A DNA stretch of 64,000 nucleotides. Source: Minisyncoccota bacterium (GTDB lineage: Bacteria > Patescibacteriota > Minisyncoccia > 2-02-FULL-40-12 > IGHO2-01-FULL-4-A). How positions within the stretch are numbered: position 1 is the stretch's first letter; the number at the start of each line of letters is the position of its first letter. The notes below the pieces were generated by a model that worked only from the letters and a program-made list of their open reading frames with translations, made no database searches and was not told the DNA's origin. Below, piece after piece: positions 1-64,000 of the stretch. Made by a program: the position numbers and the translations under genes. Where the stretch lies: contig DATDXQ010000028.1 in NCBI GenBank assembly GCA_036517175.1, forward strand, positions 2,113 through 66,112, read 5' to 3'.

Positions 1-295
1 CCTCTAATAGACGCTTATTTTTGCCAAAATGTTGCTTAAGCAATTTCAACCTATCCTCCTGGAACATGACCGCGGTTTCGAATAATTCCTTAGGATTAGT
101 CGCCACCCCAAGCTTGGGTGAAGCAATTTTTCGGTACTTACCCGCATAGTATTTTTTGAGCTCATTGGATGAAACATTTTGACCCAACATACCAAGGTCA
201 CATTTCGCACAATAAAAAACCGGCACCTTCTCGCCACCTCTAAGTTTTTTGCTTAAAATTTCACTTATTTTTTCCTTACAAATTAGGCAAATCAT
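1..295 (-). CDS. Partial CDS (N-terminal about 98 aa) with a zinc-ribbon N-terminus, possibly a methyltransferase family N-terminal domain. It is not in the ORF track because it runs off the window edge.
   Basis: My own translation from the ATG at 293-295: MICLICKEKISEILSKKLRGGEKVPVFYCAKCDLGML... with no stop before position 1. The CxxC...CxxC pattern resembles the N-terminus of the C-methyltransferase at 10785. Confidence 0.4.
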   Translation of the reverse strand, partial: MICLICKEKISEILSKKLRGGEKVPVFYCAKCDLGMLGQNVSSNELKKYYAGKYRKIASPKLGVATNPKELFETAVMFQEDRLKLLKQHFGKNKRLLE

Positions 296-357
296 AAATA
301 AAAAAGAGACATTTAAGTCTCTTCAAGATAACACGCAAAAATACTTGTGGCAATATT

Positions 358-1296
358 TTAAAATTTAGGCCAAAGGGCAGGATCAACCTGCTCCGGATCG
401 CTTATCGCCAGTTCGGAAAGTCTAAGACAAACCTCATCTGGTAATGGACCATACTCAGCAGCAAGTACGGCCTCATAAAGATGCTCTAACTTATTCGTAC
501 CGATCAAAGATGTCGAAATAGAAAAATCCTTAGACAATGCAAAACGAATAGCCAAAGAAGGCAAACTCATACTCAACTCCGTAGCTATTCTATTCGCCTC
601 CAAAGAATTATTTTTTAATAAATTTAACTCCCTTGGTAGATCTACTGCGCAATCGCCCAATACACCCCTCAAAAGAATAGAACGGTTGATCACACCTACG
701 TTTTCCATAAGGGCCATGGGAAGAAAAAGGTCCCCCAATCTCTGATCCAGAATACTGTATGCAATATTAACTACATCAAAAAAATCGCAACTAACTGCCG
801 CCATCGCAGCAAGTTCACCACGAATTGAAATGCCTGAAAACTGTATCTTTCCTTCCTGTTTAAGTTTGCTCAACACCTCTATCAAATCTCCCCTTTTTAT
901 CTGTGCCCGACTACCTCCGTGCAATTGCAAAATGGTAAGAGAATCAACTTGCAAGTTACGTAAATTATCTTCAACCTCAGTTCTTATTCTTCTCTCCAAT
1001 TCTACTCTCGGTGGATCTTCACCTTTTTCAAGAAAGTGGGCGCACTTAGTGGCAATGATTACGCCTGGCAATTTAGCTATGCCCGACTTAGCAATTCTTT
1101 CATCAGCGCGTTGGTGAATATGTGCCGTATCAAAAAGATTAATTCCCAAATCAACAGCCCCCCTGAGCAATTGAATGGCTTGTAGCTCAGTCGGCACTGT
1201 ACGCAGCCCAATTCCGTAGGGCATACCTATTTCTGCGGTTCCTAAACCCAGACGCGAAACCCGCAATCCGGTTCGTCCCATTGTTTTGTATTGCAT
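358..1296 (-). CDS. Aldo/keto reductase family oxidoreductase.
   Basis: N-terminus MGRTGLRVSRLGLGTAEIG. AKR-like (beta/alpha)8 motif pattern. Confidence 0.8.
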   Translation of the reverse strand: MQYKTMGRTGLRVSRLGLGTAEIGMPYGIGLRTVPTELQAIQLLRGAVDLGINLFDTAHIHQRADERIAKSGIAKLPGVIIATKCAHFLEKGEDPPRVELERRIRTEVEDNLRNLQVDSLTILQLHGGSRAQIKRGDLIEVLSKLKQEGKIQFSGISIRGELAAMAAVSCDFFDVVNIAYSILDQRLGDLFLPMALMENVGVINRSILLRGVLGDCAVDLPRELNLLKNNSLEANRIATELSMSLPSLAIRFALSKDFSISTSLIGTNKLEHLYEAVLAAEYGPLPDEVCLRLSELAISDPEQVDPALWPKF

Positions 1297-1349
1297 TTTA
1301 TTTTCTCTATCATTTTAAATGAACTCTGGCAAAATAACATATTTTATTA

Positions 1350-1385
1350 AAAAAGTAAACCCCACTAAAATGCGGGGATAAAAAT
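1350..1385 (-). terminator. Rho-independent terminator after the SDR gene.
   Basis: Hairpin ccccac-taaaat-gcgggg. On the minus strand it is followed by a T-run. Confidence 0.5.
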
Positions 1386-1386
1386 A

Positions 1387-2205
1387 TCACAAAGAGGTCT
1401 GGCCGCCATCAACTATCAAATTCTGGCCAGTCATAAAAGAAGATGCATCGGAACAAAGAAACAACAGAGCACCCTGATAGTCGTTCGGCCTTGCCGGACG
1501 GCGAAGCATATTGCGCTCACCAAGCTTAGCAAGAAATTCCGGTTCAATTGAGCCGAAGTTTACCGCACCAGGAGATAAGGCATTACATCGAATATTAGGC
1601 GCTACCATTGCGAAATAAGCAGCCCAAGTCTTTGCCAGATGCACAACTGCAGCCTTTACTACGGGATAAGCAACTGACTTATATCTTCCAGGTTTGTACT
1701 TTCTATGATCTGGAACAGTTATCGCTGAGGTTGAACCAATATTTACAATGCATCCCATGTTTCTGGGTATCATATGTCTTGAAACCGCCTGCGTGCAATT
1801 CTGAGCTCCTATTAAACCAACCTCCAATTCTAACTTAAATTGCTCCAACGGGAATTCTTCGTAACGAGACCAGTCCGCATCCTCGGACAAATCGGCAACA
1901 CCAGCATTAACCTTTGGATTGAGCGCAGCATTGTTTATCAAGACATCGACACTCCCAAACATACCCACAACAGAATCAACATTTGCTTTTGCAGATCTCG
2001 GCTTGGTTATATCAACATGTAGTTGAAGGACACCTAACGCTTCTAACTTATTTGAATGATCGGCAACATCAAACGACACAACCTTAGCTCCGGCGGCTTT
2101 GAGTATTTCCGCATGTCTAATCCCCAATCTGCCTGCTCCGCCGGTAATAATTGCTACCTTGCCTTCCAAGGAAAATAGATTCCCTATTTTTTGCTGATCC
2201 ATCAT
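1387..2205 (-). CDS. Short-chain dehydrogenase/reductase (SDR).
   Basis: Rossmann motif ITGGAGRLG. ATG at 2203-2205 preceded by GGAGG. ATGA overlap with the stop of the upstream gene. The ORF-track TTG start at 2235 is probably an over-extension. Confidence 0.8.
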   Translation of the reverse strand: MMDQQKIGNLFSLEGKVAIITGGAGRLGIRHAEILKAAGAKVVSFDVADHSNKLEALGVLQLHVDITKPRSAKANVDSVVGMFGSVDVLINNAALNPKVNAGVADLSEDADWSRYEEFPLEQFKLELEVGLIGAQNCTQAVSRHMIPRNMGCIVNIGSTSAITVPDHRKYKPGRYKSVAYPVVKAAVVHLAKTWAAYFAMVAPNIRCNALSPGAVNFGSIEPEFLAKLGERNMLRRPARPNDYQGALLFLCSDASSFMTGQNLIVDGGQTSL

Positions 2206-3023
2206 TCTGTTCCTCCATACACGCTTGTTAACCAATATTTACAAAGTTCAAAATAAGTCTGGTTCAAAACAACGTCGTCCTTATTCTCTGATCGGGCACC
2301 CTGAATTATAAATGGCCTTACATAATCAACCCTTTCTAGAGCCTTGAAGGCGCCAAATATATCCGCACAGCCCATGCCAAGAGGAACAGTCTCCCCTCCA
2401 TTAGGCATCCTGTCTTTTACATGAACTCCAACAATATGAGAACCCAGTAGCGAAATTTCTCCAGGAACATCAACTCCCACACTTGCCATGTTTCCAATGT
2501 CATAATAGACACCGATATGCGGATCGTTAAAAGAAGAAACAAAATCCAACAATTCAGAAGCCGGCATTTCAGATTCAATACCTATTTGGACGCCCGTATT
2601 TTTGCAAATACTTAGGACTCGTTTCAACAAAGTCCGCGCTGATTGTTTATCTTCTAAAGTTTTCAAGGTATTTTCTTTAAAGAAAGATACCAAAACAACT
2701 GAAGCCCCAATCTTGTGAGCTGAATTAATTATCGAACCCAAAACCATAGGATAGCCATCGCTCTTTTCATAAAATCCATGCACTGAAGGAAGATACAATC
2801 TATTACCGCCCGATAACCAGCTCAACTCAGAAATACCGCCATAATACCAGAGCGGGCTCTTTTTGTATTTCTTGGCCTTAACCAATAGTTCCACACAATC
2901 AAAGCCAATCTTTTTTGCGACAGGAAACTCTGCCTGCCAATCTTCTGGAAAAAACTGGATACTACCATCGGGAGAAGGCGTAAGTCGCCCCTGCAATATC
3001 CCAAGCAGAGGGATGTTTGCCAT
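2202..3023 (-). CDS. Sugar phosphate isomerase/epimerase (xylose-isomerase-like TIM barrel).
   Basis: N-terminus MANIPLLGILQGRL with AGGAG upstream of the ATG at 3021-3023. Family assignment is by overall similarity pattern. Confidence 0.55.
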   Translation of the reverse strand: MANIPLLGILQGRLTPSPDGSIQFFPEDWQAEFPVAKKIGFDCVELLVKAKKYKKSPLWYYGGISELSWLSGGNRLYLPSVHGFYEKSDGYPMVLGSIINSAHKIGASVVLVSFFKENTLKTLEDKQSARTLLKRVLSICKNTGVQIGIESEMPASELLDFVSSFNDPHIGVYYDIGNMASVGVDVPGEISLLGSHIVGVHVKDRMPNGGETVPLGMGCADIFGAFKALERVDYVRPFIIQGARSENKDDVVLNQTYFELCKYWLTSVYGGTE

Positions 3024-3092
3024 TAATTTACTCCTTAAAATTATTAAACAGCATCCCACTAAAATATCATTTATTTACAAAAGGTCAACCCA

Positions 3093-4466
3093 TCAGATGA
3101 TTCTACTCGTCTCTTTTACAGATTCCTCAAAAACACGAACACCTTCTTTGAGTGCGGCATCTGGTATGGTGAGTGGTGGCGCAAGCTTGATTGACTCACG
3201 CCCAGTGTGGACCAGTAACAAACCCTTCTGCATAGCAAGTTCACAAACACGGCTAGCAAAATCACCATCTGGCTCTCCGGTCCTTGATTTTTTGAATAAC
3301 ACCGCAGCCACAAGTCCTCGTCCGTTTATATGAGCAATGTGCTGAGGATATTTTTGCTTGATTTCGTTAAGCATGCCGAACAGAATCTCACCTTTTCTCG
3401 AAGACTCGCCGACCAAATTTCTTGATTCTATCTCTTCTAAATTAGCCAGCCCGGCGGCACACGCCAAAGCATTACCAGAATGAGTACTGTGTCCAACGTC
3501 AGCTAATTCCGCCAGATCAATCAGATCCCTTCTTCCAACAACCGCCGATAAGGGCAGGCTACTACTCAACCCCTTCCCAAGACAAATTAAATCCGGTTTT
3601 ATTTTATAGTGTTCGAAGGCAAACAACTTACCAGTTCTGCCAAAACCGCTTTGTATTTCATCGACAGTAATCAAAAGTTTGTTAATTTTTGCGAACTTAA
3701 TTAATTCGTCCAAATAAGGCTTGGGGTAAAATAATGCTCCCCAACCCTGATAGGCCTCAATCATGACCCCACACAAATTTTCTATTTTCAATCCTTTGCT
3801 AACAAGATCCTTTATATCACTCCTAAATTTCTCCGCCCAATCAATTTTTTTATTTTCCCAACTAAACGGGAAAGGTAACCGATGAATATTTGGATCAGAA
3901 AAACCAAAAACATTAATAAACTTGGCATTACCCTTTAGCGTTTGAGCAACACTTGAAACACCGTGCATATTCCCAAGAAAAGAAAGAACACCAATTTTGT
4001 TCTTATTCGTGAGTTGTCCGTTAACTCTCATTATCAAAACAGCACATTCAGCAACTTCTGTTCCAGAAGAAGCCAAGATAACTTTTTGGCAAAAATCTGG
4101 GGTCACATCAATAAGTTTTTTAGCAAATTTATTTTTTATATCAGTAGGATAATCGTAAGCATGCAGAAGATCATCATTAACCTGTCCAATTATTGCCTTT
4201 TTTATCTTCTTATTTGAATGTCCGCTATTCGCAACAAAAATAGTCGAGGTAAAATCAATCCATTTGTTACCGGCTCCGTCAAAAACGTTAAAATCGATTG
4301 CCCGATCCCAAGCCAGTGGTATCTGTCGTGGCGGCAGACCAACACCAAACCTACCGCCCCCTCTTATTATCTTGACTGTTTCTGGCGAAGGAATGGACGT
4401 TTTTATTATTCTGTATTTTGTCTTAACAAGAGTTACTTTTTTTGGTTTTAAGGAAAAATTATACAT
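3093..4466 (-). CDS. Class III PLP-dependent aminotransferase, probably a sugar aminotransferase.
   Basis: 457 aa. Class-III fold motifs: GSEAVE-like SGTEVAECA, and the DEIQSGFGRTG PLP region. Confidence 0.75.
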   Translation of the reverse strand: MYNFSLKPKKVTLVKTKYRIIKTSIPSPETVKIIRGGGRFGVGLPPRQIPLAWDRAIDFNVFDGAGNKWIDFTSTIFVANSGHSNKKIKKAIIGQVNDDLLHAYDYPTDIKNKFAKKLIDVTPDFCQKVILASSGTEVAECAVLIMRVNGQLTNKNKIGVLSFLGNMHGVSSVAQTLKGNAKFINVFGFSDPNIHRLPFPFSWENKKIDWAEKFRSDIKDLVSKGLKIENLCGVMIEAYQGWGALFYPKPYLDELIKFAKINKLLITVDEIQSGFGRTGKLFAFEHYKIKPDLICLGKGLSSSLPLSAVVGRRDLIDLAELADVGHSTHSGNALACAAGLANLEEIESRNLVGESSRKGEILFGMLNEIKQKYPQHIAHINGRGLVAAVLFKKSRTGEPDGDFASRVCELAMQKGLLLVHTGRESIKLAPPLTIPDAALKEGVRVFEESVKETSRII

Positions 4467-4494
4467 ATATAATTATAATGACTATAAATTTATT

Positions 4495-5253
4495 TTAGTT
4501 TTCTTTTTTGAAATTAGCTTTTAAATAATCGTAAACAGAATTATCTTGTTTCTTTGTAAAGATGTATTCCAAATATTCAACATCCTCAGGCGTATCAATT
4601 TCGATCGTAAATGGGGTTTCAAAAGCCAGTGATTTCTGACCATAAAATAGGCCTGGGTTCTGTTTAATAAAATCAGGCCTGACAATATCAACATAGCCGT
4701 TTGGATGAAAAGCGGTAGGAAACGATTGCCTAGGCAAATTATAATACTCAGGCCTGGGATCATCAGGAAAAAAACCGGTCCAGTAGCCACCCTCTCCAAT
4801 TTTAAACATCTTCTGCGGCGGTTCTGCTAGCTTGTGTGCTGAACGAAGAGAGGTCGCCCTTGGGTCTGCTCCCAGCTTCTCAATAGCAGAATCCATCATA
4901 ATTGGATCACGGAGCGGCGTCGCCGGCCGTAGTTGAACTAACAGGTCAGGTAGATCGCCCTCATTTTCCTCAAGCCACTTTATTGCATGAGTAAAAACAT
5001 CCAGGTCAGTAGAATTATCCTGGGCAAACTCTTCGGGTCTGATGAATGGCACTTCTGCACCATATTTTTTCGCAATTTCAGAAATTTCAGGCGAGTTGGT
5101 TGATACTATATTCCTACTAATCCTTTTGCTGAGTTTTGATGCAGCTATTGAGTATGCGATAACGGGATACCCACCCAAAAACTTGATGTTCTTACCGGGA
5201 ACACCCTTTGATCCACCGCGAGCTTGGATTATAGAGTAGATTTTTTGACTCAT
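4495..5253 (-). CDS. CMP-nonulosonic acid synthetase (acylneuraminate cytidylyltransferase family).
   Basis: N-terminus IIQARGGSKGVPGKNI, typical of NeuA/PseF/LegF-type cytidylyltransferases. Confidence 0.8.
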   Translation of the reverse strand: MSQKIYSIIQARGGSKGVPGKNIKFLGGYPVIAYSIAASKLSKRISRNIVSTNSPEISEIAKKYGAEVPFIRPEEFAQDNSTDLDVFTHAIKWLEENEGDLPDLLVQLRPATPLRDPIMMDSAIEKLGADPRATSLRSAHKLAEPPQKMFKIGEGGYWTGFFPDDPRPEYYNLPRQSFPTAFHPNGYVDIVRPDFIKQNPGLFYGQKSLAFETPFTIEIDTPEDVEYLEYIFTKKQDNSVYDYLKANFKKEN

Positions 5254-5324
5254 GTTATTTAAGTAGACGATGATTCAAGGCGCTAAGTTCTTATCTGCTA
5301 AATTACAATAAAAATGGAAAAAAG

Positions 5325-5356
5325 GCAATAAAAAACCGCGCATGCGGTTTGTTAAA
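5325..5356 (-). terminator. Rho-independent terminator.
   Basis: Palindrome aaccgcgcatgcggtt flanked by an A-run and a T-run, downstream of the NeuB-like gene. Confidence 0.5.
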
Positions 5357-5359
5357 AGA

Positions 5360-6340
5360 TCATCCTTTACGTCTTAATTTTCTCATTACTTCAACTTCTT
5401 GGGGGTAAATTTGCACCACGCCATCGCCCTTTGCGATTTCAAATTCACGAATCCAACGACATAATGTTCTCAATTCTTCGGGCTCTATTGAACTAGCCTG
5501 ATCGCTGCCCCACATGGAACGCTCAAGGGTTATGTGTTTTTCTACAATACACGCCCCCATTGCAACAGCGGCAAAAGTCGGAACAATGCCACTATCATGA
5601 CTAGAGAAACCAGTGTCTACGGAAAGTTGATTTCGAAGATTTTCAATACATCTCAAGTTAATCATTTCCAAAATCTCTGATCCAGCATTAAGGGTTTGCG
5701 GATAAACACTCGTACAGTGTAAAACAACTAAACTATTTGTGCCGCCTAAAACACTTATGGCGTGCCTTATCATATTCATGTTACTCATGCCCGTAGAAAG
5801 AATTATAGGCCTTCCCTTACTCCGAATATACCTGAGAAGACCATCGTCAGTCAGACAAGGTGAGGCAATTTTATGACAAGGCGGATTGAACTCTTCCAAA
5901 AAATCAACGCTTTCTTCATCCCAAGGAGAGGCAAACCACAATATTCCTTTCTCGCGACAGTACAGATCTATTTGACTGTACTCTTCACGAGTAAACTCTA
6001 GAGCCCATTTAAGATCACCGTTGGTTGAATTCTCAAAACTTGAACTCTCTAGACGATTAACTGATTCATCGGAAAGCACACCTCTTTTTACGGCATTCAC
6101 AAGAACATCTTTGTTAACTTGTCGAGGTTTTGTCAGACTACCAGGATCATAATTTGCACTTGAAGAATAAACTATGGGTATCGTTCTCTTCTGAAATTTA
6201 ACGGCATCACAGCCGGCCGACACGGCCACGTCTATCAACTTTTTGGCTATTTCAACACTGCCATTATGATTAATGCCTATTTCAGCAACTATAAATACCT
6301 TCTCATTGTGACCCACACGTCTCTTATCGATTACAAACAC
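5360..6340 (-). CDS. NeuB-family nonulosonic acid (sialic/legionaminic/pseudaminic-type) synthase.
   Basis: FIVAEIGINHNGS...AVKFQKR N-terminal TIM-barrel signature of the NeuB/PseI/LegI family. Confidence 0.8.
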   Translation of the reverse strand: MFVIDKRRVGHNEKVFIVAEIGINHNGSVEIAKKLIDVAVSAGCDAVKFQKRTIPIVYSSSANYDPGSLTKPRQVNKDVLVNAVKRGVLSDESVNRLESSSFENSTNGDLKWALEFTREEYSQIDLYCREKGILWFASPWDEESVDFLEEFNPPCHKIASPCLTDDGLLRYIRSKGRPIILSTGMSNMNMIRHAISVLGGTNSLVVLHCTSVYPQTLNAGSEILEMINLRCIENLRNQLSVDTGFSSHDSGIVPTFAAVAMGACIVEKHITLERSMWGSDQASSIEPEELRTLCRWIREFEIAKGDGVVQIYPQEVEVMRKLRRKG

Positions 6341-6418
6341 AGCAAACCCCTCTTTGATATTGCAAAGAACCTTTCGTTACATAATCAGATATTTTAAAAT
6401 TAATCAATATTGACAACA

Positions 6419-7042
6419 TTAACAGATGTCTTCCTCAATCAGTCTACAAAGTTCGTGAATGGCAAAAAGGTGCACCTCCTGGATTAACGAGGTTTTATCA
6501 CTAGGTGCGATAATCATGGCATCAACCCCACCAAGAAGATAATCTGTTCCGGCACCAAAGAATCCTATTCTCTTGACTCCCCCCATTGCCTTCGCGGCGT
6601 TAAAACCCTCTATTATATTTCGCGATTGATTGTGTTTCTGATTAGGATCACTCGTAGTAAAACCGATTACCAAATCACCAGGCCTGGCAAGCGCTTCAAT
6701 CTGTCTAGCGAAAACCATATGAAAACCGAAGTCATTGCTTTGGGCTGTGAGTATTGAGCTGTCTGTAGTCAATGCTATTGCGGCAATAGGCTTACGAACT
6801 TTCTCAAACTTACATACAAGTTCTGCAGCAAAATGTTGTGCCTCTGCCGCTGACCCCCCATTTCCGAAAAGCAAAATTTTACCACCAGAGTCTATGCATT
6901 CCTTTATTAACTGGTAAATCTCCAGAATACTAGTGACGAACTTGTCACTTAAAAGCACCGTGTATAAGTCGCGCCTACTATTTATTTCCATAATTATCTT
7001 GGCCTTAATAGTAACGACTGAATTTTTCATTACGCACCTCAT
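6419..7042 (-). CDS. SIS-domain sugar-phosphate isomerase (GmhA/PtmF-like).
   Basis: LLFGNGGSAAEAQHFAAEL motif. About 200 aa. Confidence 0.7.
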   Translation of the reverse strand: MRCVMKNSVVTIKAKIIMEINSRRDLYTVLLSDKFVTSILEIYQLIKECIDSGGKILLFGNGGSAAEAQHFAAELVCKFEKVRKPIAAIALTTDSSILTAQSNDFGFHMVFARQIEALARPGDLVIGFTTSDPNQKHNQSRNIIEGFNAAKAMGGVKRIGFFGAGTDYLLGGVDAMIIAPSDKTSLIQEVHLFAIHELCRLIEEDIC

Positions 7043-7117
7043 TTTTAATCAACTAAACACAAACTAAAACAAAGATGGCCAAAAGTAAACTTGATTAGAT
7101 TTGAAGTTCCAACATCT

Positions 7118-7840
7118 TTAGTGCTTGATTTTCCAAGGCAGGCAAAGAGATTCCCAGATGAGTTTATTGGAAATTTTGGATTGACCCTGGGTCCTATCCG
7201 AGACAACCACAGGATATTCAGATATTTTGTAGCCCGCACCTATTATTTTGTGCTTCAGCTCGATTCTAATCGCAGTACCAGCAGACCTAATTGAATCAAG
7301 ATCTAAAGACACAAGAACACTCTTCTTGAGAACAAAGAAGGCGGACGCAACATCCTTCATTGGTATGCCCAATGTTAAGCGAAGATACAATGCGGCAAGA
7401 CGACTCAAAAGAGTCCTCTTTAAGCCCCAGCCAGATGCACCCCCGCCCTTTACATATCTTGAACCGACAACTATATCGCATCCAGGCTGCGACAAACTCT
7501 CAACCATTCCAGGAATATACTTGGGATCATGAGACAGATCAGCATCCATCATAATTATCGTATCGTAGCGATTATCTGGAATCAGTCTTTTAAAACCATC
7601 GATATAAGACCTACCGAATCCCCTATCTGTCGTCCTTAACATAAAATCAAGATTAGGAAATTCTTTTTTAAGATTTGCCACCTCTTCGGTCGTCTTATCT
7701 GGGGAGTTGTCGTCAACAACCAACATAGAAGCACCGGGCAACGCATTAAAAAAGTCCCTCACCAAAAAGCCTATGGACTGACGTTCATTATAAGTAGGCA
7801 CTATCGCTATCACCTTAGAATAAGTATCATCCATGTCCAT
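7118..7840 (-). CDS. GT2 polyprenyl-phosphate sugar synthase (dolichol-phosphate mannosyltransferase DPM1/Ppm1-like).
   Basis: IAIVPTYNE...VVDDNSPDKT and a DAD motif region. 240 aa. Confidence 0.75.
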   Translation of the reverse strand: MDMDDTYSKVIAIVPTYNERQSIGFLVRDFFNALPGASMLVVDDNSPDKTTEEVANLKKEFPNLDFMLRTTDRGFGRSYIDGFKRLIPDNRYDTIIMMDADLSHDPKYIPGMVESLSQPGCDIVVGSRYVKGGGASGWGLKRTLLSRLAALYLRLTLGIPMKDVASAFFVLKKSVLVSLDLDSIRSAGTAIRIELKHKIIGAGYKISEYPVVVSDRTQGQSKISNKLIWESLCLPWKIKH

Positions 7841-7845
7841 GGCGC

Positions 7846-8427
7846 TTAAGACAACTGGTCCATCCTCCCGTCCTGGATATCACTTGCAGCGTTACGATGG
7901 GACGGATGTATTTCATCACTAGCAGAAACCTCTTGCAACGTCATCCACTCCGGCTTAAAAATATCATCATCTGACCGAACACGAGCAACCTCTTCCAACG
8001 TCAGTGTTGTCACCACCGTAACACCGTTCATGTGGCAACCCCTATCCTGTGGCGGCTGTTCACGCAATGACCAAAGCCAAGAATCTGACCTTACAAACCG
8101 AAACCTTGCTGGATCAACATTAAGCCCGGTGTTTTTCAGTGTGTGGCGCGCTGCTGTGTCTCCATAGCTTTCACCTGGAATTTGCCTGCCCCCAGGAAAA
8201 GCCCAACCATTTTTATAGGGCTCATTATGTCTTCGCGCCATCAATATCTTCCCGTCTGGAGATATAAGTGCCGCATCAACACAGTTAACGACAATGTTGT
8301 CCAGAATGATTGTATATTCTTCGTCGGTAACCCGCCGCGCGTTTTTGCGAAGCTTACTAACTGTTTCCAGGTTTCCCGCACTGAGCGCTTTCCCATCTAT
8401 AAAGTATCTCTTATTTGTTTGAGTCAT
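7846..8427 (-). CDS. NUDIX hydrolase, GDP-mannose mannosyl hydrolase-like.
   Basis: Nudix box GWAFPGGRQIPGESYGDTAARHTLKNTGL. Directly adjacent to gmd. Confidence 0.65.
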   Translation of the reverse strand: MTQTNKRYFIDGKALSAGNLETVSKLRKNARRVTDEEYTIILDNIVVNCVDAALISPDGKILMARRHNEPYKNGWAFPGGRQIPGESYGDTAARHTLKNTGLNVDPARFRFVRSDSWLWSLREQPPQDRGCHMNGVTVVTTLTLEEVARVRSDDDIFKPEWMTLQEVSASDEIHPSHRNAASDIQDGRMDQLS

Positions 8428-8475
8428 TTTTTTACCTCCTTGTTAAAATAATATAAAGATAATAATGCCCAAAAG

Positions 8476-9498
8476 TCAACGCCGGCTTTCTAACATCAAC
8501 CTTACTAGTTTTCTGAAACTAGCCCTAGGTTGCCAACCCAATTTTCGTTTAATTTTAGAAATGTCGCCTACATAATATCCGCTCTCATTGCGATAAAAAT
8601 TTGGGTTAATTTTTACAATAGTTCGTCCTGACTTATCCACTCCGACCTCATTAACTCCTTGGCCTTGCCATTTAACCACCGTGCCCAAAGATATCGCCGT
8701 AAGTTCCACCAACTCTCTGACCGTGTGCGCCTTACCGGTTGCAATTACAAAATCATCCGCCTTACGAGATTGGAGCATTTTCCACATTGCTTCAACATAA
8801 TCACCAGCATAACCCCAATCCCTAATGGTTTCTAAATTACCTAGCTCCAAACAATCAAGTTTATCGACCTTAATTTTGACCAATGAACTGGTCACCTTAT
8901 AAACAACCAAATCCTTCCGGCGTGGCGACTCATGATTAAACGAAAAACCGGAACAAACATAAAGTCCTTTTTTACGAAAAGGCAAAACATATTTTTGGTG
9001 AAGCTTTAGCTTAGATACGGCATACGGATTCTCCGGTTTAAATGCTGTGCGCTCACTCTGAGGCGGATGAGAACTGTCAAAAATCTGAGCCGATGACGCC
9101 ATAAACATTTTTACATTGGGCAAAATCTTAAAAGCATCTGCAATCATTTTACCAGGGGCTTCACAATTAACTTCCATGGTTTTCTCCGGATTCTTAAATG
9201 AAGTTGCCAAATCTGAAATTGCCGCAAGATTATATATCTCGCCAGGATTAAACTCATTCAGGATTTCACGAACCAAGGAGCGATCTGACAAATCGCCAAC
9301 AATTATTTCTATGTGTGATTTAATTTTAGGATCGCATCCATTAAATACTTTTTCGGCCGCCCTCTTATCTCTAACCAAACCGCAAACTACATAACCCTTG
9401 GAAACCAAAAGCTTTGACAGATAGTATCCGTCCTGTCCAGATATCCCAGTAATAAAGGCTCGCTTAGAAGTTTTGCCTTTCGTTTTGCTCTTTTTCAT
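8476..9498 (-). CDS. gmd: GDP-mannose 4,6-dehydratase.
   Basis: AFITGISGQDGYYL extended-SDR N-terminus and overall Gmd-like length. Start trimmed to the ATG at 9496-9498 (MKKSKTKGKTSKRAFITG...). Confidence 0.8.
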   Translation of the reverse strand: MKKSKTKGKTSKRAFITGISGQDGYYLSKLLVSKGYVVCGLVRDKRAAEKVFNGCDPKIKSHIEIIVGDLSDRSLVREILNEFNPGEIYNLAAISDLATSFKNPEKTMEVNCEAPGKMIADAFKILPNVKMFMASSAQIFDSSHPPQSERTAFKPENPYAVSKLKLHQKYVLPFRKKGLYVCSGFSFNHESPRRKDLVVYKVTSSLVKIKVDKLDCLELGNLETIRDWGYAGDYVEAMWKMLQSRKADDFVIATGKAHTVRELVELTAISLGTVVKWQGQGVNEVGVDKSGRTIVKINPNFYRNESGYYVGDISKIKRKLGWQPRASFRKLVRLMLESRR

Positions 9499-9611
9499 AG
9501 AAATATAACTTAAAACCATTCTGACACCATACCCCCAATAGATCAATTAAAATAACCAGAAAACCAAGCTTGTATTTGTATTTATTAAGAAAAAAGATTT
9601 ATACTAATTTC

Positions 9612-10076
9612 ATGACCAAAAAGAAGAAAATAGAGAAACTATCTAATGAAAGGATGGAAATATTTTACCCAACCTGCAACATCGACACAGTAAAGGACGG
9701 TCGTGGCGGAATTTTTACATGGGTTCCTCCAGATGTTATAAAAGAATTCAACCTACTATATTTTACACCGGGAGCAACAAGGGGCAATCATTTTCACCCT
9801 GAGTTCGTTGAATATTCCTTGATAGTCGAAGGTCAGGGGGTAGCTGTGACTCGGGACAAAAAAAGTAAAGAAGAAAGAATAATACACCTCAGTAAAGGAT
9901 CTTGCGTAAGAACACCTCCGGGTGTTACCCACGCAATCTATGCCATAACAAACCTTACCGTAATGGCCCTGCTTACTAAACCATGGGATGATTGCAAGGT
10001 ACCCATAGTTAGGGAGAGCATATTTGAAGATAAGAAATCAAAAAAATTGTACAAGAAAAGTCTCCTTATAAAATAA
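9612..10076 (+). CDS. Cupin-fold sugar ketoisomerase/epimerase-like protein.
   Basis: Cupin motif GATRGNHFHPEFVEYSLIVEG. The ORF-track start at 9570 is TTG. The ATG at 9612 is preferred but the start remains uncertain. Confidence 0.5.
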   Translation: MTKKKKIEKLSNERMEIFYPTCNIDTVKDGRGGIFTWVPPDVIKEFNLLYFTPGATRGNHFHPEFVEYSLIVEGQGVAVTRDKKSKEERIIHLSKGSCVRTPPGVTHAIYAITNLTVMALLTKPWDDCKVPIVRESIFEDKKSKKLYKKSLLIK

Positions 10077-10077
10077 T

Positions 10078-10782
10078 ATGGACTCAGTGGCGATATTCGG
10101 AGCCAATGGTTTCGTTGGCAAAAAAATATATGAGGGCTTGGTTGCAACAGGCAAATACACCGTAACTCCAGTTACGCGTGATAATTACCAAGAAAATGTT
10201 GGTAAGTTTTATAACATTATCATCAACTCGGCTATGCCCGGCGCAAGATTTTGGGCACAAAACAATCCTGACAAAGATTTTATAGAAACGGTACAAAAAA
10301 CGGCTAACTTGATTTACGGCTGCAAATTCGACAAATTTGTACAGATAAGTACTCTGTCTGCAAGATGCCAACTTGATACAATATACGGAAGACACAAGTT
10401 AGCTGCTGAAAAAATATCAGACTATGGTAGTAACCTAATCTTCAGACTCGGCGCTATGTTTGGCGACGGATTAAAAAAAGGTGTCTTGGTAGACATGCTA
10501 AAAGGCCAGAAGGTTTTTGTCAGCAAAGAAAGCCGTTATAATTTCTGTGATGTTGCCTTCATTGGCAGTTATATAGCCTCTCACTTGGATCTGGAGGGAA
10601 TAATTGAGATTGGCGCTTTCAACACAGTATGTCTGGCTGATATAGCAGAATACCTTAATACAGAGAGTCAGTTCAGTGGTCAAACCGAAATTCAGGAAAT
10701 TCAAAACCCAATCCAAGAAATGCCAGATGCAAAAAAGGTTTATGAATATTTAGATAAAGCAAAAAGTTACATCATTAAATAA
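10078..10782 (+). CDS. NAD(P)-dependent epimerase/reductase (short Rossmann protein).
   Basis: AIFGANGFVGKKIYEGL glycine-rich dinucleotide motif. Confidence 0.55.
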   Translation: MDSVAIFGANGFVGKKIYEGLVATGKYTVTPVTRDNYQENVGKFYNIIINSAMPGARFWAQNNPDKDFIETVQKTANLIYGCKFDKFVQISTLSARCQLDTIYGRHKLAAEKISDYGSNLIFRLGAMFGDGLKKGVLVDMLKGQKVFVSKESRYNFCDVAFIGSYIASHLDLEGIIEIGAFNTVCLADIAEYLNTESQFSGQTEIQEIQNPIQEMPDAKKVYEYLDKAKSYIIK

Positions 10783-10784
10783 AT

Positions 10785-12035
10785 ATGCAAACAGATAACA
10801 AAATCAAAAGCTGCCGATTCTGTGGGAACAAATCTCTAATCCCCTGCGTAGATCTTGGGGCACAATACCTGTCTTCCATTTTCCCTAAAGATTTAAATTA
10901 CAGAGGAACACTCCAAAAAAAGCACTTGGATTTAGTTATGTGCGAGAAAAAAGACAACACATGCGGAGTGCCCCAACTAGGACACTCCTTCGACATGTCC
11001 AGCATGTATGACGAGTATCCCTTCACGAGCTCCACAAACTCTTCCATGCCCAAGATTTTAAAAGATGTTCTTGATGACGCTCTGACACGCGTTGATCTTA
11101 AGGATGGCGACCTTGTCCTTGACATAGGAGGAAACGACGGCACCCTCCTATCCTTCTTAAAAGATAGGAACCTTGACTTGCTATGCATTGATGCAGCCAA
11201 AAATGTTAAACAGGTTTTTAGTTCCGATAGGTTCAAAATAATCACAGATTTTTTTAACGAGAGGGCCTATAAATCAGCTACACCCAAAAAGGCAAAACTG
11301 GTATTCAGCATTGCCATGTTTTATCACCTGTCTGATCCCGTACAGTTCTCTAAAGACATCGCCTCATGCATGAGTGATGATGGTATCTGGGTAATACAGA
11401 TGGCCTATCTCCCGGCCATGTTAAAAACAAACATGTACGACAATATCGTACATGAACATGCAGGATACTATGCCACCGACCACGTGCGTTGGGTAGTGGA
11501 AAAAGCTGGTCTGGAAATTTTTGACGTGTCTCTTAATGACGTTTATGGAGGCAGTTTCAGGTTATTTATAAAAAAGAAGGGAAACACATCGCATCCACAA
11601 ACAGAACGTTACTTCGAAGAGATTGAGAGGGAAAAGGCATCAGGAATTTATGATCAGATAACCTACGCCAATTTTACAAAGAGGATAGAAAAAACGCGTG
11701 ATGATTTAATCACCCTATGTAAAAAGATCAAATCACAAGGGAAAAAGATTTGGGTTTATGGCGCCTCAACTAAGGGCAATACAATTCTTCAATACTGCGG
11801 CATAGGCAATGACCTGATAGAAGCGGCCGCTGATTCAAATTCCTTTAAATTTAATAAATATATAATAGGTTCGGATATTCCCATTAAAAATGAGATGGAA
11901 CTGAGACTTGCCCAACCAGATTATTTACTAGCATTGCCATACAGTTTCCTTGCCGGCTTTATGAAACGAGAAAAAGAACTATTGGCCGCAGGAACCAAAT
12001 TCATAGTCCCCCTACCGGAAGTATCCATACCGTAA
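10785..12035 (+). CDS. SAM-dependent C-methyltransferase of the NDP-hexose C-methyltransferase type, with an N-terminal zinc ribbon.
   Basis: CRFCGNKS...C N-terminal zinc ribbon, then a class-I MTase core (LDIGGNDGTLL). Architecture as in TylCIII-like sugar C-methyltransferases. Confidence 0.65.
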   Translation: MQTDNKIKSCRFCGNKSLIPCVDLGAQYLSSIFPKDLNYRGTLQKKHLDLVMCEKKDNTCGVPQLGHSFDMSSMYDEYPFTSSTNSSMPKILKDVLDDALTRVDLKDGDLVLDIGGNDGTLLSFLKDRNLDLLCIDAAKNVKQVFSSDRFKIITDFFNERAYKSATPKKAKLVFSIAMFYHLSDPVQFSKDIASCMSDDGIWVIQMAYLPAMLKTNMYDNIVHEHAGYYATDHVRWVVEKAGLEIFDVSLNDVYGGSFRLFIKKKGNTSHPQTERYFEEIEREKASGIYDQITYANFTKRIEKTRDDLITLCKKIKSQGKKIWVYGASTKGNTILQYCGIGNDLIEAAADSNSFKFNKYIIGSDIPIKNEMELRLAQPDYLLALPYSFLAGFMKREKELLAAGTKFIVPLPEVSIP

Positions 12036-12107
12036 AATTAATTCGTGCTATTGCAAAAATTATAAAAAGTGTTACTATTTGAATGAATTTAGGAAAGAGT
12101 ACGGGAC

Positions 12108-12635
12108 ATGACTTCACACGTTGTGTATTGTCCGGCATATTGCCTGACCAAAGATGGTTCACGTCTAACCTCAATGAACCAGGACTGTACCGAAGCAGCC
12201 ATCAGAGAAATCTTGGCGGGAAGAGCAGACCATATCATATTTTCTACCGCGTACCCAAAAATCTGGGCAACAGAAGCGAGACTAAAAACGGAAATGGCAA
12301 AAAAGGAAGGAGTCAGTTCTTTTACCATAATCCCTGAAGTGACAAACACATACACCGAAACACAAGAAGCTTTGAAAATTATAAAGAAACTTGGATCGCC
12401 AACCCTTATCGTTGTAGCTGAAAAGTACCACATCAAACGCGTAGTTAAAATCTTCCACCAAGCGTTACCGGAAATTTCTATTATTCCGATACCGGTTCTC
12501 TGCAAGCACTTTGAGCAAGCGCTTGAGCCTTCGCTAATTAAAAGCATGAGGGCTGGATATAAACCCCTGTGGATTCTCTGGAACTATTTTTTTTACCTTT
12601 TAACACCCTTCCTGAGTCAAAATATAATAAGGTAA
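12108..12635 (+). CDS. DUF218/YdcF-like protein.
   Basis: 175 aa. Weak pattern similarity only. AGGAAAGAG upstream of the ATG. Confidence 0.4.
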   Translation: MTSHVVYCPAYCLTKDGSRLTSMNQDCTEAAIREILAGRADHIIFSTAYPKIWATEARLKTEMAKKEGVSSFTIIPEVTNTYTETQEALKIIKKLGSPTLIVVAEKYHIKRVVKIFHQALPEISIIPIPVLCKHFEQALEPSLIKSMRAGYKPLWILWNYFFYLLTPFLSQNIIR

Positions 12636-12694
12636 GTACTTTAAAAAATTAATACCCACCAAGCGGGTATTTTTGTTACAACGATTAAACACAA

Positions 12695-14122
12695 TTACTT
12701 CTTTTCGAACACAAAGTATAAATCTCTGTAAAGCTTGGTTTTAAGTTTATATTTTTTAAGAAACTCACGGCCAGAGTTCATTGATTTACTTGAAATTATT
12801 ACTTCGTCCGGGATACCAGAAGTCAAAAATTCTCTATCACCCAAATATCTATCCCCAGTTATGTGAAAAAACTGATAGTAGTTGTCACTCTGCAAAAAAG
12901 TCACGGCTTCGGCTGCCTCGTAAACAAATATAGACTTGTTTTTATCCAAATTACCAAGGTATTCTCGCAACTCCTTGGATCTAGTACTTTTGTAATCACC
13001 GGCGACCCAGGAACTGAACCCAATTTGATAAAATTGAAAAGCTATTATAACCGCAAAAATAATTGACCAGAAAAATTGCGGGGCCGCGCTTCTTAATAAC
13101 TTATTATTTACAAAATCATAAACCCTTGAAAAAGCGGATGGGGAAAAAATTAATGCCAGCACTTGGCCCGGGAAGAGATATCTATACCACCCAGGGGTTT
13201 TCAAGTAAGCAATCGCAATCAGTATCGCAAACAGAATGGCAACATTTTCCGCAAGTCCAATGGCTTGTTTCTTTCTAATCCTTAATAAATAAGAACAGAG
13301 CCAAAATAACATTGTTAATGCAAAATAACCTGGCGTCGTCTCTTTAAAAAATCTCTCCAAATTATTGGGTATAGCCGCTAAAATATCACCCAAGCCGGCA
13401 CTGTAATTATTTCCATAAAAAGACAAGACGCCAAAAACAGAATCTTTTTCTCCAAAGTAAGTTACAAAAAATAAAAGAACTAGAATCAAGAAAAATAGTC
13501 CAATAAAAAAGATATTATTACCAGTGAAATTAATTTTTTTTCTTCTGAGCCAGATGCAAATAAGGACAGCTGGAATAAGTAGAATAAATATAGGTTTTGT
13601 AACCACAACAAGACCACCAACAAGACCCAACAAAATACTTGGCACAATTTTTTTGTGACTTACTTCTTCAATTCGGTTCAACAACAACAAAAACAAAACC
13701 AAAAAAAACATACCGGGCACTTCACCCAGCACAAGCTTGCCATTACCATAAACAGGTGCAAAACTAGCGAGCAACAAAGTAGAAACAATGGCATGCTTAT
13801 AACCAAATAATCTATATATTAAAAAGAAAACCACCACCAGCAGCAACAATATAAAAACAACCATGGGAATTCTGGCTTGCAACAGTCCAACACCAAAAAA
13901 CTTAAACACCAAACCTATGGGATAGGTAACAGAGTACCCCGTTGTAACATACCCGGCAATCGACTCGTCTAACTCCCCCGGCGAAGATTGGACACCAAAG
14001 ACACCGAAATGCGCAAAGTTCCTGGCAACTTGCATAAAAAGCCCATCATCATACCAAGTACGTGGAGATTCAGTGAGTTTATAGGTGGAAATAAAAATAA
14101 CCACTAAAAGTATCGGAATCAA
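12695..14122 (-). CDS. Polytopic membrane glycosyltransferase, GT-C fold (ArnT / PMT-like).
   Basis: 475 aa with about 11 predicted TM helices. N-terminal loop DDGLFMQVARNF resembles the GT-C first loop with a DD/DE motif. TTG start as in the ORF track. Confidence 0.5.
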   Translation of the reverse strand: MIPILLVVIFISTYKLTESPRTWYDDGLFMQVARNFAHFGVFGVQSSPGELDESIAGYVTTGYSVTYPIGLVFKFFGVGLLQARIPMVVFILLLLVVVFFLIYRLFGYKHAIVSTLLLASFAPVYGNGKLVLGEVPGMFFLVLFLLLLNRIEEVSHKKIVPSILLGLVGGLVVVTKPIFILLIPAVLICIWLRRKKINFTGNNIFFIGLFFLILVLLFFVTYFGEKDSVFGVLSFYGNNYSAGLGDILAAIPNNLERFFKETTPGYFALTMLFWLCSYLLRIRKKQAIGLAENVAILFAILIAIAYLKTPGWYRYLFPGQVLALIFSPSAFSRVYDFVNNKLLRSAAPQFFWSIIFAVIIAFQFYQIGFSSWVAGDYKSTRSKELREYLGNLDKNKSIFVYEAAEAVTFLQSDNYYQFFHITGDRYLGDREFLTSGIPDEVIISSKSMNSGREFLKKYKLKTKLYRDLYFVFEKK

Positions 14123-14185
14123 AACTAGTAGTTTTTTATAGGGAGTAGATATCGTTGCATGTTTTGGTTGTAATGCCTTATAGCA

Positions 14186-14320
14186 CCGTCAAAAGGGTGG
14201 ATTGTCCCGATTCTGCTCTGCAGAATCGAGGATCCTCGATTTTCATGAATGAAAATCGGGACATGGTCATCGAGCAGTATAATTATTATTCACTGTGAGA
14301 TGAATCCACGCTTTTGACGG
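14186..14320. repeat. Nested palindromic element in the intergenic region.
   Basis: Outer 18-bp inverted repeat CCGTCAAAAGGGTGGATT / AATCCACGCTTTTGACGG with 1 mismatch. Inner 9-bp inverted repeat GTCCCGATT / AATCGGGAC. Internal perfect palindromes AATCGAGGATCCTCGATT and TCTGCAGA. Confidence 0.6.
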
Positions 14321-14379
14321 AATGCAGCAACTTCGCTGGAGTTGCAAATGGTGATAGAAGGCATTACACCAAAAACTTT

Positions 14380-15792
14380 TTATATGAATTTTATTTTTTT
14401 CATTGCAAAAGCAACCATTCTCAACAAAAGCCAACCGTGCTTCCAACGACTTATGTTTGTCGTACCATAGGTCCTCTCCCTGTAATGAACCGGCAAATCA
14501 ACTATTTTTAAATTAAGCTTAGCTGCCCCAAAAATCAGATCAAAGTCTCCGAAAGGATCAAAGTCTCCAAAGAATTTGCGGCCATTTTTTATATCTTCAT
14601 AATCAGTTCGCCACAAAACCTTAGTACCACAAAGGGTATCCTTAATCTTCTGCCCCAAAAGCCAACTAAACGCAAAACCAAAAAACTTGTTGCCCAAATA
14701 ATTAAGGAAGCGCATTGACTCTTTTTCCATAGGATAAACCAGCCTTGATCCGTTTATGAATTCTCCACGTCCAGTCACGATCGCATCATAAAATTTGTGC
14801 AATTCATGAGGGGGCACAGTCATATCAGCGTCATAAATCATTAATATATCGTTGCTCGCCATATCAAAACCCTTCCTAACAGCGTCACCCTTTCCCCTTC
14901 CATCCTGGACGGCAAACTTGATATTTTTTGATCCCCTATATTTGGCGACAGAAATTTTTATTTTTTCAAGAGTACCGTCTGATGAACCACCCTCAACAAA
15001 AATAAGTTCTGTTCTACTCCCAAGATCAGGTAATTCTTTGATTATTTTGTCTATCATGCCAGCCTCATTTCTTGCGGCAACAACAATCGAAACCGATGGC
15101 GCGGTCTCAAAATTATTACGCAGAGGAACAGGCCTTGCAACCAAATAGTTTATTAAACCCAACTTGTTGAAAGGCCAGATATTTCCTAAAAAATTGTTCA
15201 GAAGATCGGAAACAAAAGGTATTCTCTTGGGCATTATCATTTTTTTCCCTTTCTTTATTATCTCAAAACCAGATAAATAAAATAGGTTTTCTATATCATT
15301 TTCTGATATCCAATTCTGGAGTTTCGAGGGCATTCTGACTCCAAGCTTGGAGCCAATATTCAAAATCGGCTCCCAAATCTGACTATATTGTGTTACCACT
15401 ATTTTACTGCGTGGATAAACAACCGTGTGCAGTTTATTAAAAAGATCCTGTACATCATCCAAATAACCAACTAGGTCTGACATAACTATAAAATCAAATT
15501 TTTCCGCAATATGTTCAATTGCCACAGAACTAAATTCAAGTGGAGAATTGGGGTATTTTTGAGACGCCAACCTAACCATGACTTCACTAATGTCACTGCC
15601 CAAACCCCTGGATGGTATGAGTTTGGCGATAAGGTCTCCGATGCCACAACCTATCTCCAAAACCCTTTTGCCCGAAGGAATCAAAAATGGCAGAAGTTTG
15701 TCTTCTACATATCCATAATAATAACTATTCTTTTTTTTCCAGTATTCTCGTTTAGGAGCTACCTGATCAAAATATTCTTTAATTTTAGGCAT
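14380..15792 (-). CDS. Bifunctional class-I SAM methyltransferase plus family-2 glycosyltransferase fusion.
   Basis: N-terminal VLEIGCGIGDLIAKL (MTase motif I). C-terminal VSIVVAARNEAGMIDKII...DADMTV (GT2 DxD). Confidence 0.65.
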   Translation of the reverse strand: MPKIKEYFDQVAPKREYWKKKNSYYYGYVEDKLLPFLIPSGKRVLEIGCGIGDLIAKLIPSRGLGSDISEVMVRLASQKYPNSPLEFSSVAIEHIAEKFDFIVMSDLVGYLDDVQDLFNKLHTVVYPRSKIVVTQYSQIWEPILNIGSKLGVRMPSKLQNWISENDIENLFYLSGFEIIKKGKKMIMPKRIPFVSDLLNNFLGNIWPFNKLGLINYLVARPVPLRNNFETAPSVSIVVAARNEAGMIDKIIKELPDLGSRTELIFVEGGSSDGTLEKIKISVAKYRGSKNIKFAVQDGRGKGDAVRKGFDMASNDILMIYDADMTVPPHELHKFYDAIVTGRGEFINGSRLVYPMEKESMRFLNYLGNKFFGFAFSWLLGQKIKDTLCGTKVLWRTDYEDIKNGRKFFGDFDPFGDFDLIFGAAKLNLKIVDLPVHYRERTYGTTNISRWKHGWLLLRMVAFAMKKIKFI

Positions 15793-15807
15793 CTTTATTA
15801 TAATTGG

Positions 15808-17481
15808 TTAATTATTTTTATTCTGACAATCATAAATCTTTGCTGAAATTTTGACAGAATAATCTTCATAAATAACATCGCAAGTTAAAAAGTGTTCGAA
15901 GTAAGGGCTGCTCGGGCTAAGGTGGGGAATATCAATAACTAGGTAGTGGCCATTAAAGTTCTTCAAAATCTCCGTGTATGCTCTTTCAAACTTTGGGGCA
16001 GCATAAAGTCTTCGCTCATACTTACCGATGTTTGTAAGCTCATACGCCCCAATATCGTTGTAAGATATGACCTTATGTATCCTGTCTTCCCTCTCTATGA
16101 AATTAACCGCGTTTTTAAGTAGCGCATTTGGGTTTCCGTTAATTTTACCAAACAAGTACTCCTCAGAAAAAACCACGCTATAAGCCAATCCCACAAGCAA
16201 GATAACGCATGCGACCAACCTCATCAATCCCCTCCTAAACAGCGAGACAATTACCAATAATATAGACACTGCCCACGTTGTGGCAATAAATAACCAAGAG
16301 ACATAAAAGCCAAGAGGACCAGAACCACCCGTAAAAGGAAAAACAAAATTCCACCTTAACTTAATGATACGTCCAATCCACTCTTCCTTTGGATACAGGG
16401 CCGGAGCAAAGTGAGGAATAAACTGTAGCACCGAAATAATGAACGCCACCACTAACCCAAAAAAGACGAGTTCACCCAACCGAGTCAGTGACCTGGAATC
16501 TTTCTCTCCAAAAATACCAGACATGAGCGTACCTGATATTATTGAGAGCGGTACAATTATGTAAGCAAGGTATTTATCCAGCGCGGATCTGGAAAAATCA
16601 AAAACAACTAAATAGAAAACTCCGCCCAATAACAAAAATATCCACAATACCCTGAACCTTTTCCAATCGCTCCTGGACAACCAAAACAGCGGCACCAACA
16701 AAAGAGGAGAAGCGTACATAACTGCTTTGGCAACCTGTATCGCTATCTGGAGGTAAGCTCTGCCAGACAATTTAATAAAATCTTTGACGTGATTAATCGT
16801 CATCGTCAAATCATAGGATTTAAAAAAGAACTTGGCGTTCAACAAAATAACACCCAATAAAACAATAAGGCCGAGAGCGGCACCTAAATACTTGAACATC
16901 AGTTTTCTATTCACCGGCCCGGTTTTTTTATCAATCAAAAAATCTATAATAAAAGCACCAACGGCAATAATATAGTTCAGCTTAGTCAAAAACCCCAGAG
17001 TGATCGCCAGAAGAAAAACCAGCCCCCAAATAATCCTTTTTTTGGTCACTTCGGCATCCTTCCAATTGAAGTATGATATAAGTGAGAGCAGGAAAAAAAA
17101 TGGCAAAACCTGACCATCCATTTCCGTCATCAAAGAACCAAGAACCGAATAAAATGATACTGAGAAAAAGACAGTAGACCAGACAGCCGCCTTTTCACCA
17201 AACCTCTTCCTCATGAAGTAAAAAATCAGGACCAGATTTGCTACGCCGAAAACCATTGGCATGGCACGAAAGTTATCCCTTCCGAATATTGATGCATCCA
17301 GAGCAAAAATCGCTCGTGTGAGAGGCGGATGCGGTGTTCCCGATGACCAAGAACTATAACCTACCACCGCCTTTCTTTCATCTTGATGGTAAGGTAAATG
17401 CAACCCTGGCAGCCTTAAGGCCAAAAACAAAAGAAAAAGACATAAAAGTATGATTTTTTGTTTCTTGAAAAAATTAAACAT
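15808..17481 (-). CDS. Polytopic membrane glycosyltransferase, GT-C fold (PMT_2 / ArnT-like; polyprenyl-phosphate sugar dependent).
   Basis: 557 aa with many TM helices. The N-terminal loop HQDERKA resembles the GT-C DE motif. Periplasmic C-terminal domain. Confidence 0.55.
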   Translation of the reverse strand: MFNFFKKQKIILLCLFLLFLALRLPGLHLPYHQDERKAVVGYSSWSSGTPHPPLTRAIFALDASIFGRDNFRAMPMVFGVANLVLIFYFMRKRFGEKAAVWSTVFFSVSFYSVLGSLMTEMDGQVLPFFFLLSLISYFNWKDAEVTKKRIIWGLVFLLAITLGFLTKLNYIIAVGAFIIDFLIDKKTGPVNRKLMFKYLGAALGLIVLLGVILLNAKFFFKSYDLTMTINHVKDFIKLSGRAYLQIAIQVAKAVMYASPLLLVPLFWLSRSDWKRFRVLWIFLLLGGVFYLVVFDFSRSALDKYLAYIIVPLSIISGTLMSGIFGEKDSRSLTRLGELVFFGLVVAFIISVLQFIPHFAPALYPKEEWIGRIIKLRWNFVFPFTGGSGPLGFYVSWLFIATTWAVSILLVIVSLFRRGLMRLVACVILLVGLAYSVVFSEEYLFGKINGNPNALLKNAVNFIEREDRIHKVISYNDIGAYELTNIGKYERRLYAAPKFERAYTEILKNFNGHYLVIDIPHLSPSSPYFEHFLTCDVIYEDYSVKISAKIYDCQNKNN

Positions 17482-17508
17482 GCAATAAGTGGTCCCGGAT
17501 TTTATGTT

Positions 17509-17916
17509 TCATCTTCTTCTTTTAAAAAATAAAAATGCTAAAAACGAACCCAGGATATCAATGACCAAATCTTTCAGAGTATCAAAAAGATTCCCCCCGC
17601 GAAATATACTGAAGTATGACGGCAGGATGCGAGTTGATGAATATTCGAAAACTTCCCATGCCACTCCTATAAGCAAAGAGGCTCCCAGCACAATTATTAT
17701 ATCGTTGGTCACCGAACGCTCTGCCGCAATCGCCCTGCGCAAAAAACTTACAAAAAACATTGCCACGAAAAAACCGCCAAAAAAATGGAGTGGGACATCA
17801 ATCCATGTCACATGCTTAAATATACCAGTGTAAACAATCAGCCATGTAAATAAAAATAAAAACACTAGAAAAATTAGTGCTTTTATTTCATTTTTTTTAG
17901 AATTAGTTATCGGCAT
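17509..17916 (-). CDS. Small integral membrane protein (possibly VanZ-like).
   Basis: 135 aa with 4 TM helices. Family unassigned. Confidence 0.35.
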   Translation of the reverse strand: MPITNSKKNEIKALIFLVFLFLFTWLIVYTGIFKHVTWIDVPLHFFGGFFVAMFFVSFLRRAIAAERSVTNDIIIVLGASLLIGVAWEVFEYSSTRILPSYFSIFRGGNLFDTLKDLVIDILGSFLAFLFFKRRR

Positions 17917-17919
17917 TTA

Positions 17920-19056
17920 TTAGAAATTTTTAATTATCTCTAAGTGTGCCCTAGTGACACGTTCCCAATTCTGACTTAGGTCAAATTTTCTTACAATATT
18001 TAAGGCATCACCATAAAAATCAACACTGAACATTTGTTCCATTTTTTCAATAAATTCTTTTTCATTTTGCGGATCAAAAAGAAACTCTTCTGGCAATTTT
18101 ACAGAAAGACCATTCTCACGACTTAGCAACACTGGCCTTCCAAGAGACAAACACTCTAATATAAAATTTGGATTGAATTCTGTAAGTGCTGGCCCCACAC
18201 CGAACCACGAAGATTGGATATATTCAAAAAGTTTCTCCTGACCAAGCTTGGGAATCACATCCACAGAGCTTGATAAGGAAAGTTCTTTTATCTTTTTTTC
18301 CAATTTATATTTGTCTGGACCCTCACCTATCATAACCAACCTACCACGCCTAGTTTTTTGTCTAACCTTATCAAAAACTCTAATCAATAGTTCTAGATTC
18401 TTATAGGCCACAAAGCGACCAGCAAACAAAACTGTGGGCTCTCCAGACCTCTCCACTCCAGAAGGTTCTCGATGGAAAACAGGATTCAAAATAATCCTAA
18501 CTCTCTTAGGGTCGATATTGTAATATTTCTCATAAATGTCGGACAGGAAACGTGAATAAAAAACAATCAGATCAAACTTGGGTAAGACATACTTAGTAAA
18601 TCGGAATAGCCACGGCCGATCTTTCACATAGAGACCTTGCTTATAGTAATTAACAAAGGAAACAAATCTGTCTCCCCTTTCAACCACTCTCTCCCAAATA
18701 GGATCGCCGGGTAAACGCATAATTATTTTTTTATGCAGCATCTTGCCAACAATAAAAACTGGAAACCCAGCAGTCGCAATATTAAAGGCGTAAAGCAAGC
18801 TTGCCTCATGAGATTCTTTTAAAACGACCACTAAGTATTTCAGTCGCCTGAGTAGGACCGGCAGCTTATTTGAAATTCTAATAACCTTGAATTGGAAATC
18901 ATTCGGACCATCATAATCTCCGTAAGCTATGACCACAGGCCTATAGCCAGACGTTTCAAGTGTCTCAGCTATCTTTCTCACATGTATTGCGGGACCCCCA
19001 ACATCAGGAAAAAATATTCCTGTAGCAAGAATAATTTTATTGGATTTTTTTGACAT
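17920..19056 (-). CDS. Glycosyltransferase family 4 (GT-B).
   Basis: GT4 N-terminal ILATGIFFPDVGG. C-terminal E-x7-E region. Confidence 0.75.
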   Translation of the reverse strand: MSKKSNKIILATGIFFPDVGGPAIHVRKIAETLETSGYRPVVIAYGDYDGPNDFQFKVIRISNKLPVLLRRLKYLVVVLKESHEASLLYAFNIATAGFPVFIVGKMLHKKIIMRLPGDPIWERVVERGDRFVSFVNYYKQGLYVKDRPWLFRFTKYVLPKFDLIVFYSRFLSDIYEKYYNIDPKRVRIILNPVFHREPSGVERSGEPTVLFAGRFVAYKNLELLIRVFDKVRQKTRRGRLVMIGEGPDKYKLEKKIKELSLSSSVDVIPKLGQEKLFEYIQSSWFGVGPALTEFNPNFILECLSLGRPVLLSRENGLSVKLPEEFLFDPQNEKEFIEKMEQMFSVDFYGDALNIVRKFDLSQNWERVTRAHLEIIKNF

Positions 19057-19079
19057 TTTGATTTATTATTGATATTACC

Positions 19080-19982
19080 ATGAAAAATAATAAAAATGTA
19101 GCCCTGATTGGAGTTGGCAGGTGGGGCAAAAACCTACTAAGAGAGTTCTCCAAAATAGCCAGTGTAGATTATTGTTATTACCAAGGCAATCAAAAAACCT
19201 CAGATTGGCTGGCGTCCAATTATCCAAATATAAAAAGGGTTGACTCATATGATGATATTTTAAAAAATCCGGTCATAGATGCCGTGGTAATTGCCACTCC
19301 CATCAGGACCCATTTTGAATTGGCCAAATTGGCACTGGGAGCCGGGAAAAATGTATTCGTAGAAAAACCAATTTCTGAAACACCAGAGCAGGCGCAAGAA
19401 CTTATAGATCTAGCGGACAAAAAAAAACTAATGCTTTTTGTAGGCTACACCTTCATATATCACCCTATTTTTCAAAAAATAAAAGATATAATTTCTGAGG
19501 AGGGTGCAGAATATATTAAAATGCAATGGGAAAAATTTGGACACTTCGGAGAAAACATAGAACTCAATCTCCTGTGTCATGAATTTTCTATAATTTATAG
19601 CCTTCTTGGCAGACCCTTAAAAATCACTGAGCTTAAACGCAGAAAAATTATAAGCGAGGCGGACATCATAAGCATACAAGCCAAATATCCCAAAACAACA
19701 GTCGACATAGACATAAATAGAGCTTCGCTGATTAAACGTAAAACGCTTTATCTTGTCACTGAGAAAAACACTTATCTCTGGGAAACAAGCACCTTATTTA
19801 AATTAGACCAGGGCTCAAAGGAGTTTGTTAAAATATTTGAATCTGCAGACACACCCCTTGAACTTGAGTGTATGGAATTCATCAAATGCCTTTCAGAATC
19901 AAAAAAGCCCAAGACAGATGGTGAGTTTGGTCTTGAAATAAACAATCTTCTCACCAAGATGGTCAAACTTAAAACATTTTAG
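19080..19982 (+). CDS. Gfo/Idh/MocA-family NAD(P)-dependent oxidoreductase.
   Basis: VALIGVGRWGKNLL Rossmann N-terminus and an EKP motif (VFVEKP). Confidence 0.7.
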   Translation: MKNNKNVALIGVGRWGKNLLREFSKIASVDYCYYQGNQKTSDWLASNYPNIKRVDSYDDILKNPVIDAVVIATPIRTHFELAKLALGAGKNVFVEKPISETPEQAQELIDLADKKKLMLFVGYTFIYHPIFQKIKDIISEEGAEYIKMQWEKFGHFGENIELNLLCHEFSIIYSLLGRPLKITELKRRKIISEADIISIQAKYPKTTVDIDINRASLIKRKTLYLVTEKNTYLWETSTLFKLDQGSKEFVKIFESADTPLELECMEFIKCLSESKKPKTDGEFGLEINNLLTKMVKLKTF

Positions 19983-21025
19983 ATCTGTTTGATTTTTAAC
20001 ACAACTTCTTCTGCCGCCTCCACGCAATTGCCTATTTTCCCCGAAAAAATAGTAATTGTTTTTGGATCAACCATAGTTACAACGGTTGGTCTGGCATCAG
20101 TTTTTTCAAGTTTCGGTAAAACTGTACGGAAGGTAAACATTGAGCCAACATGCTTAGCCTTAGCGAGCCCTGGTATGAATTCCGAGCCGGATTCAATGAT
20201 TTTTCTAAAATTAGTAACGGGTGGGTTTTTTATTATTCCCCTATTCAAAATTTTATTAAACTTTGGTGGTATGTACGGCTTCTTGCCAACATTCATACTG
20301 TGTATGGCATGAACAACATTTCCTAGAACAAAATTACCTGTCCTTCCCATAGGATCAATACACATAAAAGGACCGTCCATAACAACTAGGCACTGCTTAT
20401 CGAACTCCCGAGGAAGCTTCACAACAGCTTTTTCACAAAGCTCAAATTGATAGTTTTTGCGCTTGGATACGGGCAGTAGTTCGTTGAGGTTAGCATATGT
20501 TGCAATTACTTTTAGATCGTATTTTTTTAATTCAGCAACTGTCGCCAGTTTTTTTAATTCAACGTTAACACCGGAAGATTTTAATTTACTCCAGCACAAC
20601 TTTCTTAATTTGTCAGGATCTATCCTGCTTTCCTCGCCCTTAATTGACCTGCCTATCTTGTCGTAATTAACCAATGCCGGCCTTGCCTCAATAAAACTCA
20701 AGCCTACGTCACTGCAAACCTTAACATAATCGTCGTGATGTATTAGACTGCCTTCTTTAGCAATACAATAGTGGTGATCATCGCCAGTAATAACCGCTTG
20801 TCTGTATTCTTTTATAAAACCCGCCTCTGCCCTCATGCAATCTTGGATGGTTTCTCCACTGCGCGGATAATGATAGCCTTTGTGTAAACGAAATTGATTA
20901 GAGCCCGATGCGGCCATCAAAATATCGCCTTCCTTCTCAAAAAGGTCAACATTGTGGCCTACCCCAGCAAGCTTGATTGCAGTGGTTACCCCAAATATTC
21001 CCCCTCCGACAACGGCAATATACAT
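19979..21025 (-). CDS. FAD-dependent oxidoreductase (DAO/GlpD-like).
   Basis: MYIAVVGGGIFGVTTA dinucleotide motif. ATG at 21023-21025. The ORF-track start is TTG. Confidence 0.6.
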   Translation of the reverse strand: MYIAVVGGGIFGVTTAIKLAGVGHNVDLFEKEGDILMAASGSNQFRLHKGYHYPRSGETIQDCMRAEAGFIKEYRQAVITGDDHHYCIAKEGSLIHHDDYVKVCSDVGLSFIEARPALVNYDKIGRSIKGEESRIDPDKLRKLCWSKLKSSGVNVELKKLATVAELKKYDLKVIATYANLNELLPVSKRKNYQFELCEKAVVKLPREFDKQCLVVMDGPFMCIDPMGRTGNFVLGNVVHAIHSMNVGKKPYIPPKFNKILNRGIIKNPPVTNFRKIIESGSEFIPGLAKAKHVGSMFTFRTVLPKLEKTDARPTVVTMVDPKTITIFSGKIGNCVEAAEEVVLKIKQI

Positions 21026-21060
21026 GGCCGGACCATACCACAGCAAACCAATCTTGTTAA

Positions 21061-22251
21061 CTAGACAAAACCTTCCAAAAATTTCGTTATTTTTTCTGCG
21101 ACTACCGCGTGACTGAAGTTTGTGGCTACATATTCTCTCCCGAATTTGCCCATTTCTTTGGCCATATTTTCATCAGAGATTATTCTAAATAAAGCTTTTG
21201 ATAATTCCTCCGGGTTACTTGCCTGAACCAAAAGACCACTTTTTTCATGAACCACAACCTCATCTATTGAACCCGTACGTGTGGCAACAACTGGCACACC
21301 ACAAGCGCTGGCTTCGGCCATAGCATAACCAAACTGCTCTTCCCAACCTCCTTGTGGTACGCTTGGATAAACAAATACGTCGACGACATTAAGCAACGCT
21401 GGTAGCTGATCATTGGGCAACCAGTCCAGAATAGTAATTTTGTCATTAAGTTCTAGATTCTTAATTTTAGATTCTAGATTCTGTTTTTCCGGCCCAGTAC
21501 CAACAAGAACCAATCTCGTATTAGAAATTGCGTTTTTATCAATAAGAAGCTTAAACGCATCAACAAGAATCTCAAGTCCCTTCCTTGTATCTAATGCTCC
21601 GTAAAACAACACGACCCTTTCTTCCATTTTAATTCCCAATTTATCACGCCAATCGCTTTCAATCCCTGGATGAAATCTTTCAACATCAACACCAGACAAT
21701 GGACAAACTAGTGTCTTAGACACCAAATCATGATTTGTGAACATTTTCATAATTTCCTGAGATTTTTGATTGCCACAGATAATTCCATCAGCCAAATTTA
21801 AGTTCATTCTTATTAATTTTGAGTAGATCTTAAGCTTAAAACCCGCTAGATATTTTTTAGGTTCCACATTTTGCCAAGTAAAAAATATAAATTTCATACC
21901 GCAAAAATTTGCCATCAAACCATTGAATAACGTGGTTAAAAGATAAGGTTCAGAGCACGAATACAAAACCTTACTTCCATATTTAAGCTTCAGATAAGGC
22001 AATAAAAAAAATATGCCTGGTAAAAAACCCTTAAACAAGCCCGTGATCCCACGTCCGCCAAAAGAAGCCGCAGCCAAACCATAAATTTTAAAACCCGCCT
22101 TTGATTCTAATTTAATTCTGACCTTACCCTTCTTTGCCAACCACAATCTAGGCAAAAGAAAAACCAGGTCATCTCTGTTTTCCATCTTCTCAAAAACCTT
22201 GAAATAATAAGGATAGGCGTAAGGGTGTCCAGTGATGACAATTTTATTCAT
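21061..22251 (-). CDS. Glycosyltransferase family 4.
   Basis: C-terminal GVPVVATRTGSIDEVV...EKSGLLV GT4 signature. Confidence 0.75.
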   Translation of the reverse strand: MNKIVITGHPYAYPYYFKVFEKMENRDDLVFLLPRLWLAKKGKVRIKLESKAGFKIYGLAAASFGGRGITGLFKGFLPGIFFLLPYLKLKYGSKVLYSCSEPYLLTTLFNGLMANFCGMKFIFFTWQNVEPKKYLAGFKLKIYSKLIRMNLNLADGIICGNQKSQEIMKMFTNHDLVSKTLVCPLSGVDVERFHPGIESDWRDKLGIKMEERVVLFYGALDTRKGLEILVDAFKLLIDKNAISNTRLVLVGTGPEKQNLESKIKNLELNDKITILDWLPNDQLPALLNVVDVFVYPSVPQGGWEEQFGYAMAEASACGVPVVATRTGSIDEVVVHEKSGLLVQASNPEELSKALFRIISDENMAKEMGKFGREYVATNFSHAVVAEKITKFLEGFV

Positions 22252-23323
22252 TTAGGAGAGTTGAGCTTATTTTTTTTATTAACCCTTCCAGATTGTGATT
22301 TTGAACAACTATATTTCTCAGATAATCCGACGCCGCAGCTCTCTCATCACCAGCAAGGTTCATAATATATTTTATACCGTCCGCCAATTTTCGATAGTCG
22401 CGCTTCGGGTACATAAGTTTTTCTCTGTATTCACCAAGTATATTTTCATATGCCTCATTACAAGTCAGCACAGGTAGACCACAAGACATCGCCTCAAGAA
22501 CCGCCTTGTCCAGACTACCCGTATGACTCATATTTACAAACAGATCACCTGAGAGGAGAAAATCAGGAAGGTCCTTATTGGCAATTGGGCCAATGAATTT
22601 AATTACATCCCCCAAACCCTTACTTGAAATTGTATTCTTTAATTTTTCAAGATAATCAAAATCTAGTGGGTTTATGGCGCTTCCAGCAACTTCAACACGC
22701 AGTCCAACGCCTTCGTCAATTAAAGCACTGATGGCTCCGATCATTGTATCGTAATCTTTTGAGAGGGCTATTCTGCCAACTGAAACAATCTTAAAGACAC
22801 CTTTTCCATCTCTTGTGTATCCATTTTTTGGTTTGAACTTTTCTACATCTATACCTTGTCCCACAATTCTAAGTTTCCTACTTGGCAAACGATAACCTTC
22901 TGGGGTTGATGCAAATGCGATATTGGTTAATCGGTCTGCAATCTTAAGTATAGTAGGCACATAGCCATGTGCATACCAAAGAGACATCTTTTTGCCAAGC
23001 AACTTCCACGCTGGCCAACCGAGGGGTATATATTGCGGATTCATGTGAGAAAAAACTGCATTGTAATCATGCCTATACGTCCAAATATATTTGTAGAATC
23101 TAAATAGATACTTTAATTTAACACCCGGCCCAAATCCACTATTTTTTTCTTTTCCAAGAGAGACAACTCTAACATTGCTAGGTAAGTCATAGTCACCAAG
23201 CTTCAAACATATTACCGTAACCTTGTCCCATCTTTTAGAAAACTCTCTTACCCACTCATGAAAAAATCCAAGAATGTCATTGTTATAGTCAATCTTTTGA
23301 GTTATTATTAGAATTCCTCGCAT
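22244..23323 (-). CDS. Glycosyltransferase family 4.
   Basis: MSCGLPVLTCNEAYENIL GT-B C-terminal domain motif. 8-nt overlap with the downstream gene. Confidence 0.7.
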   Translation of the reverse strand: MRGILIITQKIDYNNDILGFFHEWVREFSKRWDKVTVICLKLGDYDLPSNVRVVSLGKEKNSGFGPGVKLKYLFRFYKYIWTYRHDYNAVFSHMNPQYIPLGWPAWKLLGKKMSLWYAHGYVPTILKIADRLTNIAFASTPEGYRLPSRKLRIVGQGIDVEKFKPKNGYTRDGKGVFKIVSVGRIALSKDYDTMIGAISALIDEGVGLRVEVAGSAINPLDFDYLEKLKNTISSKGLGDVIKFIGPIANKDLPDFLLSGDLFVNMSHTGSLDKAVLEAMSCGLPVLTCNEAYENILGEYREKLMYPKRDYRKLADGIKYIMNLAGDERAAASDYLRNIVVQNHNLEGLIKKISSTLLNE

Positions 23324-23365
23324 TTTATGATACTACAATAAAAGCCCCCCTGATTCAATTCACAA

Positions 23366-23396
23366 ATTAAAAGACGTCCATGAGGTCGTCTTTTAA
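23366..23396 (-). terminator. Rho-independent terminator.
   Basis: aagacgtcc-atga-ggtcgtctt hairpin plus a T-run. Confidence 0.5.
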
Positions 23397-23410
23397 AAAT
23401 CTAGATAGGA

Positions 23411-25072
23411 TTATATTTCCGTCACATAATCTCCAGATACCCAACCAGTCGTGCCATTCGATAATTTAACCTTATACCAACCATTGCTTATTTCCCAAAA
23501 ATCAATCTGCTGATCTGGAGATAGTTGTCCCAATATACTGCTGGATGTTGTGGCAGCTTGTCTAACCCTCAAGAAACTTATATTACTGAGAACCTTAAGA
23601 GTTCCCCCCACCCTCATTTTGGCAAATTCTTCTCCTGATATAATTTTTACATCCGCCCAATTATAACCGGCAGCGTTAAATTCGGCCAATGTTCTTATCC
23701 ACCTCAACGTGCCATCTGAACCAACAACATATACCTTAGGATCATTAACTTTCCTGTAAAGCTGCGGCGAAGACATCTCTCCTGGCGCAAAGCTCATACT
23801 AGTGAATTCATTTACCGATATTATCTTAACGTCCGACCATTTATAATTAGAGGCATTAAATTCCTCAAGAGTCTTTACCCAATGAAGTCCGTCATCTTTT
23901 TGAACATAGACCTTTGGATCGCCATCTTTTCTGTACAATTTCATTATTCCTGTCGTGGCTTCTGATGTCGGTGTCGGCTCAGGAGTTGTTTGCGTGAAAA
24001 CCTCAGGGGTTGCTGTAGGTGTTGGCGTGGGGGATGCGGCGTCCGCAATACTTCCGCCTCCACCGCTTGGAGCAGTCTTTGGAGGAGTAATGTCTGTAGA
24101 AACCTGGGCGTCTGAGTCGGATGTTCGATCAGTGTAGGTTACACTTGTAGTGTCGTATCCGGTCAAAACAAACTTAGCTGAGGTTCCCGTATTTGCAAGC
24201 GGCACAGAACAATACCAATTACCGTCTGAATTATTCGTACACGTTGTTCCAAAGCTGTCTCCGGCCGTTACAGTTCCTGTTGTAAATTTGTTGTTAGTAA
24301 AATCTCCACCAGATTCATAAACTCTAACTTTATGTCCAAAAGACAAACCACTTTCATCAACATCACTATCATCTCCAGTTCCGAAATCAATAGATTGAGA
24401 AGCAGTGCCGGATACTGTAAGAGTTCCGCTTGAAGTTGCCTTAACATAACCATCAGCCTCAGCGGTAACAGTGCCTCCACTAGTTGAACCGGCAATATAC
24501 TTCTTACCACCTCTATAAGACTCTGACGCAGTTGTTCCATTGTAAGATGCCGAAGCGCTAGAACCATCAAGAGTAATGGCTGTACCAAGCTCATCATCTA
24601 CACCGTTTATTACAATATTGAAATCCAAACTTGCATAAGTTGTAAATGGACTGGATGTGGAAGCGCCTGGAAAAGAAGCGTTAGTCCACTCTCTTACAAC
24701 CCAACCGTCAATAGATGCAGAAGCTCTTAATGTTTCACTTTCTCCTATGGTACAGCTAGCAGCTGTCATTTCCGCAGATGCTGAAGCCACCTTTATTATA
24801 CCATCACGCGCGTTGGTGCTTTCTGAAGCTGTGTTATCGTTAACTTGACCAAAACTGGAAGCGCCATCGCAGTACCACCTTATAGTCAATGTTCCGCCTT
24901 CGGACAAAAGATCGTTCAGTTCAGTGTCTATTCTAAACCAGACAAACTCTCCATCATCAGCGGCATGCGCTTTGTCTGAAAACAACAAAAAAGTCGCAAG
25001 TGTCGCGACAAAAACTGCAAATACAATAAAAACTCGACCTAGAGTTAAACTAGCATAAGATGAATTATTCAT
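23411..25072 (-). CDS. Secreted Thr/Ser/Gly-rich surface protein with two tandem roughly 45-aa repeats and a C-terminal bacterial SH3 domain.
   Basis: Signal peptide ...SDKAHA|ADDG. Low-complexity T/S/G body. Duplicated LYRKxxDPKVYVxxxDGxxxWIxTLxEFNAxxYxWxDVKIIS. C-terminal NGWYKVKLSNGTTGWVSGDYV (SH3b). Confidence 0.6.
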   Translation of the reverse strand: MNNSSYASLTLGRVFIVFAVFVATLATFLLFSDKAHAADDGEFVWFRIDTELNDLLSEGGTLTIRWYCDGASSFGQVNDNTASESTNARDGIIKVASASAEMTAASCTIGESETLRASASIDGWVVREWTNASFPGASTSSPFTTYASLDFNIVINGVDDELGTAITLDGSSASASYNGTTASESYRGGKKYIAGSTSGGTVTAEADGYVKATSSGTLTVSGTASQSIDFGTGDDSDVDESGLSFGHKVRVYESGGDFTNNKFTTGTVTAGDSFGTTCTNNSDGNWYCSVPLANTGTSAKFVLTGYDTTSVTYTDRTSDSDAQVSTDITPPKTAPSGGGGSIADAASPTPTPTATPEVFTQTTPEPTPTSEATTGIMKLYRKDGDPKVYVQKDDGLHWVKTLEEFNASNYKWSDVKIISVNEFTSMSFAPGEMSSPQLYRKVNDPKVYVVGSDGTLRWIRTLAEFNAAGYNWADVKIISGEEFAKMRVGGTLKVLSNISFLRVRQAATTSSSILGQLSPDQQIDFWEISNGWYKVKLSNGTTGWVSGDYVTEI

Positions 25073-25132
25073 ATGCTAGCATTATACAACATAATATATA
25101 TATATATTAAAATATTGTGGATAACTCAACAT

Positions 25133-26275
25133 TTAAGACGCTGCTGACCCCCCTTCGGTTGCAATAAGTTTTTGTAATTCTTGAAAAAGTTTTTTTATTG
25201 CTGATTTTTTTTCAAAATTTTTGGAAATTTTAATGCCCTCAACCCCATATTTAGTCAAAACGTCAGGATGTGACAATAAATCCGATATTTTAAAGGACAG
25301 GTCACGCCAATCCCAATCAGCTATACTACCGCTTTCTCCATCAATAATCACATCTGGCACTATACCGACCATTGTTGCCACAACTGGTACACCGCAGGCC
25401 ATAGATTCTAACACAACCCTCGGACCACCTTCACTGTATGATGTCATCACCAAAATCTTAGATTTATTTATAAATTCAGCGACTTCTAGAGAATCCTTAG
25501 CCCAACCATACAGTACGACATTATCACCCAATTTTAAATTTTTAATTTTTGATTTTAGATTATGCCACTCTGGTCCTGTTCCGACAATTAGTAATTTGAT
25601 ATTTTGTATATTTATTTTTAGATTTTTAACAGCATCCAACAGGAGGTCAAGACCCTTGTTTTTATCCAAGCGACCAATAAAAATCAGATCATACTCCTTG
25701 ATTAAAGCCATCGGCCTAAACACATCGAGATCTATATAGAAAGAAGGGATATGTACTATTTTCTTAAGAGGAACACCTGATTTTAGTAAAAATTCCTGGG
25801 TTTGCCTTTGATTAACGACCCTCACCGCCAATGCCCTTGAAGAGTCGTATCTTATAAACAATCTCGTGGCAAACTTGTAAATTAGATCTTTAAAATTAGC
25901 ACTCTTTGGATACCCCGGAACATGGTGAGTCTCTAGAACATATGGGATCTTTATCTTGCCCCAAAGCAAGCGGGCCCCAATGCCATTGTAAAAGGGGGGG
26001 TACTCATGAACCATAATAATGTTAAATTTTTGTTCTAGAAATGTCTGTAAGCCCTTCTTGAATATCCATACAGGCTGTAACCACAAGGCCCAAGGAGATG
26101 GGTGGAGAAAAACATTGCCAAATAAAACTTCATTTTGTCTCTCGCCATTTACTGCTCTAGGAGATATTATGTCTATACGCTCCCAATACTTGTGAAATTC
26201 TTCCAGGGTATTATAAAATGCACCCTTCTTATCAAGAGATGTGGCACCATAACCGCTTATCATTAGTAGTTTCAT
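25133..26275 (-). CDS. Glycosyltransferase family 4. It contains a G7 tract.
   Basis: MACGVPVVATMVGIVPDVI..GESG GT4 motif. Homopolymer G7 at 25994-26000. Confidence 0.75.
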   Translation of the reverse strand: MKLLMISGYGATSLDKKGAFYNTLEEFHKYWERIDIISPRAVNGERQNEVLFGNVFLHPSPWALWLQPVWIFKKGLQTFLEQKFNIIMVHEYPPFYNGIGARLLWGKIKIPYVLETHHVPGYPKSANFKDLIYKFATRLFIRYDSSRALAVRVVNQRQTQEFLLKSGVPLKKIVHIPSFYIDLDVFRPMALIKEYDLIFIGRLDKNKGLDLLLDAVKNLKINIQNIKLLIVGTGPEWHNLKSKIKNLKLGDNVVLYGWAKDSLEVAEFINKSKILVMTSYSEGGPRVVLESMACGVPVVATMVGIVPDVIIDGESGSIADWDWRDLSFKISDLLSHPDVLTKYGVEGIKISKNFEKKSAIKKLFQELQKLIATEGGSAAS

Positions 26276-27354
26276 ATTATTTTTGCAATATCCTTGGCTG
26301 CTTCTCTTAACCTAGCCGACGTTTCAAGACCAGCTTCAACAAATTGGTCCCTTAATACAGCATTACGCCAAAGAGCCTTAACCGCCTCTAGTATATTGAA
26401 TTCGTCATTATATCTTACAATAAAACCGTTCTCGCCCTGCCTGATTAACTCCGGATTAGCACCCACAGCAGTAGCCACTACTGGCACCCCAGCTGACATT
26501 GCGCGCAAAACAGTGCTGGAGGAAGGCTCATGACCACTGTTTAAAATAAGCAGGTCAGCAGCCAAGAAAAAACGACTCAATTCTTCTTCCTCTTTTATTT
26601 CGCCGACAAAAATCACCTTACCATTTAGACCAATGTTCTTTATCATAGATTCTAGAACCTTTTGCTCTGGGCCACTACCCATAATGACTAACCTAAAAAA
26701 CTGGTTAATTTCTAGAAGCTGCGGCATAATTTTTACAAGCATTCTAAATCCCATCCAAGGCACAAGCGGGCCCTTAGAAACAATCAAGGCACCCGGAATA
26801 CCTATTTTTTTTCTACATTCCTCTTTAGTCATGCCCGCAATATAAAAATCTGTTGGATAAATTAGTATTTTTATCTTAGTTGGATCTATACCCCACCCCA
26901 AAACTATTCTTGACATAAAAGAAGACGGAACCAATACAGAACCCGAAATTTCGCAGGATTTAATTTGTTTTTTGTTAATTGAAGAAGTGGTACCCTCTTT
27001 TTTTGATTTCTGGAAATCTCCAACAAGAAGATAATTGTCACCTCTTCTTATTGCCTCTCTCCAAGCGTAATCATCTTCAACCCAAACAACAAATCTTTTA
27101 TTGGCTCTTTGCGCCGCCTTAGCAGCTAACGATCCTGTACCAACAGGACTCAAGGCCATAACAACATCTGCTTGGCGAGCCAATTTTAATATTTTTAAAA
27201 AAACCACCATATTTCTTAGGGGCTGGGGTAACCAATGGTCAAAAGACGCAACAACAACACTGCAACTGACCGACAAGTCTAAGGCCAAACGATTTGGATC
27301 TATTGTACCAACACCAGATCTGCGCCATTCAGGAATTATTAATAATTTTTTCAT
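26272..27354 (-). CDS. Glycosyltransferase family 4.
   Basis: MSAGVPVVATAVGANPELI GT4 motif. Start trimmed to the ATG at 27352-27354. Confidence 0.7.
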   Translation of the reverse strand: MKKLLIIPEWRRSGVGTIDPNRLALDLSVSCSVVVASFDHWLPQPLRNMVVFLKILKLARQADVVMALSPVGTGSLAAKAAQRANKRFVVWVEDDYAWREAIRRGDNYLLVGDFQKSKKEGTTSSINKKQIKSCEISGSVLVPSSFMSRIVLGWGIDPTKIKILIYPTDFYIAGMTKEECRKKIGIPGALIVSKGPLVPWMGFRMLVKIMPQLLEINQFFRLVIMGSGPEQKVLESMIKNIGLNGKVIFVGEIKEEEELSRFFLAADLLILNSGHEPSSSTVLRAMSAGVPVVATAVGANPELIRQGENGFIVRYNDEFNILEAVKALWRNAVLRDQFVEAGLETSARLREAAKDIAKII

Positions 27355-27367
27355 AATAAAGCCGGAG

Positions 27368-28552
27368 TTAGCTGCGCAAAATGTCACCGCAACTTTTAGC
27401 TATAATATCCCAGTCGTAATTTTCTAAAACTAAATTGCTGGCATTTTTGATAATAATCTCTTTCAACTTAGGTTCCTGGCTCAATTTAAAAATCTGCCCA
27501 GCCAAATCTTCGGCATCATTGATCTTACAAAACAAACCAGTTTTTTCATTTTCCAAAAAATCTGGTATTCCACCAACGTTGGTACCAATAACGGGGACAC
27601 CAGCTGCCATTGCCTCTAGAAAGGCATTGCCCAAACCCTCTGATCGTGATGGCCTGACAAAAACTTCAGCGATCTTAAGATACTTAGGTAACTCGTCGTG
27701 TCCGACTGATCCAACAAATACAACCTTATCGCCTAGTCCCAAATTTTCAGCTCTAGATTCCAGACTGGGCCTTTCCTGACCGCTTCCCACGATGAGAAGT
27801 TTCATGTTTGTTATTTTATATTTTGTATTTAGGATACCCAGCGCCTCAATTAAAACATCTATAGCGTTCTTGGGCACTAGACGAGAAACACTTATAATTA
27901 TCTTTTCTCCTGGCTCTATACCCAGAGTCTCTGCTAGACCAGAGAGTTCTCCATAACTATAGTCCCTTTTGAAATTAGCGATATCTACACCGTTTGGCAC
28001 TCTTATAACCTTAGCTCTTTTATTTAAATCCTTGGCATAATTCTTTAGATAATTGCTTATGGCTATAACCACATCTGCTTTCTTTATGATAAGCCCTCTG
28101 AAAAAATTGAGTAAGAAACCTTGTTTATTAAAATCCTGGCCCTCCTGTAAATTAAGAATATAGCGAACTCTAGGATTAAAAAACTTAAATAACCAAGCAG
28201 CGCCCCCCCCCTGGGAGGCCTGCAAAGCATAAATCTTTTTATAAGGTCCCAATTTTTTTGACAGCTCCCTTCCCTTAAAATAGGCCATTATTGGATATAG
28301 AGCCTTAGGAATAAAGATCCTGGACAAGTTCAATCTAGATCCCACGCGGTATACAGTAGTGTTATTAATTTTTTCCTCAGTTGGAAGAAGTTTTTTGGGA
28401 TTTGAGGGATCTGGCAACCGAGAAGCGATCAAGTCAAAAGTTATATCTGGAAGTCGAGTCGCAATTTCATGGAATGCCAGTTCGGCTCCACCAATGTTGG
28501 GCAAATAGTTGGTTGCAAAAACCAATATTCTTTGGGTTGTATTTTTATACAT
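27368..28552 (-). CDS. Glycosyltransferase family 4. It contains a G9 tract (C9 on the plus strand).
   Basis: MAAGVPVIGTNVGGIPDFL..EKTG GT4 motif. Start trimmed to the ATG at 28550-28552. Homopolymer at 28203-28211. Confidence 0.7.
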   Translation of the reverse strand: MYKNTTQRILVFATNYLPNIGGAELAFHEIATRLPDITFDLIASRLPDPSNPKKLLPTEEKINNTTVYRVGSRLNLSRIFIPKALYPIMAYFKGRELSKKLGPYKKIYALQASQGGGAAWLFKFFNPRVRYILNLQEGQDFNKQGFLLNFFRGLIIKKADVVIAISNYLKNYAKDLNKRAKVIRVPNGVDIANFKRDYSYGELSGLAETLGIEPGEKIIISVSRLVPKNAIDVLIEALGILNTKYKITNMKLLIVGSGQERPSLESRAENLGLGDKVVFVGSVGHDELPKYLKIAEVFVRPSRSEGLGNAFLEAMAAGVPVIGTNVGGIPDFLENEKTGLFCKINDAEDLAGQIFKLSQEPKLKEIIIKNASNLVLENYDWDIIAKSCGDILRS

Positions 28553-28575
28553 TTTACTATATAATAGTGTCACAA

Positions 28576-29796
28576 ATGAACACTGGAATCAACCAGATAA
28601 TCTTACCTAATAACAAGAACCCGATAAGGGTTTTGTTTATTATTACCCAATCAGAACTTGGAGGTGCTCAAAGATTTATTTCACAGTTGTTGCCCAATCT
28701 CAGCAAGAATAACTTTGAACTAACCGTGGCCACAGGACGTGATGGCAAAGAGGAGCTACAATCTCTATTGCCCGCCAATACAAAGTACATCAATACCAAG
28801 AACCTGCGTCGCAATCCAAACCTACTTTCAGACATATTGTCCCTGTTTGAAATAAAAAAAATAATCAAACAGCTCAGCCCCGATGTTTTGTTTTTAAACA
28901 GTTCCAAGGCAGGATTCATCGGCTCCCTATCAGCTCGCCTATTGAAACCAAAGCAAAGGCAACCCAAAGTAATTTACCGAATCGGCGGCTGGACATTCAA
29001 TGACCCCTGGCCTTTGTGGAAAAAAATCCTATATCGATGGTTGGAAAAAATAAGCGCCAAATGGAAGGATTACATAATAGTAAACAACAAGCATGATTAT
29101 GATCAAGCCATCAAATTTGGGATAAAACCGCGAAAAAAAGTCGAGCTTATATATAATGGCATCGACCCTTATAAACTTGATTTTCTGGAAAAGGATGAGG
29201 CTAAGATAAGATTGTATGAAAAGCTGCCACCATCAGAAAAACACGGCAGTTTTTTGCACAAAGGCCTGCTCATAGGCACAATTGCTAATTTTTATCCCGC
29301 AAAAGGCTTAGAGTATCTAATTGATGCATTCTCCAGCATTCAATCACCCACTGCTAATTTAATAATTATCGGGGATGGTCAAGGAAGGCAGGATCTTGAA
29401 TCTAGAATTAAAAACCTAGGGTTAGAAAATAAGGTTTTTCTAGCCGGGCATATATTGAATGGGCACAAATACCTCAAGGCATTTGATATTTTTGTTTTGC
29501 CTTCAGTCAAAGAAGGATTCCCCTGGTCATTGCTTGAGGCGATGTCAGCCAAACTTGCAGTTGTAGCCACCAGCGTAGGAGCTATTCCAGAAATAATTGA
29601 AGATGGAAAAAATGGTTTTCTTGCACAACCAGCAAACGCACAAAGCCTAGCCAAGGCAATTAAGGAATTATATAGCAATGAGGATATGAGGCGCGAATTC
29701 GGCATCCAGGCTCATCAAACTATTATCCACAAATTTTCTCTCAACAAGATGGTCGAACAGACCAAAGAGATACTTCAGAAAGGCTTTTTGTGTTAA
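28576..29796 (+). CDS. Glycosyltransferase family 4.
   Basis: RVLFIITQSELGGAQRF N-terminus and MSAKLAVVATSVGAIPEII..GKNG. The ATG at 28576 is preferred over the ORF-track start at 28381. Confidence 0.75.
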   Translation: MNTGINQIILPNNKNPIRVLFIITQSELGGAQRFISQLLPNLSKNNFELTVATGRDGKEELQSLLPANTKYINTKNLRRNPNLLSDILSLFEIKKIIKQLSPDVLFLNSSKAGFIGSLSARLLKPKQRQPKVIYRIGGWTFNDPWPLWKKILYRWLEKISAKWKDYIIVNNKHDYDQAIKFGIKPRKKVELIYNGIDPYKLDFLEKDEAKIRLYEKLPPSEKHGSFLHKGLLIGTIANFYPAKGLEYLIDAFSSIQSPTANLIIIGDGQGRQDLESRIKNLGLENKVFLAGHILNGHKYLKAFDIFVLPSVKEGFPWSLLEAMSAKLAVVATSVGAIPEIIEDGKNGFLAQPANAQSLAKAIKELYSNEDMRREFGIQAHQTIIHKFSLNKMVEQTKEILQKGFLC

Positions 29797-29822
29797 TTAA
29801 AAACGACCCCCATGGGTCGCCT
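29797..29822. terminator. Bidirectional terminator between convergent genes.
   Basis: cgaccc-ccat-gggtcg hairpin with flanking A and T runs. Confidence 0.45.
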
Positions 29823-30570
29823 ACGAACAAATTTGTCCAACTTCCTCAATGTATAGTTTTGTAGCTTGAGTATCCAACAAATCATTGTTGTCCCTGATTC
29901 CGCTTTCTGCATCTGTACTAAGATCAAATTCCTTAATAAGCTTAGCCACTGGACCTAAAGTTTTATGGCTTAATGCACCTGCGATACCCAAACCAACAGA
30001 AGAAATTTTCTCCCTGATCGCCAAGATATAATCTCTAGCAACTTGAGAAACAATAGGTACACCCAATCCACCGCTTGGATCAAGAAGAACATAATCTATA
30101 ACATCCTCATACTCAGCTAGACGAGAGGCCAATTGCTCGGGAGAATTGTTGATTTCATCAAATGCCCGCTTGCCAACTTGCAAAACAATCTTGTTTGGCC
30201 ACTCATTCTTGTGTTTTAAAACTTCCTTATACGGCGGCCAGGCAATGTTTAATTGGAATCCATCTAAAAATGGTCCGCCCAGTTCCGACATGTCGTTGAG
30301 TTGCGCCGCCAGGGTTTCAGGTTCATCGGTGTTATAGTGGATTAGATTTAAAAACCTGTCATCATCCAAAAATATATGGCTGATATGACTAATCCTTGGG
30401 TATCTATTCGGCCGTTTGTTCGGCTGATTTCTTAACTTCTTTAGACTCGAAAGTACTCCAACCATAAGCAATCTTTTTGAATTGCTTGGAATGCAATCTA
30501 AAGCTATGACAACATCAGTGCTTCTCATAAAACCAGTTACACCAATATACGGCTTAGGACGATCTCCCAC
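29821..30570 (-). CDS. TIM-barrel protein with a phosphoribosylanthranilate-isomerase (TrpF)-like motif pattern.
   Basis: YIGVTGF..., LLDPSGGLGVPI and VGLGIAGAL segments resemble PRAI strands. GTG start preceded by AAGGAG. Confidence 0.4.
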   Translation of the reverse strand: MGDRPKPYIGVTGFMRSTDVVIALDCIPSNSKRLLMVGVLSSLKKLRNQPNKRPNRYPRISHISHIFLDDDRFLNLIHYNTDEPETLAAQLNDMSELGGPFLDGFQLNIAWPPYKEVLKHKNEWPNKIVLQVGKRAFDEINNSPEQLASRLAEYEDVIDYVLLDPSGGLGVPIVSQVARDYILAIREKISSVGLGIAGALSHKTLGPVAKLIKEFDLSTDAESGIRDNNDLLDTQATKLYIEEVGQICS

Positions 30571-30640
30571 AAAATTTCTCCTTTTTAAAACAGCCTATTT
30601 AACTTAATACAACATCCATCATATGTAAAGTTAAAATAAA

Positions 30641-32008
30641 TCACTTAGTTGGGACAACTCTATAAATTAGGCCCGCAGAGTCGTCAGAGATATATAAGGC
30701 ACCGTCAGGACCGAATTTGAGATCAACGGGTCTGCCGATTATAGCACCTTGCCCTGGACCAGCTTGTCCTGAGTCCGTCGAACGGGCCGAAGGGTCAAAA
30801 AATCCGGTTAAAAAATCCTCACCATCCTGATTTTTTGGCTGTTGCAGATTGCCATTTTTATCAAGATTAAACCTGACAATCTTATAACCTACGGGCTCAC
30901 TCCTGTTCCATGAACCATGATAGGCAACTAGCAGATCACCAGCCCACCCACCAGGCCATTTATTTGAATCAATAAACGCCAGGCCCAGCGGCGCAGAATG
31001 TGCCGGTATTTCTATCAGGGGTGCTTCTGTCTGACTGCAATCGGCTGATATATCGACTCGGTCTACCTTGGTCGGATTGAATGTCTTGTCTCTAATCTTG
31101 TCGCCATAGCAAAAAGGCCAGCCATAACGACGAGCTCCGAACTTGTGCTCTTCGGTCGCAACCTTTACGATATTTATTTCATCAGGGGGCAGTTCATCAC
31201 CAAGATTATCGCGCCCCATATCAGTCGCCCAAATCTCATCTGTTTCGGGATGGAATGCAAAAAATACAGAATTCCTTAATCCACCAGCAAATTCTGCCGT
31301 ATACTTACCTTCCGGATCTGACTCTAAAATGCTTGCCCTCTTCCATGTTTCAGTTTCCACGCAAACATCACACGATGAGCCAACACTTATATAAAGCTTC
31401 ATCGGAACCTGCGTATCCACCTCACTTTTGCCACCTATAATCTGTTCTTCACGAAAATTGCGCCCGAAAGCGATAGTCCTAGTAAAATGCATACCGTCAG
31501 CCGGTAGGTTAGCTATGTTCTTGCCAATCGTATTCATTAAGGTTCCCTTCGACACGTCATACTCAAAGCGTGAGACTTGATAAGTTTCAGCCACGTAAAG
31601 ATAAACTTTTTTAGTCTTGGGATCAGTGTAAAAAGCCAATCCATGCGGAGACTTGCGGTTTTCCAGTATCACTGTTTTCTTTTCAGCCAAGCCGTCGTTA
31701 TCAGCGTCTGTAAGGGATACGACCCGCCCAGCCTTAGTTTCACTTACAAACATTCTGCCCTTAGAATCAAAGGCGATGACCCTGGGATTGATAAGATTAT
31801 CAGCAAAAACCGAGATGGAGAATCCAGGAGGAAGAGTCAGAAAATCAAGCTTACCATCCGCACTTGGAGACGGCGTAGATGTAGTCTTCGGAACATTATA
31901 TCCGGCTATTTTTTTAAGAACCAGGGAGTCAGTCACGAAAAAATATGTTCCCACAATCAAAACCGCCAAAAACAAAACAGCATAAATCTTGTTAATCTTG
32001 ATCTTCAT
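30641..32008 (-). CDS. Membrane-anchored soluble-quinoprotein-type sugar (glucose/sorbosone) dehydrogenase beta-propeller.
   Basis: N-terminal TM helix. GFSISVFADNLINPRVIAFDSKGRMFVSE propeller blade signature of the SGDH family. Confidence 0.6.
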   Translation of the reverse strand: MKIKINKIYAVLFLAVLIVGTYFFVTDSLVLKKIAGYNVPKTTSTPSPSADGKLDFLTLPPGFSISVFADNLINPRVIAFDSKGRMFVSETKAGRVVSLTDADNDGLAEKKTVILENRKSPHGLAFYTDPKTKKVYLYVAETYQVSRFEYDVSKGTLMNTIGKNIANLPADGMHFTRTIAFGRNFREEQIIGGKSEVDTQVPMKLYISVGSSCDVCVETETWKRASILESDPEGKYTAEFAGGLRNSVFFAFHPETDEIWATDMGRDNLGDELPPDEINIVKVATEEHKFGARRYGWPFCYGDKIRDKTFNPTKVDRVDISADCSQTEAPLIEIPAHSAPLGLAFIDSNKWPGGWAGDLLVAYHGSWNRSEPVGYKIVRFNLDKNGNLQQPKNQDGEDFLTGFFDPSARSTDSGQAGPGQGAIIGRPVDLKFGPDGALYISDDSAGLIYRVVPTK

Positions 32009-32009
32009 A

Positions 32010-32564
32010 TTAATATTTTAACTCCACAGGAATCTGGCCGGTACAGGAAGATTCTTTGATTTCTAGATTCCTATTTATAAAGACTCCGTAGGTAACCTTA
32101 GCGGTCAAAATATAGTTTTTGGATTTAGGACTATCCGGTAAACTCACCGTTAAGTCTTCCATGCCATCGGGCAACGGAAGATTAGCAAAAATATTCGGAC
32201 CTACTGACAAATTATCATCGGGAGATATAGTCCAAAAAATAAGTCTGGCTATGCTGTCAATATTTTTATAAATAATATTGGCATCCTTATTCTCGTATAA
32301 CTTGGGCGAAATGAACACAATACTGCCTGTCAATTGGCATTCTGCTGGTGGATATTTGTTCATGGCATCTGGTGTTTGAGTAACTTGAGAGGTCGGGAGC
32401 GGAGTCACTGTCACAGAAGTAGTCGCGCTAGGTTCTGCGGTAACGGTGGGGGTAGGGACCTCGCCAGGCTCTTGGACTCTCAGTTTTGAAAAATATAAAA
32501 ACAAAACTAAAGCAGCGCCAACCGCCAAAACCACTAGCAATATTATAGTTTTTTTAGTAATCAT
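32010..32564 (-). CDS. Membrane-anchored hypothetical protein with a Pro/Thr linker.
   Basis: Single N-terminal TM helix, then TPTVTAEPSATTSVTVTPLPTSQVTQTP linker. Confidence 0.4.
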   Translation of the reverse strand: MITKKTIILLVVLAVGAALVLFLYFSKLRVQEPGEVPTPTVTAEPSATTSVTVTPLPTSQVTQTPDAMNKYPPAECQLTGSIVFISPKLYENKDANIIYKNIDSIARLIFWTISPDDNLSVGPNIFANLPLPDGMEDLTVSLPDSPKSKNYILTAKVTYGVFINRNLEIKESSCTGQIPVELKY

Positions 32565-32581
32565 ATTAATCAAATTATTGA

Positions 32582-34351
32582 CTATTTTAGTCTCTTAATC
32601 AAGTCTTCAATCAACCGTCCGGCTTCTGGATCATTCCCCACCACCTCAAGGCCCAGATTAAGATTTTCAATGGCAGATTTGTGATTATTTATAGCCAAAT
32701 ATAACAATGCGGCATTATAATAGACTCTCGGATCATTAGATCTCAGCCTTTTTAGAATCTCGGCGTATTCTATTGCTTTGGTTAAATCGCCTTGATTGGC
32801 ATAAATAACCACCAAATTTTGATAGGAATAGTGGAAATTTGGATCAATCTCTATCGCCCTTTCAAATTCTTTGATGGCACCAAACATATCCCCCTCAGAT
32901 TGGAGTATGCCTCCAATGTTGAAATGGGGCTGGGGGAAAACATCCTCCACCGCGGCTGATTTCATATAATACTTGCGTGCAAGTTCTTTATCTCCCTGAT
33001 TGAAATACAAATTTCCCAAATTATTATTTACTCGAGCACTCTGTGGTTCATATTTCAAAATATCTTTAAAAAATTCAATCGGTTTGCCCCAAAGAATATT
33101 GCGCCTTATGGCTTGATAACCGAAAAATGAAAAATAAATAACCAACAAAGCAGAAAGTACGAAATAGAGAGTAGGAAGTTTTTTAGATTTTAATAAATCA
33201 AACATTTTTAGCAAATAAAATGAGATAACAAACCAGAATCCTACCATGGGCAGGTAGAGCCAATGTTCATACATGACGGCGTTGATCGGCACAATGCCGG
33301 AAACCGGACTAAGACCGACAAAAAACCAGCCTACCCCCAATAGCCAAATCTTATACGTCCTGTCCCCTGCCCTATACAATCGCCAAACTTGCCACATGAT
33401 GCCCACGGTTATCATAACCCCAAACCAAACCGGCCATTGAAACAAAGAAGTATGCACTGTCACACTTCTTTCCATATGCAGACCGACTGGCACGAACAAC
33501 AGCCGTATGTAATCAACAAGAACATGCATGAAAGTCATTATCCGATACCACAGATTTTCTGAATACAGATTCGGCGCGGTGTAAAAGTTGAGGGTATTCT
33601 GGAAATTAAGGACTGTGAGTCGCAGGATGCCGTAAATTATGACTACCCCGAAATACAACCACGCCTCTTTTAGGGCTTTTTTAATTGAGATTAAAAATTT
33701 ATCAGTAGAAATAAACGCAATGTAAAAAACCACCAAAAGAAACGGAAATATAATACCAGTTTCCCTGCTTAATATACCGATAGCCGCTGAGGCCAAAGAT
33801 ATAAATTTGTATATCAAAGACTTAGACGGATTATCTTTTGATTTAATAAATAGAAACAGGGCCAAAAACATAAAAAACACGACCAGTGAATCACCCCGGC
33901 CGGCAATATATGTTACGGCTTCGGTTTGAAGAGGATGAATAGTAAAAATAAAAGCCGTCAGAAAAGCCACAAGATTAGACCTTTTTGAAGATCCGAGGTC
34001 GAATCTTTTAAGCAGAAAAAAAACTAAGACTGCGTTAGCTATATGTATTAAATTGCTTGTGAGGTGCCAAAATATGGGCTGTATTCCTGATGCTACATAA
34101 TTGATGGCGAAAGTTAAAAATAGAAACGGCCGGTAGTAATTGCTATCCAAGCCCACTCCAGCGAGAGTATTATGACTGAACCAAAACTTAAGGTTATTCC
34201 AGGTTATATCATGTACAAAGACATTGTTTATTATCCAATCATCGTCATCCCAAAAAAGAGGATTGTCCAAATTAAAGGCGTAAATAAAAAATCCAGCGGC
34301 AGCGAGAACTAGAATTGGCCAAAAACGGCGGAATAAATGAGAAATAAACAT
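32582..34351 (-). CDS. Polytopic membrane protein with a C-terminal TPR-repeat domain (GT-C / TMTC-like putative protein glycosyltransferase).
   Basis: About 12 TM helices over 400 aa, then 4-5 TPR-like repeats (NLGNLYFNQGD..., YQNLVVIYANQGD...). Confidence 0.5.
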   Translation of the reverse strand: MFISHLFRRFWPILVLAAAGFFIYAFNLDNPLFWDDDDWIINNVFVHDITWNNLKFWFSHNTLAGVGLDSNYYRPFLFLTFAINYVASGIQPIFWHLTSNLIHIANAVLVFFLLKRFDLGSSKRSNLVAFLTAFIFTIHPLQTEAVTYIAGRGDSLVVFFMFLALFLFIKSKDNPSKSLIYKFISLASAAIGILSRETGIIFPFLLVVFYIAFISTDKFLISIKKALKEAWLYFGVVIIYGILRLTVLNFQNTLNFYTAPNLYSENLWYRIMTFMHVLVDYIRLLFVPVGLHMERSVTVHTSLFQWPVWFGVMITVGIMWQVWRLYRAGDRTYKIWLLGVGWFFVGLSPVSGIVPINAVMYEHWLYLPMVGFWFVISFYLLKMFDLLKSKKLPTLYFVLSALLVIYFSFFGYQAIRRNILWGKPIEFFKDILKYEPQSARVNNNLGNLYFNQGDKELARKYYMKSAAVEDVFPQPHFNIGGILQSEGDMFGAIKEFERAIEIDPNFHYSYQNLVVIYANQGDLTKAIEYAEILKRLRSNDPRVYYNAALLYLAINNHKSAIENLNLGLEVVGNDPEAGRLIEDLIKRLK

Positions 34352-34491
34352 AACTAAAATGTATCAAAAAAAGGCCTGCCAAGCAAACCAAAACCCCACC
34401 ATTTGGTGGGGTTTTGTAATTTCTTGGCCAAGACCCGATGCAAGATCGGGAGTGCCAAATACTTGACTAAAGCCAGCTCAGCTGGTTAAAC

Positions 34492-37400
34492 CTAGAAACC
34501 ACTCGTGACAAAGGAGGTTCCGTTAAGCGGCAATGTCTTCAAGACATTTGCTACGTTTGCGGTTCCGATGTCAGTTACATCAGAGTTAGCTACCCAGTTA
34601 ACCTGACTAGCCTCATCACGCAATACCAATTGGAAGTAGTCGCCGTTTGTAGCGAATCCTGCAAATGTAGTAGTCGCGTAAATTGTCTTAGATGAACCAC
34701 CGGAGATCTCTAGATCCTGACCAGTGCCTGACGTACCGAAGCTCAACGAAGCCACCATATCAGTACCGGACTGTGCAGTCTCGAGAATATCTGTTCCATA
34801 GGTTACGTTGTCATCAGCACCTAAGAATGTCAATGTCATATTGGCATTCGTCTGACCAGAAGCCACTGTGTCGAATAGTATGGATCCGGAAGAATTGATA
34901 ACGCCTCCGTCGAATAATAGCTTCGAGTCGGCAAGACCAACGGCCTCAATAGTAAACCTAAGTACTTCTTTATTACCACCGATGGCATTACCACCACTTG
35001 AAGCGCTCAAGTTGGTAAACTTAGGAAATACTCTATAGGCATACATATTGTTGCCTGCCCTGTTTACAATATCCGCGTCTGTTCCGCTCGTTACCGTTCC
35101 GGATTCACCGACTGACCTAAACTCGTTAGCTCCGCCACCAGAGAAGTCGATGGAGAAGTTCACGGCATTAGTCGCACCCTCTGCCTTGGTCTTCATATCG
35201 GCCTTAACTGTCACGTCCAATGAACTGTCAGCAGGTACATATGGTCGGTTATCTCCCGTCCATGCAAATGATACCGAAGCCTTAGTGTCAAATACACCTT
35301 CGCTCGTTATCGTGGCTCCCGCTTTGTTCTTGTAGGTCAAATAGACCTTCTCAACATTGGCAATCACATCAGCGATTGTATCGCCAGTTTGCAAAGTTAC
35401 CTCTTCCAGATACTGACCCTCGTCAGTTGCTGTAAATCTGAATTTGGAAAACTCGGCACCGTTCTGGCCCCAATATACTCCAGCCTTGGCAGTAGTTGCC
35501 GGAGCGGCAGCCACCGTAAGATTACCAGAATTCTTAACAGTCAAGACAACTGTCGGCGTGACACCCCCGTTAGGACTGTTGTTGCCATTATTAACGGTGT
35601 TGTTGGAATCATCTATGGCCGTAACATCAGTTGCGCCATCGATATCGAAAGAATATCCGTCTCCCTCTGAACCTGATGCTGTGTTATTTGAGAGATTGGC
35701 CTTAACCAATAAGGTCCTTGTCTCACCAGCAGCAAGCATCCAGTTCAAATTACTGAACTTAATAGTACCAGTGTTGATTACGCTTAAATTATTGCTATTT
35801 GGGGTGTTGGAAATCAAAGCGCCAGTTCCACCGTCATAGATTGCTACGCTGCTAACAGCATTGGCAATAGATACCCCAGCATTGCTAGTATCAACACCTT
35901 CATTCTGAGTTCCTGTAAGAGCTCCGTCCGTACCGTCTTCAACATAACCAGTTAAGGTAATATCAGTAACTTTTAATCCAGAACCTTGAGCTGCGGCAAA
36001 TGTTATGCCTACGAATTCAGCTCCGTTAGTTCCCTTGATATAGGTCCTGTCTGTCGGTGAAGCTGCTAGACCTAAGGTCAAAGATGAACCCTTTAAGGTA
36101 ATGTTAGAACCGGATATATCTGAGTTAGGAACAACATCAGTAGTAGCAACCGCTGTGTTGGTTCCTGAGTACTTCATTACAGTTACGTCAGCTCCTGGAT
36201 AAGAATCAAGAACCATTCTGACTACGCTGTTAGCGTCTAGGTCAGCGGTACCGGTATCATCAACGGCATCACCATCAAAGTCAGCTGTAACCTTGAAGTT
36301 GTATGTTTGGCCGGCAGACAAATCAATCACATCTGTAAATGTATTCTTAGCTCCGTCAACATTGTCCGGACATGAAACATCATCGGCTTCATTAAATGCA
36401 GATCCGTCAACCGGACCCATCACAACCTGGCCAGAGTCCTCATTAATAACTTTAACGTCAAGGACATCAGCACTCAAACCGTTGGTTGTATCTTCTACTG
36501 CTGCATAAGTTCCATTTCCATCATCGTCGGAACAGAATACCAATTCCGTCTTACGAACCTCAATGTTGCTTACGGCAGTCATTGAGAATCGGAGAAGGGT
36601 AACATCTGTAGAATTGGTGGCAATATTAGTGGCGTTCGGACCATTATAAGCGATTGTCAAAACTCCACCTTGTAGGGTTAGGTCAGTGACATCGCTAGCC
36701 GCATCTATATCCGTATCGGTAACAGCCATACCTTGGCCGTACTGATCTCCAACAGCATAGGTGTCGGCATCATTTTCAAAGTAAAAGTCAATTGTCTCAG
36801 ACTTCTTGCCAGCTAGGTCAGCCCACACCTTGAATATGGCATTTCCTCCCTTGATAATGGTAAATCCTGAACCAAGATCAAACACGGCATAACCGTCAGA
36901 AGTCATACTACCAGACCATGTGCTGGTACCGCTTGTTAACTTAAGATTGGTCATATCGCTAGGCTTGATTGTTCCACCATTGATTAAAGTCAGTCTCTTC
37001 ACGCTGGCAGCTTCTGTGTTGGCAGTAATTTTGAATTCAGAAACCTGCGCAGCTTTTTGACCAACAGTCGGGTTAGACAATGAACCTGACCTGACAAGTG
37101 TTACTCCACCAGATGAAGCTCCGGAACTGGAAACATTATTTCCATTCAAAGGTAAACCGGATACGGTGCCCGAAGCGGACACACTCAATAATTGCATGAA
37201 GTTAACATTGCCAGCTGTATTAGCGGCAGCCATGTCAGCGATAACTGAAAGGTCCTTCCATCCACTTACCGGAACATTCAGCAAGAATGTGACCTCACCA
37301 TTTGAAGATGAGAACGTCTTACCAGAAACTAATCTCTTTGCGCCATCATATATGTAGACGTTGGCAAAGTCATCAGTTTGACCGGCACCCAGTCTCTTAA

Positions 37401-38109
37401 CTGTCATACCAGTGATTGTTCCGCTACCGGAAAATCTAACTTTCAAGAACTCAACACCTGTTGCATTCAGTGTGATCGTCTTAGCTAATGGACTATCAGG
37501 AGCTAAAACAACAGACAATGGACCGGTTGCAACCGGAGTTGAACCTGGAGTCCTGGAATAGTTAGGGACCTGGTTTACTGAAGTGTAATTAGATCCTTTG
37601 GCATACCAATTGAACTCATTGTTGTTGATACAGAAAACTTTCTTGAAGAAATTGGCGTCATCAGCAACAGCCTGTGAGCCTGTTGTGTTAACCCAGTGGA
37701 GCATACCGACATCTTCACCGGTAGTCTCAACACCATAAACTTTCTCATCATTGGCTTCACAATTTCTGAACAAACCGGAAGTGCCGAAAGCATCTCTGGT
37801 TGCAGGTGAGACATTCTTAACAGCCGCGAAGCCGCCAAGGTGTCCATAGAAGCCGAATATTGCAGGGTTCAAGAACAATCTCTTGTAACCGTGCTCATTA
37901 ACAATATATACATCTGGATCGTCAGAACCGGCGGCGCTTACAACGTCACCCTCTTTCAATCCATAATCGCTAGGAGCTACAGCTGAGGCATTATTCACAC
38001 CAAAGAAGTAGACAAAACCTGCGACTAGCAACATCGCTGTTGCTATAGCAACAATCGTGGAAACATTTTTAAGTTCCCCGATGCCACCATAAGTCGTAGC
38101 TTTACTCAT
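34492..38109 (-). CDS. Large (1205 aa) secreted/anchored surface protein, candidate S-layer protein.
   Basis: N-terminal signal anchor. Composition dominated by T, S, G, N, D, A and V. No catalytic motifs. Positioned after the glycosylation locus. Confidence 0.55.
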   Translation of the reverse strand: MSKATTYGGIGELKNVSTIVAIATAMLLVAGFVYFFGVNNASAVAPSDYGLKEGDVVSAAGSDDPDVYIVNEHGYKRLFLNPAIFGFYGHLGGFAAVKNVSPATRDAFGTSGLFRNCEANDEKVYGVETTGEDVGMLHWVNTTGSQAVADDANFFKKVFCINNNEFNWYAKGSNYTSVNQVPNYSRTPGSTPVATGPLSVVLAPDSPLAKTITLNATGVEFLKVRFSGSGTITGMTVKRLGAGQTDDFANVYIYDGAKRLVSGKTFSSSNGEVTFLLNVPVSGWKDLSVIADMAAANTAGNVNFMQLLSVSASGTVSGLPLNGNNVSSSGASSGGVTLVRSGSLSNPTVGQKAAQVSEFKITANTEAASVKRLTLINGGTIKPSDMTNLKLTSGTSTWSGSMTSDGYAVFDLGSGFTIIKGGNAIFKVWADLAGKKSETIDFYFENDADTYAVGDQYGQGMAVTDTDIDAASDVTDLTLQGGVLTIAYNGPNATNIATNSTDVTLLRFSMTAVSNIEVRKTELVFCSDDDGNGTYAAVEDTTNGLSADVLDVKVINEDSGQVVMGPVDGSAFNEADDVSCPDNVDGAKNTFTDVIDLSAGQTYNFKVTADFDGDAVDDTGTADLDANSVVRMVLDSYPGADVTVMKYSGTNTAVATTDVVPNSDISGSNITLKGSSLTLGLAASPTDRTYIKGTNGAEFVGITFAAAQGSGLKVTDITLTGYVEDGTDGALTGTQNEGVDTSNAGVSIANAVSSVAIYDGGTGALISNTPNSNNLSVINTGTIKFSNLNWMLAAGETRTLLVKANLSNNTASGSEGDGYSFDIDGATDVTAIDDSNNTVNNGNNSPNGGVTPTVVLTVKNSGNLTVAAAPATTAKAGVYWGQNGAEFSKFRFTATDEGQYLEEVTLQTGDTIADVIANVEKVYLTYKNKAGATITSEGVFDTKASVSFAWTGDNRPYVPADSSLDVTVKADMKTKAEGATNAVNFSIDFSGGGANEFRSVGESGTVTSGTDADIVNRAGNNMYAYRVFPKFTNLSASSGGNAIGGNKEVLRFTIEAVGLADSKLLFDGGVINSSGSILFDTVASGQTNANMTLTFLGADDNVTYGTDILETAQSGTDMVASLSFGTSGTGQDLEISGGSSKTIYATTTFAGFATNGDYFQLVLRDEASQVNWVANSDVTDIGTANVANVLKTLPLNGTSFVTSGF

Positions 38110-39140
38110 GTTTTAATTTATTTTGATTCACCAACGCCCTGTCTAAAGACCGGGAATTGATGAGTTATTAATTTTAGAAGCAGAAACAAATACGATAACC
38201 GAATCTTAATTTCCTAATGCAATTTGAATATTGCAACTCGAGAGATGCATTCGACCACAAGTCTCAAGTTACATTGCAAATACTCGACCCACATAAAATT
38301 CGCTTATCACAACATAACAATAATTAACAATAATATTTTCTAATATTCTTGCGGCAATTTAAATCTTCTTGAAGCAACATGTTTATTAATTTTCAAAGTC
38401 CATTCCTATTGCCTTCCAATGACAGAAGCCTAAACCCTTAAAAATAATGGCAAGCATCTAACATCAGAATACAATCAATCAATATGATAACACTCCTTCT
38501 CAAAAACAACAAAGCAACCAAAATGGCTATTTCCAAAAGGTTGCATAGTGATTCAAGAATATCATATTTTCCTGTTATTTTTATATAAAATTGACTCTCT
38601 AGTGACATCTAACAGGGTTGCACTAATCTTATCAAAAGTGGCCCTAAAGGTCAACTTATAACTAAAAATAATAGCCAACCAGCAGCTACCAATAATTTTT
38701 AAATTTAACTTATCTAAATGGTAATGCGCTAGTTCATTTACAATTATAAACGATACTTATTAAGTCACAAGCTTTTCTGTGGATAAATTAGCAATATTTT
38801 TATAATTTTAAACAACATTGCAGCAATAAAATAGGGTGTGTTAATGTACTAAAATAAAATATACATGCTGATATATACAAGAATAGCGATCAATATTGTT
38901 TAACAAAAATAGTATATGTAGTTATTCGGAATAAACTATAAAAATAGCCTGGAGATAAATACGTTACTTAAATTGAGCTAATTTAAGCACTAAAGCTATT
39001 TAATAGATAGTTAGATAGCTTTAGTAATTTAACTTAATTATCAATTTAATCATGCCACGATGGTGTCACGATGATGTCGTAAACATTGTCATCATGCTGA
39101 CACCATTATCACCGTGACAAAAATTAAGCAACATCATTAC
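38110..39140 (-). promoter_or_regulatory. 1 kb AT-rich ORF-free leader/promoter region of the S-layer-like gene. It includes an imperfect 17-bp inverted repeat at 39059-39107.
   Basis: No ORF of 60 aa or more on either strand. Inverted repeat ATGGTGTCACGATGATG ... CATCATGCTGACACCAT. Confidence 0.45.
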
Positions 39141-39141
39141 T

Positions 39142-39172
39142 TTTAAAAAAAGATCGCTTAAATTAGCGACCT
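39142..39172 (-). terminator. Rho-independent terminator of the PD40 gene.
   Basis: gatcgct-taaatt-agcgacc hairpin. Minus-strand T7 run. Confidence 0.45.
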
Positions 39173-39181
39173 TGATACAGC

Positions 39182-41041
39182 TCAGTTATTACTTAGGACA
39201 AATATTTCCTGATTTGAGTCTTCATTCCTATTACTAGGATTTGATATTGATTGGAATACTATCTTATCGCCCCATCCATTCATTGATGGTAGCAATGTTC
39301 TAAGATTAACACTTACTTGTTGAATGACCTGTGTCTTAAAATTTATAATAAAAATATTTTCTAATGAGTGGTACATAAATAACGAACCGTCAAAAGATAG
39401 ATCTATCGCCTGCGAACCTATAAAATTATTCGTCTTAAAAACATTTAGATATTCACCGTCTCCATTGTAAATAAATACCGAACCAGAATCAGAACCTGAG
39501 GTAGTTACTACAGTTGACCCGTCATCACTAATTGCTTGTGAATATATTTCATAATTATTAGGTTTTATTTCCCTAAAATTTGTTCCGTCTTTGTTTATTA
39601 TTGCTAAACGCCTGGAAATAGAATCTGATGTTTTGGGAATACTCAACGCCCTTGAAAAAAGAAAGGTTATTTTATTTCCATCTCCACTTATTCCTGGAAC
39701 AAATGATCCGTCACCAGAATTATTACAACAAAACTCAATAAGCATCTTCTGGTTGGCTCCGTCTGGATTAACAGTATAGATTCTTTTACTACCATAATAT
39801 TCTGGGAAAGAAGTATAAACTATCGTAGAGCCGTCGCTAGACATAGCCACACCAGCAACTATTCCGAAGGTTGGTATTTGCCTTAAGTTGGTGCCATCTG
39901 TGTTGGAAATAAAAATTCCAGGCAAGTCAGAAAAGGATCTCTTGGCTATGAAAGCCACTTTCTTACCATAAGCATCTAGCTCTGGTGGTTGACCAACAAA
40001 ATCAAATATGAGTTCCTCACCTATCCGGGTCAGTCCAGTTCCGTTAGATTTAATTACAAACAAAGCCCTCGCCATGGACTGATTGAGGCCTTGCAAGTTA
40101 GCATCTGAAACAAAGGCGACCCTACTACCATCCCTACTTATTGTAGGTGAAAAATTTTGAGAAGGCAGCTTGGTATCTGTTAATTGTAATATTTGGGGCT
40201 GTGGGTAACCAGTAATTTCAGCTATTATCTGGTCAAGAATTTTTGGTCCGCTTACAGGACCGGCTAGATATGAGTTAACAAACGAGTGGCACTCGACTGG
40301 CTTACCACAATCAAAATATGGAACATTGCTAACATTGGCAGGCATCGCCCTGATGTTTACGGGAAAAGAATTTATAACACCGTCCTCAATAATTGTAGTA
40401 TGGGTATATGGAGAATTTGAGCCCGAAACATAACTCGAAGGTGACCCAACAGAAACGATGGAAAAGGTATTATCGTTTTCAGCACTTGGGGTTCCATATA
40501 TATAACTGTAAGCTGCATTGGCATAGAAATTTCCCTGAGAATGAGCGACCACTATGCTTTTATTGCCGGCTCTTTTTTCTTTAACATAATGTAGTACGTG
40601 CTCTCTTAGATCGTTATCTACAATGTAAGAAAATTCATCATTTAATTTCGCCTGTTCAGATGCAAAATCCTGTAGAGCATCTGGGATTATCTGCAAGCTG
40701 GACAGCCATCGCCATAAAATTGACATGTCTTCACCAACAAGTTGGGCCATGGCTTCAAGTAAATCTAGTTTTACCTTTTCTTTTGAATTATATGCCAGGG
40801 CGAATTTTAGACATTCAAATTTTACAGGACTATGAATCTCCTCCAACCGAGACCTCAGCCTTGTCTCTAAACCATTGGGGCTTATTTCTCCCAATTCCTG
40901 TTCGCGAGCGTCCTCTCTGCTTACAAACATACCATTACCAAAGAAAATTGTTGTTACCTTGTCAGGACACTGGCAAAACAATGCTCCGCTGAAAATAAAA
41001 GAGGCCAAGAAAATGCCTCTGATTCTTGATGTCTTCGTCAT
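39182..41041 (-). CDS. Secreted protein with an N-terminal lipase/esterase-like domain and C-terminal PD40 (TolB-like) beta-propeller repeats.
   Basis: Signal peptide. VVAHSQGNFYAN (GxSxG-like). Repeated DGS(R/T)(V/I)xF(V/T)S PD40 motifs. Confidence 0.5.
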   Translation of the reverse strand: MTKTSRIRGIFLASFIFSGALFCQCPDKVTTIFFGNGMFVSREDAREQELGEISPNGLETRLRSRLEEIHSPVKFECLKFALAYNSKEKVKLDLLEAMAQLVGEDMSILWRWLSSLQIIPDALQDFASEQAKLNDEFSYIVDNDLREHVLHYVKEKRAGNKSIVVAHSQGNFYANAAYSYIYGTPSAENDNTFSIVSVGSPSSYVSGSNSPYTHTTIIEDGVINSFPVNIRAMPANVSNVPYFDCGKPVECHSFVNSYLAGPVSGPKILDQIIAEITGYPQPQILQLTDTKLPSQNFSPTISRDGSRVAFVSDANLQGLNQSMARALFVIKSNGTGLTRIGEELIFDFVGQPPELDAYGKKVAFIAKRSFSDLPGIFISNTDGTNLRQIPTFGIVAGVAMSSDGSTIVYTSFPEYYGSKRIYTVNPDGANQKMLIEFCCNNSGDGSFVPGISGDGNKITFLFSRALSIPKTSDSISRRLAIINKDGTNFREIKPNNYEIYSQAISDDGSTVVTTSGSDSGSVFIYNGDGEYLNVFKTNNFIGSQAIDLSFDGSLFMYHSLENIFIINFKTQVIQQVSVNLRTLLPSMNGWGDKIVFQSISNPSNRNEDSNQEIFVLSNN

Positions 41042-41050
41042 GCAGACCTC

Positions 41051-41914
41051 TTAGTTCCCGACCAAATCTGGATCGAAAGCACACTGTTCTTTCTTTTTTA
41101 AAAACGGCACACCCTCAAAAACAACACCACTTAATTTTGAATCTGCCCTAATATAAGCAAGGCTTCTTTCCAAAGTGTTAAGTATCACTGATCTTACTTC
41201 GGGAATTATTTTGTAAGCATCTTGAGGCCTAATATAAAAAAGGCAATCTGAAGCCATGTCTTGATTAATGGCATTAGCAACAACTGTATTCTTATCTGTA
41301 GTCTGCACAATAAAATCCTGAGTTACTTTTGCATACCTATATAAGGCAGCTCTTGTTTTTGCAGAATCCTCAAAAAGAAAAGCTATATAACGCTGGACAT
41401 CATCCCGAACTCCATCTTCATCAGAATCTATACCCCCCAAAGTTTGTTTACCTAAAACGCCTGGATCTGGAGGTAAGCCTATACGGATCCTCAATCGTAG
41501 TCTTTGTTCAACAAAAACAGGACCATCCAACAAATAAACCTCACCGGAAAGAACACCCATCCGTGAACTCTCTGGAACATGAAATGTAATAACAAGAGAG
41601 TCCACAGAACTAACATAGACTCTGTCTAAATAACTTTTGTTTAGTGAAATAACTCCCATCAGAGATCCCGTAACATATACATTTGCACGACCTAGATTTG
41701 ATCTCCCAAATACCTGCACACTCTTAACAACGGTATCGCCAGGAAACAATGTTACATCAAGTACTGGCTTAGACCAGTAAATTTGATCATCCCCATGACT
41801 CCGTGAATATGAATTGAGAACACTTTGTTCCTTGGCATCATTTTGAGCATTGGACTGAAGTCCAAAAAATAGTCCAATAACAAAAAAGGCAATCAAAACT
41901 CTAGATACGATCAT
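41051..41914 (-). CDS. Secreted hypothetical protein.
   Basis: Signal peptide MIVSRVLIAFFVIGLFFGLQSNAQN. No recognisable domain. Confidence 0.4.
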   Translation of the reverse strand: MIVSRVLIAFFVIGLFFGLQSNAQNDAKEQSVLNSYSRSHGDDQIYWSKPVLDVTLFPGDTVVKSVQVFGRSNLGRANVYVTGSLMGVISLNKSYLDRVYVSSVDSLVITFHVPESSRMGVLSGEVYLLDGPVFVEQRLRLRIRIGLPPDPGVLGKQTLGGIDSDEDGVRDDVQRYIAFLFEDSAKTRAALYRYAKVTQDFIVQTTDKNTVVANAINQDMASDCLFYIRPQDAYKIIPEVRSVILNTLERSLAYIRADSKLSGVVFEGVPFLKKKEQCAFDPDLVGN

Positions 41915-41988
41915 TACAACTCCTTTTTGTTTTCAAAAAACATAAAAAAACACTATCAGCTAGTGACATTACGCGTCAAGTAAAAAAA

Positions 41989-42612
41989 TTAATTGCCATG
42001 AGGTTCAGGCCTATTTGCTAAGGAATAAAATACAATTTTGCCGTTAGCTGTTCTTTTGAGAAAACCGGCCTCTATCAGTTCGTGCAACTTGCGTTTAAGA
42101 GTTCGCTTAGATATTTCGGGAATCTTTTGAAAAATTTCTACATTTCTTACTTGTTCATGACCATTCATAAGCTGCATGATTCGATTATGACCCTGACCAA
42201 TTGAGATTTGAACAGAAGCAGCCACGGGTTGCTGAACGATTTTAACCACTTCTTTCTCTACCTTTTGCTGTTTCTGATTTTTTACAGACAGAAGAAATAA
42301 TTTTATTGAAAGCAGATCTCGCTCAAGCAAAAGGGGACAGGTCCGGTCTAAGTTTAAATTCAAATAATTACAAACTTTTACTAAAGTAATTATATTTTGA
42401 ACACGAGAAAATAATCTTGCATTATATTGTGCGACATGATTATTCTGGGCAGGAGCCGTATTCCTCAAGAAAAATAAATAATCCGAAAATAAATTTTCAA
42501 ATTCTTTATCTAAAATTTCTGAAAAAAATTTATCAGAAAGTCCGGCACTTAATTTGGCCAGCAATCTGAAACACCTAGAAAAGATTGTAATCACCTCTCG
42601 CCTGTCAATCAC
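41989..42612 (-). CDS. Hypothetical protein with a C-terminal winged-HTH-like segment.
   Basis: C-terminus ISKRTLKRKLHELIEAGFLKRTANGKIVFYSL. GTG start. Low confidence. Confidence 0.3.
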   Translation of the reverse strand: MIDRREVITIFSRCFRLLAKLSAGLSDKFFSEILDKEFENLFSDYLFFLRNTAPAQNNHVAQYNARLFSRVQNIITLVKVCNYLNLNLDRTCPLLLERDLLSIKLFLLSVKNQKQQKVEKEVVKIVQQPVAASVQISIGQGHNRIMQLMNGHEQVRNVEIFQKIPEISKRTLKRKLHELIEAGFLKRTANGKIVFYSLANRPEPHGN

Positions 42613-42641
42613 ATCTTCACTCTTACTACAATCATTTGTGC

Positions 42642-43661
42642 TTAGTCAACACCGAACAGCTGTCTTGCCCTTTCCCAAAACTCAGGATGGTTCTGATTTT
42701 CTTTCATCCAATACCACCACTCGGCACCCCAAAGATATTGAGAAGAGAAACCAGATTCTTCAGCAAAATTGATAATTTCATTGAATTTATCAATGCCCAT
42801 TCTGTCCAGTATAGTATCGATGTCAGCAGTTACTATTGGCTGAAGTAACCATGGCTCACTTGAAAGCTCAATTAAAATCTTGGTTTTTTTACCATAAAAT
42901 ATATCGACTAAACTTTGTTTTATTCTGAAAAATCCTGGAAATATGGGATATCTTATCGGACCAGTTTTCCACCAAACATAAAGATAGAGACTAGAGCCAA
43001 AAACATCACCCCGCTTGTAAGCCGGAAACCAGGAATCAAATTCTCCGGCCGCTGTAATTAATATGGGCCTTTCTGGATCAAGAGTTCTAATCAATTCAAT
43101 CTCTTTTTCCAAAAGCTCCTCATCTAAATCTCCACACATTGACCGACTAAAAAAAGCCAAGTAGGGCTCGTTCTCAACTTGCCAATACAATATGTTGTTA
43201 TAATCCTTGTATCTATTTACTACAGTTTCAATATATTTCAACAATTGTTCCCCCTTAAACTGTCGTTTCTTATCTTCCTCCGCGATCCCAGAAATTTTTT
43301 CTGCCAACCAGTCTGGTTCATGACATTCTGGCCAACCGGGAAGTCGACGGCCAACCGCAAGAATTACTGAAGCGCCCCGCTTACGCGCCTCATTCATTTG
43401 GAAATCGAGCTCTGAAAAATTAAAGCTGTTATCTTCTGGCTCTGTGTTTGGCCAGTGAGCACTAAATCTGAACTTGCGCACCTCAAGATCATCCAACAAT
43501 GCCACATAAACCTCGCGCCAATCCACTTCCAACTCGTCAGAGTGAAATTTACTAAAAGATACACCGTATTCTATTTTGTCAGGAATTTTACGAAGAGAAA
43601 GAACAAATAAAATTAAGACAACTATTACACAAACCAGAATAAAAATCTTTATTTTCTTCAT
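42642..43661 (-). CDS. Membrane-anchored glycoside hydrolase, clan GH-A TIM barrel (GH5-like).
   Basis: N-terminal TM helix. WQVENEP (acid/base) and ELSSEPW (nucleophile) spaced about 100 aa apart. Confidence 0.5.
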   Translation of the reverse strand: MKKIKIFILVCVIVVLILFVLSLRKIPDKIEYGVSFSKFHSDELEVDWREVYVALLDDLEVRKFRFSAHWPNTEPEDNSFNFSELDFQMNEARKRGASVILAVGRRLPGWPECHEPDWLAEKISGIAEEDKKRQFKGEQLLKYIETVVNRYKDYNNILYWQVENEPYLAFFSRSMCGDLDEELLEKEIELIRTLDPERPILITAAGEFDSWFPAYKRGDVFGSSLYLYVWWKTGPIRYPIFPGFFRIKQSLVDIFYGKKTKILIELSSEPWLLQPIVTADIDTILDRMGIDKFNEIINFAEESGFSSQYLWGAEWWYWMKENQNHPEFWERARQLFGVD

Positions 43662-44539
43662 ATAAACAAGAGAAAAAAACCTATAACAATAAGGGCAGTT
43701 GAGACAAATTTATGAAGAAAAATATTTTTTTCCGTAACTTTTTCAGAAAAATAGCGTGGTAATTTTTTTGTAAAAATAAAAGCAAAAATTAAAACAAAAA
43801 TAAATTGCATGCCTGCCATGGCATTAACCAACGATACCTCTCCCAGTTTGATAGCAACCAAAATAAGCCAGAAAGCCGTCCCTGCTAGAGCCTTGTTGGC
43901 AACCACAAGAAATTTGGTATTAAAACTAGATTCTTTAATCGTTACTAGAAACGCCTTGAAATTAGATGGCCAGGCCAATAGAGCAAGCGCGCCAACAACA
44001 TTAGCCATTCTTGACCAGAAAAAGCCAGTCAAAAAATCTGTTCCCAAAAACATTTTTTTAACATAAACAGAAGACAATCCAAACAAAACTCCAGCAATAA
44101 CAACATACAGGACCGAACGGCTACTGAACCTAAAGTGCGACATAATCAGAGTTCCAACAACAAGAAAAACAAAACTCACAAAAAATCTAGAAGGAAGAGC
44201 ATCTCCCAAAATTACAAGGCTGAATCCAAAGGTAGCAACTGCCGAAACGGCACCCATTACCGGTGCGACATCCGAGGCATCTGATATCTTTAATGACTTA
44301 TACAAAAAGAATATTGAAAAAATATAAGTAAAGGCTATTACAAAAGAAAGTCCAACAATATTAACAGTAGGGTAAGTCACTAAGGGGAAAACCACGATAA
44401 CAACGCCAGACAAAAGACCAACAAAAATAGTATAGACCGTGGGGTTAGAAATCGCACGAGAGGAAACCAAAAACTTATCAAGAAGTATAACTGCACCACT
44501 TAAAATTTGAGCAATAAAAGCAAGATATATCCAGATCAT
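43658..44539 (-). CDS. EamA/DMT-family transporter.
   Basis: 293 aa, 10 TM helices, duplicated EamA-like halves. Confidence 0.65.
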   Translation of the reverse strand: MIWIYLAFIAQILSGAVILLDKFLVSSRAISNPTVYTIFVGLLSGVVIVVFPLVTYPTVNIVGLSFVIAFTYIFSIFFLYKSLKISDASDVAPVMGAVSAVATFGFSLVILGDALPSRFFVSFVFLVVGTLIMSHFRFSSRSVLYVVIAGVLFGLSSVYVKKMFLGTDFLTGFFWSRMANVVGALALLAWPSNFKAFLVTIKESSFNTKFLVVANKALAGTAFWLILVAIKLGEVSLVNAMAGMQFIFVLIFAFIFTKKLPRYFSEKVTEKNIFLHKFVSTALIVIGFFLLFI

Positions 44540-44551
44540 ATTTATTGATAA

Positions 44552-45718
44552 TTAATCACTAGGAATTAGGGAATTGGAAATGCAAATATTTTTGTACACA
44601 TGGGCCGACTGACGCACAGTACGCCTCATGTTGTTGTAGTCTACCTCAATTAAACCAAATCTATACTTAAAACCTTCAGCCAATTCAAGATTATCTAACA
44701 GAGACCAGTAAAAATAACCACGAATATCTACCCCTTCCTGAATCGCGCACCAAACCCAGTACAAGTGATCCTCTATAAATTTAGCCCTCCTCGTATCTGA
44801 AGAATCAGCAATCCCATTTTCTGTAATATAAATCGGCCTCTTGTAACGTTTAATCTGGTTTAGAACTTTATGGATACCTTGTGGGTATATATCCCAATCC
44901 ATGTCAGATTTTTGAAAATTAATTTTTGAACCATATTGAATAGGTCTGTAATAATTAACACCTATAAAATCCTGAGCTATTTTACTCAAAAACCTGCGGT
45001 TCCTGTACCAATTTAAAATCATTGACAAAACAATATTAAACGGGTTCTTATTATAAATATATAAAACTTGGTCTGCAGCTATACCAATATTTATGTTAGG
45101 TTTTACTTTCTTAATTTTTTTATATGCAACATTGTGCGACTCGATTAAGTTATCCACAACTCTCAGAACCTTAATAAAGCTTCTTTTAAATGGTGGCCAT
45201 ATACCGTGGGCATAGCTTTGGCCAACATAAACCATGGGTTCGTTAATAGTGATTAAAAAATTAGTTAAATCCCCCAACCTATCGGCCACATACTCGCAAT
45301 AACGACTAAAATAAAAAGGGGCTTTCTTATTTTCAAAACCCCCAATATTTGAAAACCATAGTGGCAACGCAAAATGCCAAATGGTTACAAAGGGCTCTAG
45401 GCCTCGATTTTTTAAGGCCAATAATACTTGCCGATAATGCTCGACTTCAGCATTATTGAATTTCCCCTCCTCTGGCTCTATTCTTGACCACTCAATTGAT
45501 AGCCTATGAGTATTCTGGCCTAATGATTTAGCAAAATCAAAATCCTCCTCGTAGAGGTTATAACTGTCGCAGGCTTTTCCAGCCGCCGGTATTTTGCCTT
45601 TTCTTGCAGCCTCAGCCCAATCATTGTTTTCTATTCCTCCCTCAACCTGGTAACTGGAGGTTGCACTCCCCCACAAAAACCCTTGAGGAAATATTTTTTT
45701 ATCAACCTCTTGGATCAC
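44552..45718 (-). CDS. Glycoside hydrolase family 1 (beta-glucosidase/galactosidase).
   Basis: FLWGSATSSYQVEGG N-terminal signature. ITENG nucleophile motif. TINEP acid/base. Confidence 0.8.
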   Translation of the reverse strand: MIQEVDKKIFPQGFLWGSATSSYQVEGGIENNDWAEAARKGKIPAAGKACDSYNLYEEDFDFAKSLGQNTHRLSIEWSRIEPEEGKFNNAEVEHYRQVLLALKNRGLEPFVTIWHFALPLWFSNIGGFENKKAPFYFSRYCEYVADRLGDLTNFLITINEPMVYVGQSYAHGIWPPFKRSFIKVLRVVDNLIESHNVAYKKIKKVKPNINIGIAADQVLYIYNKNPFNIVLSMILNWYRNRRFLSKIAQDFIGVNYYRPIQYGSKINFQKSDMDWDIYPQGIHKVLNQIKRYKRPIYITENGIADSSDTRRAKFIEDHLYWVWCAIQEGVDIRGYFYWSLLDNLELAEGFKYRFGLIEVDYNNMRRTVRQSAHVYKNICISNSLIPSD

Positions 45719-45820
45719 ATATAAATTATAATTTAATCAATTCAAACAGACCATACTTCTATTTATTTTATAAAAGTGCTACTTTGCTGTATATAAAGTA
45801 GAACTTTAAAAAGAGGTCCC

Positions 45821-46699
45821 TTGAAAATCCATAGGATAATTTTACTGGCAGGCATTTTAAACATATCTATCATTTCTTCTTTTGGCCAAATATCAAGCAG
45901 CACAGAAAAGGCCGGGCAAGAGATGAAAGTCTCAGGCGATATTTTTTTGGATATGAATATTTTAAGCAAGAAACCCGTATTTATAAGGGGGCAATTACCT
46001 TATCAGAGCTGGTCAGCAGGACTAAACCTTCAACTAGAAAAAGGTGAACGAATAAAGATTAACTTGCTCACCGCAATAGGAGGTGGCACACCTTTTGATA
46101 ATCCTGAGTTGTACGGGTATATTCTGACGACCCAATTCAATCTCAATAAAAAACTAGGAGTTGTTTGGGGAGCTGAAGCAAGCTACAACATAAACCAAAT
46201 CCCAGTTCTTGATTATGCTGGCAGAATCCCACACACCGGTCTGAGTAACATGTACGCAGGACCTAAATTTATGCACACTTGGAACAAAAAAGGCTACATA
46301 AAAACAGAAACCTATGCTTACAAAACAATCAGAGGGAATACACCAGTTAACAACAATGGCTTTACTGCTCCGTATATTGGATGGCGTGTTGGCAACACCC
46401 TAATCTTGGGACGTACCCAAAACAAGAGGTCATTTGTTATGTATACCGACACTTACCTTGAAGGAAATAACGATAAATTTATCGGCCACTTTGAAGCTGT
46501 TGGTATTTCTTTAAAAATAGACTTCCTTGTCAGTAGACACTTCTCAATTCAGCAAGGCGCTTCAATAAGAAGAAACATCAGGGGTAGTCCTTATTCTGGT
46601 ACACAGTCTAAATCCTTTAATCCCTCGATAGGTATTTCTGCCGCACCGATAAACAATGACGTATTCATGGTTTGGATAGGCCCACGTTTTGTATTTTAA
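45821..46699 (+). CDS. Secreted beta-rich protein, possibly an outer-membrane beta-barrel.
   Basis: Signal peptide. C-terminal ...WIGPRFVF with terminal Phe. TTG start with AAGAGG upstream. Confidence 0.35.
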   Translation: MKIHRIILLAGILNISIISSFGQISSSTEKAGQEMKVSGDIFLDMNILSKKPVFIRGQLPYQSWSAGLNLQLEKGERIKINLLTAIGGGTPFDNPELYGYILTTQFNLNKKLGVVWGAEASYNINQIPVLDYAGRIPHTGLSNMYAGPKFMHTWNKKGYIKTETYAYKTIRGNTPVNNNGFTAPYIGWRVGNTLILGRTQNKRSFVMYTDTYLEGNNDKFIGHFEAVGISLKIDFLVSRHFSIQQGASIRRNIRGSPYSGTQSKSFNPSIGISAAPINNDVFMVWIGPRFVF

Positions 46700-46728
46700 A
46701 ACCCCGCTATGCGGGGTTTATTTTTTAA
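46697..46728. terminator. Bidirectional rho-independent terminator.
   Basis: aaccccgc-tat-gcggggtt hairpin plus a T-run. Confidence 0.6.
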
Positions 46729-46736
46729 ATACAATT

Positions 46737-47159
46737 TTATTTTCCAGAAGAACCAAAACCTTGAGTACCTCTATCAGATTCGTTCAGCGTATCAACCTCC
46801 AGAAAATCAGCAACTTCAACTTTTTGAATCAACATTTGAGCAACTCTATCGCCCGCACTTACCACGTGTTCAGCAGTAGACAAATTGGTAAGTCCCACCA
46901 TCACTTCACCTCGATAATTGGAGTCGATAACACCACCCATTGTTTTTAAACTACTTTTGATGGCCAGCCCGCTCCTGTCCCATATGAGACCAACATATCC
47001 TGGCGGTATAGCCACAGCCAAACCAGTGCTGATTGCAGTTGTACTTCCTGGTTTTATAACACAGGAACTTACTGCATAAAGATCAAATCCAGCATCACCA
47101 AAACGCATCATTTTAGGAACCATTGCGTTAGGAACAAGTTTTTTAATAGGAATTACCAT
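46737..47159 (-). CDS. dut: dUTP diphosphatase.
   Basis: GFDLYA, IWDRSGLAIK and C-terminal RGTQGFGSSG dUTPase motifs. GGAG SD. Confidence 0.85.
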   Translation of the reverse strand: MVIPIKKLVPNAMVPKMMRFGDAGFDLYAVSSCVIKPGSTTAISTGLAVAIPPGYVGLIWDRSGLAIKSSLKTMGGVIDSNYRGEVMVGLTNLSTAEHVVSAGDRVAQMLIQKVEVADFLEVDTLNESDRGTQGFGSSGK

Positions 47160-47302
47160 TTACTTTTCTCCTCTAATCTTCAGTAAGCCGAATTAACAAT
47201 ATTATCTAGCAGCAATCACAAATTTTCAAGATTGACATATTAACTAAAAAACTTCAAAGTTAATCTCATTACAATAGGTCGCCCGTGGGGGGATCTTTAA
47301 AA

Positions 47303-48421
47303 ATGAGGTATGAATTTATCAAAGCAGATATTGCAATAATAGGAGCCGGGGCTGTCGGCTGTGCTCTGGCTCGCAGAGCAAGCATGTCGTATCCAAATAA
47401 AAAAATAGTAGTTATAGAAAAAAGACACGCACCAGGTCAGGAAACAAGCCGACTAAACAGTAATGTCATACACTCTGGCCTGCATCAAAAACCAGATTCT
47501 CTAAAAGCACTTTTAGCTCGCCGCGGCAACAAACTTATCGTTGATTATGCCTTAGCCAGGAGGATAAACACACGCCAAACAGGAATGATCATAGCAATTC
47601 CGAGCCATGATTTACTATCTAATCCCATAAGCAAGCTGGCATCCCTTACTCACTTAATCAGACAGGGACATAAACAAAACATTAAATTTGAATTCCTTTC
47701 AAAATCTGGAATTAAAAGATATGAGCCCCAAATATCAGCCTTGGCCGGAATCTTTATCCCAAATGTATGGATTATTGATATCTACCAATTCATGAGATCT
47801 CTTTACCTTGACGCCAACTCAAATGGTGTTAACTTCCTTTTTCACAAGGAAGTTACTGGGATAGAAAAAACTTCTAATGGTTATCAAATCTCGGCTAATA
47901 AACTAAGAGTAAGCTCAGAAATAGTGATTAACGCGGCCGGCCTTTATGCTGACAAAATAGCGGCAATGGCGGGGTTCGAATATCAAACGGAATTCTGGCG
48001 TGGAGAATATTACGAAGTTTCACTGGAAAAAAGTAATTTAATACATCGCTTAGTCTATCCTGTTACATCAACCCAATCACCGTCCAAGGGTATACATTTC
48101 AGCCCACGCATAAACGGTCGACTATTTATAGGACCAAATGCAAAGCTAGTACCGACTAGAGATTACTACAACATGGACAAAACAGGAGCCGACTACTTCC
48201 TAGAAACAGCCTCTAGATTCTGTTCCAGAATAAGATCATCCGATCTACGCTGGGGATATTCTGGCATAAGACCAAAACTTAAAAATTGGCAAAAGGATTC
48301 AGATTTTGTCATCAACAAAGATAATGACAGACCAGTTTTTATAAATCTTGTAGGAATAGATTCCCCCGGCCTAACAGCCAGCATGGCAATAGCAGAAAAA
48401 GTTATGACTATGATTAGTTAA
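47303..48421 (+). CDS. FAD-dependent oxidoreductase (L-2-hydroxyglutarate oxidase LhgO-like).
   Basis: DIAIIGAGAVGCALA plus ETSRLNSNVIHSGLH motif. ATG at 47303. Confidence 0.65.
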   Translation: MRYEFIKADIAIIGAGAVGCALARRASMSYPNKKIVVIEKRHAPGQETSRLNSNVIHSGLHQKPDSLKALLARRGNKLIVDYALARRINTRQTGMIIAIPSHDLLSNPISKLASLTHLIRQGHKQNIKFEFLSKSGIKRYEPQISALAGIFIPNVWIIDIYQFMRSLYLDANSNGVNFLFHKEVTGIEKTSNGYQISANKLRVSSEIVINAAGLYADKIAAMAGFEYQTEFWRGEYYEVSLEKSNLIHRLVYPVTSTQSPSKGIHFSPRINGRLFIGPNAKLVPTRDYYNMDKTGADYFLETASRFCSRIRSSDLRWGYSGIRPKLKNWQKDSDFVINKDNDRPVFINLVGIDSPGLTASMAIAEKVMTMIS

Positions 48422-48450
48422 AAACCGAGCAAAGCTCGGTTTTGTTTTTA
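48421..48450 (+). terminator. Rho-independent terminator.
   Basis: ccgagc-aaa-gctcgg hairpin then TTTTGTTTTT. Confidence 0.6.
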
Positions 48451-48451
48451 A

Positions 48452-49615
48452 TTATCTCATTAATACTTCATCAAAATCTTTAATTAATTCATTCATGTTG
48501 CCGAGACTCACCGACAATCTAACTAATTGCGGTGGGATATTAACAACAGCAAGCTCTTCTAATGATAGCTTGCTATGCGTGGTAGACGCTGGATGAATTA
48601 TAAGATTTTCATTTTCGTCACCTAGGTGAGGCGCCATTCTGGCGCTACGAACTGATTCAACCAAATTACGTGCTGCATCAAAACTGGGCATCTCAAACGA
48701 TAACATTCCTCCCCCACCAGTCATTTGTCTTCGAGCCAGATTGTATTTTGGATTGCTTGATAAGAATGGGTAATTAACCCTACAAACTCTGGCATGATTT
48801 TCTAGAAAAACTGCAACTTTGAGTGCATTTTCAGAAAACAAAGCCATATCTCTCTCCAGTGTTGTACGATTAAGAAGTGTTAAATAAGCTGAGAGAGGAT
48901 GCATTATGGCTCCAGTAGAAACATGATAATCATTTAGAACTTTTTCTGTTTTATCCAAAAATCTAGGCGAACCAATCAATGCTCCACCCAACCCAGTAGA
49001 CTGCCTATTCAAGGCCTTAGTAACCGAGTAAAGAACCGCATCAGCACCAAGTTCAAGTGGTTTCTGCAAAACAGGCGTTAATGTATTATCGACCACCAGA
49101 AATGAGTCATACTTGTGAGTTATTTCAGCAACAGCACTAATGTCAAAAATATCAACCGTCGGATTTGCAGGAGTCTCCATAAACACAAAAGCGGCTCCAG
49201 GCCTTATCGCTTGCTCCCAAGCATCAAGATCAAAAGGATTGTCAACAAAAACAATCTCACAAGCATGATCTTTCTGCCAAAGCTGCAACTGGTGAAAACT
49301 GCCACCATATATATAAGAGGAGGTCACAACCCGTCTCCCTCTTCCAAGAGATAGAGAGGTCAAACCCCAAAACAAAAGAGCAAGAGCAGACAAACCACTA
49401 CTTGTAGCCCAAACAGAACCCTCCCTAACTCTTTCTACTCCAGCAAGCCAATGCTCAAACGCAGTGACAGTCGGGTTGCCCATTCTACCGTAAGCATACC
49501 CGCAGGCAGGATCTTCAAAAATTTGTGCGCCTCGCTCTACGCTCTCGAAGCTAAAAGAAACCCCGAGGTGAAGCGGCGGAACAATTCCATTAAAATGATC
49601 TTTATCTTTCGACAC
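48452..49615 (-). CDS. PLP-dependent Cys/Met-metabolism enzyme (cystathionine gamma-synthase / O-acylhomoserine sulfhydrylase / Met gamma-lyase family).
   Basis: YSVTKALNRQSTGLGGAL (PLP-lysine region) and overall family pattern. GTG start with AAGGA upstream. Confidence 0.7.
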   Translation of the reverse strand: MSKDKDHFNGIVPPLHLGVSFSFESVERGAQIFEDPACGYAYGRMGNPTVTAFEHWLAGVERVREGSVWATSSGLSALALLFWGLTSLSLGRGRRVVTSSYIYGGSFHQLQLWQKDHACEIVFVDNPFDLDAWEQAIRPGAAFVFMETPANPTVDIFDISAVAEITHKYDSFLVVDNTLTPVLQKPLELGADAVLYSVTKALNRQSTGLGGALIGSPRFLDKTEKVLNDYHVSTGAIMHPLSAYLTLLNRTTLERDMALFSENALKVAVFLENHARVCRVNYPFLSSNPKYNLARRQMTGGGGMLSFEMPSFDAARNLVESVRSARMAPHLGDENENLIIHPASTTHSKLSLEELAVVNIPPQLVRLSVSLGNMNELIKDFDEVLMR

Positions 49616-49696
49616 ATGAATCCTTTTTTAAAGTCCTACGATTTAAAAATCATATAACAAAAATAAAAAAACCGCTAATAAAAATAGCGGTAAAAT

Positions 49697-50671
49697 TTAA
49701 GCTAAATAGGAATGGGTCGACTGTACAGCCATTGCTCCCTCACCCACTGAAGATGCGACTCTTTTAACAGAACTGAATCTAGCATCGCCTGCCGCGAAAA
49801 CACCTGCTTGAGATGTCTCCATATGTACCGGCACAGAACCATCTAATCTATTATTAACAAACTGCCCAGTAAGAATATAACCATTCTTGTCTTTTTCAAC
49901 ACAACCATCAAGCCACAAAGTCTTTGGTCTTGCACCAATTAGTATAAATAACCTATCGGCTGGAACAATGCTTTCATCGTTATTAGTCTTCAATCTTATT
50001 TCTTCCAGATGCTCAACCCCTCTGCATTCCACAAGAGATGTATTTTCATGCACATGAACATTACCATAATCCACGATTCTTTTTATAAGATACTCGCTCA
50101 TTTTGTCCTTGATGGAATCACCCCTAACTAACAGATGTATTTCACAACCTGTACATCTTGCCAAATGCACAACAGCCTGCCCGGCAGAATTAGCGCCACC
50201 CACAACATATAATTTCTTGTCATTATACACAGAACTAAGTGAGGGGGAACCATATGAAATCCCATTGCCAAGGAATCTAGCAAGACCCGAAACAGTAAGG
50301 GTCTGGTATTGAACTCCGAGTGCCAATATAACTGCCCGAGACACAATCACATCTCCCTCGTCGCTAATAATGGTCTTCCTGTCTCCATCACAAACTAGTC
50401 TATTGGCCCTGAATGGAGCCAAAAAATTAGTGTTAAATTTTGCGGCCTGCGCCACTGCCCGGCGAACTAAATCTTGACCAGTCAAACCATCTGGAAATCC
50501 AAGAAAATTTTCAATAAGTGTCGAGGTGCCTGCCTGACCTCCAAACTGAGTTTGTGCATCTATAAGGACGGTAGACAATCCCTCAGAAGAAGCGTTAACA
50601 GCAGCAGAAAGGCCCGCTGGTCCTCCACCGACTATGCATAAATCATATTCATTATTAGTCACCTTGATCAC
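49697..50671 (-). CDS. Thioredoxin-reductase-like FAD/NAD(P) flavoprotein lacking the CxxC redox disulfide.
   Basis: YDLCIVGGGPAGL FAD motif. VVGGANSAGQAV NADPH motif. No CATC-type motif between them. Confidence 0.65.
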   Translation of the reverse strand: MIKVTNNEYDLCIVGGGPAGLSAAVNASSEGLSTVLIDAQTQFGGQAGTSTLIENFLGFPDGLTGQDLVRRAVAQAAKFNTNFLAPFRANRLVCDGDRKTIISDEGDVIVSRAVILALGVQYQTLTVSGLARFLGNGISYGSPSLSSVYNDKKLYVVGGANSAGQAVVHLARCTGCEIHLLVRGDSIKDKMSEYLIKRIVDYGNVHVHENTSLVECRGVEHLEEIRLKTNNDESIVPADRLFILIGARPKTLWLDGCVEKDKNGYILTGQFVNNRLDGSVPVHMETSQAGVFAAGDARFSSVKRVASSVGEGAMAVQSTHSYLA

Positions 50672-50755
50672 CTCTGTTTAAATTTTTAAAAATCTATCCT
50701 AATATAGTATAATGAAAAGTAATACATGTCAACAAGAAAACAAAAATAAAAACGG

Positions 50756-51157
50756 CTAATATTGCCGTTGTGCACCTGCTGGGTAAACCAGACAGGAATA
50801 TTGTCCAGCCTTAAAATAAATGCATTCTTCGTCAACAATTCTAGCTACTTCAGCGATCCTCTCGAGAAGAGCAGGGATTCTATTCTTGCCCTCAAAAGAA
50901 ACTTCATAAACCCTGTGACGATCTCTATAAACTACTCTCTGTTTATTTATCCAAAGGCCAAAATTAGCAACCACGGAGGAGGTAAATGCTCCAAACTCTC
51001 TGGACAAAAAATTCTGCAAATACTCCTCAACTGTCTCTCCTCCAATTATTATATTTAACTTGTTTTCCGGGATATAAAATACTGCTGGCCTACCAAGATC
51101 AACAAGTCTGTACTTAGATCTATCATTAAATTCCCGCCACCTACTTTTATTTTTCAA
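50756..51157 (-). CDS. Hypothetical protein (first gene of a three-gene operon).
   Basis: 133 aa. No recognisable motif. TTG start. Confidence 0.35.
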   Translation of the reverse strand: MKNKSRWREFNDRSKYRLVDLGRPAVFYIPENKLNIIIGGETVEEYLQNFLSREFGAFTSSVVANFGLWINKQRVVYRDRHRVYEVSFEGKNRIPALLERIAEVARIVDEECIYFKAGQYSCLVYPAGAQRQY

Positions 51158-51164
51158 GGCTCAC

Positions 51165-51410
51165 CTATCCAGAAACGGAATTTACATGAAAGTGGTCACC
51201 CTGTGAGACAACATTAAATCTCTGGCCACAGCGACAAATAAAAGCAGGTGAAGCTGATGTTCTCCGATCACCCACAAGAATAGAATGATGGAATCCAACC
51301 TCACCAGTGTTTTCATTTTTTAGACCATTCCTACCACAACCACAGGTAATATCTATGGCAACCATATTTTTGCTTATAGGCTCTATCCTAATACCCATGA
51401 TACCCTTCAT
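51165..51410 (-). CDS. Small zinc-ribbon protein.
   Basis: 81 aa. CGCG...CRCG Cys pairs. ATGA overlap with the upstream gene. Confidence 0.45.
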   Translation of the reverse strand: MKGIMGIRIEPISKNMVAIDITCGCGRNGLKNENTGEVGFHHSILVGDRRTSASPAFICRCGQRFNVVSQGDHFHVNSVSG

Positions 51411-51712
51411 CCCTGTCCTCTCAGGTTTTCTACTCTATCCTTTTCATTTACATCCACCGCCATTCTTGTTCCGCCCCCGGCAAGACCCATATCACTTCCC
51501 AAAATCTCAAGGATTATATCCTCAGCCAATCCTTGCCTTCGACAACTAGCGATCGCGCCCGCAATCATAAGTTCCTGGAATTTTAGAGCCATCGCGTCAA
51601 CAACCGGATCACCGCTCTGAGTATCTTGACGTTGTGCTCTTAAGGCGGCCAAATGTAGGATTAATGCACCCTTGGCCATGCCTGCCACAAATTCATTATC
51701 TCGTCCACTCAT
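51407..51712 (-). CDS. Hypothetical protein.
   Basis: ATG at 51710-51712 with a GGAG SD (MSGRDNEF...). The ORF-track TTG start at 51790 is probably an over-extension. Confidence 0.4.
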   Translation of the reverse strand: MSGRDNEFVAGMAKGALILHLAALRAQRQDTQSGDPVVDAMALKFQELMIAGAIASCRRQGLAEDIILEILGSDMGLAGGGTRMAVDVNEKDRVENLRGQG

Positions 51713-51854
51713 GTCATCTTCTCCAATTTTAAATAGCACTTTGATTATACTGCCCAATATAGTTTTTGTCAAATTAAGATAGCACTTCAAATATTAGTTT
51801 AGTGCATATCTTTGCAAATCAAAACCGCCAATAATGGCGGGTGGCAAGATACTC

Positions 51855-52318
51855 CTATAAATTTTTTTCTAGAAATAACCTAGCTTTCCTAAATGCTTCA
51901 CCTCGATGAGATATTTTATTCTCATCCTCTGTCGTCATTTCAGCCAAAACTAAATTGGTACCTTCAGGAACAAATAGCCCACTGTAGGGCATCCCTGGTT
52001 GAAACTTTGCTCTAGGAGCTTCCAGTAATTGTCCATAGACTTTACCTGAAAAGAAATACTCATCGCCACTTGGTGCAACAACCACAAAGACCTTTCAGCA
52101 ACGCCTTCATTGGATTCACTTTCCTTGAATAGCATGCGATACCTATTTGCCCGATCGTGTAATAAGATCCCTTCAAATTGAGTAAGGGCAAATCTTCCAA
52201 GTTTCTTCAGAATCACACAAACTTCTGGATTATTCCCGTTTACTTCAAGTTCTTTTTCAATTTCGCCAATAAATACTTGAATTGTGACTTCAACTGTAAT
52301 TTTAGACAACATATCCAT
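51855..52318 (-). pseudogene. Candidate frameshifted gene: two overlapping ORFs in different frames.
   Basis: The 122-aa ORF (52318 to 51950) and the 76-aa ORF (52085 to 51855) overlap by 135 nt. Together they would read as one roughly 150-aa protein. Confidence 0.35.
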
Positions 52319-52449
52319 TGTCTAACTACTATTTTAAAGAATAAACCAACAATACCATAGAAATATTGTATTGTAAAGTACATTGCTGAGCTGGGACTTA
52401 GTTGGAAATCGATATTATTGAATATCCAAGAGATTTACGCTTTCGCAAA

Positions 52450-52485
52450 TTAAAAAGCCGAGCATAACTCGGTCCTACATTTTAT
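52450..52485 (-). terminator. Rho-independent terminator.
   Basis: gccgagc-ataa-ctcggtc hairpin. Minus-strand T-run with a conserved TTTTTAATTTGCGAA tail. Confidence 0.5.
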
Positions 52486-52487
52486 GA

Positions 52488-52700
52488 TTAGGTTTTACTT
52501 TTAAAATGGTCGAACTTATACCAAAGATCATCAAAATACGCCTTACAAGATGTGCAATCAGCAAAATGCAGAAGATCTTCATATGTTAGTCCGCTAACAC
52601 ACATCTTATGAAATTGCCCCACAGTGAAGTGGGTTCCTAGAGGAATTTCTAATCCAGTTGGTTTTGGTTTCTTAAATCTCTTTAATAACCATACTAGCAT
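52488..52700 (-). CDS. Small Cys/His-containing hypothetical protein.
   Basis: 70 aa. AGGAG SD. TTGACA-N17-TATTGT promoter at 52732-52760. Confidence 0.45.
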   Translation of the reverse strand: MLVWLLKRFKKPKPTGLEIPLGTHFTVGQFHKMCVSGLTYEDLLHFADCTSCKAYFDDLWYKFDHFKSKT

Positions 52701-52731
52701 TTTAGTCTCCTGTTATTAAGGAATAGGAAAA

Positions 52732-52760
52732 ACAATACTTCTTCTTGTTAGCATTGTCAA
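52732..52760 (-). promoter_or_regulatory. Sigma70-like promoter TTGACA-N17-TATTGT.
   Basis: Exact -35 hexamer and 17-nt spacer. Lies 30 nt upstream of the AGGAG SD of the 52700 gene. Confidence 0.5.
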
Positions 52761-52793
52761 TCTATTGGGGAAGGTTACTTAAGGGAGTAAGAA

Positions 52794-53870
52794 TTACTTT
52801 TTATTGTTCTGCAAAGGGTGGGATTTATTCTTCTCTACCCTTTCTATCATAAATTTTACAGCCTCGTTCGTATTGATAAATTGTAGCTTTATATCTGGAA
52901 GGTTGTTGTGAAATACCCTAAATATTTCATCCGCAAAAGCTTGTCCAATCATAGGAACCTTATCAAAATCAAATACGACAGATTTAAATTTATCTAAACC
53001 AGACAATACTCTACGTGCTTGGGAGCGAGAAACAAATACACCACCTATTGTATACAGCTTTATCTTAACTTCAGTTTTATCAAATCCTTGATAACCGTCC
53101 TCATTTTCTCCAGTATATTTTCTAAATATATCGTTTAGGTGCCTATCTGAATCTATCGAAATAGAAAAACTAACTTTAGTACCCTTTCTTATAGCTTTTG
53201 GTTTTTGTAAGAAAACATCATTAATTCTGTTGTTTACTATAACTAGTCTGTATCCAAAACTATCTAAATTAAACAGGTCGCCAGCCCTTGAAGTAAAGAA
53301 AATACCCTCACCAGAATGAGATTTAGGTTGTGTGGTTGTTTTTCCTTTCAATAAATCCTGAATGGCCTCGAGCTCCGATTTAAGAGTTCTTTTGACCATT
53401 ATGTTTTTATATACTCCAATTCCAGAATCTATTACATCAAAGAAAAGCTTCTTATTTTCAATTCTGACCTCGACCGTAATATTCTTTGATTTTGAATGCT
53501 CAATAGCATTGTTGAGCATCTCAGAAAAAGCATAAGTAAAAATACTCCTAACATTTTCCTTGAGGGTCAAGATAAGGGGAAACTTATTCTCTAGTTCATT
53601 CAAAACCTTGTGCTCTTCCAGCCCCTTATTCTTTAACGTTTTTTTTATTTTGTTAGGAAAAAGTTCTAAGTGGTTCGCAGCGTATTTAGGATTTAGATAT
53701 GAAGCCTTACTAGTTGAGCCGGTCTTTACTATTTTTCTCTCATTGACCAACTGTTTTAATAAAAAGCTTATATATTGCCTAGAAACGCCAAATATAGAGA
53801 CTAGATCCCTAGTTTTTAATTGTTTTTTTTGCTCTAAAATATTTAGTATTGTTTCTTTAGACAACTTCAT
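52794..53870 (-). CDS. Single-polypeptide wHTH + GHKL (HATPase_c) ATPase + STAS-like (DUF4325) protein.
   Basis: N-terminal HTH (LKTRDLVSIFGVSRQYISFLL). N-box NNAIEHS and G-box DSGIGV. C-terminal VVFDFDKVPMIGQAFADEIFRV, typical of DUF4325. Tandem TTGACA boxes with TATACT 7 nt from the ATG suggest a leaderless start. Confidence 0.6.
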   Translation of the reverse strand: MKLSKETILNILEQKKQLKTRDLVSIFGVSRQYISFLLKQLVNERKIVKTGSTSKASYLNPKYAANHLELFPNKIKKTLKNKGLEEHKVLNELENKFPLILTLKENVRSIFTYAFSEMLNNAIEHSKSKNITVEVRIENKKLFFDVIDSGIGVYKNIMVKRTLKSELEAIQDLLKGKTTTQPKSHSGEGIFFTSRAGDLFNLDSFGYRLVIVNNRINDVFLQKPKAIRKGTKVSFSISIDSDRHLNDIFRKYTGENEDGYQGFDKTEVKIKLYTIGGVFVSRSQARRVLSGLDKFKSVVFDFDKVPMIGQAFADEIFRVFHNNLPDIKLQFINTNEAVKFMIERVEKNKSHPLQNNKK

Positions 53871-54133
53871 TGACTTAAGTATATCAGTTGTAAAGCGGTT
53901 GTCAAGTAGTCTGGGGACGGTTGTCAACTTGGTTGTAAAGTTAGTGGCCGAGCTAGGTCTTCGTTGCTTCGCTCCTCCGAAGCTTTAGCAAAGGAGGGGG
54001 CATTTATTGATACCGAATATCCGGGAGATTTACTATTTTGCTACAAATTAAAAAGCGCCCTTCGATAAACTCAGAGCACTTCTTAATCTCAGTTTACACT
54101 GAGCTTGTCGAAGTGTTGCGGGGACAATCAATC

Positions 54134-54219
54134 GTTGGAACTACTTCTAAGCGATTAGTTGAGAAAGTTTTTAGGTATTACTTAAAAATAAAACCTATCG
54201 ATTAAGATAGGTGTTGGAA
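54134..54219 (-). repeat. Conserved 3'-end element copy A (GATTAGTTGA box plus terminator hairpin), flanked by GTTGGAA.
   Basis: Homologous to 54741-54840 and 58916-59030. Hairpin cctatc/gatagg. Confidence 0.55.
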
Positions 54220-54222
54220 ATA

Positions 54223-54633
54223 TCATCTACGGCCAGACCAGTTTTTACCACAGTCATCGCACCAATAGGCAGTAAAATCATATTCAGATTTTGATTTTAG
54301 GTTTGGGTGTTGGCATCTTTTTTGCAGTTCTATCAATTCATTTTCTACTACAGTAAGTTGGGCTTGAACTCCCTTTTTTCGAGACTCAATTTTTTTTCGG
54401 AGCTCAATTACATTATTCTGGGTAGCCTGAACAGATTCCTTAAATTCTTGACATCGGCAAGCGTTACAGCTTGTCCCAACTTTAATATTTTCTGACAATC
54501 CAATGTGATTATGATAATTGCGTGGGTGGCCACATTCACAGATTAATTCTGGATTGTAACGGCCAAAGACAGAGTGTGATACTTCGCTCACGCTCAACTC
54601 TTTGTTGTAAATTATCTGCCTAGAGAATATCAC
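54223..54633 (-). CDS. Zn-finger / coiled-coil small protein.
   Basis: 136 aa with no internal Met. CECGH...CNACRC and C-terminal CQHP...CDDCG. Central coiled coil. Non-ATG start; the exact start is uncertain. Confidence 0.45.
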   Translation of the reverse strand: MIFSRQIIYNKELSVSEVSHSVFGRYNPELICECGHPRNYHNHIGLSENIKVGTSCNACRCQEFKESVQATQNNVIELRKKIESRKKGVQAQLTVVENELIELQKRCQHPNLKSKSEYDFTAYWCDDCGKNWSGRR

Positions 54634-54740
54634 CCAAAAACCTTTTAATCAATATCCCTGCTGTCCCTCGATTTCCTCGGGATAAATCATTCCTTCGATA
54701 GTTCGGCAGGCACTTCGGCCGTGAGCCCAGCACCGAATGG

Positions 54741-54840
54741 CTCACTACTTGATCAGGGCAAGACTGCAAGCGATTAGTTGAAAGGGTGTTTAAATATTAC
54801 TTAGAAAATAAAAAAGAGGGATAAATCCCTCATCTTGGAA
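54741..54840 (-). repeat. Conserved 3'-end element copy B.
   Basis: GATTAGTTGA box at 54772-54781 plus hairpin gaggga/tccctc overlapping the RidA stop codon. Confidence 0.55.
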
Positions 54841-55276
54841 TAGCAGCAATTCCTCTGATTTCTACCATCGTATCTTCCAAGGGGTACTCCCACGGCACTT
54901 CTGATACCCAAACCTGACACCTGGCAGGCATGTTTCCTTTTTCTCTTGTAATACCGTATTGAGCAAAAAATTCACAGTAGGCAGAATTATAATCTTCACG
55001 GGATTTCTTTCGGTCTTTACAATCTTTCAAAAATACATCCATTGCTACAAACGAGCTGGCATCACCGCCTGCCTCCTCAACGATAGCAAGCATATTTTTC
55101 AATACTTGAGCGGTCTGTGGCCCATAACCACCTTCAACAACTGGCTCGCCATCACGGCTTTTATCATTTCCTGTTTGCCCAGCAAGAAAAAGAATTTTGT
55201 GGTTCATCGGGTCTACTAATACACCCTGACTGTATGCACCTGGAGTGGGAGTCTTATCAGTAAAAATATTCTGCAT
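54830..55276 (-). CDS. RidA/YjgF/Endoribonuclease L-PSP family protein.
   Basis: GAYSQGV..., GPQTAQVLKNM, VDVFL and the C-terminal PARCQVWVSEV...VEIRGIAA pattern. AAGGAG SD at the ATG at 55276. Confidence 0.65.
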   Translation of the reverse strand: MQNIFTDKTPTPGAYSQGVLVDPMNHKILFLAGQTGNDKSRDGEPVVEGGYGPQTAQVLKNMLAIVEEAGGDASSFVAMDVFLKDCKDRKKSREDYNSAYCEFFAQYGITREKGNMPARCQVWVSEVPWEYPLEDTMVEIRGIAAIPR

Positions 55277-55324
55277 TGTCTTTCTCCTTGTCAAAAATCA
55301 AAGTGATATTATCCTATCATATAT

Positions 55325-55591
55325 TTACAATAAGTCTAGCCCGGCTGATTTATCAGAACAAAAAAGCCGAGGGTTAGTCGGCATTTTGGGTAGTGCCCAA
55401 TTTGTAGGTGGATGGCGCAAGGGCTTCTTTATTCCACAATCCCAACAGTGACCACAATCGCTTATTAAATAATCGTGGTCGCAGGCCCACTTACCTACAT
55501 CGTCAGCACTAATTCTTTTTTTGAGGCCACTCAAACGAATTCTTAACACAAGATATTTAGCATTAGGGGCACGTTCGTATTCTGCTTTCAT
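55325..55591 (-). CDS. Small Cys-rich protein.
   Basis: CDHDYLISDCGHCWDCG cluster. The ATG at 55589-55591 lies 1 nt after the stop of the upstream gene. A hairpin/terminator is embedded in its last 15 codons. Confidence 0.4.
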   Translation of the reverse strand: MKAEYERAPNAKYLVLRIRLSGLKKRISADDVGKWACDHDYLISDCGHCWDCGIKKPLRHPPTNWALPKMPTNPRLFCSDKSAGLDLL

Positions 55592-55592
55592 T

Positions 55593-55811
55593 TTATTTCC
55601 AACCCAATACTTTCCAACCGTGTTCAGCATATAGGCCAAGGCCGTCTTTTCCTTCACAGCATTCAAGGAATGCATTTTCTGTATCAGACCAATAGAAATC
55701 GCCTGTAGAAACTTTTACACCAGGTCCTTCAAAGCGAAGCTTTACTGGTCTCGCCGTTCTCTTGGATGGTTCTGTGGTTTTCCAATTTCTATTTCTTGCT
55801 TTGGTAGCCAT
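55593..55811 (-). CDS. Small basic hypothetical protein (P1).
   Basis: 72 aa. GGAGGAAGAGA SD. Promoter/operator module upstream. Confidence 0.5.
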   Translation of the reverse strand: MATKARNRNWKTTEPSKRTARPVKLRFEGPGVKVSTGDFYWSDTENAFLECCEGKDGLGLYAEHGWKVLGWK

Positions 55812-55846
55812 TCTCTTCCTCCGATAATTTCAATGAACCTGGAAAC

Positions 55847-55875
55847 AAAATACACCTTATTGGTGTATTTTGCAA
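55847..55875 (-). promoter_or_regulatory. Promoter TTGCAA-N17-TATTTT with an embedded operator palindrome AAAATACACC-N5-GGTGTATTTT.
   Basis: Perfect 10-bp inverted repeat spanning the spacer. A near-identical copy sits at 57824-57852. Confidence 0.55.
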
Positions 55876-56072
55876 AATGCCAACCAGGTCTGGGACCCGG
55901 GAAAATTGTACTCGCCGCCTACTGGTGCTGGGCATACCACGACTTCTGTCTCTGGCATTTCGGAGCTCTCGCTCCTCAACTGTCACTCGCCAAAAGGTAT
56001 GTACCACACCTGCTGGCTTTGGTGTTTGGGCAAATCAAAAAGCGGCTAATGCCGCTTTAAACAACTGTTCAA

Positions 56073-56357
56073 TTAGTAAATAGCGAGGGTTTGTCCATTT
56101 ATTACTATCGCCACATCCCTATCCAACGAAGTACATTCAGAATCTACAACAAAATCATCGTTTTTCGTCCGTATCAAAAGAACCAGATGTGCTGGAAATC
56201 CCTCCTTCACTACAAGATCAAAACTAATATCCCCGCTAGAAACATCGCGTAGTTTTTTTCTTGTTTCAAAAACCGCTTCTGAATTTTCTATTGTACGCCC
56301 AGTCTCCTCCAGTGCTATAATCCGATCTTCTTGAGCAGATAACTGCCTTATTTTCAT
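56073..56357 (-). CDS. Hypothetical protein.
   Basis: 95 aa. ATG at 56355-56357 with an AGGAG SD. TTGACA-N17-TATTAT promoter at 56386-56414. The ORF-track start at 56435 is an over-extension. Confidence 0.45.
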   Translation of the reverse strand: MKIRQLSAQEDRIIALEETGRTIENSEAVFETRKKLRDVSSGDISFDLVVKEGFPAHLVLLIRTKNDDFVVDSECTSLDRDVAIVINGQTLAIY

Positions 56358-56623
56358 AACGACTCCTATTTTAAAAGACAATACAATAATACAACCTACA
56401 TGTGGTATTGTCAATCTACACTTTGGCCTGCACATCCACTCTATTGAGCTCTGTATTTCTTCGTTCTCACTCAGTCACTGGCCTCAGTACAAAATTACCT
56501 TCATTCGCTTGTTGCAGAGCTTCGACAGAATTGCCTGCCTGCCGTAGCTTTAGCAAAGTAGGGTGAGGAGTTGGTAAAAATAAAACCGAGGAGAGCTCGG
56601 TATTGGTAAAACGTAATTATTTA

Positions 56624-57358
56624 TTAGTATTCTGCGACTGTTAAATTCATGGATAAATCTAAAAAGGAATCTACGCAGAGAAATGGCCCACCGGGGGTTT
56701 CAAATGTTCTTTTATTTTGTAAGACTGGTTCGACACACACATAATCTTTAGGTGCATCGGTCCACAAGACAAGTTGGGATTTGACTGGCGCAAACGCTCC
56801 TCCAAGCTCCATCATTATATTTTTGCTTGGCATAGCGATAAGAATGGCCTCACTACTTATTCCTACTGATCTCGATTCACAAGAAAAACCATTGTAGGCA
56901 GCTCCACCATTCAAAACTCTTACAGTGCTCTCGTCTTTACATCCAAAATACGGATGAAATGCTGGAAGCACTGGGGCTGGTATAACTTCTTTGTCATCCA
57001 TCCGATCTATACGTAATGTCATCTTCAATCCATTAGTATATGCGTAGACTCCAATCTCGTATCCTAAAGACCATGGATAGCTTTCATTCCCAGGATGATG
57101 AAAAATTAGTTTGGCATTATTAGATTCGAGTTTTACATCTCGGGCCTCCAAATCTCGTAGATAACCATGCTTCTTCTTGCTTCTTGGGGATTGACCAAAC
57201 CATGGAGCACATATATGACAGCCACCACGTGCCTTATCTCCAATTTGGCGCCAAGGATACAATATCTCTAGCTTATCTACTACGGCAGAGGTAATAGTCC
57301 CGCCAGTAGAAGAGAGGTGAATTTCCGTTTGGCCATTTCTAATAACAATATCTTCCAT
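56624..57358 (-). CDS. D-hexose-6-phosphate mutarotase / aldose 1-epimerase family (YeaD-like).
   Basis: GGCHICAPWFG and HGYLR motifs. ATG at 57356-57358 with a GGAGG SD. TTGACA-N17-TATTTT promoter at 57400-57428. Confidence 0.6.
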   Translation of the reverse strand: MEDIVIRNGQTEIHLSSTGGTITSAVVDKLEILYPWRQIGDKARGGCHICAPWFGQSPRSKKKHGYLRDLEARDVKLESNNAKLIFHHPGNESYPWSLGYEIGVYAYTNGLKMTLRIDRMDDKEVIPAPVLPAFHPYFGCKDESTVRVLNGGAAYNGFSCESRSVGISSEAILIAMPSKNIMMELGGAFAPVKSQLVLWTDAPKDYVCVEPVLQNKRTFETPGGPFLCVDSFLDLSMNLTVAEY

Positions 57359-57565
57359 CGTGTCCTCCAGACCTAGCAAATTGTTAAATAGATAATAAAA
57401 AAATAGCACTTCATTGCTATTTTGTCAATATATTCTTGCCCTTCGTGATTACACTCAGGGCTGCGTCGGCCTTCGCCTCCTTGTTGCAGAAGTGTTGCGT
57501 GATTGGCAACAAATACTGCTTGATTTGAAAGAAGTCTACACTTTTGCAAATTAAAAAGTGCGATA

Positions 57566-57793
57566 TTATCGCACTTCAAATCTTCGGCCAAACCAATAAC
57601 AGCCGGGTTCTTCTTGAAGTTCCATTCGGCCACCCTCGTTATGCCATTGGGCAGGATTGTCTGCAAAAAGAGTTCTGCACTTATCGGAAGGTATAAATTC
57701 TTTTACAGTATATTTTCTTCCTTTTGTCAGCGCTGGTCCAATACCTTCCATTTTTTCATCAACACATTCGACCGTCTGGCCTTCTTGAAACAT
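57566..57793 (-). CDS. Small hypothetical protein (P2).
   Basis: 75 aa. AAGGAG SD. The operator-containing promoter at 57824-57852 is paralogous to the P1 promoter. Confidence 0.5.
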   Translation of the reverse strand: MFQEGQTVECVDEKMEGIGPALTKGRKYTVKEFIPSDKCRTLFADNPAQWHNEGGRMELQEEPGCYWFGRRFEVR

Positions 57794-57823
57794 ACACTTC
57801 TCCTTGTTAATTTAGCTGAAAAC

Positions 57824-57852
57824 AAAATACACCAATAAGGTGTATTTTGCAA
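57824..57852 (-). promoter_or_regulatory. Promoter TTGCAA-N17-TATTTT with operator palindrome AAAATACACC-N5-GGTGTATTTT (copy 2).
   Basis: Same palindrome arms as 55847-55871. The loop is AATAA rather than TTATT. Confidence 0.55.
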
Positions 57853-57949
57853 CTTATGCCAATCTTGTCTCATTTGTTGCGGAACTCTTACGCAGTTGAC
57901 ACCTTTTGATACCGAATATACAAAAGATTTGCAATTTTGCTCTGGTATA

Positions 57950-58146
57950 AAAAGTGAACCCCCGGGTCGTGGCCACGACATCGGGGGTTAATGTGCACGG
58001 ATTGTTTACCGTGCTGCCTGTTTTCGACCTTGCGGTCGGGCGACCTCCAATAGGGTTTGGGGAGCCTAGGCTCCTTATCCGCCTGTGGCGGACCTACCTT
58101 CGAACCCTCCTCTCGAGAAGCTACCTCAAGAGAAACTCAATGTTGT
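57950..58146 (-). ncRNA. Standalone roughly 200-nt GC-rich structured RNA with its own promoter and terminator. Class not identified.
   Basis: TTGACT-N17-TATACT promoter at 58153-58181. GC-rich terminator hairpin at 57957-57989 plus T5. No ORF. Much more GC-rich than the surrounding sequence. Confidence 0.55.
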
Positions 58147-58346
58147 GAATTAAGTATAGCATATCCTAAGTATAAAGTCAATAGCAACCAAAAACAGCCC
58201 TTGAAAGCTGTTTTTGCAAAGTGCCAAATGGGTCTGGGACCTGGAAATTTGTTGCAGAATTAGGACTTCGTTGGTATTTAATATTACCGGGTATCAAAGA
58301 AATTTATCAGTTTAATCTTGTAAATTAAAAGTCCGCAAAGCGGACA

Positions 58347-58529
58347 TTAGATAGATTTGGGAATTTTACCTTTACCATTGCAGGTCGGGCAGGTTGTAGT
58401 TCTGGTTTCTGGCATTGGAAAACCAAATAATCCTATATATGCAGCGTTCATGATTGTTTCTGTCTTTGAGCCAGACCCGCTGCAATTCCAGCAGATCTGC
58501 TCTTTATTTTGATCTTTGTTGGTTGCCAC
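58347..58529 (-). CDS. Small zinc-ribbon protein.
   Basis: 61 aa. CWNC...CPTC. ATG with a GGGGGTGA SD. TTGACA-N17-TATTGT promoter at 58568-58596. Confidence 0.5.
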   Translation of the reverse strand: MATNKDQNKEQICWNCSGSGSKTETIMNAAYIGLFGFPMPETRTTTCPTCNGKGKIPKSI

Positions 58530-58698
58530 CATACTATCACCCCCTATCTGTGTTAAGGAACAATAAAACAATACGCCATTTCTGGCGTATTGTCAATATT
58601 TGCACTTCGGCCTGTTGGCCTCAGTACAAAATTACCTTCGTAATTTATTTTTGTACCCTTCGGCTGTTGCCTACGGGCACTGCGTCGCCTTCGCTCCT

Positions 58699-58718
58699 TG
58701 TTGCGGGGGCAGGATTTG
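58699..58718 (-). repeat. 20-nt direct repeat of the tRNA-fMet 3' end (att-like).
   Basis: TGTTGCGGGGGCAGGATTTG is identical to 60584-60603 inside or adjacent to the tRNA gene. Confidence 0.6.
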
Positions 58719-58915
58719 GTTTCGCCTCTCGTTGGCTTCCGCCTCCTCGGGCTAACCACCACCTCGCGTGACTTTATGCCAATTGCATAAAGTCACATGC
58801 TCCGGCGTTCAAATACTGACGAAAGTGACACGGGTCACTTCCTCTCCCCGCAAACATATACGATAAATATAAACGGCTCACATGGTGAGCCGTTTATATT
58901 TTGGGGCAATCAAAT

Positions 58916-59030
58916 GTTGGAACCCTTCGACTACGCTCAGGACAGGCTTGTAAAAGATTAGTTGAGAATATATTTAGATATTATTTGGAGAATAAAAACG
59001 GCATTTAGCCGTATATATTTGTTGGTGAAG
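58916..59030 (-). repeat. Conserved 3'-end element copy C.
   Basis: GATTAGTTGA box at 58956-58965. Hairpin cggc/gccg at the stop codon of the 59005 gene. GTTGGAA / GTTGGTGAA flanks. Confidence 0.5.
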
Positions 59031-59472
59031 TCTCAAGCAGTAGGTCGCAATCTCTGCATACTAATCCGAATCCGCAACCTTGCCCGATTTCTTCAACCCT
59101 CTTTTCGTTTGAATGAGAACAACTTTTCTGTTTCCTTGTGAGTCCAGTCTTACCTTTGGCCTTTTTTCCTTCGACTACTTTGATAGAAAAACTGTGCTTA
59201 TACCGTTTCCCGCTACGATGAGCAGATTCTGTGAAAATTATCTTTGTACCCAGCGGGATTTTATCTAAAAAATTACTCGACTTTTCTATCTTCTCTGGTA
59301 TCAGGCAACTTTTGCCTTTCCTTGTTTCGACCTTACCGTGAGTAGACCATTTCTCATTAACAACGCCATTAACTACGAATTGTGTTGGAGTACGATTCGG
59401 TTCTGTTTTCTCCAGAACTCCTGTAGCAGTATATGTATACCATCCATCTATAGCATCTTTTCGTTTAGCCAT
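59005..59472 (-). CDS. Hypothetical protein with a C-terminal zinc ribbon.
   Basis: 155 aa. C-terminal CSHS...GCGFGLVCRDC. AAAGGAGAA SD. 1-nt TAATG overlap with the upstream gene. Confidence 0.45.
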   Translation of the reverse strand: MAKRKDAIDGWYTYTATGVLEKTEPNRTPTQFVVNGVVNEKWSTHGKVETRKGKSCLIPEKIEKSSNFLDKIPLGTKIIFTESAHRSGKRYKHSFSIKVVEGKKAKGKTGLTRKQKSCSHSNEKRVEEIGQGCGFGLVCRDCDLLLETSPTNIYG

Positions 59473-59774
59473 TACTTAAGTTCTCCTTTCGGCACATCTT
59501 CCGTCAACACAACAGTTGTCACTAATCCTAAGCCACTATTGAATTTCCAGTTTTGACCATCCCAATCCATACCATGGTCGAAAGTATCAGTAAATAATCT
59601 TCCTTTCTTAACTCCGATAGCATCACTGCCATCTTCGTAAGATACCAGGCCATAGCCAGTGTTTTTGTAGGCGAACTTATCGCCTGGCTTTAGATTCTTT
59701 AGCCGTTTTAGACGGTCTTCAGGAGTTAATGCGATTGAAACCGCTTTATTCTGCTTAGTCTTTTTTGCCATCAT
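59472..59774 (-). CDS. Hypothetical protein.
   Basis: 100 aa. Translationally coupled to the 59005 gene. Confidence 0.45.
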   Translation of the reverse strand: MMAKKTKQNKAVSIALTPEDRLKRLKNLKPGDKFAYKNTGYGLVSYEDGSDAIGVKKGRLFTDTFDHGMDWDGQNWKFNSGLGLVTTVVLTEDVPKGELK

Positions 59775-59943
59775 TCACCTCTAAGTTGAATAAGGACTGG
59801 AAAGATATTAGCAAACAAGGGGTTCCAAATCAATGTCCCCGATGTCATTCACGACATTCGCTAAGCATGCTCCGCATACAACTTGTTGTTGTGCGGGGTT
59901 CGCCAAGTTTTACAATGTCCCAGAAATGTACTAATCTTTTGAA

Positions 59944-60402
59944 ATGGATTTTGAATATTTTAACTCAAGGAAAGAAAAAGTCCGAGAAACTTACAATAAA
60001 CAAAAGGCTATTTTCTGTCCCTTTCTTCAGGCTCAGGTTGTTTTAAACTCAGATGGATTTCATCACTTACAATTCTCCGATAGAAGAGAGCGAGGCAAAG
60101 AAGAGCAACTATTAAAATTTAATCTATTACCTCTGGCGCTCGATATTATTAAAAAATCAGGAACGCTTCAGGAATACAGAAAGGAACCGGTTAGAATCGG
60201 GCGCACATCAAAAGACGGTTTTTCTACAACTAAAATCGCTGAATATTTTGGATTCGTAGCCATAGTCGGAGAAAAGAAAATTAAGATAAGGGTTATTGTG
60301 AGACGAATCGGCGATGGGAATTTTAGCTTTTGGAGTGTAATGCCAGACAGTAAGCTGAAAGGCGGTCAAAGATTATATGATTACGGAATCGAAGATAATT
60401 AA
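59944..60402 (+). CDS. Hypothetical protein.
   Basis: 152 aa. TTTACA-N17-TAATCT promoter-like sequence close to the ATG. Terminator hairpin at 60404-60440. Confidence 0.4.
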   Translation: MDFEYFNSRKEKVRETYNKQKAIFCPFLQAQVVLNSDGFHHLQFSDRRERGKEEQLLKFNLLPLALDIIKKSGTLQEYRKEPVRIGRTSKDGFSTTKIAEYFGFVAIVGEKKIKIRVIVRRIGDGNFSFWSVMPDSKLKGGQRLYDYGIEDN

Positions 60403-60585
60403 AACTAAAAAACGCCCCATGAGGCGTTTTTTAGTGTGCCTGTCTTCAGCTTTGGAAATCCTTAGCTGAACGGGGCTTGCGCCCACAAGCACGATGTAAA
60501 TGTAGCATACTTTAGTTAAAAAAAGCAAGTCCTGTTGATAATTCTATGAAAAACAGGAGATTTCTCTCCTGTTTCTCCTGCTCTG

Positions 60586-60658
60586 TTGCGGGGGCAGGAT
60601 TTGAACCTGCGATCTTTGGGTTATGAGCCCAACGAGATGACCACTTCTCCACCCCGCG
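60586..60658 (-). tRNA. Initiator tRNA-fMet (anticodon CAT).
   Basis: Cloverleaf folded by hand. C1:A72 mismatch. D-stem GAGA/TCTC with A11:U24. Three G-C pairs at the base of the anticodon stem (GGG/CCC). T-loop GGTTCAAATCC. Terminator hairpin at 60548-60580. Confidence 0.8.
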
Positions 60659-60715
60659 ATAATGTTTTATAAATTAAAAACTAATTGAAATCATAACAAA
60701 TTAAGACCAAAAAGC

Positions 60716-60746
60716 AAACTGACCAGGCTTAAAACCTGGTCAGTTT
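60716..60746 (-). terminator. Rho-independent terminator of nrdJ.
   Basis: Perfect 12-bp stem aaactgaccagg / cctggtcagttt, followed on the minus strand by a T-run. Confidence 0.6.
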
Positions 60747-60769
60747 AGAATAAATATATAAGACAAGAG

Positions 60770-63640
60770 TTAATTACAGACCCCGGTAGTTGCAAAACAA
60801 TTCGGGCAAGTATAACAGGATCCTGCCTTGAACATCATAGTACCGCATTCACAAACAGGAGCATCCGTGTGAGCATCCTCACCAGGGCTAGAATCCCATG
60901 CAGACGCGGCACTCGCGACAACATCTTCTCGGCCACCACGCACCAACTCAACTAGAGGAGAACTTTCTTTTTCTTCCAAAACAGGAATCATAGAAGTATT
61001 TTCAACGTGAGCGACACCAAAAATATCCTCCCGATCTTCCCTAGAAAGGAATCTGGTACCGAGATATCTGAAAATGTAATCCATAAATGATTTAGCAAAA
61101 GGTATTTCAGAATTACTTGTAATACCTGATGGCTCAAAACGCAGATCTTTAAACTTCCTAACCAACGTCTTCAAAGGGATACCAGACTGTAAACACATCG
61201 AGGTAAGCGTTGCAATAACATCAAACAAGCCAGATATCGTACTCCCCTCCTTCGCTATGGTTATAAAAGTCTCACCGGGCTTCTTGCTCTCTGGATAAAG
61301 ACCGACTGTCAGGTACCCCTCATGATTGCCTATAGAAAACTTGTGAGTTATCGAAGGTCTCTCATCAGGAAGTTTAATCCTAGTATGTCCGTTGACTTTC
61401 TCCACCAGACCGCTCTTGGCAAGTTTGGCAACCTCTTCTTTGTTTTTATCTTCAGAAGAAGTATTCAAAGGCTGAACACTCTTGCAACCATCTCGATAAA
61501 CGGCGACCGCCTTTAGACCGTACTTCCACGACTGCACAAAGGCATCACGAATATCTTCTTTAGTAGCCTCGTTGGGTAAGTTAACGGTTTTTGAAATAGC
61601 ACCAGAAATAAATGGCTGAGCAGCACCCATCATTTTAATATGTCCCATATAACTTATGCTTCTTTTGCCATTAAAAGCCTTGAATGAACAATCAAAAACG
61701 TCCAGGTCTGTATCCTTCAAGTGAGGCGCCCCCTCTATAGTTTCCTTGTCCAACAGATATGAATTAATGTCAGATATCTGCTCCTCAGAATAACCTAGCT
61801 TTCTTAGCGCTGGAGGAACCTGATTATTTACCAACTTAAGAGTTCCACCTCCAACAAGTTTCTTGTATTTAACTAAAGCCAGCTCAGGTTCAATCCCAGT
61901 AGTATCACAATCCATTAGAAATGCTATGGTGCCTGTCGGAGCCAAAACAGTAGCCTGGGAATTTCGGAAACCATTTCTCAAGCCAAGATCCACCGCTTCT
62001 CTCCAAACACCAACAGATTCTTTAAACAAATCCCGATGAGCCGAAAGCATTTTGTCGCTAGAATCACTAAAATGACCAATTAATCTACTGGCAACCAGGC
62101 CATGCTTCCTCATAACAGAAATCATAGGTTCCTTATTGATCTCATAGCCAGCAAATGGCCCGACAACTCCTGCCAACCTTGCGGACATTTTATACGCCTG
62201 ACCACACATAAGTGAAGTAATTGATCCCGCTATCGCCCTACCGTTATCAGAATCGTATGGCAAACCCATATTCATAAGTAAGCTTCCGAGGTTAGCATAA
62301 CCAAGACCAAGTTCTCTAAAATTAATCGCATTTTCAGTTATTTTAGGGGTTGGGTAAGATGAGTTACCAACAATTATCTCTTGGGCTGTTATTACAACGT
62401 CAACTGCCTTTTTAAAACCATCCACGTCAAAAGATCCATCCGCCATCAAAAACTTGAGTAGATTAAGTGATGCCAGATTGCAGGCGCTGTTGTCCAAATG
62501 CATATATTCTGAGCAGGGATTGGATGCGTTTATCCGACCACTATTGGGACATGTATGCCAATCATTTATAGTAGTATCAAACTGCATGCCGGGATCAGCA
62601 GAACTCCATGCGGCATCCGCTATCCAATCCATAACTTCTCTGGCTTTTAACTTTTCGAGTGACTGGCCACTGACGACAGCCCGTAGATCCCAATCTCCAT
62701 CAGCTTCTACACCCTTCATAAAATCATCAGTTACTCTTACAGAATTATTCGCATTTTGATAAGGCAACAATGTATAGGAATTAAAAAGCTCTCCCTCGAT
62801 AGAAGCCTTCATTCCGCTGGCACTGAGAACCTTGGCCATATCTTCTATTATCTTTTTACAATAAATAAAGTCTTTTATATCCGGATGATCTACATTTAAA
62901 ACAACCATCTTGGCCGCACGGCGAGTCGTGCCGCCAGAACGTATGCTATTGGCAACTCCGTCTGCTCCTTTCATGAATGAAACTGGACCAGAAGACCTAC
63001 CACCGCGAGAAAGAGGTTCGCGTGAGGAACGCAAATTGGACAAATTAATACCAGAACCGGAACCAAACTTAAAAATCCAACCCTCGTCACGATACCATTC
63101 CAATATTGATTGCATGTTATCCTCAACAGCCAAGATAAAACAAGCACTACATTGTGGCCTCTCATATACTCCGACATTAAACCAGACCGGACTGTTGAAA
63201 GCAAAAAACTGATTTATGAGTAAGAACCTAAGATCTTGCTTGAAGTTTTCGCAATCAGCCGCAGACGCAAAGTATCCGTCTTTCATACCCCAACCAGCTA
63301 TCGTAAGTGCGACCCGATCAATCATCTGACGAGCGCTCTGCTCTCTACCTGGAGTTCCTAGTTGTCCACGGAAATACTTTGAAGCAACAATATCAGTAGC
63401 GGTCTGACTCCAGAAATCAGGGACCTCAACCCCAGTCTGTTCAAATACAACCTCACCATTGCCCTTAGTAATCCTGGCAGTTCTTTTTTCCCAATTTATT
63501 GCATCATAGGGATCACCCACGCCAAAAAATCTAGTCCACCTCAAACCTGCAGTTTCGTGAAACTTACCATTGCCAACAACTGCGTCACTATCTATTAATT
63601 GCTCTAGTTCTTCACTTCGAATTGGGTATAGATTTGTCAT
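60770..63640 (-). CDS. nrdJ: Class II (adenosylcobalamin-dependent) ribonucleotide reductase.
   Basis: 956 aa. Ten-stranded barrel motifs (NPCSE, active-site Cys region). C-terminal Zn-ribbon CECG...CPNC typical of NrdJ. Confidence 0.8.
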   Translation of the reverse strand: MTNLYPIRSEELEQLIDSDAVVGNGKFHETAGLRWTRFFGVGDPYDAINWEKRTARITKGNGEVVFEQTGVEVPDFWSQTATDIVASKYFRGQLGTPGREQSARQMIDRVALTIAGWGMKDGYFASAADCENFKQDLRFLLINQFFAFNSPVWFNVGVYERPQCSACFILAVEDNMQSILEWYRDEGWIFKFGSGSGINLSNLRSSREPLSRGGRSSGPVSFMKGADGVANSIRSGGTTRRAAKMVVLNVDHPDIKDFIYCKKIIEDMAKVLSASGMKASIEGELFNSYTLLPYQNANNSVRVTDDFMKGVEADGDWDLRAVVSGQSLEKLKAREVMDWIADAAWSSADPGMQFDTTINDWHTCPNSGRINASNPCSEYMHLDNSACNLASLNLLKFLMADGSFDVDGFKKAVDVVITAQEIIVGNSSYPTPKITENAINFRELGLGYANLGSLLMNMGLPYDSDNGRAIAGSITSLMCGQAYKMSARLAGVVGPFAGYEINKEPMISVMRKHGLVASRLIGHFSDSSDKMLSAHRDLFKESVGVWREAVDLGLRNGFRNSQATVLAPTGTIAFLMDCDTTGIEPELALVKYKKLVGGGTLKLVNNQVPPALRKLGYSEEQISDINSYLLDKETIEGAPHLKDTDLDVFDCSFKAFNGKRSISYMGHIKMMGAAQPFISGAISKTVNLPNEATKEDIRDAFVQSWKYGLKAVAVYRDGCKSVQPLNTSSEDKNKEEVAKLAKSGLVEKVNGHTRIKLPDERPSITHKFSIGNHEGYLTVGLYPESKKPGETFITIAKEGSTISGLFDVIATLTSMCLQSGIPLKTLVRKFKDLRFEPSGITSNSEIPFAKSFMDYIFRYLGTRFLSREDREDIFGVAHVENTSMIPVLEEKESSPLVELVRGGREDVVASAASAWDSSPGEDAHTDAPVCECGTMMFKAGSCYTCPNCFATTGVCN

Positions 63641-63789
63641 AAACTATGCATGATTTAGTTAAAACAAACTCGCCATAAAAGCGAGTTAGCTCACACGACC
63701 ACACGGATTGTGTGAAGCACTGATCATGCTTTAATTCTAGACACAAGATGGAAGAGTGCAAGTAGACAAAGTTGTGGATAACTCTGTCA

Positions 63790-63827
63790 AAAAACAAAAC
63801 CCCGCTGTTAGCGGGGTTTTGTTTTGA
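63790..63827. terminator. Bidirectional terminator.
   Basis: aaccccgc-tgtta-gcggggtt hairpin with flanking A/T runs. Confidence 0.55.
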
Positions 63828-63844
63828 ATAATTACTATTTTAAT

Positions 63845-64000
63845 TTACTTCATTTTCCTTCTTATAAAAGCAGGTATATCAAATTCTGTATCATCTAGAG
63901 TGCCGTCTATTATTTCCTTAGGCTCAGAAGATCTATATTCTTCTTTGTGCTTCAACTCCCCGTTACCTATGCTTGGTGTATCATCAAACATAGTTGATAC
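63845..64000 (-). CDS. ftsZ: Partial CDS: the C-terminal tail of FtsZ (about 51 codons).
   Basis: My translation ends ...TEFDIPAFIRRKMK*, the conserved FtsZ C-terminal peptide (DIPAFLR). Not in the ORF track because it runs off the window edge. Confidence 0.45.
   Translation of the reverse strand, partial: VSTMFDDTPSIGNGELKHKEEYRSSEPKEIIDGTLDDTEFDIPAFIRRKMK

What the first reader, a model, noticed from the sequence alone, without database searches (positions are those of the whole stretch)
52794..53927. Single-polypeptide wHTH, GHKL ATPase/kinase and STAS-like (DUF4325) protein with a leaderless-type promoter
Partner-switching modules normally split the GHKL kinase and STAS antagonist into separate proteins. 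Here they are fused behind a DNA-binding HTH. The protein sits at the start of the small-gene accessory region. It is a candidate regulator, or sensor plus effector, of that region. Two TTGACA boxes are present, and TATACT lies 7 nt from the ATG.
Basis: partly seen in the sequence, partly recalled or inferred. Interest (0 to 1): 0.5.

Follow-up and report, generated by a model that had tools for sequence, protein, structure and literature searches.

The report
Self-regulating HTH–kinase–STAS regulator gene
This gene from a candidate-phylum (Patescibacteria) bacterium encodes one protein that joins a DNA-binding domain to an anti-sigma-type kinase and its usual partner domain; it belongs to a very large uncharacterised family, and nearly every member we examined carries the same array of repeated DNA motifs over its own promoter, so it most likely controls its own expression.

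Summary
The real CDS is 52794..53870 on the minus strand (358 aa). The TTG at 53927 lies inside the promoter region and is not the start.

The protein has three domains:
- a winged HTH
- a SpoIIAB/RsbW-type GHKL ATPase/kinase
- a STAS-fold DUF4325 domain

The protein belongs to a very large family with this fixed architecture. It occurs in Patescibacteria, Actinomycetota, Proteobacteria and prophages. I found no experimental literature on it.

The gene stands alone. No neighbour is conserved across 73 loci. No partner phosphatase or sigma factor is linked, and there is no clear defence-island association.

They are two of four helically phased TTKACAAY repeats. Similar arrays cover the promoter of almost every orthologue examined: a mean of 2.95 copies per 120 nt, against 0.07 at control promoters. 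In the six Actinomycetota loci the motif differs from locus to locus, and an inverted copy over the start codon changes with it.

Best reading: an autoregulated one-component regulator whose kinase–STAS pair acts as a built-in nucleotide switch. The switch mechanism is inferred.

A leaderless layout is plausible, but it appears to be common across this genome. Control of the neighbouring small genes is not supported.

The parts
52794..53870 (-). CDS of the three-domain protein (358 aa plus stop). The true start is the ATG at 53870-53868.
   Evidence: An identical 358-aa protein is on record. Orthologues align from this Met.
53673..53870 (-). Winged helix-turn-helix domain (about aa 1-66). The recognition helix begins at S30-R31-Q32.
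53112..53663 (-). GHKL ATPase/kinase domain of the SpoIIAB/RsbW type (about aa 70-253). It carries an N box (E117, N120, N121, H125), a G1 box (D148, G150, G152) and a lid/G2 segment (K175-G176..T179-T180-x-P182..H185-x-G187-x-G189).
52821..53087 (-). STAS-fold DUF4325 domain (about aa 262-350). Signature motifs are V-S281-R-S283-Q-A-R-R and G309-Q-A-F-A-D-E-I-F-R-V-F.
53886..53939 (-). Array of four direct repeats of TTKACAAYY: 53939-53931, 53927-53919, 53905-53897 and 53894-53886. Start-to-start spacings are 12, 22 and 11 nt. This is the candidate operator array.
   Evidence: These are 4 of only 9 matches to the pattern in the 64-kb window. The same kind of array is present upstream of nearly all orthologues examined.
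53878..53905 (-). Sigma-70-type promoter: -35 TTGACA (which is repeat copy 3), a 16-nt spacer with TG, and -10 TATACT. The -10 ends 7 nt before the ATG.
   Evidence: (11 of 12 matches). In 32 of 70 orthologous loci the best -10 ends 6-10 nt before the ATG.
53860..53867 (-). Possible inverted half-copy of the repeat (AAGTTGTC) within codons 2-4.
   Evidence: Read from the sequence. It resembles the inverted copy AGTTGTCAAC that lies downstream of the -10 in loci L082-L094, and the inverted copies over the start codon in L139-L144. On its own it is weak evidence.
54193..54212 (-). Terminator-like hairpin that closes the upstream gene and insulates this transcription unit.
52488..52700 (-). Downstream 70-aa ORF of unknown function. 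It may be co-transcribed, and it has its own promoter-like site (52760-52732) whose -35 reads TTGACAATG.
   Evidence: It has no Pfam hit. It is conserved only in contigs of the same species.
52458..52472 (-). Terminator-like hairpin at the end of the unit.
53933..54056 (-). Upstream arm of a diverged direct repeat. Its partner lies at 52371-52458. Together they flank the roughly 1.6-kb low-GC unit.
   Evidence: Repeat families D3, D4 and D15 are collinear with offsets of 1562-1598 nt. The alignment is and the GC profile.

Best explanation
The gene encodes a stand-alone, autoregulated one-component transcription factor. It belongs to a very large uncharacterised family.

Proposed mechanism:
1. 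The N-terminal winged HTH binds an array of TTKACAAY repeats spaced about one helical turn apart. The repeats overlie the -35, flank the -10 and reach the start codon of the protein's own gene. Several subunits therefore sit on one face of the DNA and repress, or at least tune, the gene's own transcription.
2. The SpoIIAB/RsbW-type GHKL domain is predicted to bind ATP. Together with the tethered STAS-fold DUF4325 domain it forms a built-in version of the kinase/antagonist pair of partner-switching systems.
3. The nucleotide state (ATP or ADP) sets the contact between the kinase lid and the STAS domain. This may also involve phosphorylation of the invariant Ser281 or Ser283, or a ligand bound at the STAS helix N-caps.
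4. That contact changes oligomerisation or HTH geometry, and with it DNA binding.

Shown here: the three domains, intact ATP-binding motifs, absence of any conserved partner gene, and the family-wide promoter-proximal repeat arrays.

Inferred: that the HTH binds these repeats, that binding represses, and how the kinase-STAS pair switches it. Other targets elsewhere in the genome are possible and could not be examined.
For: Domains:
- Pfam DUF4325 and HATPase_c both score above their cut-offs.
- The AF2 model has pLDDT 85.
- The N-box, G1 and lid/G2 residues are invariant in 64 sequences.

Fixed architecture: 649 clusters at 50% identity have E <= 1e-30, and nearly all of the 150 listed are about 340-360 aa and align over most of the query. 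Members occur in Patescibacteria, Actinomycetota, Gemmatimonadota and Proteobacteria.

Solitary gene: no neighbour family is shared by more than 4 of 73 loci, and no Pfam family occurs in more than 2 of 148 flanking proteins.

Repeat arrays:
- The 74 orthologous loci carry a mean of 2.95 forward copies of TT[GT]ACA[AT] in the 120 nt upstream; 58 of them have 3 or more.
- The background is 0.046 per 120 nt. At 263 control promoters in the same loci the mean is 0.068 and none has 2 or more copies.
- Spacings between copies cluster at 11-12, 20-22 and 32-33 nt.
- No other cluster was found in about 350 kb of flanking DNA or in the 64-kb window.
- In the Actinomycetota loci the tandem motif differs from locus to locus (TTTGGCG, TTTACC, TTTACG, TTTGTC). 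An inverted copy over the ATG and the first four codons changes with it.
- A Photobacterium homologue at 36% identity still has GTTGACAA repeats plus an inverted copy.
- R31 and Q32 at the start of the recognition helix are invariant in A1.
Against: No binding, transcription or phosphorylation data exist for any family member that I could find.

The repeat core TTGACA is also the -35 consensus, and TACAAT inside the motif resembles a -10. The arrays are therefore entangled with the promoter itself.

The canonical STAS phospho-acceptor position is Gly309-Gln310 in 129-130 of 133 representatives. A classical kinase-substrate relation between the two domains is not predicted.

A stand-alone 91-aa DUF4325 protein with no kinase domain of its own keeps the same two motifs. 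Those motifs may therefore serve something other than kinase contact.

A purely autoregulatory circuit has no evident output. The real target, whether a regulon or a protein substrate, remains unseen.

Inter-domain geometry in the model is only moderately confident (pTM 0.66), and I could not inspect the coordinates.
Confidence: 0.55

Rival explanations
1. A DNA-tethered anti-sigma factor or protein kinase. The SpoIIAB/RsbW-like domain sequesters or phosphorylates a target in trans, such as a sigma factor or another protein. The STAS domain competes with that target. The HTH serves only for autoregulation or localisation.
For: The closest structural relatives are all anti-sigma Ser kinases, and the STAS fold matches anti-sigma antagonists. 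Rv1364c, a fused kinase-STAS protein, interacts with SigF in vitro (PMC7693655). The repeat motif coincides with the -35 hexamer that sigma region 4 recognises (the link to sigma is inference).
Against: No sigma factor or PP2C phosphatase is conserved nearby in 73 loci. The canonical phospho-serine is absent. SpoIIAB residues that contact sigma could not be assessed.
Confidence: 0.15
2. A single-chain toxin-antitoxin-like or anti-phage module. An AbiEi-like wHTH autorepressor is fused to a kinase effector that the STAS-like domain keeps inactive until a trigger, such as phage infection, releases it.
For: - The gene sits in a low-GC 2.2-kb island flanked by direct repeats.
- Its genomic context varies from locus to locus.
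- 43 homologues lie on viral or prophage contigs among terminase, portal and integrase genes.
- Tight autoregulation through repeated operators is typical of TA loci (established knowledge).
- Homologues carry faint AbiEi_4 hits.
- Stand-alone DUF4325 genes are reported as coupled to PIN.4 (VapC-like) genes (PMC5499597), and one lies next to a HigBA-like pair.
Against: - No PADLOC model matches beyond the HTH, with a best E of 0.001.
- Only a few of 148 flanking proteins hit defence models.
- The protein is strongly conserved (57-65% identity across Patescibacteria classes), unlike typical fast-evolving defence genes.
- No matches were found in 72,556 plasmids or 50,697 cultured phages.
Confidence: 0.15
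3. One reading: it is the dedicated regulator of the neighbouring small accessory genes in this window.
For: The promoter-like sites of the two next genes downstream have -35 elements that extend into the repeat motif: TTGACAATG at 52760-52752 and TTTACAAT at 52377-52370. All three genes lie in or at the edge of the same low-GC island.
Against: Each of these is a single copy that is expected anyway at a -35. No repeat cluster exists outside the gene's own promoter. The small genes are absent from every locus outside this species. The second site is part of a duplicated copy of the gene's own 5' region.
Confidence: 0.1
4. The repeats are only stacked sigma-70 promoter elements (tandem -35 and -10 boxes) and are not protein operators.
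For: The core is TTGACA or TTTACA, and TACAAT lies inside the motif. One copy always sits where a -35 is expected.
Against: - None of 263 control promoters in the same loci has 2 or more copies.
- Conservation extends beyond the hexamer, with G at position -1 and A-A-T at positions +7 to +9.
- Copies are in helical phase.
- In Actinomycetota the motif differs between loci and an inverted copy inside the coding sequence changes with it.
Confidence: 0.05

Closest known systems
Rv1364c of Mycobacterium tuberculosis (PAS sensor, PP2C phosphatase, GHKL kinase and anti-sigma antagonist in one polypeptide)
   Different: Rv1364c has PAS and PP2C domains and no DNA-binding domain. The protein here has an N-terminal wHTH and no phosphatase, either fused or encoded nearby. 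It also lacks the canonical phospho-serine.
SpoIIAB/SpoIIAA and RsbW/RsbV partner-switching pairs
   Different: In those systems the two parts are separate proteins that act on a sigma factor and are reset by a PP2C phosphatase. Here they are fused behind an HTH, no sigma factor or phosphatase is linked, and Gly-Gln replaces the Asp-Ser of the phospho-site. Sequence similarity is remote (E of about 0.005 for a profile against SpoIIAB). HATPase_c_2 scores below its Pfam cut-off for this protein.
SiaB/SiaC of Pseudomonas aeruginosa (a kinase with a STAS-like partner that does not control a sigma factor)
   Different: SiaB and SiaC are separate proteins. Their output is a diguanylate cyclase, and no DNA-binding domain is involved.
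Autorepressors with an N-terminal wHTH and repeated operators (AbiEi antitoxin; OmpR/PhoB-type binding to direct repeats with an 11-bp period)
   Same: A wHTH is combined with multiple promoter-proximal sites. Faint AbiEi_4 hits occur in homologues. The roughly 11-bp phasing of direct repeats recalls pho boxes (from memory).
   Different: The effector or receiver domains are unrelated. AbiEi uses inverted repeats and has a separate toxin gene. PhoB is activated by a separate histidine kinase.
Pfam DUF4325 (PF14213) proteins annotated 'DUF4325 / STAS-like domain-containing protein'
   Same: This protein is a bona fide member (52.5 bits). An identical sequence is already deposited under that name.
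   Different: The name carries no function. I found no publication that describes the three-domain architecture, its operator arrays or any experiment on it.

Membership tests
Pfam DUF4325 (PF14213, STAS-like) | HMM score above the gathering cut-off | tested here: met
   52.5 bits against a cut-off of 23, E = 3.9e-14, covering profile positions 1-64 of 64.
STAS / anti-sigma-factor antagonist (SpoIIAA, RsbV) | STAS fold | tested here: met
STAS / anti-sigma-factor antagonist (SpoIIAA, RsbV) | Phosphorylatable Ser/Thr at the N-cap of the helix that follows the central strand (the DSSG motif; Ser58 in SpoIIAA) | tested here: not met
   By secondary-structure register the equivalent residues are G309-Q310-A311. 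Among 133 representatives G is present in 130 and Q in 129. The register is inferred, because hhalign against SpoIIAA was uninformative. The invariant S281 and S283 sit at the N-cap of the preceding helix.
GHKL ATPases (Pfam HATPase_c) | HMM score above cut-off, and N-box Asn, G1 DxGxG and G2 glycines present | tested here: met
   28.8 bits against a cut-off of 26.4. E117, N120, N121, D148, G150, G152, G187 and G189 are invariant in 64 sequences.
SpoIIAB/RsbW anti-sigma Ser/Thr kinases (Pfam HATPase_c_2) | Sequence-profile membership | tested here: inconclusive
   HATPase_c_2 scores 24.1 bits, below its cut-off of 27.4, for this protein. Many close homologues do carry precomputed PF13581 hits.
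SpoIIAB/RsbW anti-sigma Ser/Thr kinases (Pfam HATPase_c_2) | Closest structural relatives are anti-sigma kinases rather than histidine kinases, MutL, MORC or topoisomerases | tested here: met
SpoIIAB/RsbW anti-sigma Ser/Thr kinases (Pfam HATPase_c_2) | Binds and inhibits a cognate sigma factor | not testable with these tools
   No sigma factor gene is conserved near the gene. Protein interaction needs an experiment.
Canonical partner-switching system | A linked PP2C phosphatase (SpoIIE/RsbU type) and a sigma factor or other output gene in the locus | tested here: not met
   No neighbour family is shared by more than 4 of 73 loci. No PP2C or sigma family appears among the 25 families most often matched by the 148 flanking proteins, and none of those 25 is matched by more than 2.
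Winged HTH transcription regulators (MarR/ArsR-like) | wHTH fold with a recognition helix | tested here: met
Winged HTH transcription regulators (MarR/ArsR-like) | Sequence-specific DNA binding to an operator | not testable with these tools
   Only comparative evidence is available: family-wide repeat arrays at the gene's own promoter.
Known anti-phage defence systems (PADLOC-DB) | Match to a defence-protein model | tested here: not met
   Only weak matches confined to the HTH region were found: PsyrT at E = 0.001, PDC-S05 and Csa3.
Leaderless mRNA gene | A -10 box about 6-8 nt upstream of the start codon, with no Shine-Dalgarno sequence | tested here: met
   TATACT ends 7 nt before the ATG and there is no SD. 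The same layout (6-8 nt) occurs in 15 of 70 orthologous loci, and 9-11 nt in another 20. It also occurs at many other genes in the window. The transcription start itself was not mapped.

The most novel reading that the evidence does not exclude
A complete partner-switching circuit has collapsed into one DNA-binding polypeptide. Its operator mimics the promoter elements themselves: TTGACA as the -35 and TACAAT as the -10. The regulator would then compete directly with the housekeeping sigma factor at its own promoter and perhaps at others. The ATP/ADP state of the anti-sigma-type kinase, read out through the tethered non-phosphorylatable STAS domain, would set occupancy. This would make it a minimal sensor of energy charge or stress, which would be especially relevant in Patescibacteria, which are thought to have few regulators (general knowledge, not checked here).
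Probability: 0.2. Interest if true: 0.75.

Novelty: new variant of a known kind. Interest (0 to 1): 0.5.

Why it matters
Partner-switching modules (a GHKL kinase with a STAS antagonist) are a classic bacterial signalling device. They are almost always studied as separate proteins that control sigma factors.

This gene represents a very large family with no experimental description that I could find. It occurs in Patescibacteria, Actinomycetota, Proteobacteria and prophages. In it, the kinase and the STAS domain are fused to a DNA-binding domain, so the module would act directly on DNA.

The conserved repeat arrays give an immediately testable binding site. Orthologues in cultivable Photobacterium, Vibrio and Shewanella provide experimental systems.

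If the model holds, it defines a new class of one-component regulator. It would also give one of the few conserved regulators of candidate-phyla-radiation bacteria both a function and a known DNA motif.

Tried and rejected
- **Conserved gene neighbourhood.** All-against-all BLASTP of flanking ORFs in 15 and then 73 loci found no partner. Pfam and PADLOC scans of 148 flanking proteins found no recurrent family, and only sporadic defence hits: one Lamassu pair and two AAA_21 proteins.
- **Search for a regulon.** No second cluster of the repeat exists in the 64-kb window or in about 350 kb of orthologous flanks. Whole genomes were not available.
- **Scan of IMG/VR for the tandem motif GTTKACAATNNNTTKACAAT.** It gave 120 or more hits. 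None lies near a family gene, and the downstream ORFs are unrelated. I judged these to be chance or unrelated promoters.
- **Sequence searches of the PDB.** Only remote hits were found, with E >= 1e-3.
- **tblastn against PLSDB plasmids and INPHARED phages.** No match.
- **Rfam scan of 52000-55000.** Nothing found; the best hit was a miRNA model at E = 0.79.
- **Literature searches.** Searches for DUF4325, PF14213, STAS-like with HATPase, and fused partner-switch with HTH returned only incidental mentions.
Full report
**1. Observation**

The window has an ORF at 52794..53927 on the minus strand. Its TTG start is an over-extension. A protein identical to the product that starts at the ATG at 53870 (358 aa) is on record on 8 contigs as 'DUF4325 domain-containing protein [Candidatus Paceibacterota bacterium]'. 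Orthologues align from that Met. The 57 nt between the TTG and the ATG are promoter and operator DNA.

On the minus strand, upstream of the ATG, the sequence reads:

`CTTTACAACC-AAG-TTGACAACC-GTCCCCAGACTAC-TTGACAACC-GC-TTTACAACT-GA-TATACT-TAAGTCA-ATG`

The consensus scan gives TTGACA, a 16-nt spacer with TG, then TATACT. This is an 11/12 match and the best site in the region. The -10 ends 7 nt before the ATG, and there is no Shine-Dalgarno sequence.

**2. Domains**

| Pfam family | Score | Cut-off | Source |
|---|---|---|---|
| DUF4325 | 52.5 bits | 23 | |
| HATPase_c | 28.8 bits | 26.4 | |
| HATPase_c_2 | 24.1 bits | 27.4 | |
| HTH families | E = 0.04-0.2 | below cut-off | |

An AlphaFold2 model built on 64 homologues has mean pLDDT 85. 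The only low-confidence stretches are the ATP lid (aa 178-187), the linker before the last domain (aa 259-264) and the C-terminal tail.

All three assignments therefore hold: wHTH (about aa 1-66), an anti-sigma-type GHKL domain (about aa 70-253) and a STAS fold (about aa 262-350).

The ATP-binding residues are invariant across the 64 aligned sequences. These are the N box (E117, N120, N121), the G1 box (D148, G150, G152) and the lid/G2 segment (K175, G176, T179, T180, P182, H185, G187, G189).

**3. Not a textbook kinase-substrate pair**

In SpoIIAA and RsbV the phospho-serine caps the helix that follows the central strand (established knowledge). By secondary-structure register, the equivalent position here is V-P-M-I-G309-Q310-A-F-A-D-E. 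Among 133 diverse representatives, G is present in 130 and Q in 129.

The most conserved feature of the domain is instead V-S281-R282-S283-Q/E-A-K/R-R, at the N-cap of the preceding helix. S281 is present in 133 of 133, R282 in 132 and S283 in 131.

A stand-alone 91-aa DUF4325 protein on locus L138, next to a HigBA-like pair, keeps both motifs. They therefore belong to the domain itself and are not a product of the fusion.

**4. Family and distribution**

The first search was saturated. 7,974 of 8,000 scored candidates were significant, and the top 120 all had E < 1e-129 and lengths of about 345-390 aa.

In the library clustered at 50% identity, 2,236 representatives have E <= 1e-3 and 649 have E <= 1e-30. 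Nearly all of the 150 listed are 330-360 aa and align over most of the query.

Members come from these groups:
- Saccharibacteria, Nomurabacteria, Falkowbacteria, Peribacteria, Moranbacteria and other Patescibacteria, at 53-65% identity
- Margulisbacteria
- Actinomycetota and Gemmatimonadota
- cultured Proteobacteria, including Photobacterium swingsii, P. leiognathi, Vibrio artabrorum, Shewanella, Beggiatoa and Sulfurimonas

A further 43 homologues at 35-44% identity lie on IMG/VR viral contigs. There they sit among terminase, portal, tail and integrase genes. None was found in PLSDB plasmids or INPHARED phages.

Literature searches returned only incidental mentions of DUF4325.

**5. Genomic context**

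The gene is solitary.
- Across 73 loci with three genes examined on each side, no neighbour family is shared by more than 4 loci.
- Among 148 flanking proteins no Pfam family occurs more than twice. The contexts include S15-PNPase, DnaN, TopA, MurJ and glutamine synthetase, as well as occasional defence genes.
- PADLOC hits among the neighbours are sporadic: one Lamassu pair and two AAA_21-type ATPases.
- The protein itself matches no defence model beyond its HTH.
- No PP2C phosphatase or sigma factor is linked.

**6. The repeat array (main new result)**

The two TTGACA boxes are two of four copies of TTKACAAYY, at 53939-31, 53927-19, 53905-897 and 53894-886. These are 4 of only 9 matches in the 64-kb window.

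The same kind of array lies upstream of almost every orthologue.

| Measure | Family gene | Control |
|---|---|---|
| Mean forward copies of TT[GT]ACA[AT] per 120 nt upstream | 2.95 (74 loci) | 0.046 in flanking DNA; 0.068 at 263 neighbouring-gene promoters in the same loci |
| Loci or promoters with 2 or more copies | 62 of 74 | 0 of 263 |
| Loci with 3 or more copies | 58 of 74 | 0 of 263 |

Further properties:
- The extended consensus is (G/C)TT(G/T)ACAAT(T).
- Start-to-start spacings cluster at 11-12 nt (74 cases), 20-22 nt (62) and 32-33 nt (8). These are whole helical turns.
- No other cluster of three or more copies occurs anywhere in the held flanks.
- More distant members keep the core. 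One example is GTTGACAA twice plus an inverted AGTTGTCAAT upstream of the Photobacterium homologue at 36% identity.

In six Actinomycetota loci the tandem motif has a period of 8 nt and differs from locus to locus: TTTGGCG, TTTACC, TTTACG, TTGACAT, TTTGTC and TTGACG. In each locus an inverted copy overlaps the ATG and the first four codons and carries the same locus-specific bases. This matched variation within each locus, together with the control promoters, argues against a generic promoter feature. It points to a protein-binding operator.

R31 and Q32 at the start of the recognition helix are invariant in A1. This fits a conserved core motif.

In the window, codons 2-4 (AAGTTGTC, 53867-53860) may form such an inverted half-site. 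That is weak evidence on its own.

**7. Promoter and leaderless question**

One repeat always sits at the -35. The motif also contains TACAAT, which resembles a -10.

In 32 of 70 loci the best -10 ends 6-10 nt from the ATG (6-8 nt in 15 loci, 9-11 nt in 20). A leaderless or near-leaderless mRNA is therefore common in the family.

In this window only 8 of 41 long ORFs have an SD-like motif. Several have TATAAT 4-8 nt before the start codon. The layout looks like a genome-wide habit rather than a special property of this gene. No transcript data were available.

**8. Local structure in the window**

- GC content falls to 0.32-0.37 between about 52.2 and 54.4 kb, against 0.40-0.45 on either side.
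- Terminator-like hairpins bracket the unit, at 54212-54193 and 52472-52458.
- A diverged direct repeat of about 190 nt also brackets it. The arms lie at 53850-54056 and 52290-52458. Each arm includes one TTTACAA copy and the first codons ATG..TTGTCTAAA.
- Just beyond the unit lies the C-terminal third of a Ham1/ITPase gene (51855-52085; Pfam positions 120-183 of 186).

This suggests that the cassette (operator, gene and a 70-aa ORF) arrived or was duplicated by recombination. It is consistent with the variable contexts seen elsewhere.

**9. Mechanism**

The best-supported reading is an autoregulated one-component regulator.
1. Several wHTH domains bind the phased repeats over the -35, the -10 and the start codon, on one face of the DNA.
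2. The GHKL-STAS pair is an intramolecular or inter-subunit nucleotide-dependent switch. It is modelled on the SpoIIAB(ATP/ADP)-SpoIIAA interaction.
3. The switch works without the canonical phospho-serine. It may use S281 or S283, or a ligand bound at the two helix N-caps.

The domain identities, the intact ATP site, the solitary context and the operator-like arrays are shown. DNA binding, repression and the switching step are inferred.

Four rivals remain:
- a DNA-tethered anti-sigma factor or kinase that acts in trans
- a fused toxin-antitoxin-like or defence module
- a local regulator of the small neighbouring genes, supported only by single motif-like -35 boxes at 52760-52752 and 52377-52370
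- mere stacked promoter elements, contradicted

**10. Comparison and novelty**

The nearest characterised system is Rv1364c. [quoted passage not shown] The kinase-STAS fusion is therefore not unprecedented.

Three things differ here: the N-terminal DNA-binding domain, the absence of any phosphatase, and the non-canonical STAS site.

The sequence family is already catalogued under the DUF4325 / 'STAS-like domain-containing protein' names. I found no description of the architecture, its operators or its function. I rate it a new variant of a known kind, of moderate interest. It is directly testable because a binding motif and cultivable hosts are now in hand.

Noticed in passing
window 51855-52085 (-): A 76-aa ORF matches only the C-terminal third of the Ham1/ITPase family (Pfam positions 120-183 of 186, E = 1.3e-12). 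It looks like a gene remnant at the edge of the low-GC island. A 122-aa ORF (51950-52318) overlaps it in another frame and may be spurious.
   Followed up: partly
window 53850-54056 and 52290-52458: Diverged direct repeats of about 190 nt (about 70-80% identity, three collinear blocks) bracket the 1.6-kb unit made of the DUF4325 gene and the 70-aa ORF. Each arm includes one TTTACAA motif copy and the first codons ATG..TTGTCTAAA. This suggests insertion or duplication of the cassette.
   Followed up: partly
window 52200-54400: A low-GC island (0.32-0.37, against 0.40-0.45 in the flanks) coincides with the gene, its upstream intergenic region and the 70-aa ORF.
   Followed up: partly
whole window (e.g. 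starts at 25072, 45718, 4466, 15792 on the minus strand): Few long ORFs have a Shine-Dalgarno-like motif (8 of 41). Several have TATAAT 4-8 nt upstream of the start codon. Leaderless mRNAs may be common in this Patescibacteria genome.
   Followed up: partly
window 54223-54633 (-): The upstream neighbour is a 136-aa protein with several CxxC/CxC cysteine pairs and a coiled-coil-like middle section. It has no Pfam hit. It is present in some contigs of this species and replaced by a different 122-aa gene in another (L002).
   Followed up: no
L138 5935-6210 (+), with 5245-5919: A stand-alone 91-aa DUF4325 protein is 58% identical to the C-terminal domain and keeps the same SRSQARR and GQAFADEIFRVF motifs. 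It lies next to a HigB/HigA-like pair on a prophage-like contig.
   Followed up: no
L139-L144, first 15 nt of the CDS: In Actinomycetota homologues the start codon and the first four codons (which encode a basic tail such as MSKGK or MPKRQ) are an inverted copy of the locus-specific upstream tandem repeat. The operator sequence therefore constrains the N-terminal residues.
   Followed up: partly
L005 7975-9858 (-): A 627-aa protein next to one orthologue has an N-box-like motif (DVIQNSWDA). It may be a MORC/paraMORC-type GHKL ATPase, and a small partner ORF lies beside it. It is not conserved in other loci.
   Followed up: no
window 53966-54010 (-): A GC-rich inverted repeat (CCTCC...GGAGG) lies in the otherwise AT-rich intergenic region upstream of the repeat array. 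It is absent from the downstream copy of the flanking repeat. It has no Rfam match.
   Followed up: no

What the first reader, a model, noticed from the sequence alone, without database searches (positions are those of the whole stretch)
54134..59030. Three homologous roughly 100-nt elements at the 3' ends of minus-strand genes, with a conserved GATTAGTTGA box and hairpins that covary in sequence but not in structure
Copies are at 54134-54219, 54741-54840 and 58916-59030. Each places the gene stop codon in or next to a terminator hairpin whose stems differ (cctatc, gaggga, cggc) but are compensatory. Each is followed on the transcribed strand by the conserved box (TAAGTAATAnnTAAAnnnnnTTTCAACTAATC), and copies A and C are flanked by GTTGGAA. 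This pattern fits cassette-boundary or recombination sites, as in integrase-less attC-like arrays. It also fits conserved 3'UTR regulatory RNAs.
Basis: seen in the sequence. Interest (0 to 1): 0.55.

Follow-up and report, generated by a model that had tools for sequence, protein, structure and literature searches.

The report
Antisense micro-ORF module at cassette junctions
The three repeats are copies of an unannotated module of candidate-phyla-radiation (CPR) bacteria: a tiny conserved gene on the opposite strand plus a terminator, ending in a 10-base copy of the initiator tRNA 3' end where neighbouring DNA blocks are swapped, so they appear to mark the joints of a gene-cassette array with no integrase gene within reach.

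Summary
The "GATTAGTTGA box" is the middle of a 25-40-codon open reading frame (sORF) on the + strand, convergent with the minus-strand genes. Consensus: TTG-LRGQSIVGT-(linker)-KRLVEKVFRYYLENK-stop.

Among nine copies that were not retrieved by a peptide search, this frame alone has no stops, 49.5% synonymous codon differences and conservative replacements. Linker indels are all multiples of three.

The hairpins are ordinary minus-strand intrinsic terminators drawn from a small pool of discrete variants; they are not covarying stems. The box lies downstream of the terminator U-tract, and 23 copies share no RNA fold, so it is not a 3'UTR RNA.

The module's outer edge is TGTTGCGGGG, the reverse complement of the initiator tRNA (tRNA-fMet) 3' end; that gene lies at 60585-60658. 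Across 18 related CPR loci (Saccharibacteria, Yanofskybacteria, groundwater metagenomes), left and right flanks reassort exactly at this 10-nt core. This is an att-like signature of serial site-specific insertion.

No recombinase gene, parent protein, Pfam, PDB or Rfam match was found. Cassette boundary: supported. attC membership: not met. The function of the micro-ORF is unknown.

The parts
54114..54123 (+). Core of copy A: TGTTGCGGGG, the reverse complement of the tRNA-fMet 3' end CCCCGCAACA. This is the junction point.
   Evidence: Homology blocks to other loci start exactly here.
54116..54205 (+). sORF A, starting at the conserved TTG (a GTG lies at 54113): LRGQSIVGTTSKRLVEKVFRYYLKIKPID*. 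The stop is in the hairpin loop.
   Evidence: nhmmer 74 bits.
54193..54212 (-). Intrinsic terminator of minus-strand gene 54223-54633 (ACCTATCTTAATCGATAGGT + TTTTATTTTT). The U-tract is the reverse complement of the sORF tail codons. The same hairpin type occurs in L007 and L008.
54753..54824 (+). sORF remnant B: SGQDCKRLVERVFKYYLENKKEG*. There is no start codon or core, an in-frame TGA lies just upstream, and the N-part is decayed and split by a ~50-nt insertion.
   Evidence: (32 bits, model positions 29-79).
54816..54831 (-). Intrinsic terminator of the RidA-like gene 54830-55294 (GAGGGATTTATCCCTC + TTTTTTATTT). The same type occurs in L005 at 2856-2872.
58901..59008 (+). sORF C: (TTG)GQSNVGTLRLRSGQACKRLVENIFRYYLENKNGI*. 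It has a 21-nt in-frame linker insertion shared with L014_3580. The core is degenerate (58899 TTTTGGGGC).
   Evidence: (49 bits).
58998..59012 (-). Intrinsic terminator of gene 59005-59472 (ACGGCTAAATGCCGT + TTTTATTCTC). It also scores as a terminator on the + strand. The same type occurs in L009 and L011.
60585..60658 (-). Initiator tRNA-fMet gene (C1:A72 mismatch, three G-C pairs in the anticodon stem). Its 3' end is the core sequence, and its native trailer hairpin follows at 60548-60584.
58699..58868 (-). tRNA-fMet-like structured RNA. Its last 20 nt are identical to the tRNA 3' end. Its core at 58699 is the proximal junction of the cassette array.
58250..58258 (+). Core copy TGTTGCAGA (cassette junction).
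57875..57883 (+). Core copy TGTTGCGGA. The left flank is a promoter module also found next to sORF modules in L009 and L010. The right flank is a different 3' module.
57482..57490 (+). Core copy TGTTGCAGA (cassette junction).
56510..56518 (+). Core copy TGTTGCAGA (cassette junction).

Best explanation
Each element is a copy of a portable ~80-110-bp module found in CPR (Patescibacteria) genomes. Read on the + strand, the module has three parts.

1. A 10-nt core, TGTTGCGGGG, identical to the 3' end of the initiator tRNA gene on the other strand.
2. A micro-ORF (sORF) of 25-40 codons that starts at the TTG inside the core.
   - Its N-part (LRGQSIVGT) overlaps a DNA-level site, TTGCGGGG-N10-GTTGGAAC.
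   - Its C-part (KRLVEKVFRYYLENK) is under protein-level selection.
3. A hairpin holding the sORF stop codon. This hairpin is the intrinsic terminator of a convergent, highly variable small gene.

Proposed mechanism: single-gene cassettes (promoter, gene, terminator, sORF arm) have been inserted one after another by site-specific recombination at the tRNA-fMet 3'-end core, or at copies of it such as the tRNA-like RNA at 58699. The recombinase would be encoded elsewhere. The sORF module is the element arm next to the core, giving an attR-type junction sORF-core-tRNA trailer.

Shown:
- the coding signature of the sORF;
- the terminators;
- the identity of the core to the tRNA end;
- exact reassortment of flanks at the core;
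- linkage to tRNA-fMet.

Inferred:
- that the reassortment is catalysed by a site-specific recombinase;
- that cassettes move as units;
- that the sORF is translated today;
- what the peptide does. My guess is a cassette-borne microprotein whose expression depends on what lies across the junction, but this is untested.
For: Coding signature:
- In nine copies not retrieved through a peptide pattern, the sORF frame has 142 of 287 codon differences synonymous, a mean BLOSUM62 of +1.3 for replacements, and 0 stops. The other five frames have 7-43% synonymous differences, negative BLOSUM means, and 9-21 stops.
- Third-position entropy is 0.92, against 0.37 and 0.25 at positions 1 and 2.
- Synonymous first-position switches occur (CGA/AGA, TTA/CTG).
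- Linker lengths are 8, 11, 17, 32, 35 and 41 nt. All are in frame.
- Divergent copies found by DNA profile keep conservative replacements, for example VVEKIWRFYV.

Terminators.

Spread: 26 copies in the window plus 18 loci, including Saccharibacteria and Yanofskybacteria MAGs.

Association with genes: 26 of 26 copies lie tail-to-tail with a minus-strand gene. These genes are mostly unrelated: only five similar pairs among the 26.

Core and junctions:
- TGTTGCRG occurs 7 times on the + strand within 54.1-60.6 kb and once on that strand in the rest of the window.
- Left and right flanks swap exactly at the core. L014_6005 is 93% identical to the L012 tRNA trailer on the left and 78% identical to window copy A on the right. 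Two junctions in L017 share a 96%-identical left flank but have a sORF and a tRNA-like RNA on the right.
- A tRNA-core-promoter junction exists in L019.
- All four loci that contain tRNA-fMet (the window, L005, L012 and L019) have the sORF copies downstream of it in the same relative orientation.
- The general paradigm of serial integrations separated by partial tRNA copies is described for tycheposons (10.1101/2020.12.28.424599).
Against: - No recombinase gene was found among 435 ORFs of the window and loci.
- No excised or empty-site pair for one and the same cassette was observed.
- The window's tRNA-fMet keeps its native trailer, so the array is not inserted directly into it.
- In L017 the duplicated segment includes about 45 nt of trailer. 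Homologous recombination could therefore contribute there.
- The sORF has no Shine-Dalgarno sequence, although the array genes have clear ones. It relies on a TTG start. In several contexts it sits between two terminators with no room for a promoter.
- Copy B cannot be translated as a whole, yet keeps an intact C-part.
- Most extra copies were retrieved with a peptide pattern. This inflates apparent amino-acid conservation, which is why the test was restricted to nine unbiased copies.
Confidence: 0.55

Rival explanations
1. Relic reading. The sORF is not a gene in its own right. It is the preserved end (N- or C-terminal stub) of a larger gene of a mobile element, such as a recombinase gene that spans or abuts attP as in SSV-type integration. 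It would be copied at each insertion, so the coding signature would reflect selection in the unseen donor and not in these copies.
For: - There is no ribosome-binding site and often no room for a promoter.
- Copy B is untranslatable yet its C-part is intact.
- The ORF begins exactly at the att-like core.
- The C-part loosely resembles the first helix of Xer/IntI N-terminal domains. This comparison is from memory and is not significant in any test.
Against: - No longer protein carries this sequence. A word-indexed profile search of 5.8 billion proteins and an exhaustive hmmsearch of 1.84 billion representatives find only the 54-aa P0001.
- All 26 genomic copies are short ORFs that end at the same place.
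- There are none in IMG/VR.
- There is no Pfam hit.
Confidence: 0.2
2. Integron-type attC sites. The elements are folded-strand recombination sites of an integron-like array that lacks its integrase (a CALIN-like array).
For: - Co-oriented small ORFan genes each carry a 3' element made of a variable hairpin and conserved motifs.
- Junction reassortment occurs.
- An imperfect 16-bp inverted repeat flanks the variable-length linker, with 73.6% of cells paired.
Against: - There is no R''/R' inverse core pair. GTTGCGG deviates from GTTRRRY and has no RYYYAAC partner.
- RNAalifold finds 0 consensus pairs.
- The inverted repeat shows no covariation (86 of 500 shuffles reach the observed pairing).
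- The cassettes have their own promoters and terminators.
- The conserved part evolves as codons.
- No IntI-like gene was found.
Confidence: 0.07
3. Conserved 3'UTR or small regulatory RNA of the minus-strand genes.
For: The element sits next to gene 3' ends. Copy A folds somewhat better than shuffles on the + strand (z = -3.8).
Against: - On the minus strand the box lies after the terminator and its U-tract.
- The minus-strand folds of the three copies show nothing beyond the terminator hairpin (z = -0.9 to -2.1).
- There is no consensus structure in 23 copies.
- There is no Rfam hit.
- The substitution pattern is codon-periodic in a + strand frame, with in-frame indels.
Confidence: 0.04
4. 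No mobility. The module is simply an ordinary multi-copy microprotein gene with its own terminator, and the 10-nt match to the tRNA end is coincidental.
For: The coding signature. No recombinase was found.
Against: - The same 10-mer ends the tRNA-fMet, the tRNA-like RNA and at least three other module types. It is always the exact switch point between unrelated flanks, including genuine tRNA trailers.
- There are several diverged copies per locus, each beside a different gene.
- The copies cluster downstream of tRNA-fMet.
Confidence: 0.1

Closest known systems
Integron gene cassettes and attC sites (including integrase-less CALIN arrays)
   Same: - Arrays of co-oriented, small, mostly unknown-function genes.
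- Each gene carries at its 3' end a recombination-associated element with a variable central part and conserved ends.
- A short conserved core at every junction.
- Arrays can lack a linked integrase.
   Different: - No RYYYAAC...GTTRRRY inverse cores and no conserved folded-strand structure.
- The core is the 3' end of initiator tRNA.
- Each cassette has its own promoter and intrinsic terminator.
- The conserved arm encodes a peptide on the opposite strand.
- No IntI gene.
tRNA-targeted integrative islands with serial insertions, such as Prochlorococcus tycheposons (10.1101/2020.12.28.424599)
   Same: - Units separated by partial copies of the target tRNA 3' end.
- Newer insertions push older ones outwards.
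- Degenerate remnants are present.
- The island lies next to an intact tRNA gene.
   Different: - Units here are 0.4-1 kb single-gene cassettes without integrase or replication genes.
- The repeated segment is only about 10 nt (20 nt at 58699), compared with about 40 nt in tycheposons.
- A tRNA-like RNA also serves as a partner.
Xer-dependent modules (pdif modules of Acinetobacter plasmids, IMEX elements). This comparison is from my own knowledge.
   Same: Small cargo modules without their own recombinase, bounded by short recombination sites and presumably moved by a host enzyme.
   Different: There is no 11-6-11 dif-like palindrome, the sites are not in alternating orientation, and the site is tRNA-derived.
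Convergent gene pairs that share a bidirectional intrinsic terminator, such as the type I toxin-antitoxin par/Fst locus. This comparison is from my own knowledge.
   Same: A short ORF of about 30 codons is convergent with another transcript and ends in the shared terminator hairpin.
   Different: The peptide is basic and amphipathic rather than a hydrophobic membrane toxin. The partner is a variable protein gene and not an antisense RNA. There are no 5' direct repeats.
SSV-type integration in archaeal viruses, where attP lies inside an ORF. This comparison is from my own knowledge.
   Same: The tRNA-derived att core lies within an open reading frame.
   Different: The ORF is 25-40 codons long, has no integrase homology, and no complementary half was found.

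Membership tests
Integron attC site | Inverse core sites R'' (RYYYAAC) and R' (GTTRRRY) at the two ends | tested here: not met
   The core GTTGCGG departs from GTTRRRY at two positions, and no complementary RYYYAAC partner exists at the other end. The AAC-containing 7-mers (TCTCAAC, TTCCAAC, CCGCAAC) are direct repeats, not inverted (sequence).
Integron attC site | Conserved imperfect hairpin of the single strand (structure conserved, sequence free) | tested here: not met
   RNAalifold on 23 copies gives 0 pairs. A hand-defined 16-bp inverted repeat is 73.6% paired but has no covariation.
Integron attC site | Integron integrase (IntI) adjacent to attI | tested here: not met
   jackhmmer with XerD and Hin against 435 ORFs (>=80 aa) of the window and 18 loci gives no hit. 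The rest of the genome could not be searched.
Rho-independent (intrinsic) terminator | GC-rich stem-loop followed by a T-run directly after a stop codon | tested here: met
   Sites on the minus strand at 54212-54193, 54831-54816 and 59012-58998. The region holds 25 such sites against 7.0 expected.
tRNA-targeted site-specific integration (att sites) | Direct repeats of the tRNA 3' end flanking the inserted units, with the tRNA intact | tested here: met
   There are 7 TGTTGCRG copies on the tRNA-antisense strand within 6.5 kb, including one of 20 nt. The tRNA-fMet is intact.
tRNA-targeted site-specific integration (att sites) | Chimeric junctions (element arm-core-native tRNA flank; tRNA-core-element arm) | tested here: met
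   sORF-core-trailer junctions occur in L001 and twice in L014. A tRNA-core-promoter junction occurs in L019. Identity switches at the core.
tRNA-targeted site-specific integration (att sites) | Element-encoded tyrosine or serine recombinase | tested here: not met
   None found in the window or loci.
tRNA-targeted site-specific integration (att sites) | Excision or empty-site polymorphism for the same unit | not testable with these tools
   This needs read-level or strain-level data.
Protein-coding small ORF | Open frame, excess of synonymous and conservative change, in-frame indels | tested here: met
Protein-coding small ORF | Start codon with ribosome-binding site, and a promoter | tested here: inconclusive
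   The TTG is invariant in all copies that keep the N-part. There is no Shine-Dalgarno sequence. A weak promoter-like site (9 of 12) lies upstream of copy A only, at 54007-54036.
Protein-coding small ORF | Evidence of expression | not testable with these tools
   No transcriptome or proteome data are available.
Known RNA family (Rfam 15) | Covariance-model match | tested here: not met
   Only the tRNA passes threshold. Nothing in the elements scores above chance level; the only hit overlapping one, AaHKsRNA82 over copy C, has E = 4.1, far below its gathering score.
Known protein family (Pfam, PDB) | Profile match of the peptide | tested here: not met

The most novel reading that the evidence does not exclude
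CPR bacteria may possess an integron-like system for acquiring genes that has not been described.

- Autonomous single-gene cassettes (own promoter, gene, terminator) are captured one after another at the 3' end of the initiator tRNA gene, or of a tRNA-fMet-like RNA, by a recombinase acting in trans.
- The cassette-side recombination arm doubles as the start of a conserved 25-40-residue microprotein gene. Its expression would therefore depend on which DNA lies across the junction, for example only in the excised circle or next to a neighbour's promoter.
Probability: 0.3. Interest if true: 0.8.

Novelty: new variant of a known kind. Interest (0 to 1): 0.62.

Why it matters
CPR/Patescibacteria have tiny genomes, and how they exchange genes is poorly understood. 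A conserved, easily searchable junction module (core plus sORF) has three uses:
- It would let arrays of variable small genes be mapped across the radiation.
- It would point to the recombinase by co-occurrence.
- It would add an unannotated microprotein family that standard gene callers miss. Only one of the 26 copies found here, L001_2862, has its product (P0001) in a 5.8-billion-protein collection.

The finding is also a caution. A conserved "non-coding box with variable hairpins" at gene 3' ends can be an antisense micro-ORF plus terminators.

Tried and rejected
- **Rfam.** Searches at gathering and at E<=5 returned only the tRNA.
- **Parent protein.** I searched for a longer protein carrying the peptide with a word-indexed profile search and an exhaustive hmmsearch of 1.84 billion representatives. 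Only the 54-aa P0001 matched. P0002 and P0003 are repeat or chance hits.
- **Pfam and PDB.** A Pfam scan of the 25 aligned peptides and a PDB profile search found nothing.
- **Viral origin.** Two DNA patterns found no matches in IMG/VR.
- **Decayed tRNA-fMet copy.** Beyond the core, local alignment to three tRNA-fMet genes is no better than shuffles for 21 of 23 copies. The resemblance GCAGTTCCAA / GCAGGTTCAAA remains only a hint.
- **Conserved RNA structure.** None was found.
- **Linked recombinase.** This is less sensitive than a Pfam scan of every ORF, which I did not run.
- **tRNA primer-binding site of a retroelement.** The + strand is complementary to the tRNA 3' end. I rejected this for three reasons: no reverse transcriptase is present, most copies match the gene version (CCCCGCAACA, no CCA), and some carry the DNA trailer.
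- **L006 (Pseudoalteromonas).** This locus is a chance peptide match.
- **Second 3' module family (D3).** I tried to collect more copies by regex, without success.
- **Literature.** Four full-text searches and a term search within PMC12455944 found no description of this module or of tRNA-fMet cassette arrays in CPR.

Full report
**1. The observation**

The three elements exist. The repeat finder groups them as one family (D2) at 63-74% identity. The exact 10-mer GATTAGTTGA occurs three times in the 64-kb window, only in these elements. Each element adjoins a minus-strand terminator-like hairpin followed by a T-run: 54212->54193, 54831->54816 and 59012->58998. The 9.3-kb region holds 25 such sites against 7.0 expected.

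The surrounding 52-60.6 kb is a row of small minus-strand genes. Each has its own sigma-70-like promoter and terminator. They are mostly of unknown function; the recognisable ones are a RidA-like protein, an aldose-epimerase-like protein and zinc-ribbon proteins. The row ends at an initiator tRNA-fMet gene at 60585-60658 on the minus strand.

**2. The strand**

Read on the + strand, all three elements give an in-frame peptide that ends in the hairpin:
- A: VLRGQSIVGTTSKRLVEKVFRYYLKIKPID*
- B: SGQDCKRLVERVFKYYLENKKEG*
- C: ILGQSNVGTLRLRSGQACKRLVENIFRYYLENKNGI*

The differences among the copies are mainly synonymous (AAG/AAA, CGA/AGA, GAG/GAA, TAC/TAT, TTA/TTG) or conservative (K/R/N, V/I). The "conserved box" is the stretch coding for KRLVE. 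The terminator U-tract TTTTTATTTTC is the reverse complement of the codons for E-N-K.

**3. Relatives**

A profile of the peptides found a single protein among 5.8 billion: P0001, 54 aa. An exhaustive hmmsearch of 1.84 billion representatives found the same and nothing else credible. Pfam and PDB gave nothing.

Back-translated pattern scans located the same short ORF in several sources:
- two Saccharibacteria MAGs, a Yanofskybacteria MAG and a 4.6-kb contig;
- 13 metagenome contigs, several from groundwater.

A DNA profile then found 26 copies in all, three of them in the window. Up to three copies occur per contig.

The consensus on the + strand is NTG TTGCGGGGACAATCAATCGTTGGAAC TGCTTCTAAGCGA TTAGTTGAGAAAGTTTTTAGGTATTATTTA GAAAATAAAAA, followed by a hairpin. 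IMG/VR has none.

**4. Is it coding?**

Most relatives were retrieved through a peptide pattern. I therefore restricted the test to nine copies found otherwise: the three window copies and six second copies in fetched loci. Two of those six were detected only by the DNA profile.
- The sORF frame has 49.5% synonymous codon differences, a mean BLOSUM62 of +1.3 for replacements, and no stops.
- The antisense frame that shares its third positions has 43.5% synonymous differences, but a BLOSUM mean of -0.86 and 10 stops.
- The other four frames have 7-13% synonymous differences.

Third-position entropy over all copies is 0.92, against 0.37 and 0.25 at positions 1 and 2. The linker between the N-part and the C-part has six length classes (8, 11, 17, 32, 35 and 41 nt), all in frame. 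The most divergent copy reads VVEKIWRFYV.

I conclude that the C-part evolved under protein-level selection. The N-part behaves differently. Its amino acids vary (S/R/P/Q, I/D/L/N, G/R/E), while CGG, CAA and GTT-GGA-AC are fixed even at synonymous sites. This points to a DNA-level constraint on TTGCGGGG-N10-GTTGGAAC.

**5. Not an RNA element of the minus-strand genes**

- On the minus strand the box follows the terminator and its U-tract.
- RNAalifold on 23 module bodies predicts no pair.
- Single-sequence folds show only the terminator hairpin.
- An imperfect 16-bp inverted repeat around the linker is 73.6% paired but shows no covariation.
- Rfam has no match.

**6. The hairpins**

The stems do not covary. 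They are discrete variants that travel with the module:
- CCTATCGATTAAGATAGG in A, L007 and L008;
- ACGGCATTTAGCCGT in C, L009 and L011;
- GAGGGATAA(A/T)TCCCTC in B and L005;
- GTGCGRGGTTATCGCAC in L002, L010, L011, L015 and L019.

Each variant occurs beside unrelated convergent genes. All 26 copies lie tail-to-tail with a minus-strand gene, and these genes are mostly unrelated, with only five similar pairs among the 26.

**7. The core and the junctions**

Conservation stops abruptly at (N)TGTTGCGGGG. This is the reverse complement of CCCCGCAACA, the last bases of the tRNA-fMet gene plus one.

In the window, TGTTGCRG occurs on the + strand at 54114, 56510, 57482, 57875, 58250, 58699 and 60584 (the tRNA itself), and only once on that strand elsewhere in the window.

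I clustered the 60 nt on each side of every core in the window array and the loci. The result is combinatorial reassortment.
- Right partners: the sORF module, tRNA-fMet (two types), a ~170-nt tRNA-fMet-like RNA, and at least three other module types.
- Left partners: three types of tRNA trailer hairpin, two promoter-module types, and others.

Identity switches exactly at the core:
- L014_6005 is 93% identical to the L012 tRNA trailer on the left and 78% identical to window copy A on the right.
- L009 and window 57875 are 76% identical on the left and 13% on the right.
- Two junctions in L017 are 96% identical on the left and 13% on the right.

Two junction types fit an att model:
- sORF-core-native trailer (L001 once, L014 twice) looks like attR.
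- tRNA-core-cassette promoter (L019) looks like attL.

In all four loci that contain tRNA-fMet, the sORF copies lie downstream of it in the same relative orientation. This is the pattern left by serial site-specific insertions at a tRNA 3' end, as described for tycheposons (10.1101/2020.12.28.424599).

Beyond the core, the module is not significantly tRNA-like.

**8. What is missing**

- No tyrosine or serine recombinase was detected in the window or within +/-6 kb of the related loci.
- No excised or empty-site pair was available.
- The window's tRNA keeps its own trailer. The array proper starts at the core of the tRNA-like RNA at 58699.
- The sORF has an invariant TTG but no Shine-Dalgarno sequence, and in trailer contexts there is no room for a promoter.
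- Copy B is a decayed copy: its core and N-part are mutated, it has a ~50-nt insertion and an in-frame TGA. Its C-part is nevertheless intact.

These points keep alive the rival that the coding signature is inherited from an unseen donor gene. Against that rival, two exhaustive searches found no such gene.

**9. Verdict**

The elements are neither attC sites nor 3'UTR RNAs, and the hairpin "covariation" is an artefact of comparing non-homologous terminators.

The best-supported description has three parts:
- a CPR-wide, unannotated micro-ORF-plus-terminator module;
- its outer 10 nt are a copy of the tRNA-fMet 3' end;
- it marks junctions of an array of single-gene cassettes that has no integrase gene within the DNA examined.

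Confidence by claim:

| Claim | Confidence |
|---|---|
| Coding signature of the sORF | ~0.85 |
| Junction at the core | ~0.8 |
| Site-specific recombination as the cause | ~0.55 |
| A currently translated, functional microprotein | ~0.5 |

I found no description of this module in the searchable literature.

Noticed in passing
window 58699-58868 (-): A ~170-nt strongly structured element (MFE z = -5.1). Its 5' end (GCGGGGAGAGGAAGTG) and last 20 nt (CAAATCCTGCCCCCGCAACA) copy tRNA-fMet. It is conserved in L004 7575-7745, with hairpins replaced but still pairing, and in L017. Variants occur in L011 and at L004 5484. Neither Rfam nor ARAGORN calls it. It behaves like the tRNA as a partner of the core.
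   Followed up: partly
window 57950-58148 (-), promoter 58181->58153: A 200-nt GC-rich multi-hairpin region with no ORF, behind a good promoter (TTGACT-17-TATACT). It occupies a cassette slot. Fold z = -4.8 and there is no Rfam hit. It may be an ncRNA cassette.
   Followed up: partly
window 58567-58596, 57400-57428, 56386-56414, 52349-52377, ~55850-55875, ~57825-57852 (-): The cassette promoters are embedded in perfect 10-12-bp palindromes that span the -35 to -10 region (TTGACAATACGCC...GGCGTATTGT; CAAAATACACC...GGTGTATTTTG). The same design occurs in L005, L009, L010 and L019. They could be operators, or combined terminator-promoter insulators.
   Followed up: no
window 52412-52460, 54007-54055, 57906-57954 (+): A second family of 3' modules (repeat finder D3). 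On the minus strand it reads hairpin-TTTTTAATTTGCAAAA...TAAATCTC...GGATATTCGGTATCAA, placed between a terminator and a core. One copy scores as a + strand promoter (TTGATA-18-TACTAT at 54007-54036), about 80 nt upstream of sORF A.
   Followed up: partly
window 60403-60511 (-) and 59944-60402 (+): A small-RNA-like hairpin region with its own terminator follows the tRNA-fMet trailer. It gives a sub-threshold sraL hit only. Next to it is a 152-aa + strand gene of unknown function. The pair is 85% identical in L015. The next gene's promoter region (59785-59865) is shared with L005, where a 210-aa + strand gene and an apparent small RNA, seen by eye in the sequence and not compared, occupy the equivalent positions.
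   Followed up: no
window 59005-59170 (-); L009 884-1050; L011 6108-6305: Three otherwise different convergent genes (155, 215 and 65 aa) share only a C-terminal ~52-aa cysteine-rich domain (...SHSNEKRVEEIGQGCGFGLVCRDCDLLLETSPTNIYG), together with the same sORF and hairpin variant. The conserved block therefore extends into the gene's 3' end.
   Followed up: partly
window 54153-54185 with 54125-54141 (module interior): An imperfect 16-bp inverted repeat (CAACTAATCGCTTAGAA / TTCCAACGATTGATTG) flanks the variable-length linker of the sORF module. It is present in most copies but without compensatory change. It could be a protein-binding palindrome at the DNA level.
   Followed up: yes
L005 (contig CAYHKI010000085.1): This 4.6-kb contig is binned as 'Gammaproteobacteria', but it carries the same tRNA-fMet array architecture as the Saccharibacteria and Yanofskybacteria loci. 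It is probably mis-binned CPR DNA.
   Followed up: no

What the first reader, a model, noticed from the sequence alone, without database searches (positions are those of the whole stretch)
54223..59472. Accessory region enriched in small Zn-ribbon or Cys-rich proteins of unknown function
Six small proteins with CxxC or CxC clusters lie within 9 kb (51165, 52488, 54223, 55325, 58347 and 59005). Alongside them are RidA, a hexose-6-P mutarotase, the HTH-GHKL-STAS protein and the RNA gene. All are driven by the shared promoter and operator modules, and all are bounded by tRNA-fMet. The region could be a novel regulatory, stress or defence module. It is the best candidate in the window for an undescribed system, but no function can be assigned from the sequence.
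Basis: inference. Interest (0 to 1): 0.5.

Follow-up and report, generated by a model that had tools for sequence, protein, structure and literature searches.

The report
Shuffled small-gene array beside tRNA-fMet
Next to the initiator tRNA gene of an uncultured Paceibacterota bacterium lies a 9-kb patchwork of tiny, separately switched genes; several encode real zinc-binding proteins, but these are unrelated cargo reshuffled between relatives, not parts of one machine.

Summary
The six ORFs exist and are real genes. C122, C155, C88 and h100 are under purifying selection against relatives, with Cys/His columns conserved. The "one undescribed system" reading fails. Homologues of C122, C155 and C88 sit in unrelated neighbourhoods in relatives. 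Operon partners swap (h100-C155 here, h100-C88-like elsewhere). C122 and C155 are each fusions of modules found separately elsewhere. No defence model matches. The Cys enrichment disappears once protein size is controlled.

What is there is about 15 mini transcription units (51.8-60.6 kb) downstream of tRNA-fMet, each with its own promoter and terminator. They are joined by portable intergenic modules:
- a sigma-70 promoter with a palindromic spacer (6 copies, only here);
- a CYGCAACA motif equal to the tRNA-fMet 3' end (7 of 9 window matches);
- CGAAGG repeats;
- a terminator plus micro-ORF module.

Relatives carry the same modules, up to 30/30 identical, around entirely different genes. I read this as a hypervariable, recombination-shuffled small-gene array with no integrase in the window.

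One by-product is unusual. Element X (58699-58854) is a structured, covarying element that copies the acceptor/T-stem of the neighbouring tRNA. An independent copy lies beside tRNA-Arg in a relative, carrying that tRNA's 3' end.

The parts
60585..60658 (-). Initiator tRNA-fMet (CAT), without an intron; upstream boundary of the array
   Evidence: ARAGORN; Rfam 67.5 bits; C1-A72 mismatch and GGG/CCC anticodon stem read from the alignment
59944..60402 (+). h152, hypothetical protein; the only + strand gene of the array
   Evidence: no Pfam, NCBIfam or PADLOC hit
59472..59771 (-). h100 (99-100 aa), first gene of the operon with C155; in relative L107 it is instead followed by a C88-like gene
   Evidence: dN/dS 0.24 against L107
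59005..59472 (-). C155: N-terminal beta-barrel domain with OB-like strand order, plus a C-terminal ~45-aa CxH..C..CxxC zinc module that relatives carry fused to M23 peptidase
58901..59008 (+). D2 module: terminator-adjacent micro-ORF (..CKRLVENIFRYYLENK); other copies at 54113-54205 and 54756-54814
   Evidence: substitution pattern is mostly synonymous (read); no Pfam hit
58699..58854 (-). Element X: structured element whose 3' 20 nt repeat the tRNA-fMet T-loop-to-3'-end exactly and whose 5' arm pairs with them
   Evidence: (z -9.85)
58568..58596 (-). Palindromic-spacer promoter module (TTGACAATACGCC..GGCGTATTGT) of C61; 30/30 identical in relative L099
58347..58532 (-). C61: 61-aa protein with two CXXCXGXG motifs (DnaJ / anti-TRAP-like zinc finger)
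   Evidence: (both below cut-offs)
57948..58181 (-). Promoter (TTGACT-17-TATACT) plus ~200-nt structured non-coding stretch ending in a terminator; candidate sRNA or decayed cassette
   Evidence: z -4.65; no Rfam hit
57566..57852 (-). Palindromic promoter (57824-57852) plus h75 (57566-57793)
   Evidence: (I1)
56624..57428 (-). Palindromic promoter (57400-57428) plus 244-aa Aldose_epim-domain protein (56624-57358)
   Evidence: no NCBIfam hit
56073..56414 (-). Palindromic promoter (56386-56414) plus h94 (56073-56357)
55325..55875 (-). Palindromic promoter (55847-55875) plus operon h72 (55593-55811) and C88 (55325-55591; CDH..CGHCWDCG)
54830..55276 (-). Divergent Rid-family protein; its upstream leader module precedes an M23-zinc gene in relative L096
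54223..54591 (-). C122: fusion of an N-terminal zinc knuckle (CxCGH..MGLSENLIV..CxxCxC), a long helix, and a C-terminal CxH..CxDCG ribbon
   Evidence: dN/dS 0.14
52794..53905 (-). HTH-HATPase-DUF4325 (STAS-like) protein of 358 aa (52794-53870), with a promoter that ends 8 nt before the ATG
52488..52760 (-). Promoter plus C70 (one CxxC and a distal Cys/His)
51855..52377 (-). Palindromic promoter (52349-52377) plus h122 (51950-52318), which overlaps a truncated RdgB/Ham1 C-terminal remnant (51855-52085)
50756..51772 (-). Consensus promoter (51744-51772) plus operon h101 (51407-51712), C81 (51165-51410; CGC..CRC) and h133 (50756-51157)

Best explanation
The flagged stretch is not one system. It is the tRNA-fMet-proximal part of a ~9-kb hypervariable mosaic (about 51.8-60.6 kb) in a Paceibacterota chromosome.

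Shown:
- The mosaic consists of about 15 mono- or bicistronic mini transcription units. Each has its own sigma-70-type promoter and intrinsic terminator.
- The cargo is lineage-restricted small proteins, several of them zinc-binding. Mixed in are a few divergent enzymes (Rid family, aldose-epimerase-like), an HTH-HATPase-DUF4325 protein and a truncated rdgB remnant.
- The units are joined by short portable intergenic modules. Relatives share these modules, but there they flank different genes.
- Partner genes and protein domains are swapped between genomes.

Inferred:
- Recombination at these conserved modules keeps exchanging small-gene cassettes downstream of tRNA genes. It may be homologous, or site-specific at the tRNA-3'-end-like CYGCAACA/X sequences.
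- The cluster of Cys-rich proteins therefore reflects the kind of cargo such arrays collect, not a joint function. The cargo is small, zinc-stabilised proteins, some with phage relatives.
- Each Cys protein most likely acts alone as a zinc-ribbon or knuckle binder of nucleic acid or protein.
- The palindromic module most likely serves as both a read-through insulator (hairpin plus T-run) and a promoter.
For: Anatomy:
- Terminator-like sites number 28 against 10.2 +/- 3.3 expected.
- High-scoring promoter matches lie in front of most gene starts in the region.
- Six palindromic promoter copies occur only at 52.3-58.6 kb.
- Seven of nine CYGCAACA matches are on the - strand between 54.1 and 60.6 kb. 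Ten of 28 CGAAGG matches are on the - strand between 54.06 and 59.17 kb, nine of them in spacers.

Portability of the modules:
- L096, L099, L104 and L105 carry the same modules (30/30 and 26/26 identities) in front of unrelated genes: M23-zinc, 77 aa, 159 aa, DUF3307-coaD, a 148-aa membrane protein and others.
- None of their proteins matches a window protein except the shared C155 zinc module.
- In L099 a tRNA-fMet is likewise followed by X and an array of six small genes.

Shuffling:
- h100-C155 here against h100-C88-like in L107. h100 has dS 0.17, while C88 is saturated at synonymous sites.
- C155's C-terminal module sits on M23 peptidases.
- The N and C modules of C122 occur separately in other proteins.
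- C122 homologues lie next to tRNA-fMet in one relative and after rplT in another.
- A truncated Ham1 remnant lies under h122.

Real genes: dN/dS 0.03-0.24.

Phage link: PHROG hits, and a 109-kb viral contig encoding the N module among other small Cys proteins.

Precedent: partial tRNA copies scattered through tRNA-seeded islands.
Against: - There is no recombinase in the 64-kb window and no compositional anomaly.
- Within the species the array is fixed: strains are more than 99.7% identical with the same gene order. No gain or loss was caught in the act.
- Only X is a detectable tRNA-derived element. The other CYGCAACA sites are 8-mers that a covariance model does not recognise as X, so they could simply be part of the promoter.
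- Comparison rests on a handful of metagenomic contigs of unknown relatedness.
- Homologue searches were possible for only two of the six Cys proteins. C88 relatives came by chance from L107. C81, C70 and C61 remain untested.
Confidence: 0.55

Rival explanations
1. A co-regulated regulon. A common regulator, for example the HTH-HATPase-DUF4325 protein, binds the palindromic operators and switches the small Cys proteins and enzymes together as a stress or defence module.
For: - Six promoters share an inverted repeat between -35 and -10, and in this window they are confined to this region.
- An HTH-containing ATPase is encoded in the array.
- One module is 30/30 identical in a distant relative, as a protein-binding site might be.
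Against: - The inner stem sequences differ between copies while pairing is kept. This points to a hairpin rather than a sequence-specific operator.
- Only two of the six Cys proteins are behind such a promoter.
- The modules drive unrelated genes in relatives where no window-protein homologue, including the HTH-HATPase-DUF4325 protein, was detected on the contigs compared.
- There are no PADLOC matches.
- Gene content is not conserved.
Confidence: 0.1
2. A decayed classical integrated element (prophage or ICE remnant) that entered at tRNA-fMet through a tyrosine integrase. The 20-nt repeat at 58699-58718 is its attR, and the small genes are leftover early or moron genes.
For: - An exact 20-nt copy of the tRNA T-loop-to-3'-end lies 1.87 kb downstream of the tRNA.
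- Genes are moron-like, each with its own promoter and terminator.
- The C122 N module has phage relatives.
- The tycheposon islands are a precedent.
Against: - The repeat is the 3' arm of element X, which also carries the inverted copy. X recurs directly after tRNA-Arg and tRNA-Met in a relative, each time with that tRNA's own sequence. That is not what an attR scar looks like.
- There is no integrase, no structural or replication gene, and no strong PHROG hit.
- The promoter hairpin and the X core are absent from IMG/VR.
- GC content is unremarkable.
Confidence: 0.15
3. Several of the gene pairs (h100-C155, h72-C88, h101-C81) are toxin-antitoxin-like two-gene modules, which are known for swapping partners.
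For: - The genes are small, overlapping or abutting, and arranged in pairs.
- The same upstream gene pairs with different downstream partners in different genomes.
- The families are sparse and mobile.
Against: - No toxin or antitoxin domain appears in Pfam, NCBIfam, PADLOC or PHROGs.
- The C155 N domain occurs alone after efp without a partner.
- C122, C61 and C70 are monocistronic.
Confidence: 0.08
4. Nothing special. This is an ordinary gene-dense patch of small hypothetical proteins, typical of CPR genomes. The repeats are just the lineage's usual promoters and terminators, and the Cys content follows from small size.
For: - The Cys enrichment vanishes when only small proteins are compared (p 0.28).
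- The array is stable within the species.
- There are no mobility genes.
Against: - The modules are absent from the other 50 kb of the window.
- Intergenic modules are better conserved across genomes than the genes they flank.
- Domains and partners are swapped.
- A truncated housekeeping gene lies in the array.
Confidence: 0.12

Closest known systems
tRNA-seeded genomic islands with scattered partial-tRNA repeats (for example the Prochlorococcus islands built by tycheposons; bioRxiv 10.1101/2020.12.28.424599)
   Same: - Lies directly downstream of a tRNA gene.
- Carries a copy of the tRNA 3' end inside the region.
- Gene content differs completely between relatives.
- Cargo is small genes of unknown function.
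   Different: - There is no integrase or other mobility gene in 64 kb.
- The units are tiny (0.3-1.2 kb, one or two genes), each with its own promoter and terminator.
- The tRNA-derived copy is part of a structured element (X) that also holds the inverted copy.
- No compositional deviation.
Integron cassette arrays and CALINs
   Same: - Mostly one-directional series of small, mostly unknown genes.
- The genes are separated by conserved hairpin-forming sites.
- Cargo differs between genomes while the sites persist.
   Different: - No IntI.
- The cassettes carry their own promoters.
- The repeated sites are a promoter palindrome plus CYGCAACA, not attC with a GTTRRRY core.
- No recombination has been demonstrated.
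Phage morons and the conserved boundary sequences of mosaic phage genomes
   Same: - Single genes are bracketed by their own promoter and terminator.
- Exchange happens at gene boundaries.
- Small zinc-binding proteins are abundant. The viral contig L110 shows a comparable run.
   Different: - No phage structural, replication or lysis genes.
- The modules are absent from IMG/VR.
- Divergent metabolic enzymes are interspersed.
Promoter- or terminator-carrying intergenic repeats (Correia/CREE elements, REP/BIME)
   Same: Short palindromic intergenic repeats found in several copies, plausibly supplying promoter and terminator activity. X has inverted terminal arms.
   Different: - Copy number is low and local.
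- X's arms are copied from the neighbouring tRNA instead of being element-specific.
- No target-site duplication is seen.
DnaJ CXXCXGXG zinc finger and anti-TRAP mini-proteins (for C61)
   Same: Two CXXCXGXG motifs in a ~60-aa protein. It gives weak hits to PF00684, PF15777 and NF058604.
   Different: - All scores are below the curated cut-offs.
- There is no J domain.

Membership tests
Known anti-phage defence systems (PADLOC-DB 2.0) | At least one protein matching a defence-system model | tested here: not met
   Ten proteins were scanned. The only hits were E 0.001-0.004, confined to the HTH region of the DUF4325 protein.
Integron / CALIN | IntI-type tyrosine recombinase next to the array | tested here: not met
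   tblastn with a Xer/phage-integrase-family protein finds nothing in the window (best E 0.23).
Integron / CALIN | Promoterless cassettes separated by attC sites (R''/L''-L'/R' with a GTTRRRY core) | tested here: not met
   Units carry their own -35/-10 promoters. The repeated sites read TTGACAATAC..GTATTGT and CYGCAACA. No formal attC model was run.
Integrase-built tRNA genomic island | Adjacent to a tRNA gene, with a direct repeat of the tRNA 3' part at the far end | tested here: inconclusive
   An exact 20-nt repeat is present. It belongs to element X, which also holds the inverted copy and recurs right next to other tRNAs.
Integrase-built tRNA genomic island | Integrase or other mobility genes, or their remnants | tested here: not met
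   None in the window. No such Pfam domains appear in the region.
Integrase-built tRNA genomic island | Gene content variable between related genomes | tested here: met
   No shared genes near the RNR gene of relatives. The array after tRNA-fMet in L099 has wholly different proteins.
DnaJ-type CXXCXGXG zinc finger (PF00684), for C61 | Two or more CXXCXGXG repeats and a score above the Pfam gathering threshold | tested here: inconclusive
   CWNCSGSG and CPTCNGKG are present. The Pfam score is 24.6, below 32.7.
Rid/YjgF family (PF01042), for 54830-55276 | Score above the Pfam gathering threshold | tested here: met
   62.2 bits against 27.3. It scores 58.4 against the 106.25 cut-off of NCBIfam TIGR00004, so it is divergent.
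Aldose 1-epimerase superfamily (PF01263), for 56624-57358 | Score above the Pfam gathering threshold; specific assignment as glucose-6-P 1-epimerase | tested here: inconclusive
   The domain is met (36.4 against 27). There is no NCBIfam match, so substrate specificity is not shown.
Type II toxin-antitoxin pair | A recognisable toxin or antitoxin domain in a two-gene operon | tested here: not met
   No domain was found in h100, C155, h72, C88, h101 or C81.
OB-fold ssDNA/RNA-binding proteins, for the C155 N domain | Five-stranded barrel with a helix between strands 3 and 4, and a significant structural match | tested here: inconclusive
IS200/IS605 TnpA remnant, for the D2 micro-ORF | Match to the Y1_Tnp profile | tested here: not met
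   No Pfam hit at E up to 10.
Any Rfam RNA family, for X and the 57948-58146 element | A covariance-model match | tested here: not met
   No hit at E up to 5 in the window, or at E up to 1 in L099 and L105.

The most novel reading that the evidence does not exclude
Element X, the CYGCAACA cores and the palindromic promoter hairpins together mark a previously undescribed cassette-exchange platform of CPR bacteria. X is a tRNA-minihelix mimic: the acceptor and T stems of the neighbouring tRNA enclose a conserved ~100-nt core. In this reading it is a mobile or recombinogenic element, or a functional tRNA-mimic RNA, that seeds arrays of self-expressed small-gene cassettes downstream of tRNA genes. 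It would work like an integron but without a recognisable integrase.
Probability: 0.15. Interest if true: 0.75.

Novelty: new variant of a known kind. Interest (0 to 1): 0.45.

Why it matters
CPR/Patescibacteria genomes are tiny and full of small proteins of unknown function, and how they gain and exchange genes is poorly understood.

This locus shows that a dense cluster of zinc-ribbon mini-proteins need not be a system. It can be the cargo of a recombination-prone array held together by portable promoter and terminator modules.

If the tRNA-mimicking element X proves to be the recombination or mobility site, it would give a concrete, testable mechanism for gene flux in these reduced genomes. 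It would also add a new class of tRNA-derived structured element.

The defined protein modules give handles for biochemical work:
- the CxCGH..MGLSENLIV..CxxCxC knuckle;
- the helix plus CxHPN..WCxDCG ribbon;
- the C155 ribbon shared with M23 peptidases.

Tried and rejected
1. Concatenating eleven small proteins into one query for the last word-index search returned nothing, not even self-hits. That search was wasted, so C81, C70 and C61 have no homologue survey.
2. Synteny through the RNR gene failed. The nearest species representatives (Yanofskybacteria and others) are only about 67% identical. They have none of the region's genes within 10 kb and no tRNA-fMet there.
4. Common origin of the C-terminal ribbons is unproven. 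hhalign gives 34% probability for C122-C against C155-C and 7% against C88.
5. The D2 micro-ORF is not a recognisable IS200 TnpA remnant: no Pfam hit.
6. D2 is not a decayed tRNA-fMet 3' half: it is no more similar than shuffles once the terminal motif is removed.
7. The other spacers are not decayed X copies: cmsearch with filters off finds only the one X copy.
8. The 58.7-kb element is not an intron-bearing tRNA pseudogene. ARAGORN with introns allowed finds nothing, and it does not align with the group I intron of relatives.
9. There is no tyrosine recombinase in the window.
10. The promoter hairpin and the X core are absent from IMG/VR.
11. Within-species pN/pS is not possible: strains differ at only 4-21 positions, counting the individual positions of one indel.
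12. The sraL-like hit at 60403-60511 is below threshold and mostly driven by a terminator hairpin.

Full report
**Source and gene models.** Exact-sequence look-ups place the window in a Candidatus Paceibacterota (CPR) MAG contig of 80,992 bp, locus tags VJH71_03370-03445. All the small ORFs are annotated there as hypothetical. Contigs from other samples are 99.8-99.99% identical with the same gene order.

Gene calls on those contigs and the sequence itself correct several models:
- The 54223 gene probably starts at 54591 (122 aa).
- The 55325 gene starts at 55591 (88 aa). It follows an overlooked 72-aa gene with a strong Shine-Dalgarno sequence.
- The 58347 gene starts at 58532 (61 aa).
- The epimerase-like gene is 244 aa, the Rid protein 148 aa and the DUF4325 protein 358 aa.

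**The observation.** The six Cys-containing ORFs are there. Four of them (C81, C122, C88, C61) have two or more CxC/CxxC pairs. C70 and C155 have one pair plus further Cys/His. No ORF I picked in the first 50 kb has two such motifs. By my own gene tallies, Fisher p is 0.025-0.002. Restricted to proteins under 160 aa the contrast is not significant (p 0.28). The signal is therefore 'many small proteins here', and small proteins often use zinc.

Domain-level annotations of the neighbours hold:
- Rid family: 62 bits in Pfam, but below the NCBIfam cut-off.
- Aldose_epim: 36 bits, with no NCBIfam match.
- HTH plus HATPase plus DUF4325.

A 76-aa ORF at 51855-52085 is the C-terminal third of RdgB/Ham1 (E 1e-12). 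It is overlapped by h122, so it is a truncated housekeeping gene. Rfam finds only the tRNA.

**Are the small proteins real?** Yes, where this could be tested.
- C122 has four homologue clusters at 63-80% identity, with every Cys/His of the N-terminal cluster invariant. dN/dS is 0.14.
- The C155 N domain has dN/dS 0.11. Its C-terminal zinc module has 0.03 against the M23 fusion.
- The first 55 residues of C88 keep pN 0.15 with synonymous sites saturated. h100 has dN/dS 0.24.

**Are they one system?** No.
- The C122 homologue in a Yanofskybacteria MAG lies about 110 nt downstream of tRNA-fMet, near hypothetical genes, an M23 peptidase and a Xer-type recombinase. In another relative it follows rplT. 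No other protein of the region is within 10 kb.
- The C155 N domain occurs alone after efp. Its C-terminal module is fused to M23 peptidases at 91% identity.
- In L107 the h100 homologue (86% aa identity, 90% nt) is followed by a C88-like gene instead of C155.
- A profile search of 1.84 billion representatives shows that C122 is a fusion of two modules that occur separately. One is a zinc knuckle, CxCGHxxxxH-MGLSENLIV-CxxCxC, attached to varied tails. The other is a ~70-aa stand-alone 'helix plus CxHPN..EYDF..WCxDCG' protein.
- The knuckle also occurs in a 109-kb IMG/VR contig among other small Cys proteins, and it hits PHROGs weakly.
- PADLOC gives nothing meaningful.

Structure prediction adds little:
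- C122: one confident long helix only.
- C61: two CXXCXGXG motifs, DnaJ/anti-TRAP-like, below thresholds.

**Architecture.** Nearly every gene or gene pair has its own promoter and terminator. Terminator-like sites number 28 against 10.2 +/- 3.3 expected. Five kinds of intergenic module recur.
1. A promoter whose 17-nt spacer is a palindrome (TTGACAATACGCC..GGCGTATTGT, TTGCAAAATACACC..GGTGTATTTTG and variants). There are six copies, all on the - strand between 52.3 and 58.6 kb, with the -10 hexamer ending about 30-42 nt before a start codon. The stems differ between copies but stay paired and are followed by T-runs. I infer a combined insulator/terminator and promoter.
2. CYGCAACA, identical to the 3' end of tRNA-fMet. 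Seven of the nine window matches lie on the - strand between 54.1 and 60.6 kb.
3. CGAAGG repeats in the spacers. Ten of 28 matches are on the - strand between 54.06 and 59.17 kb, nine of them intergenic.
4. A terminator-adjacent module (D2) that reads on the + strand as a 26-35-aa micro-ORF, M(L)RGQ..KRLVEKVFRYYLENK. Its copies differ mostly at synonymous positions, and it is also present in L096 and L089.
5. Smaller shared pieces (repeat families D3, D10, D14).

**The same modules in relatives, around different genes.**
- A 3.2-kb contig (L096) has, in each of its four intergenic regions, a terminator, a T-rich tail (TTTTTATTT-like), a spacer, C(C/T)GCAACA and then a promoter of this kind. 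The flanked genes are M23-zinc, a 77-aa gene, a 159-aa gene, DUF3307-coaD and one more.
- A metagenome scan for the promoter hairpin found eight loci.
- In L099 a tRNA-fMet is followed by X and an array of six small genes (78-148 aa). Five CYGCAACA copies lie within about 2 kb there, three of them directly abutting the next promoter. None of the L099 proteins resembles a window protein, although one promoter module is 30/30 identical.
- In L105, tRNA-fMet-X-promoter leads straight into DUF3307-coaD. In L096 a different gene sits upstream of DUF3307.
- The leader upstream of the window's Rid gene precedes the M23-zinc gene in L096.

The intergenic glue is thus better conserved than the cargo, and both genes and domains are exchanged at it. 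This is the basis for my best explanation: a recombination-shuffled array of small-gene cassettes next to tRNA genes.

Points against, or still open:
- There is no recombinase in the window.
- There is no GC anomaly.
- The array is stable within the species.
- Apart from X, the CYGCAACA copies are not recognisable tRNA or X remnants. They may simply be a promoter-upstream motif.

**Element X.** The segment 58699-58854 (-) folds far better than shuffles (z -9.85 for 58597-58900). It ends with an exact 20-nt copy of the tRNA-fMet T-loop-to-3'-end. Homologous elements follow tRNA-fMet in L099 and L105.

A covariance model built from these three finds an independent copy right after tRNA-Arg in L099 (49 bits, E 3e-11). 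It also finds a partial copy after an elongator tRNA-Met. In the Arg copy the 3' arm is the last 20 nt of tRNA-Arg (CGATTCCTCTCGAGGGCACA), and the 5' arm is its complement.

X is thus a mimic of the acceptor-plus-T-stem minihelix of the neighbouring tRNA. The T-loop is replaced by a conserved ~100-nt core (..GCCGGAGCGATG-hairpin-CGCGAGGCGGGGTCGCGG..GACCGAWT..).

On four sequences, 84% of cells pair, against 33-45% in slid controls. Twenty-three of 44 pairs show compensatory change, against 4-6 in the controls, and 0 of 500 shuffles reach the observed values. The alignment is model-fitted and small, so this is suggestive rather than proof.

X is not in Rfam and was not found in IMG/VR. Because it carries the inverted copy as well, it is not a plain att scar. 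In the window, h152 and h100-C155 lie between the tRNA and X, whereas in L099 and L105 X follows the tRNA directly. I could not decide whether X is an RNA, a recombination site or a MITE-like repeat.

**Comparison with known things.** The closest analogues are:
- tRNA-seeded genomic islands with scattered partial tRNAs (tycheposon paper);
- integron cassette arrays;
- phage morons;
- promoter-carrying intergenic repeats such as Correia elements.

Defining features of the first two (an integrase; attC sites and promoterless cassettes) were tested and not met. I therefore describe the locus as working like a cassette array without filing it as a member of either family.

Group I introns in the tRNA-fMet of relatives belong to a phenomenon already described for Patescibacteria (PMC13011429).

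**Verdict.** The 'undescribed system' interpretation is not supported. The region is a variable, mosaic array whose Cys-rich proteins are independent, selected, modular zinc-binding cargo. Interest is moderate, and it comes mainly from the portable intergenic modules and the tRNA-mimicking element X.

Noticed in passing
window 58699-58854 (-); L099 8154-8305 (+), 2337-2477 (-), 11534-11609 (+); L105 1978-2132 (-): Element X is a covarying structured element placed after tRNA genes. Its two arms reproduce the acceptor and T stems of the adjacent tRNA (fMet, Arg, Met) around a conserved ~100-nt core. It is not in Rfam.
   Followed up: partly
window 57948-58181 (-): A good promoter (TTGACT-17-TATACT with a TG extension) is followed by a ~200-nt GC-rich structured stretch (z -4.65) and a terminator. 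It has no ORF and no Rfam match. At the corresponding place in L099 the homologous promoter drives a 78-aa gene.
   Followed up: partly
L089 9619-9843; L099 7812-8057: The tRNA-fMet genes of two relatives carry a group I intron in the anticodon loop (Rfam 81 and 51 bits), and ARAGORN misses these tRNAs. The window's tRNA-fMet has no intron. Such introns are already described for Patescibacteria (PMC13011429).
   Followed up: yes
window 51855-52085 (-): The C-terminal third of an RdgB/Ham1 NTP pyrophosphatase (E 1e-12) survives without its N-terminal part. It is overlapped by the 3' end of h122, so it is a truncated housekeeping gene inside the array.
   Followed up: partly
window 54113-54205, 54756-54814, 58901-59008 (+); L096 701-790; L089 8403-8483: A conserved + strand micro-ORF (26-35 aa, ..KRLVEKVFRYYLENK) sits against bidirectional terminators, with mostly synonymous differences between copies. 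In several copies its start codon overlaps the reverse complement of CCCCGCAACA. It has no Pfam match.
   Followed up: partly
window 55325-55591 (-), hairpin 55366-55382: The last ~20 codons of C88 run through its own terminator hairpin, and the tail differs completely from the L107 homologue. This suggests the 3' end was replaced by recombination. The gene is not annotated in the NCBI record.
   Followed up: partly
window 53870-53905 (-): The promoter of the HTH-HATPase-DUF4325 gene (TTGACA-16-TATACT) ends 8 nt before the ATG, which implies a leaderless or nearly leaderless mRNA.
   Followed up: no
window 54059-59173 (-): The hexamer CGAAGG is concentrated in the spacers upstream of promoters: 10 of 28 window matches fall here, against about 1 expected. 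It often occurs as 2-4 copies between CYGCAACA and the -35, and could be a regulator binding site.
   Followed up: no
L107 1468-3213: A relative's contig carries a large serine recombinase gene (Resolvase, Recombinase and Zn_ribbon_recom domains). ARAGORN calls a tRNA-Thr with a 204-nt intron overlapping its 3' end, and a GIY-YIG gene follows. These lie about 7 kb from the h100/C88-like pair.
   Followed up: no
window 55846-55872 and 57823-57849: Two palindromic promoter modules are exact 27-nt reverse complements of each other. The stems are identical and the loop is inverted, as if the hairpin had been inserted or flipped in both orientations.
   Followed up: no
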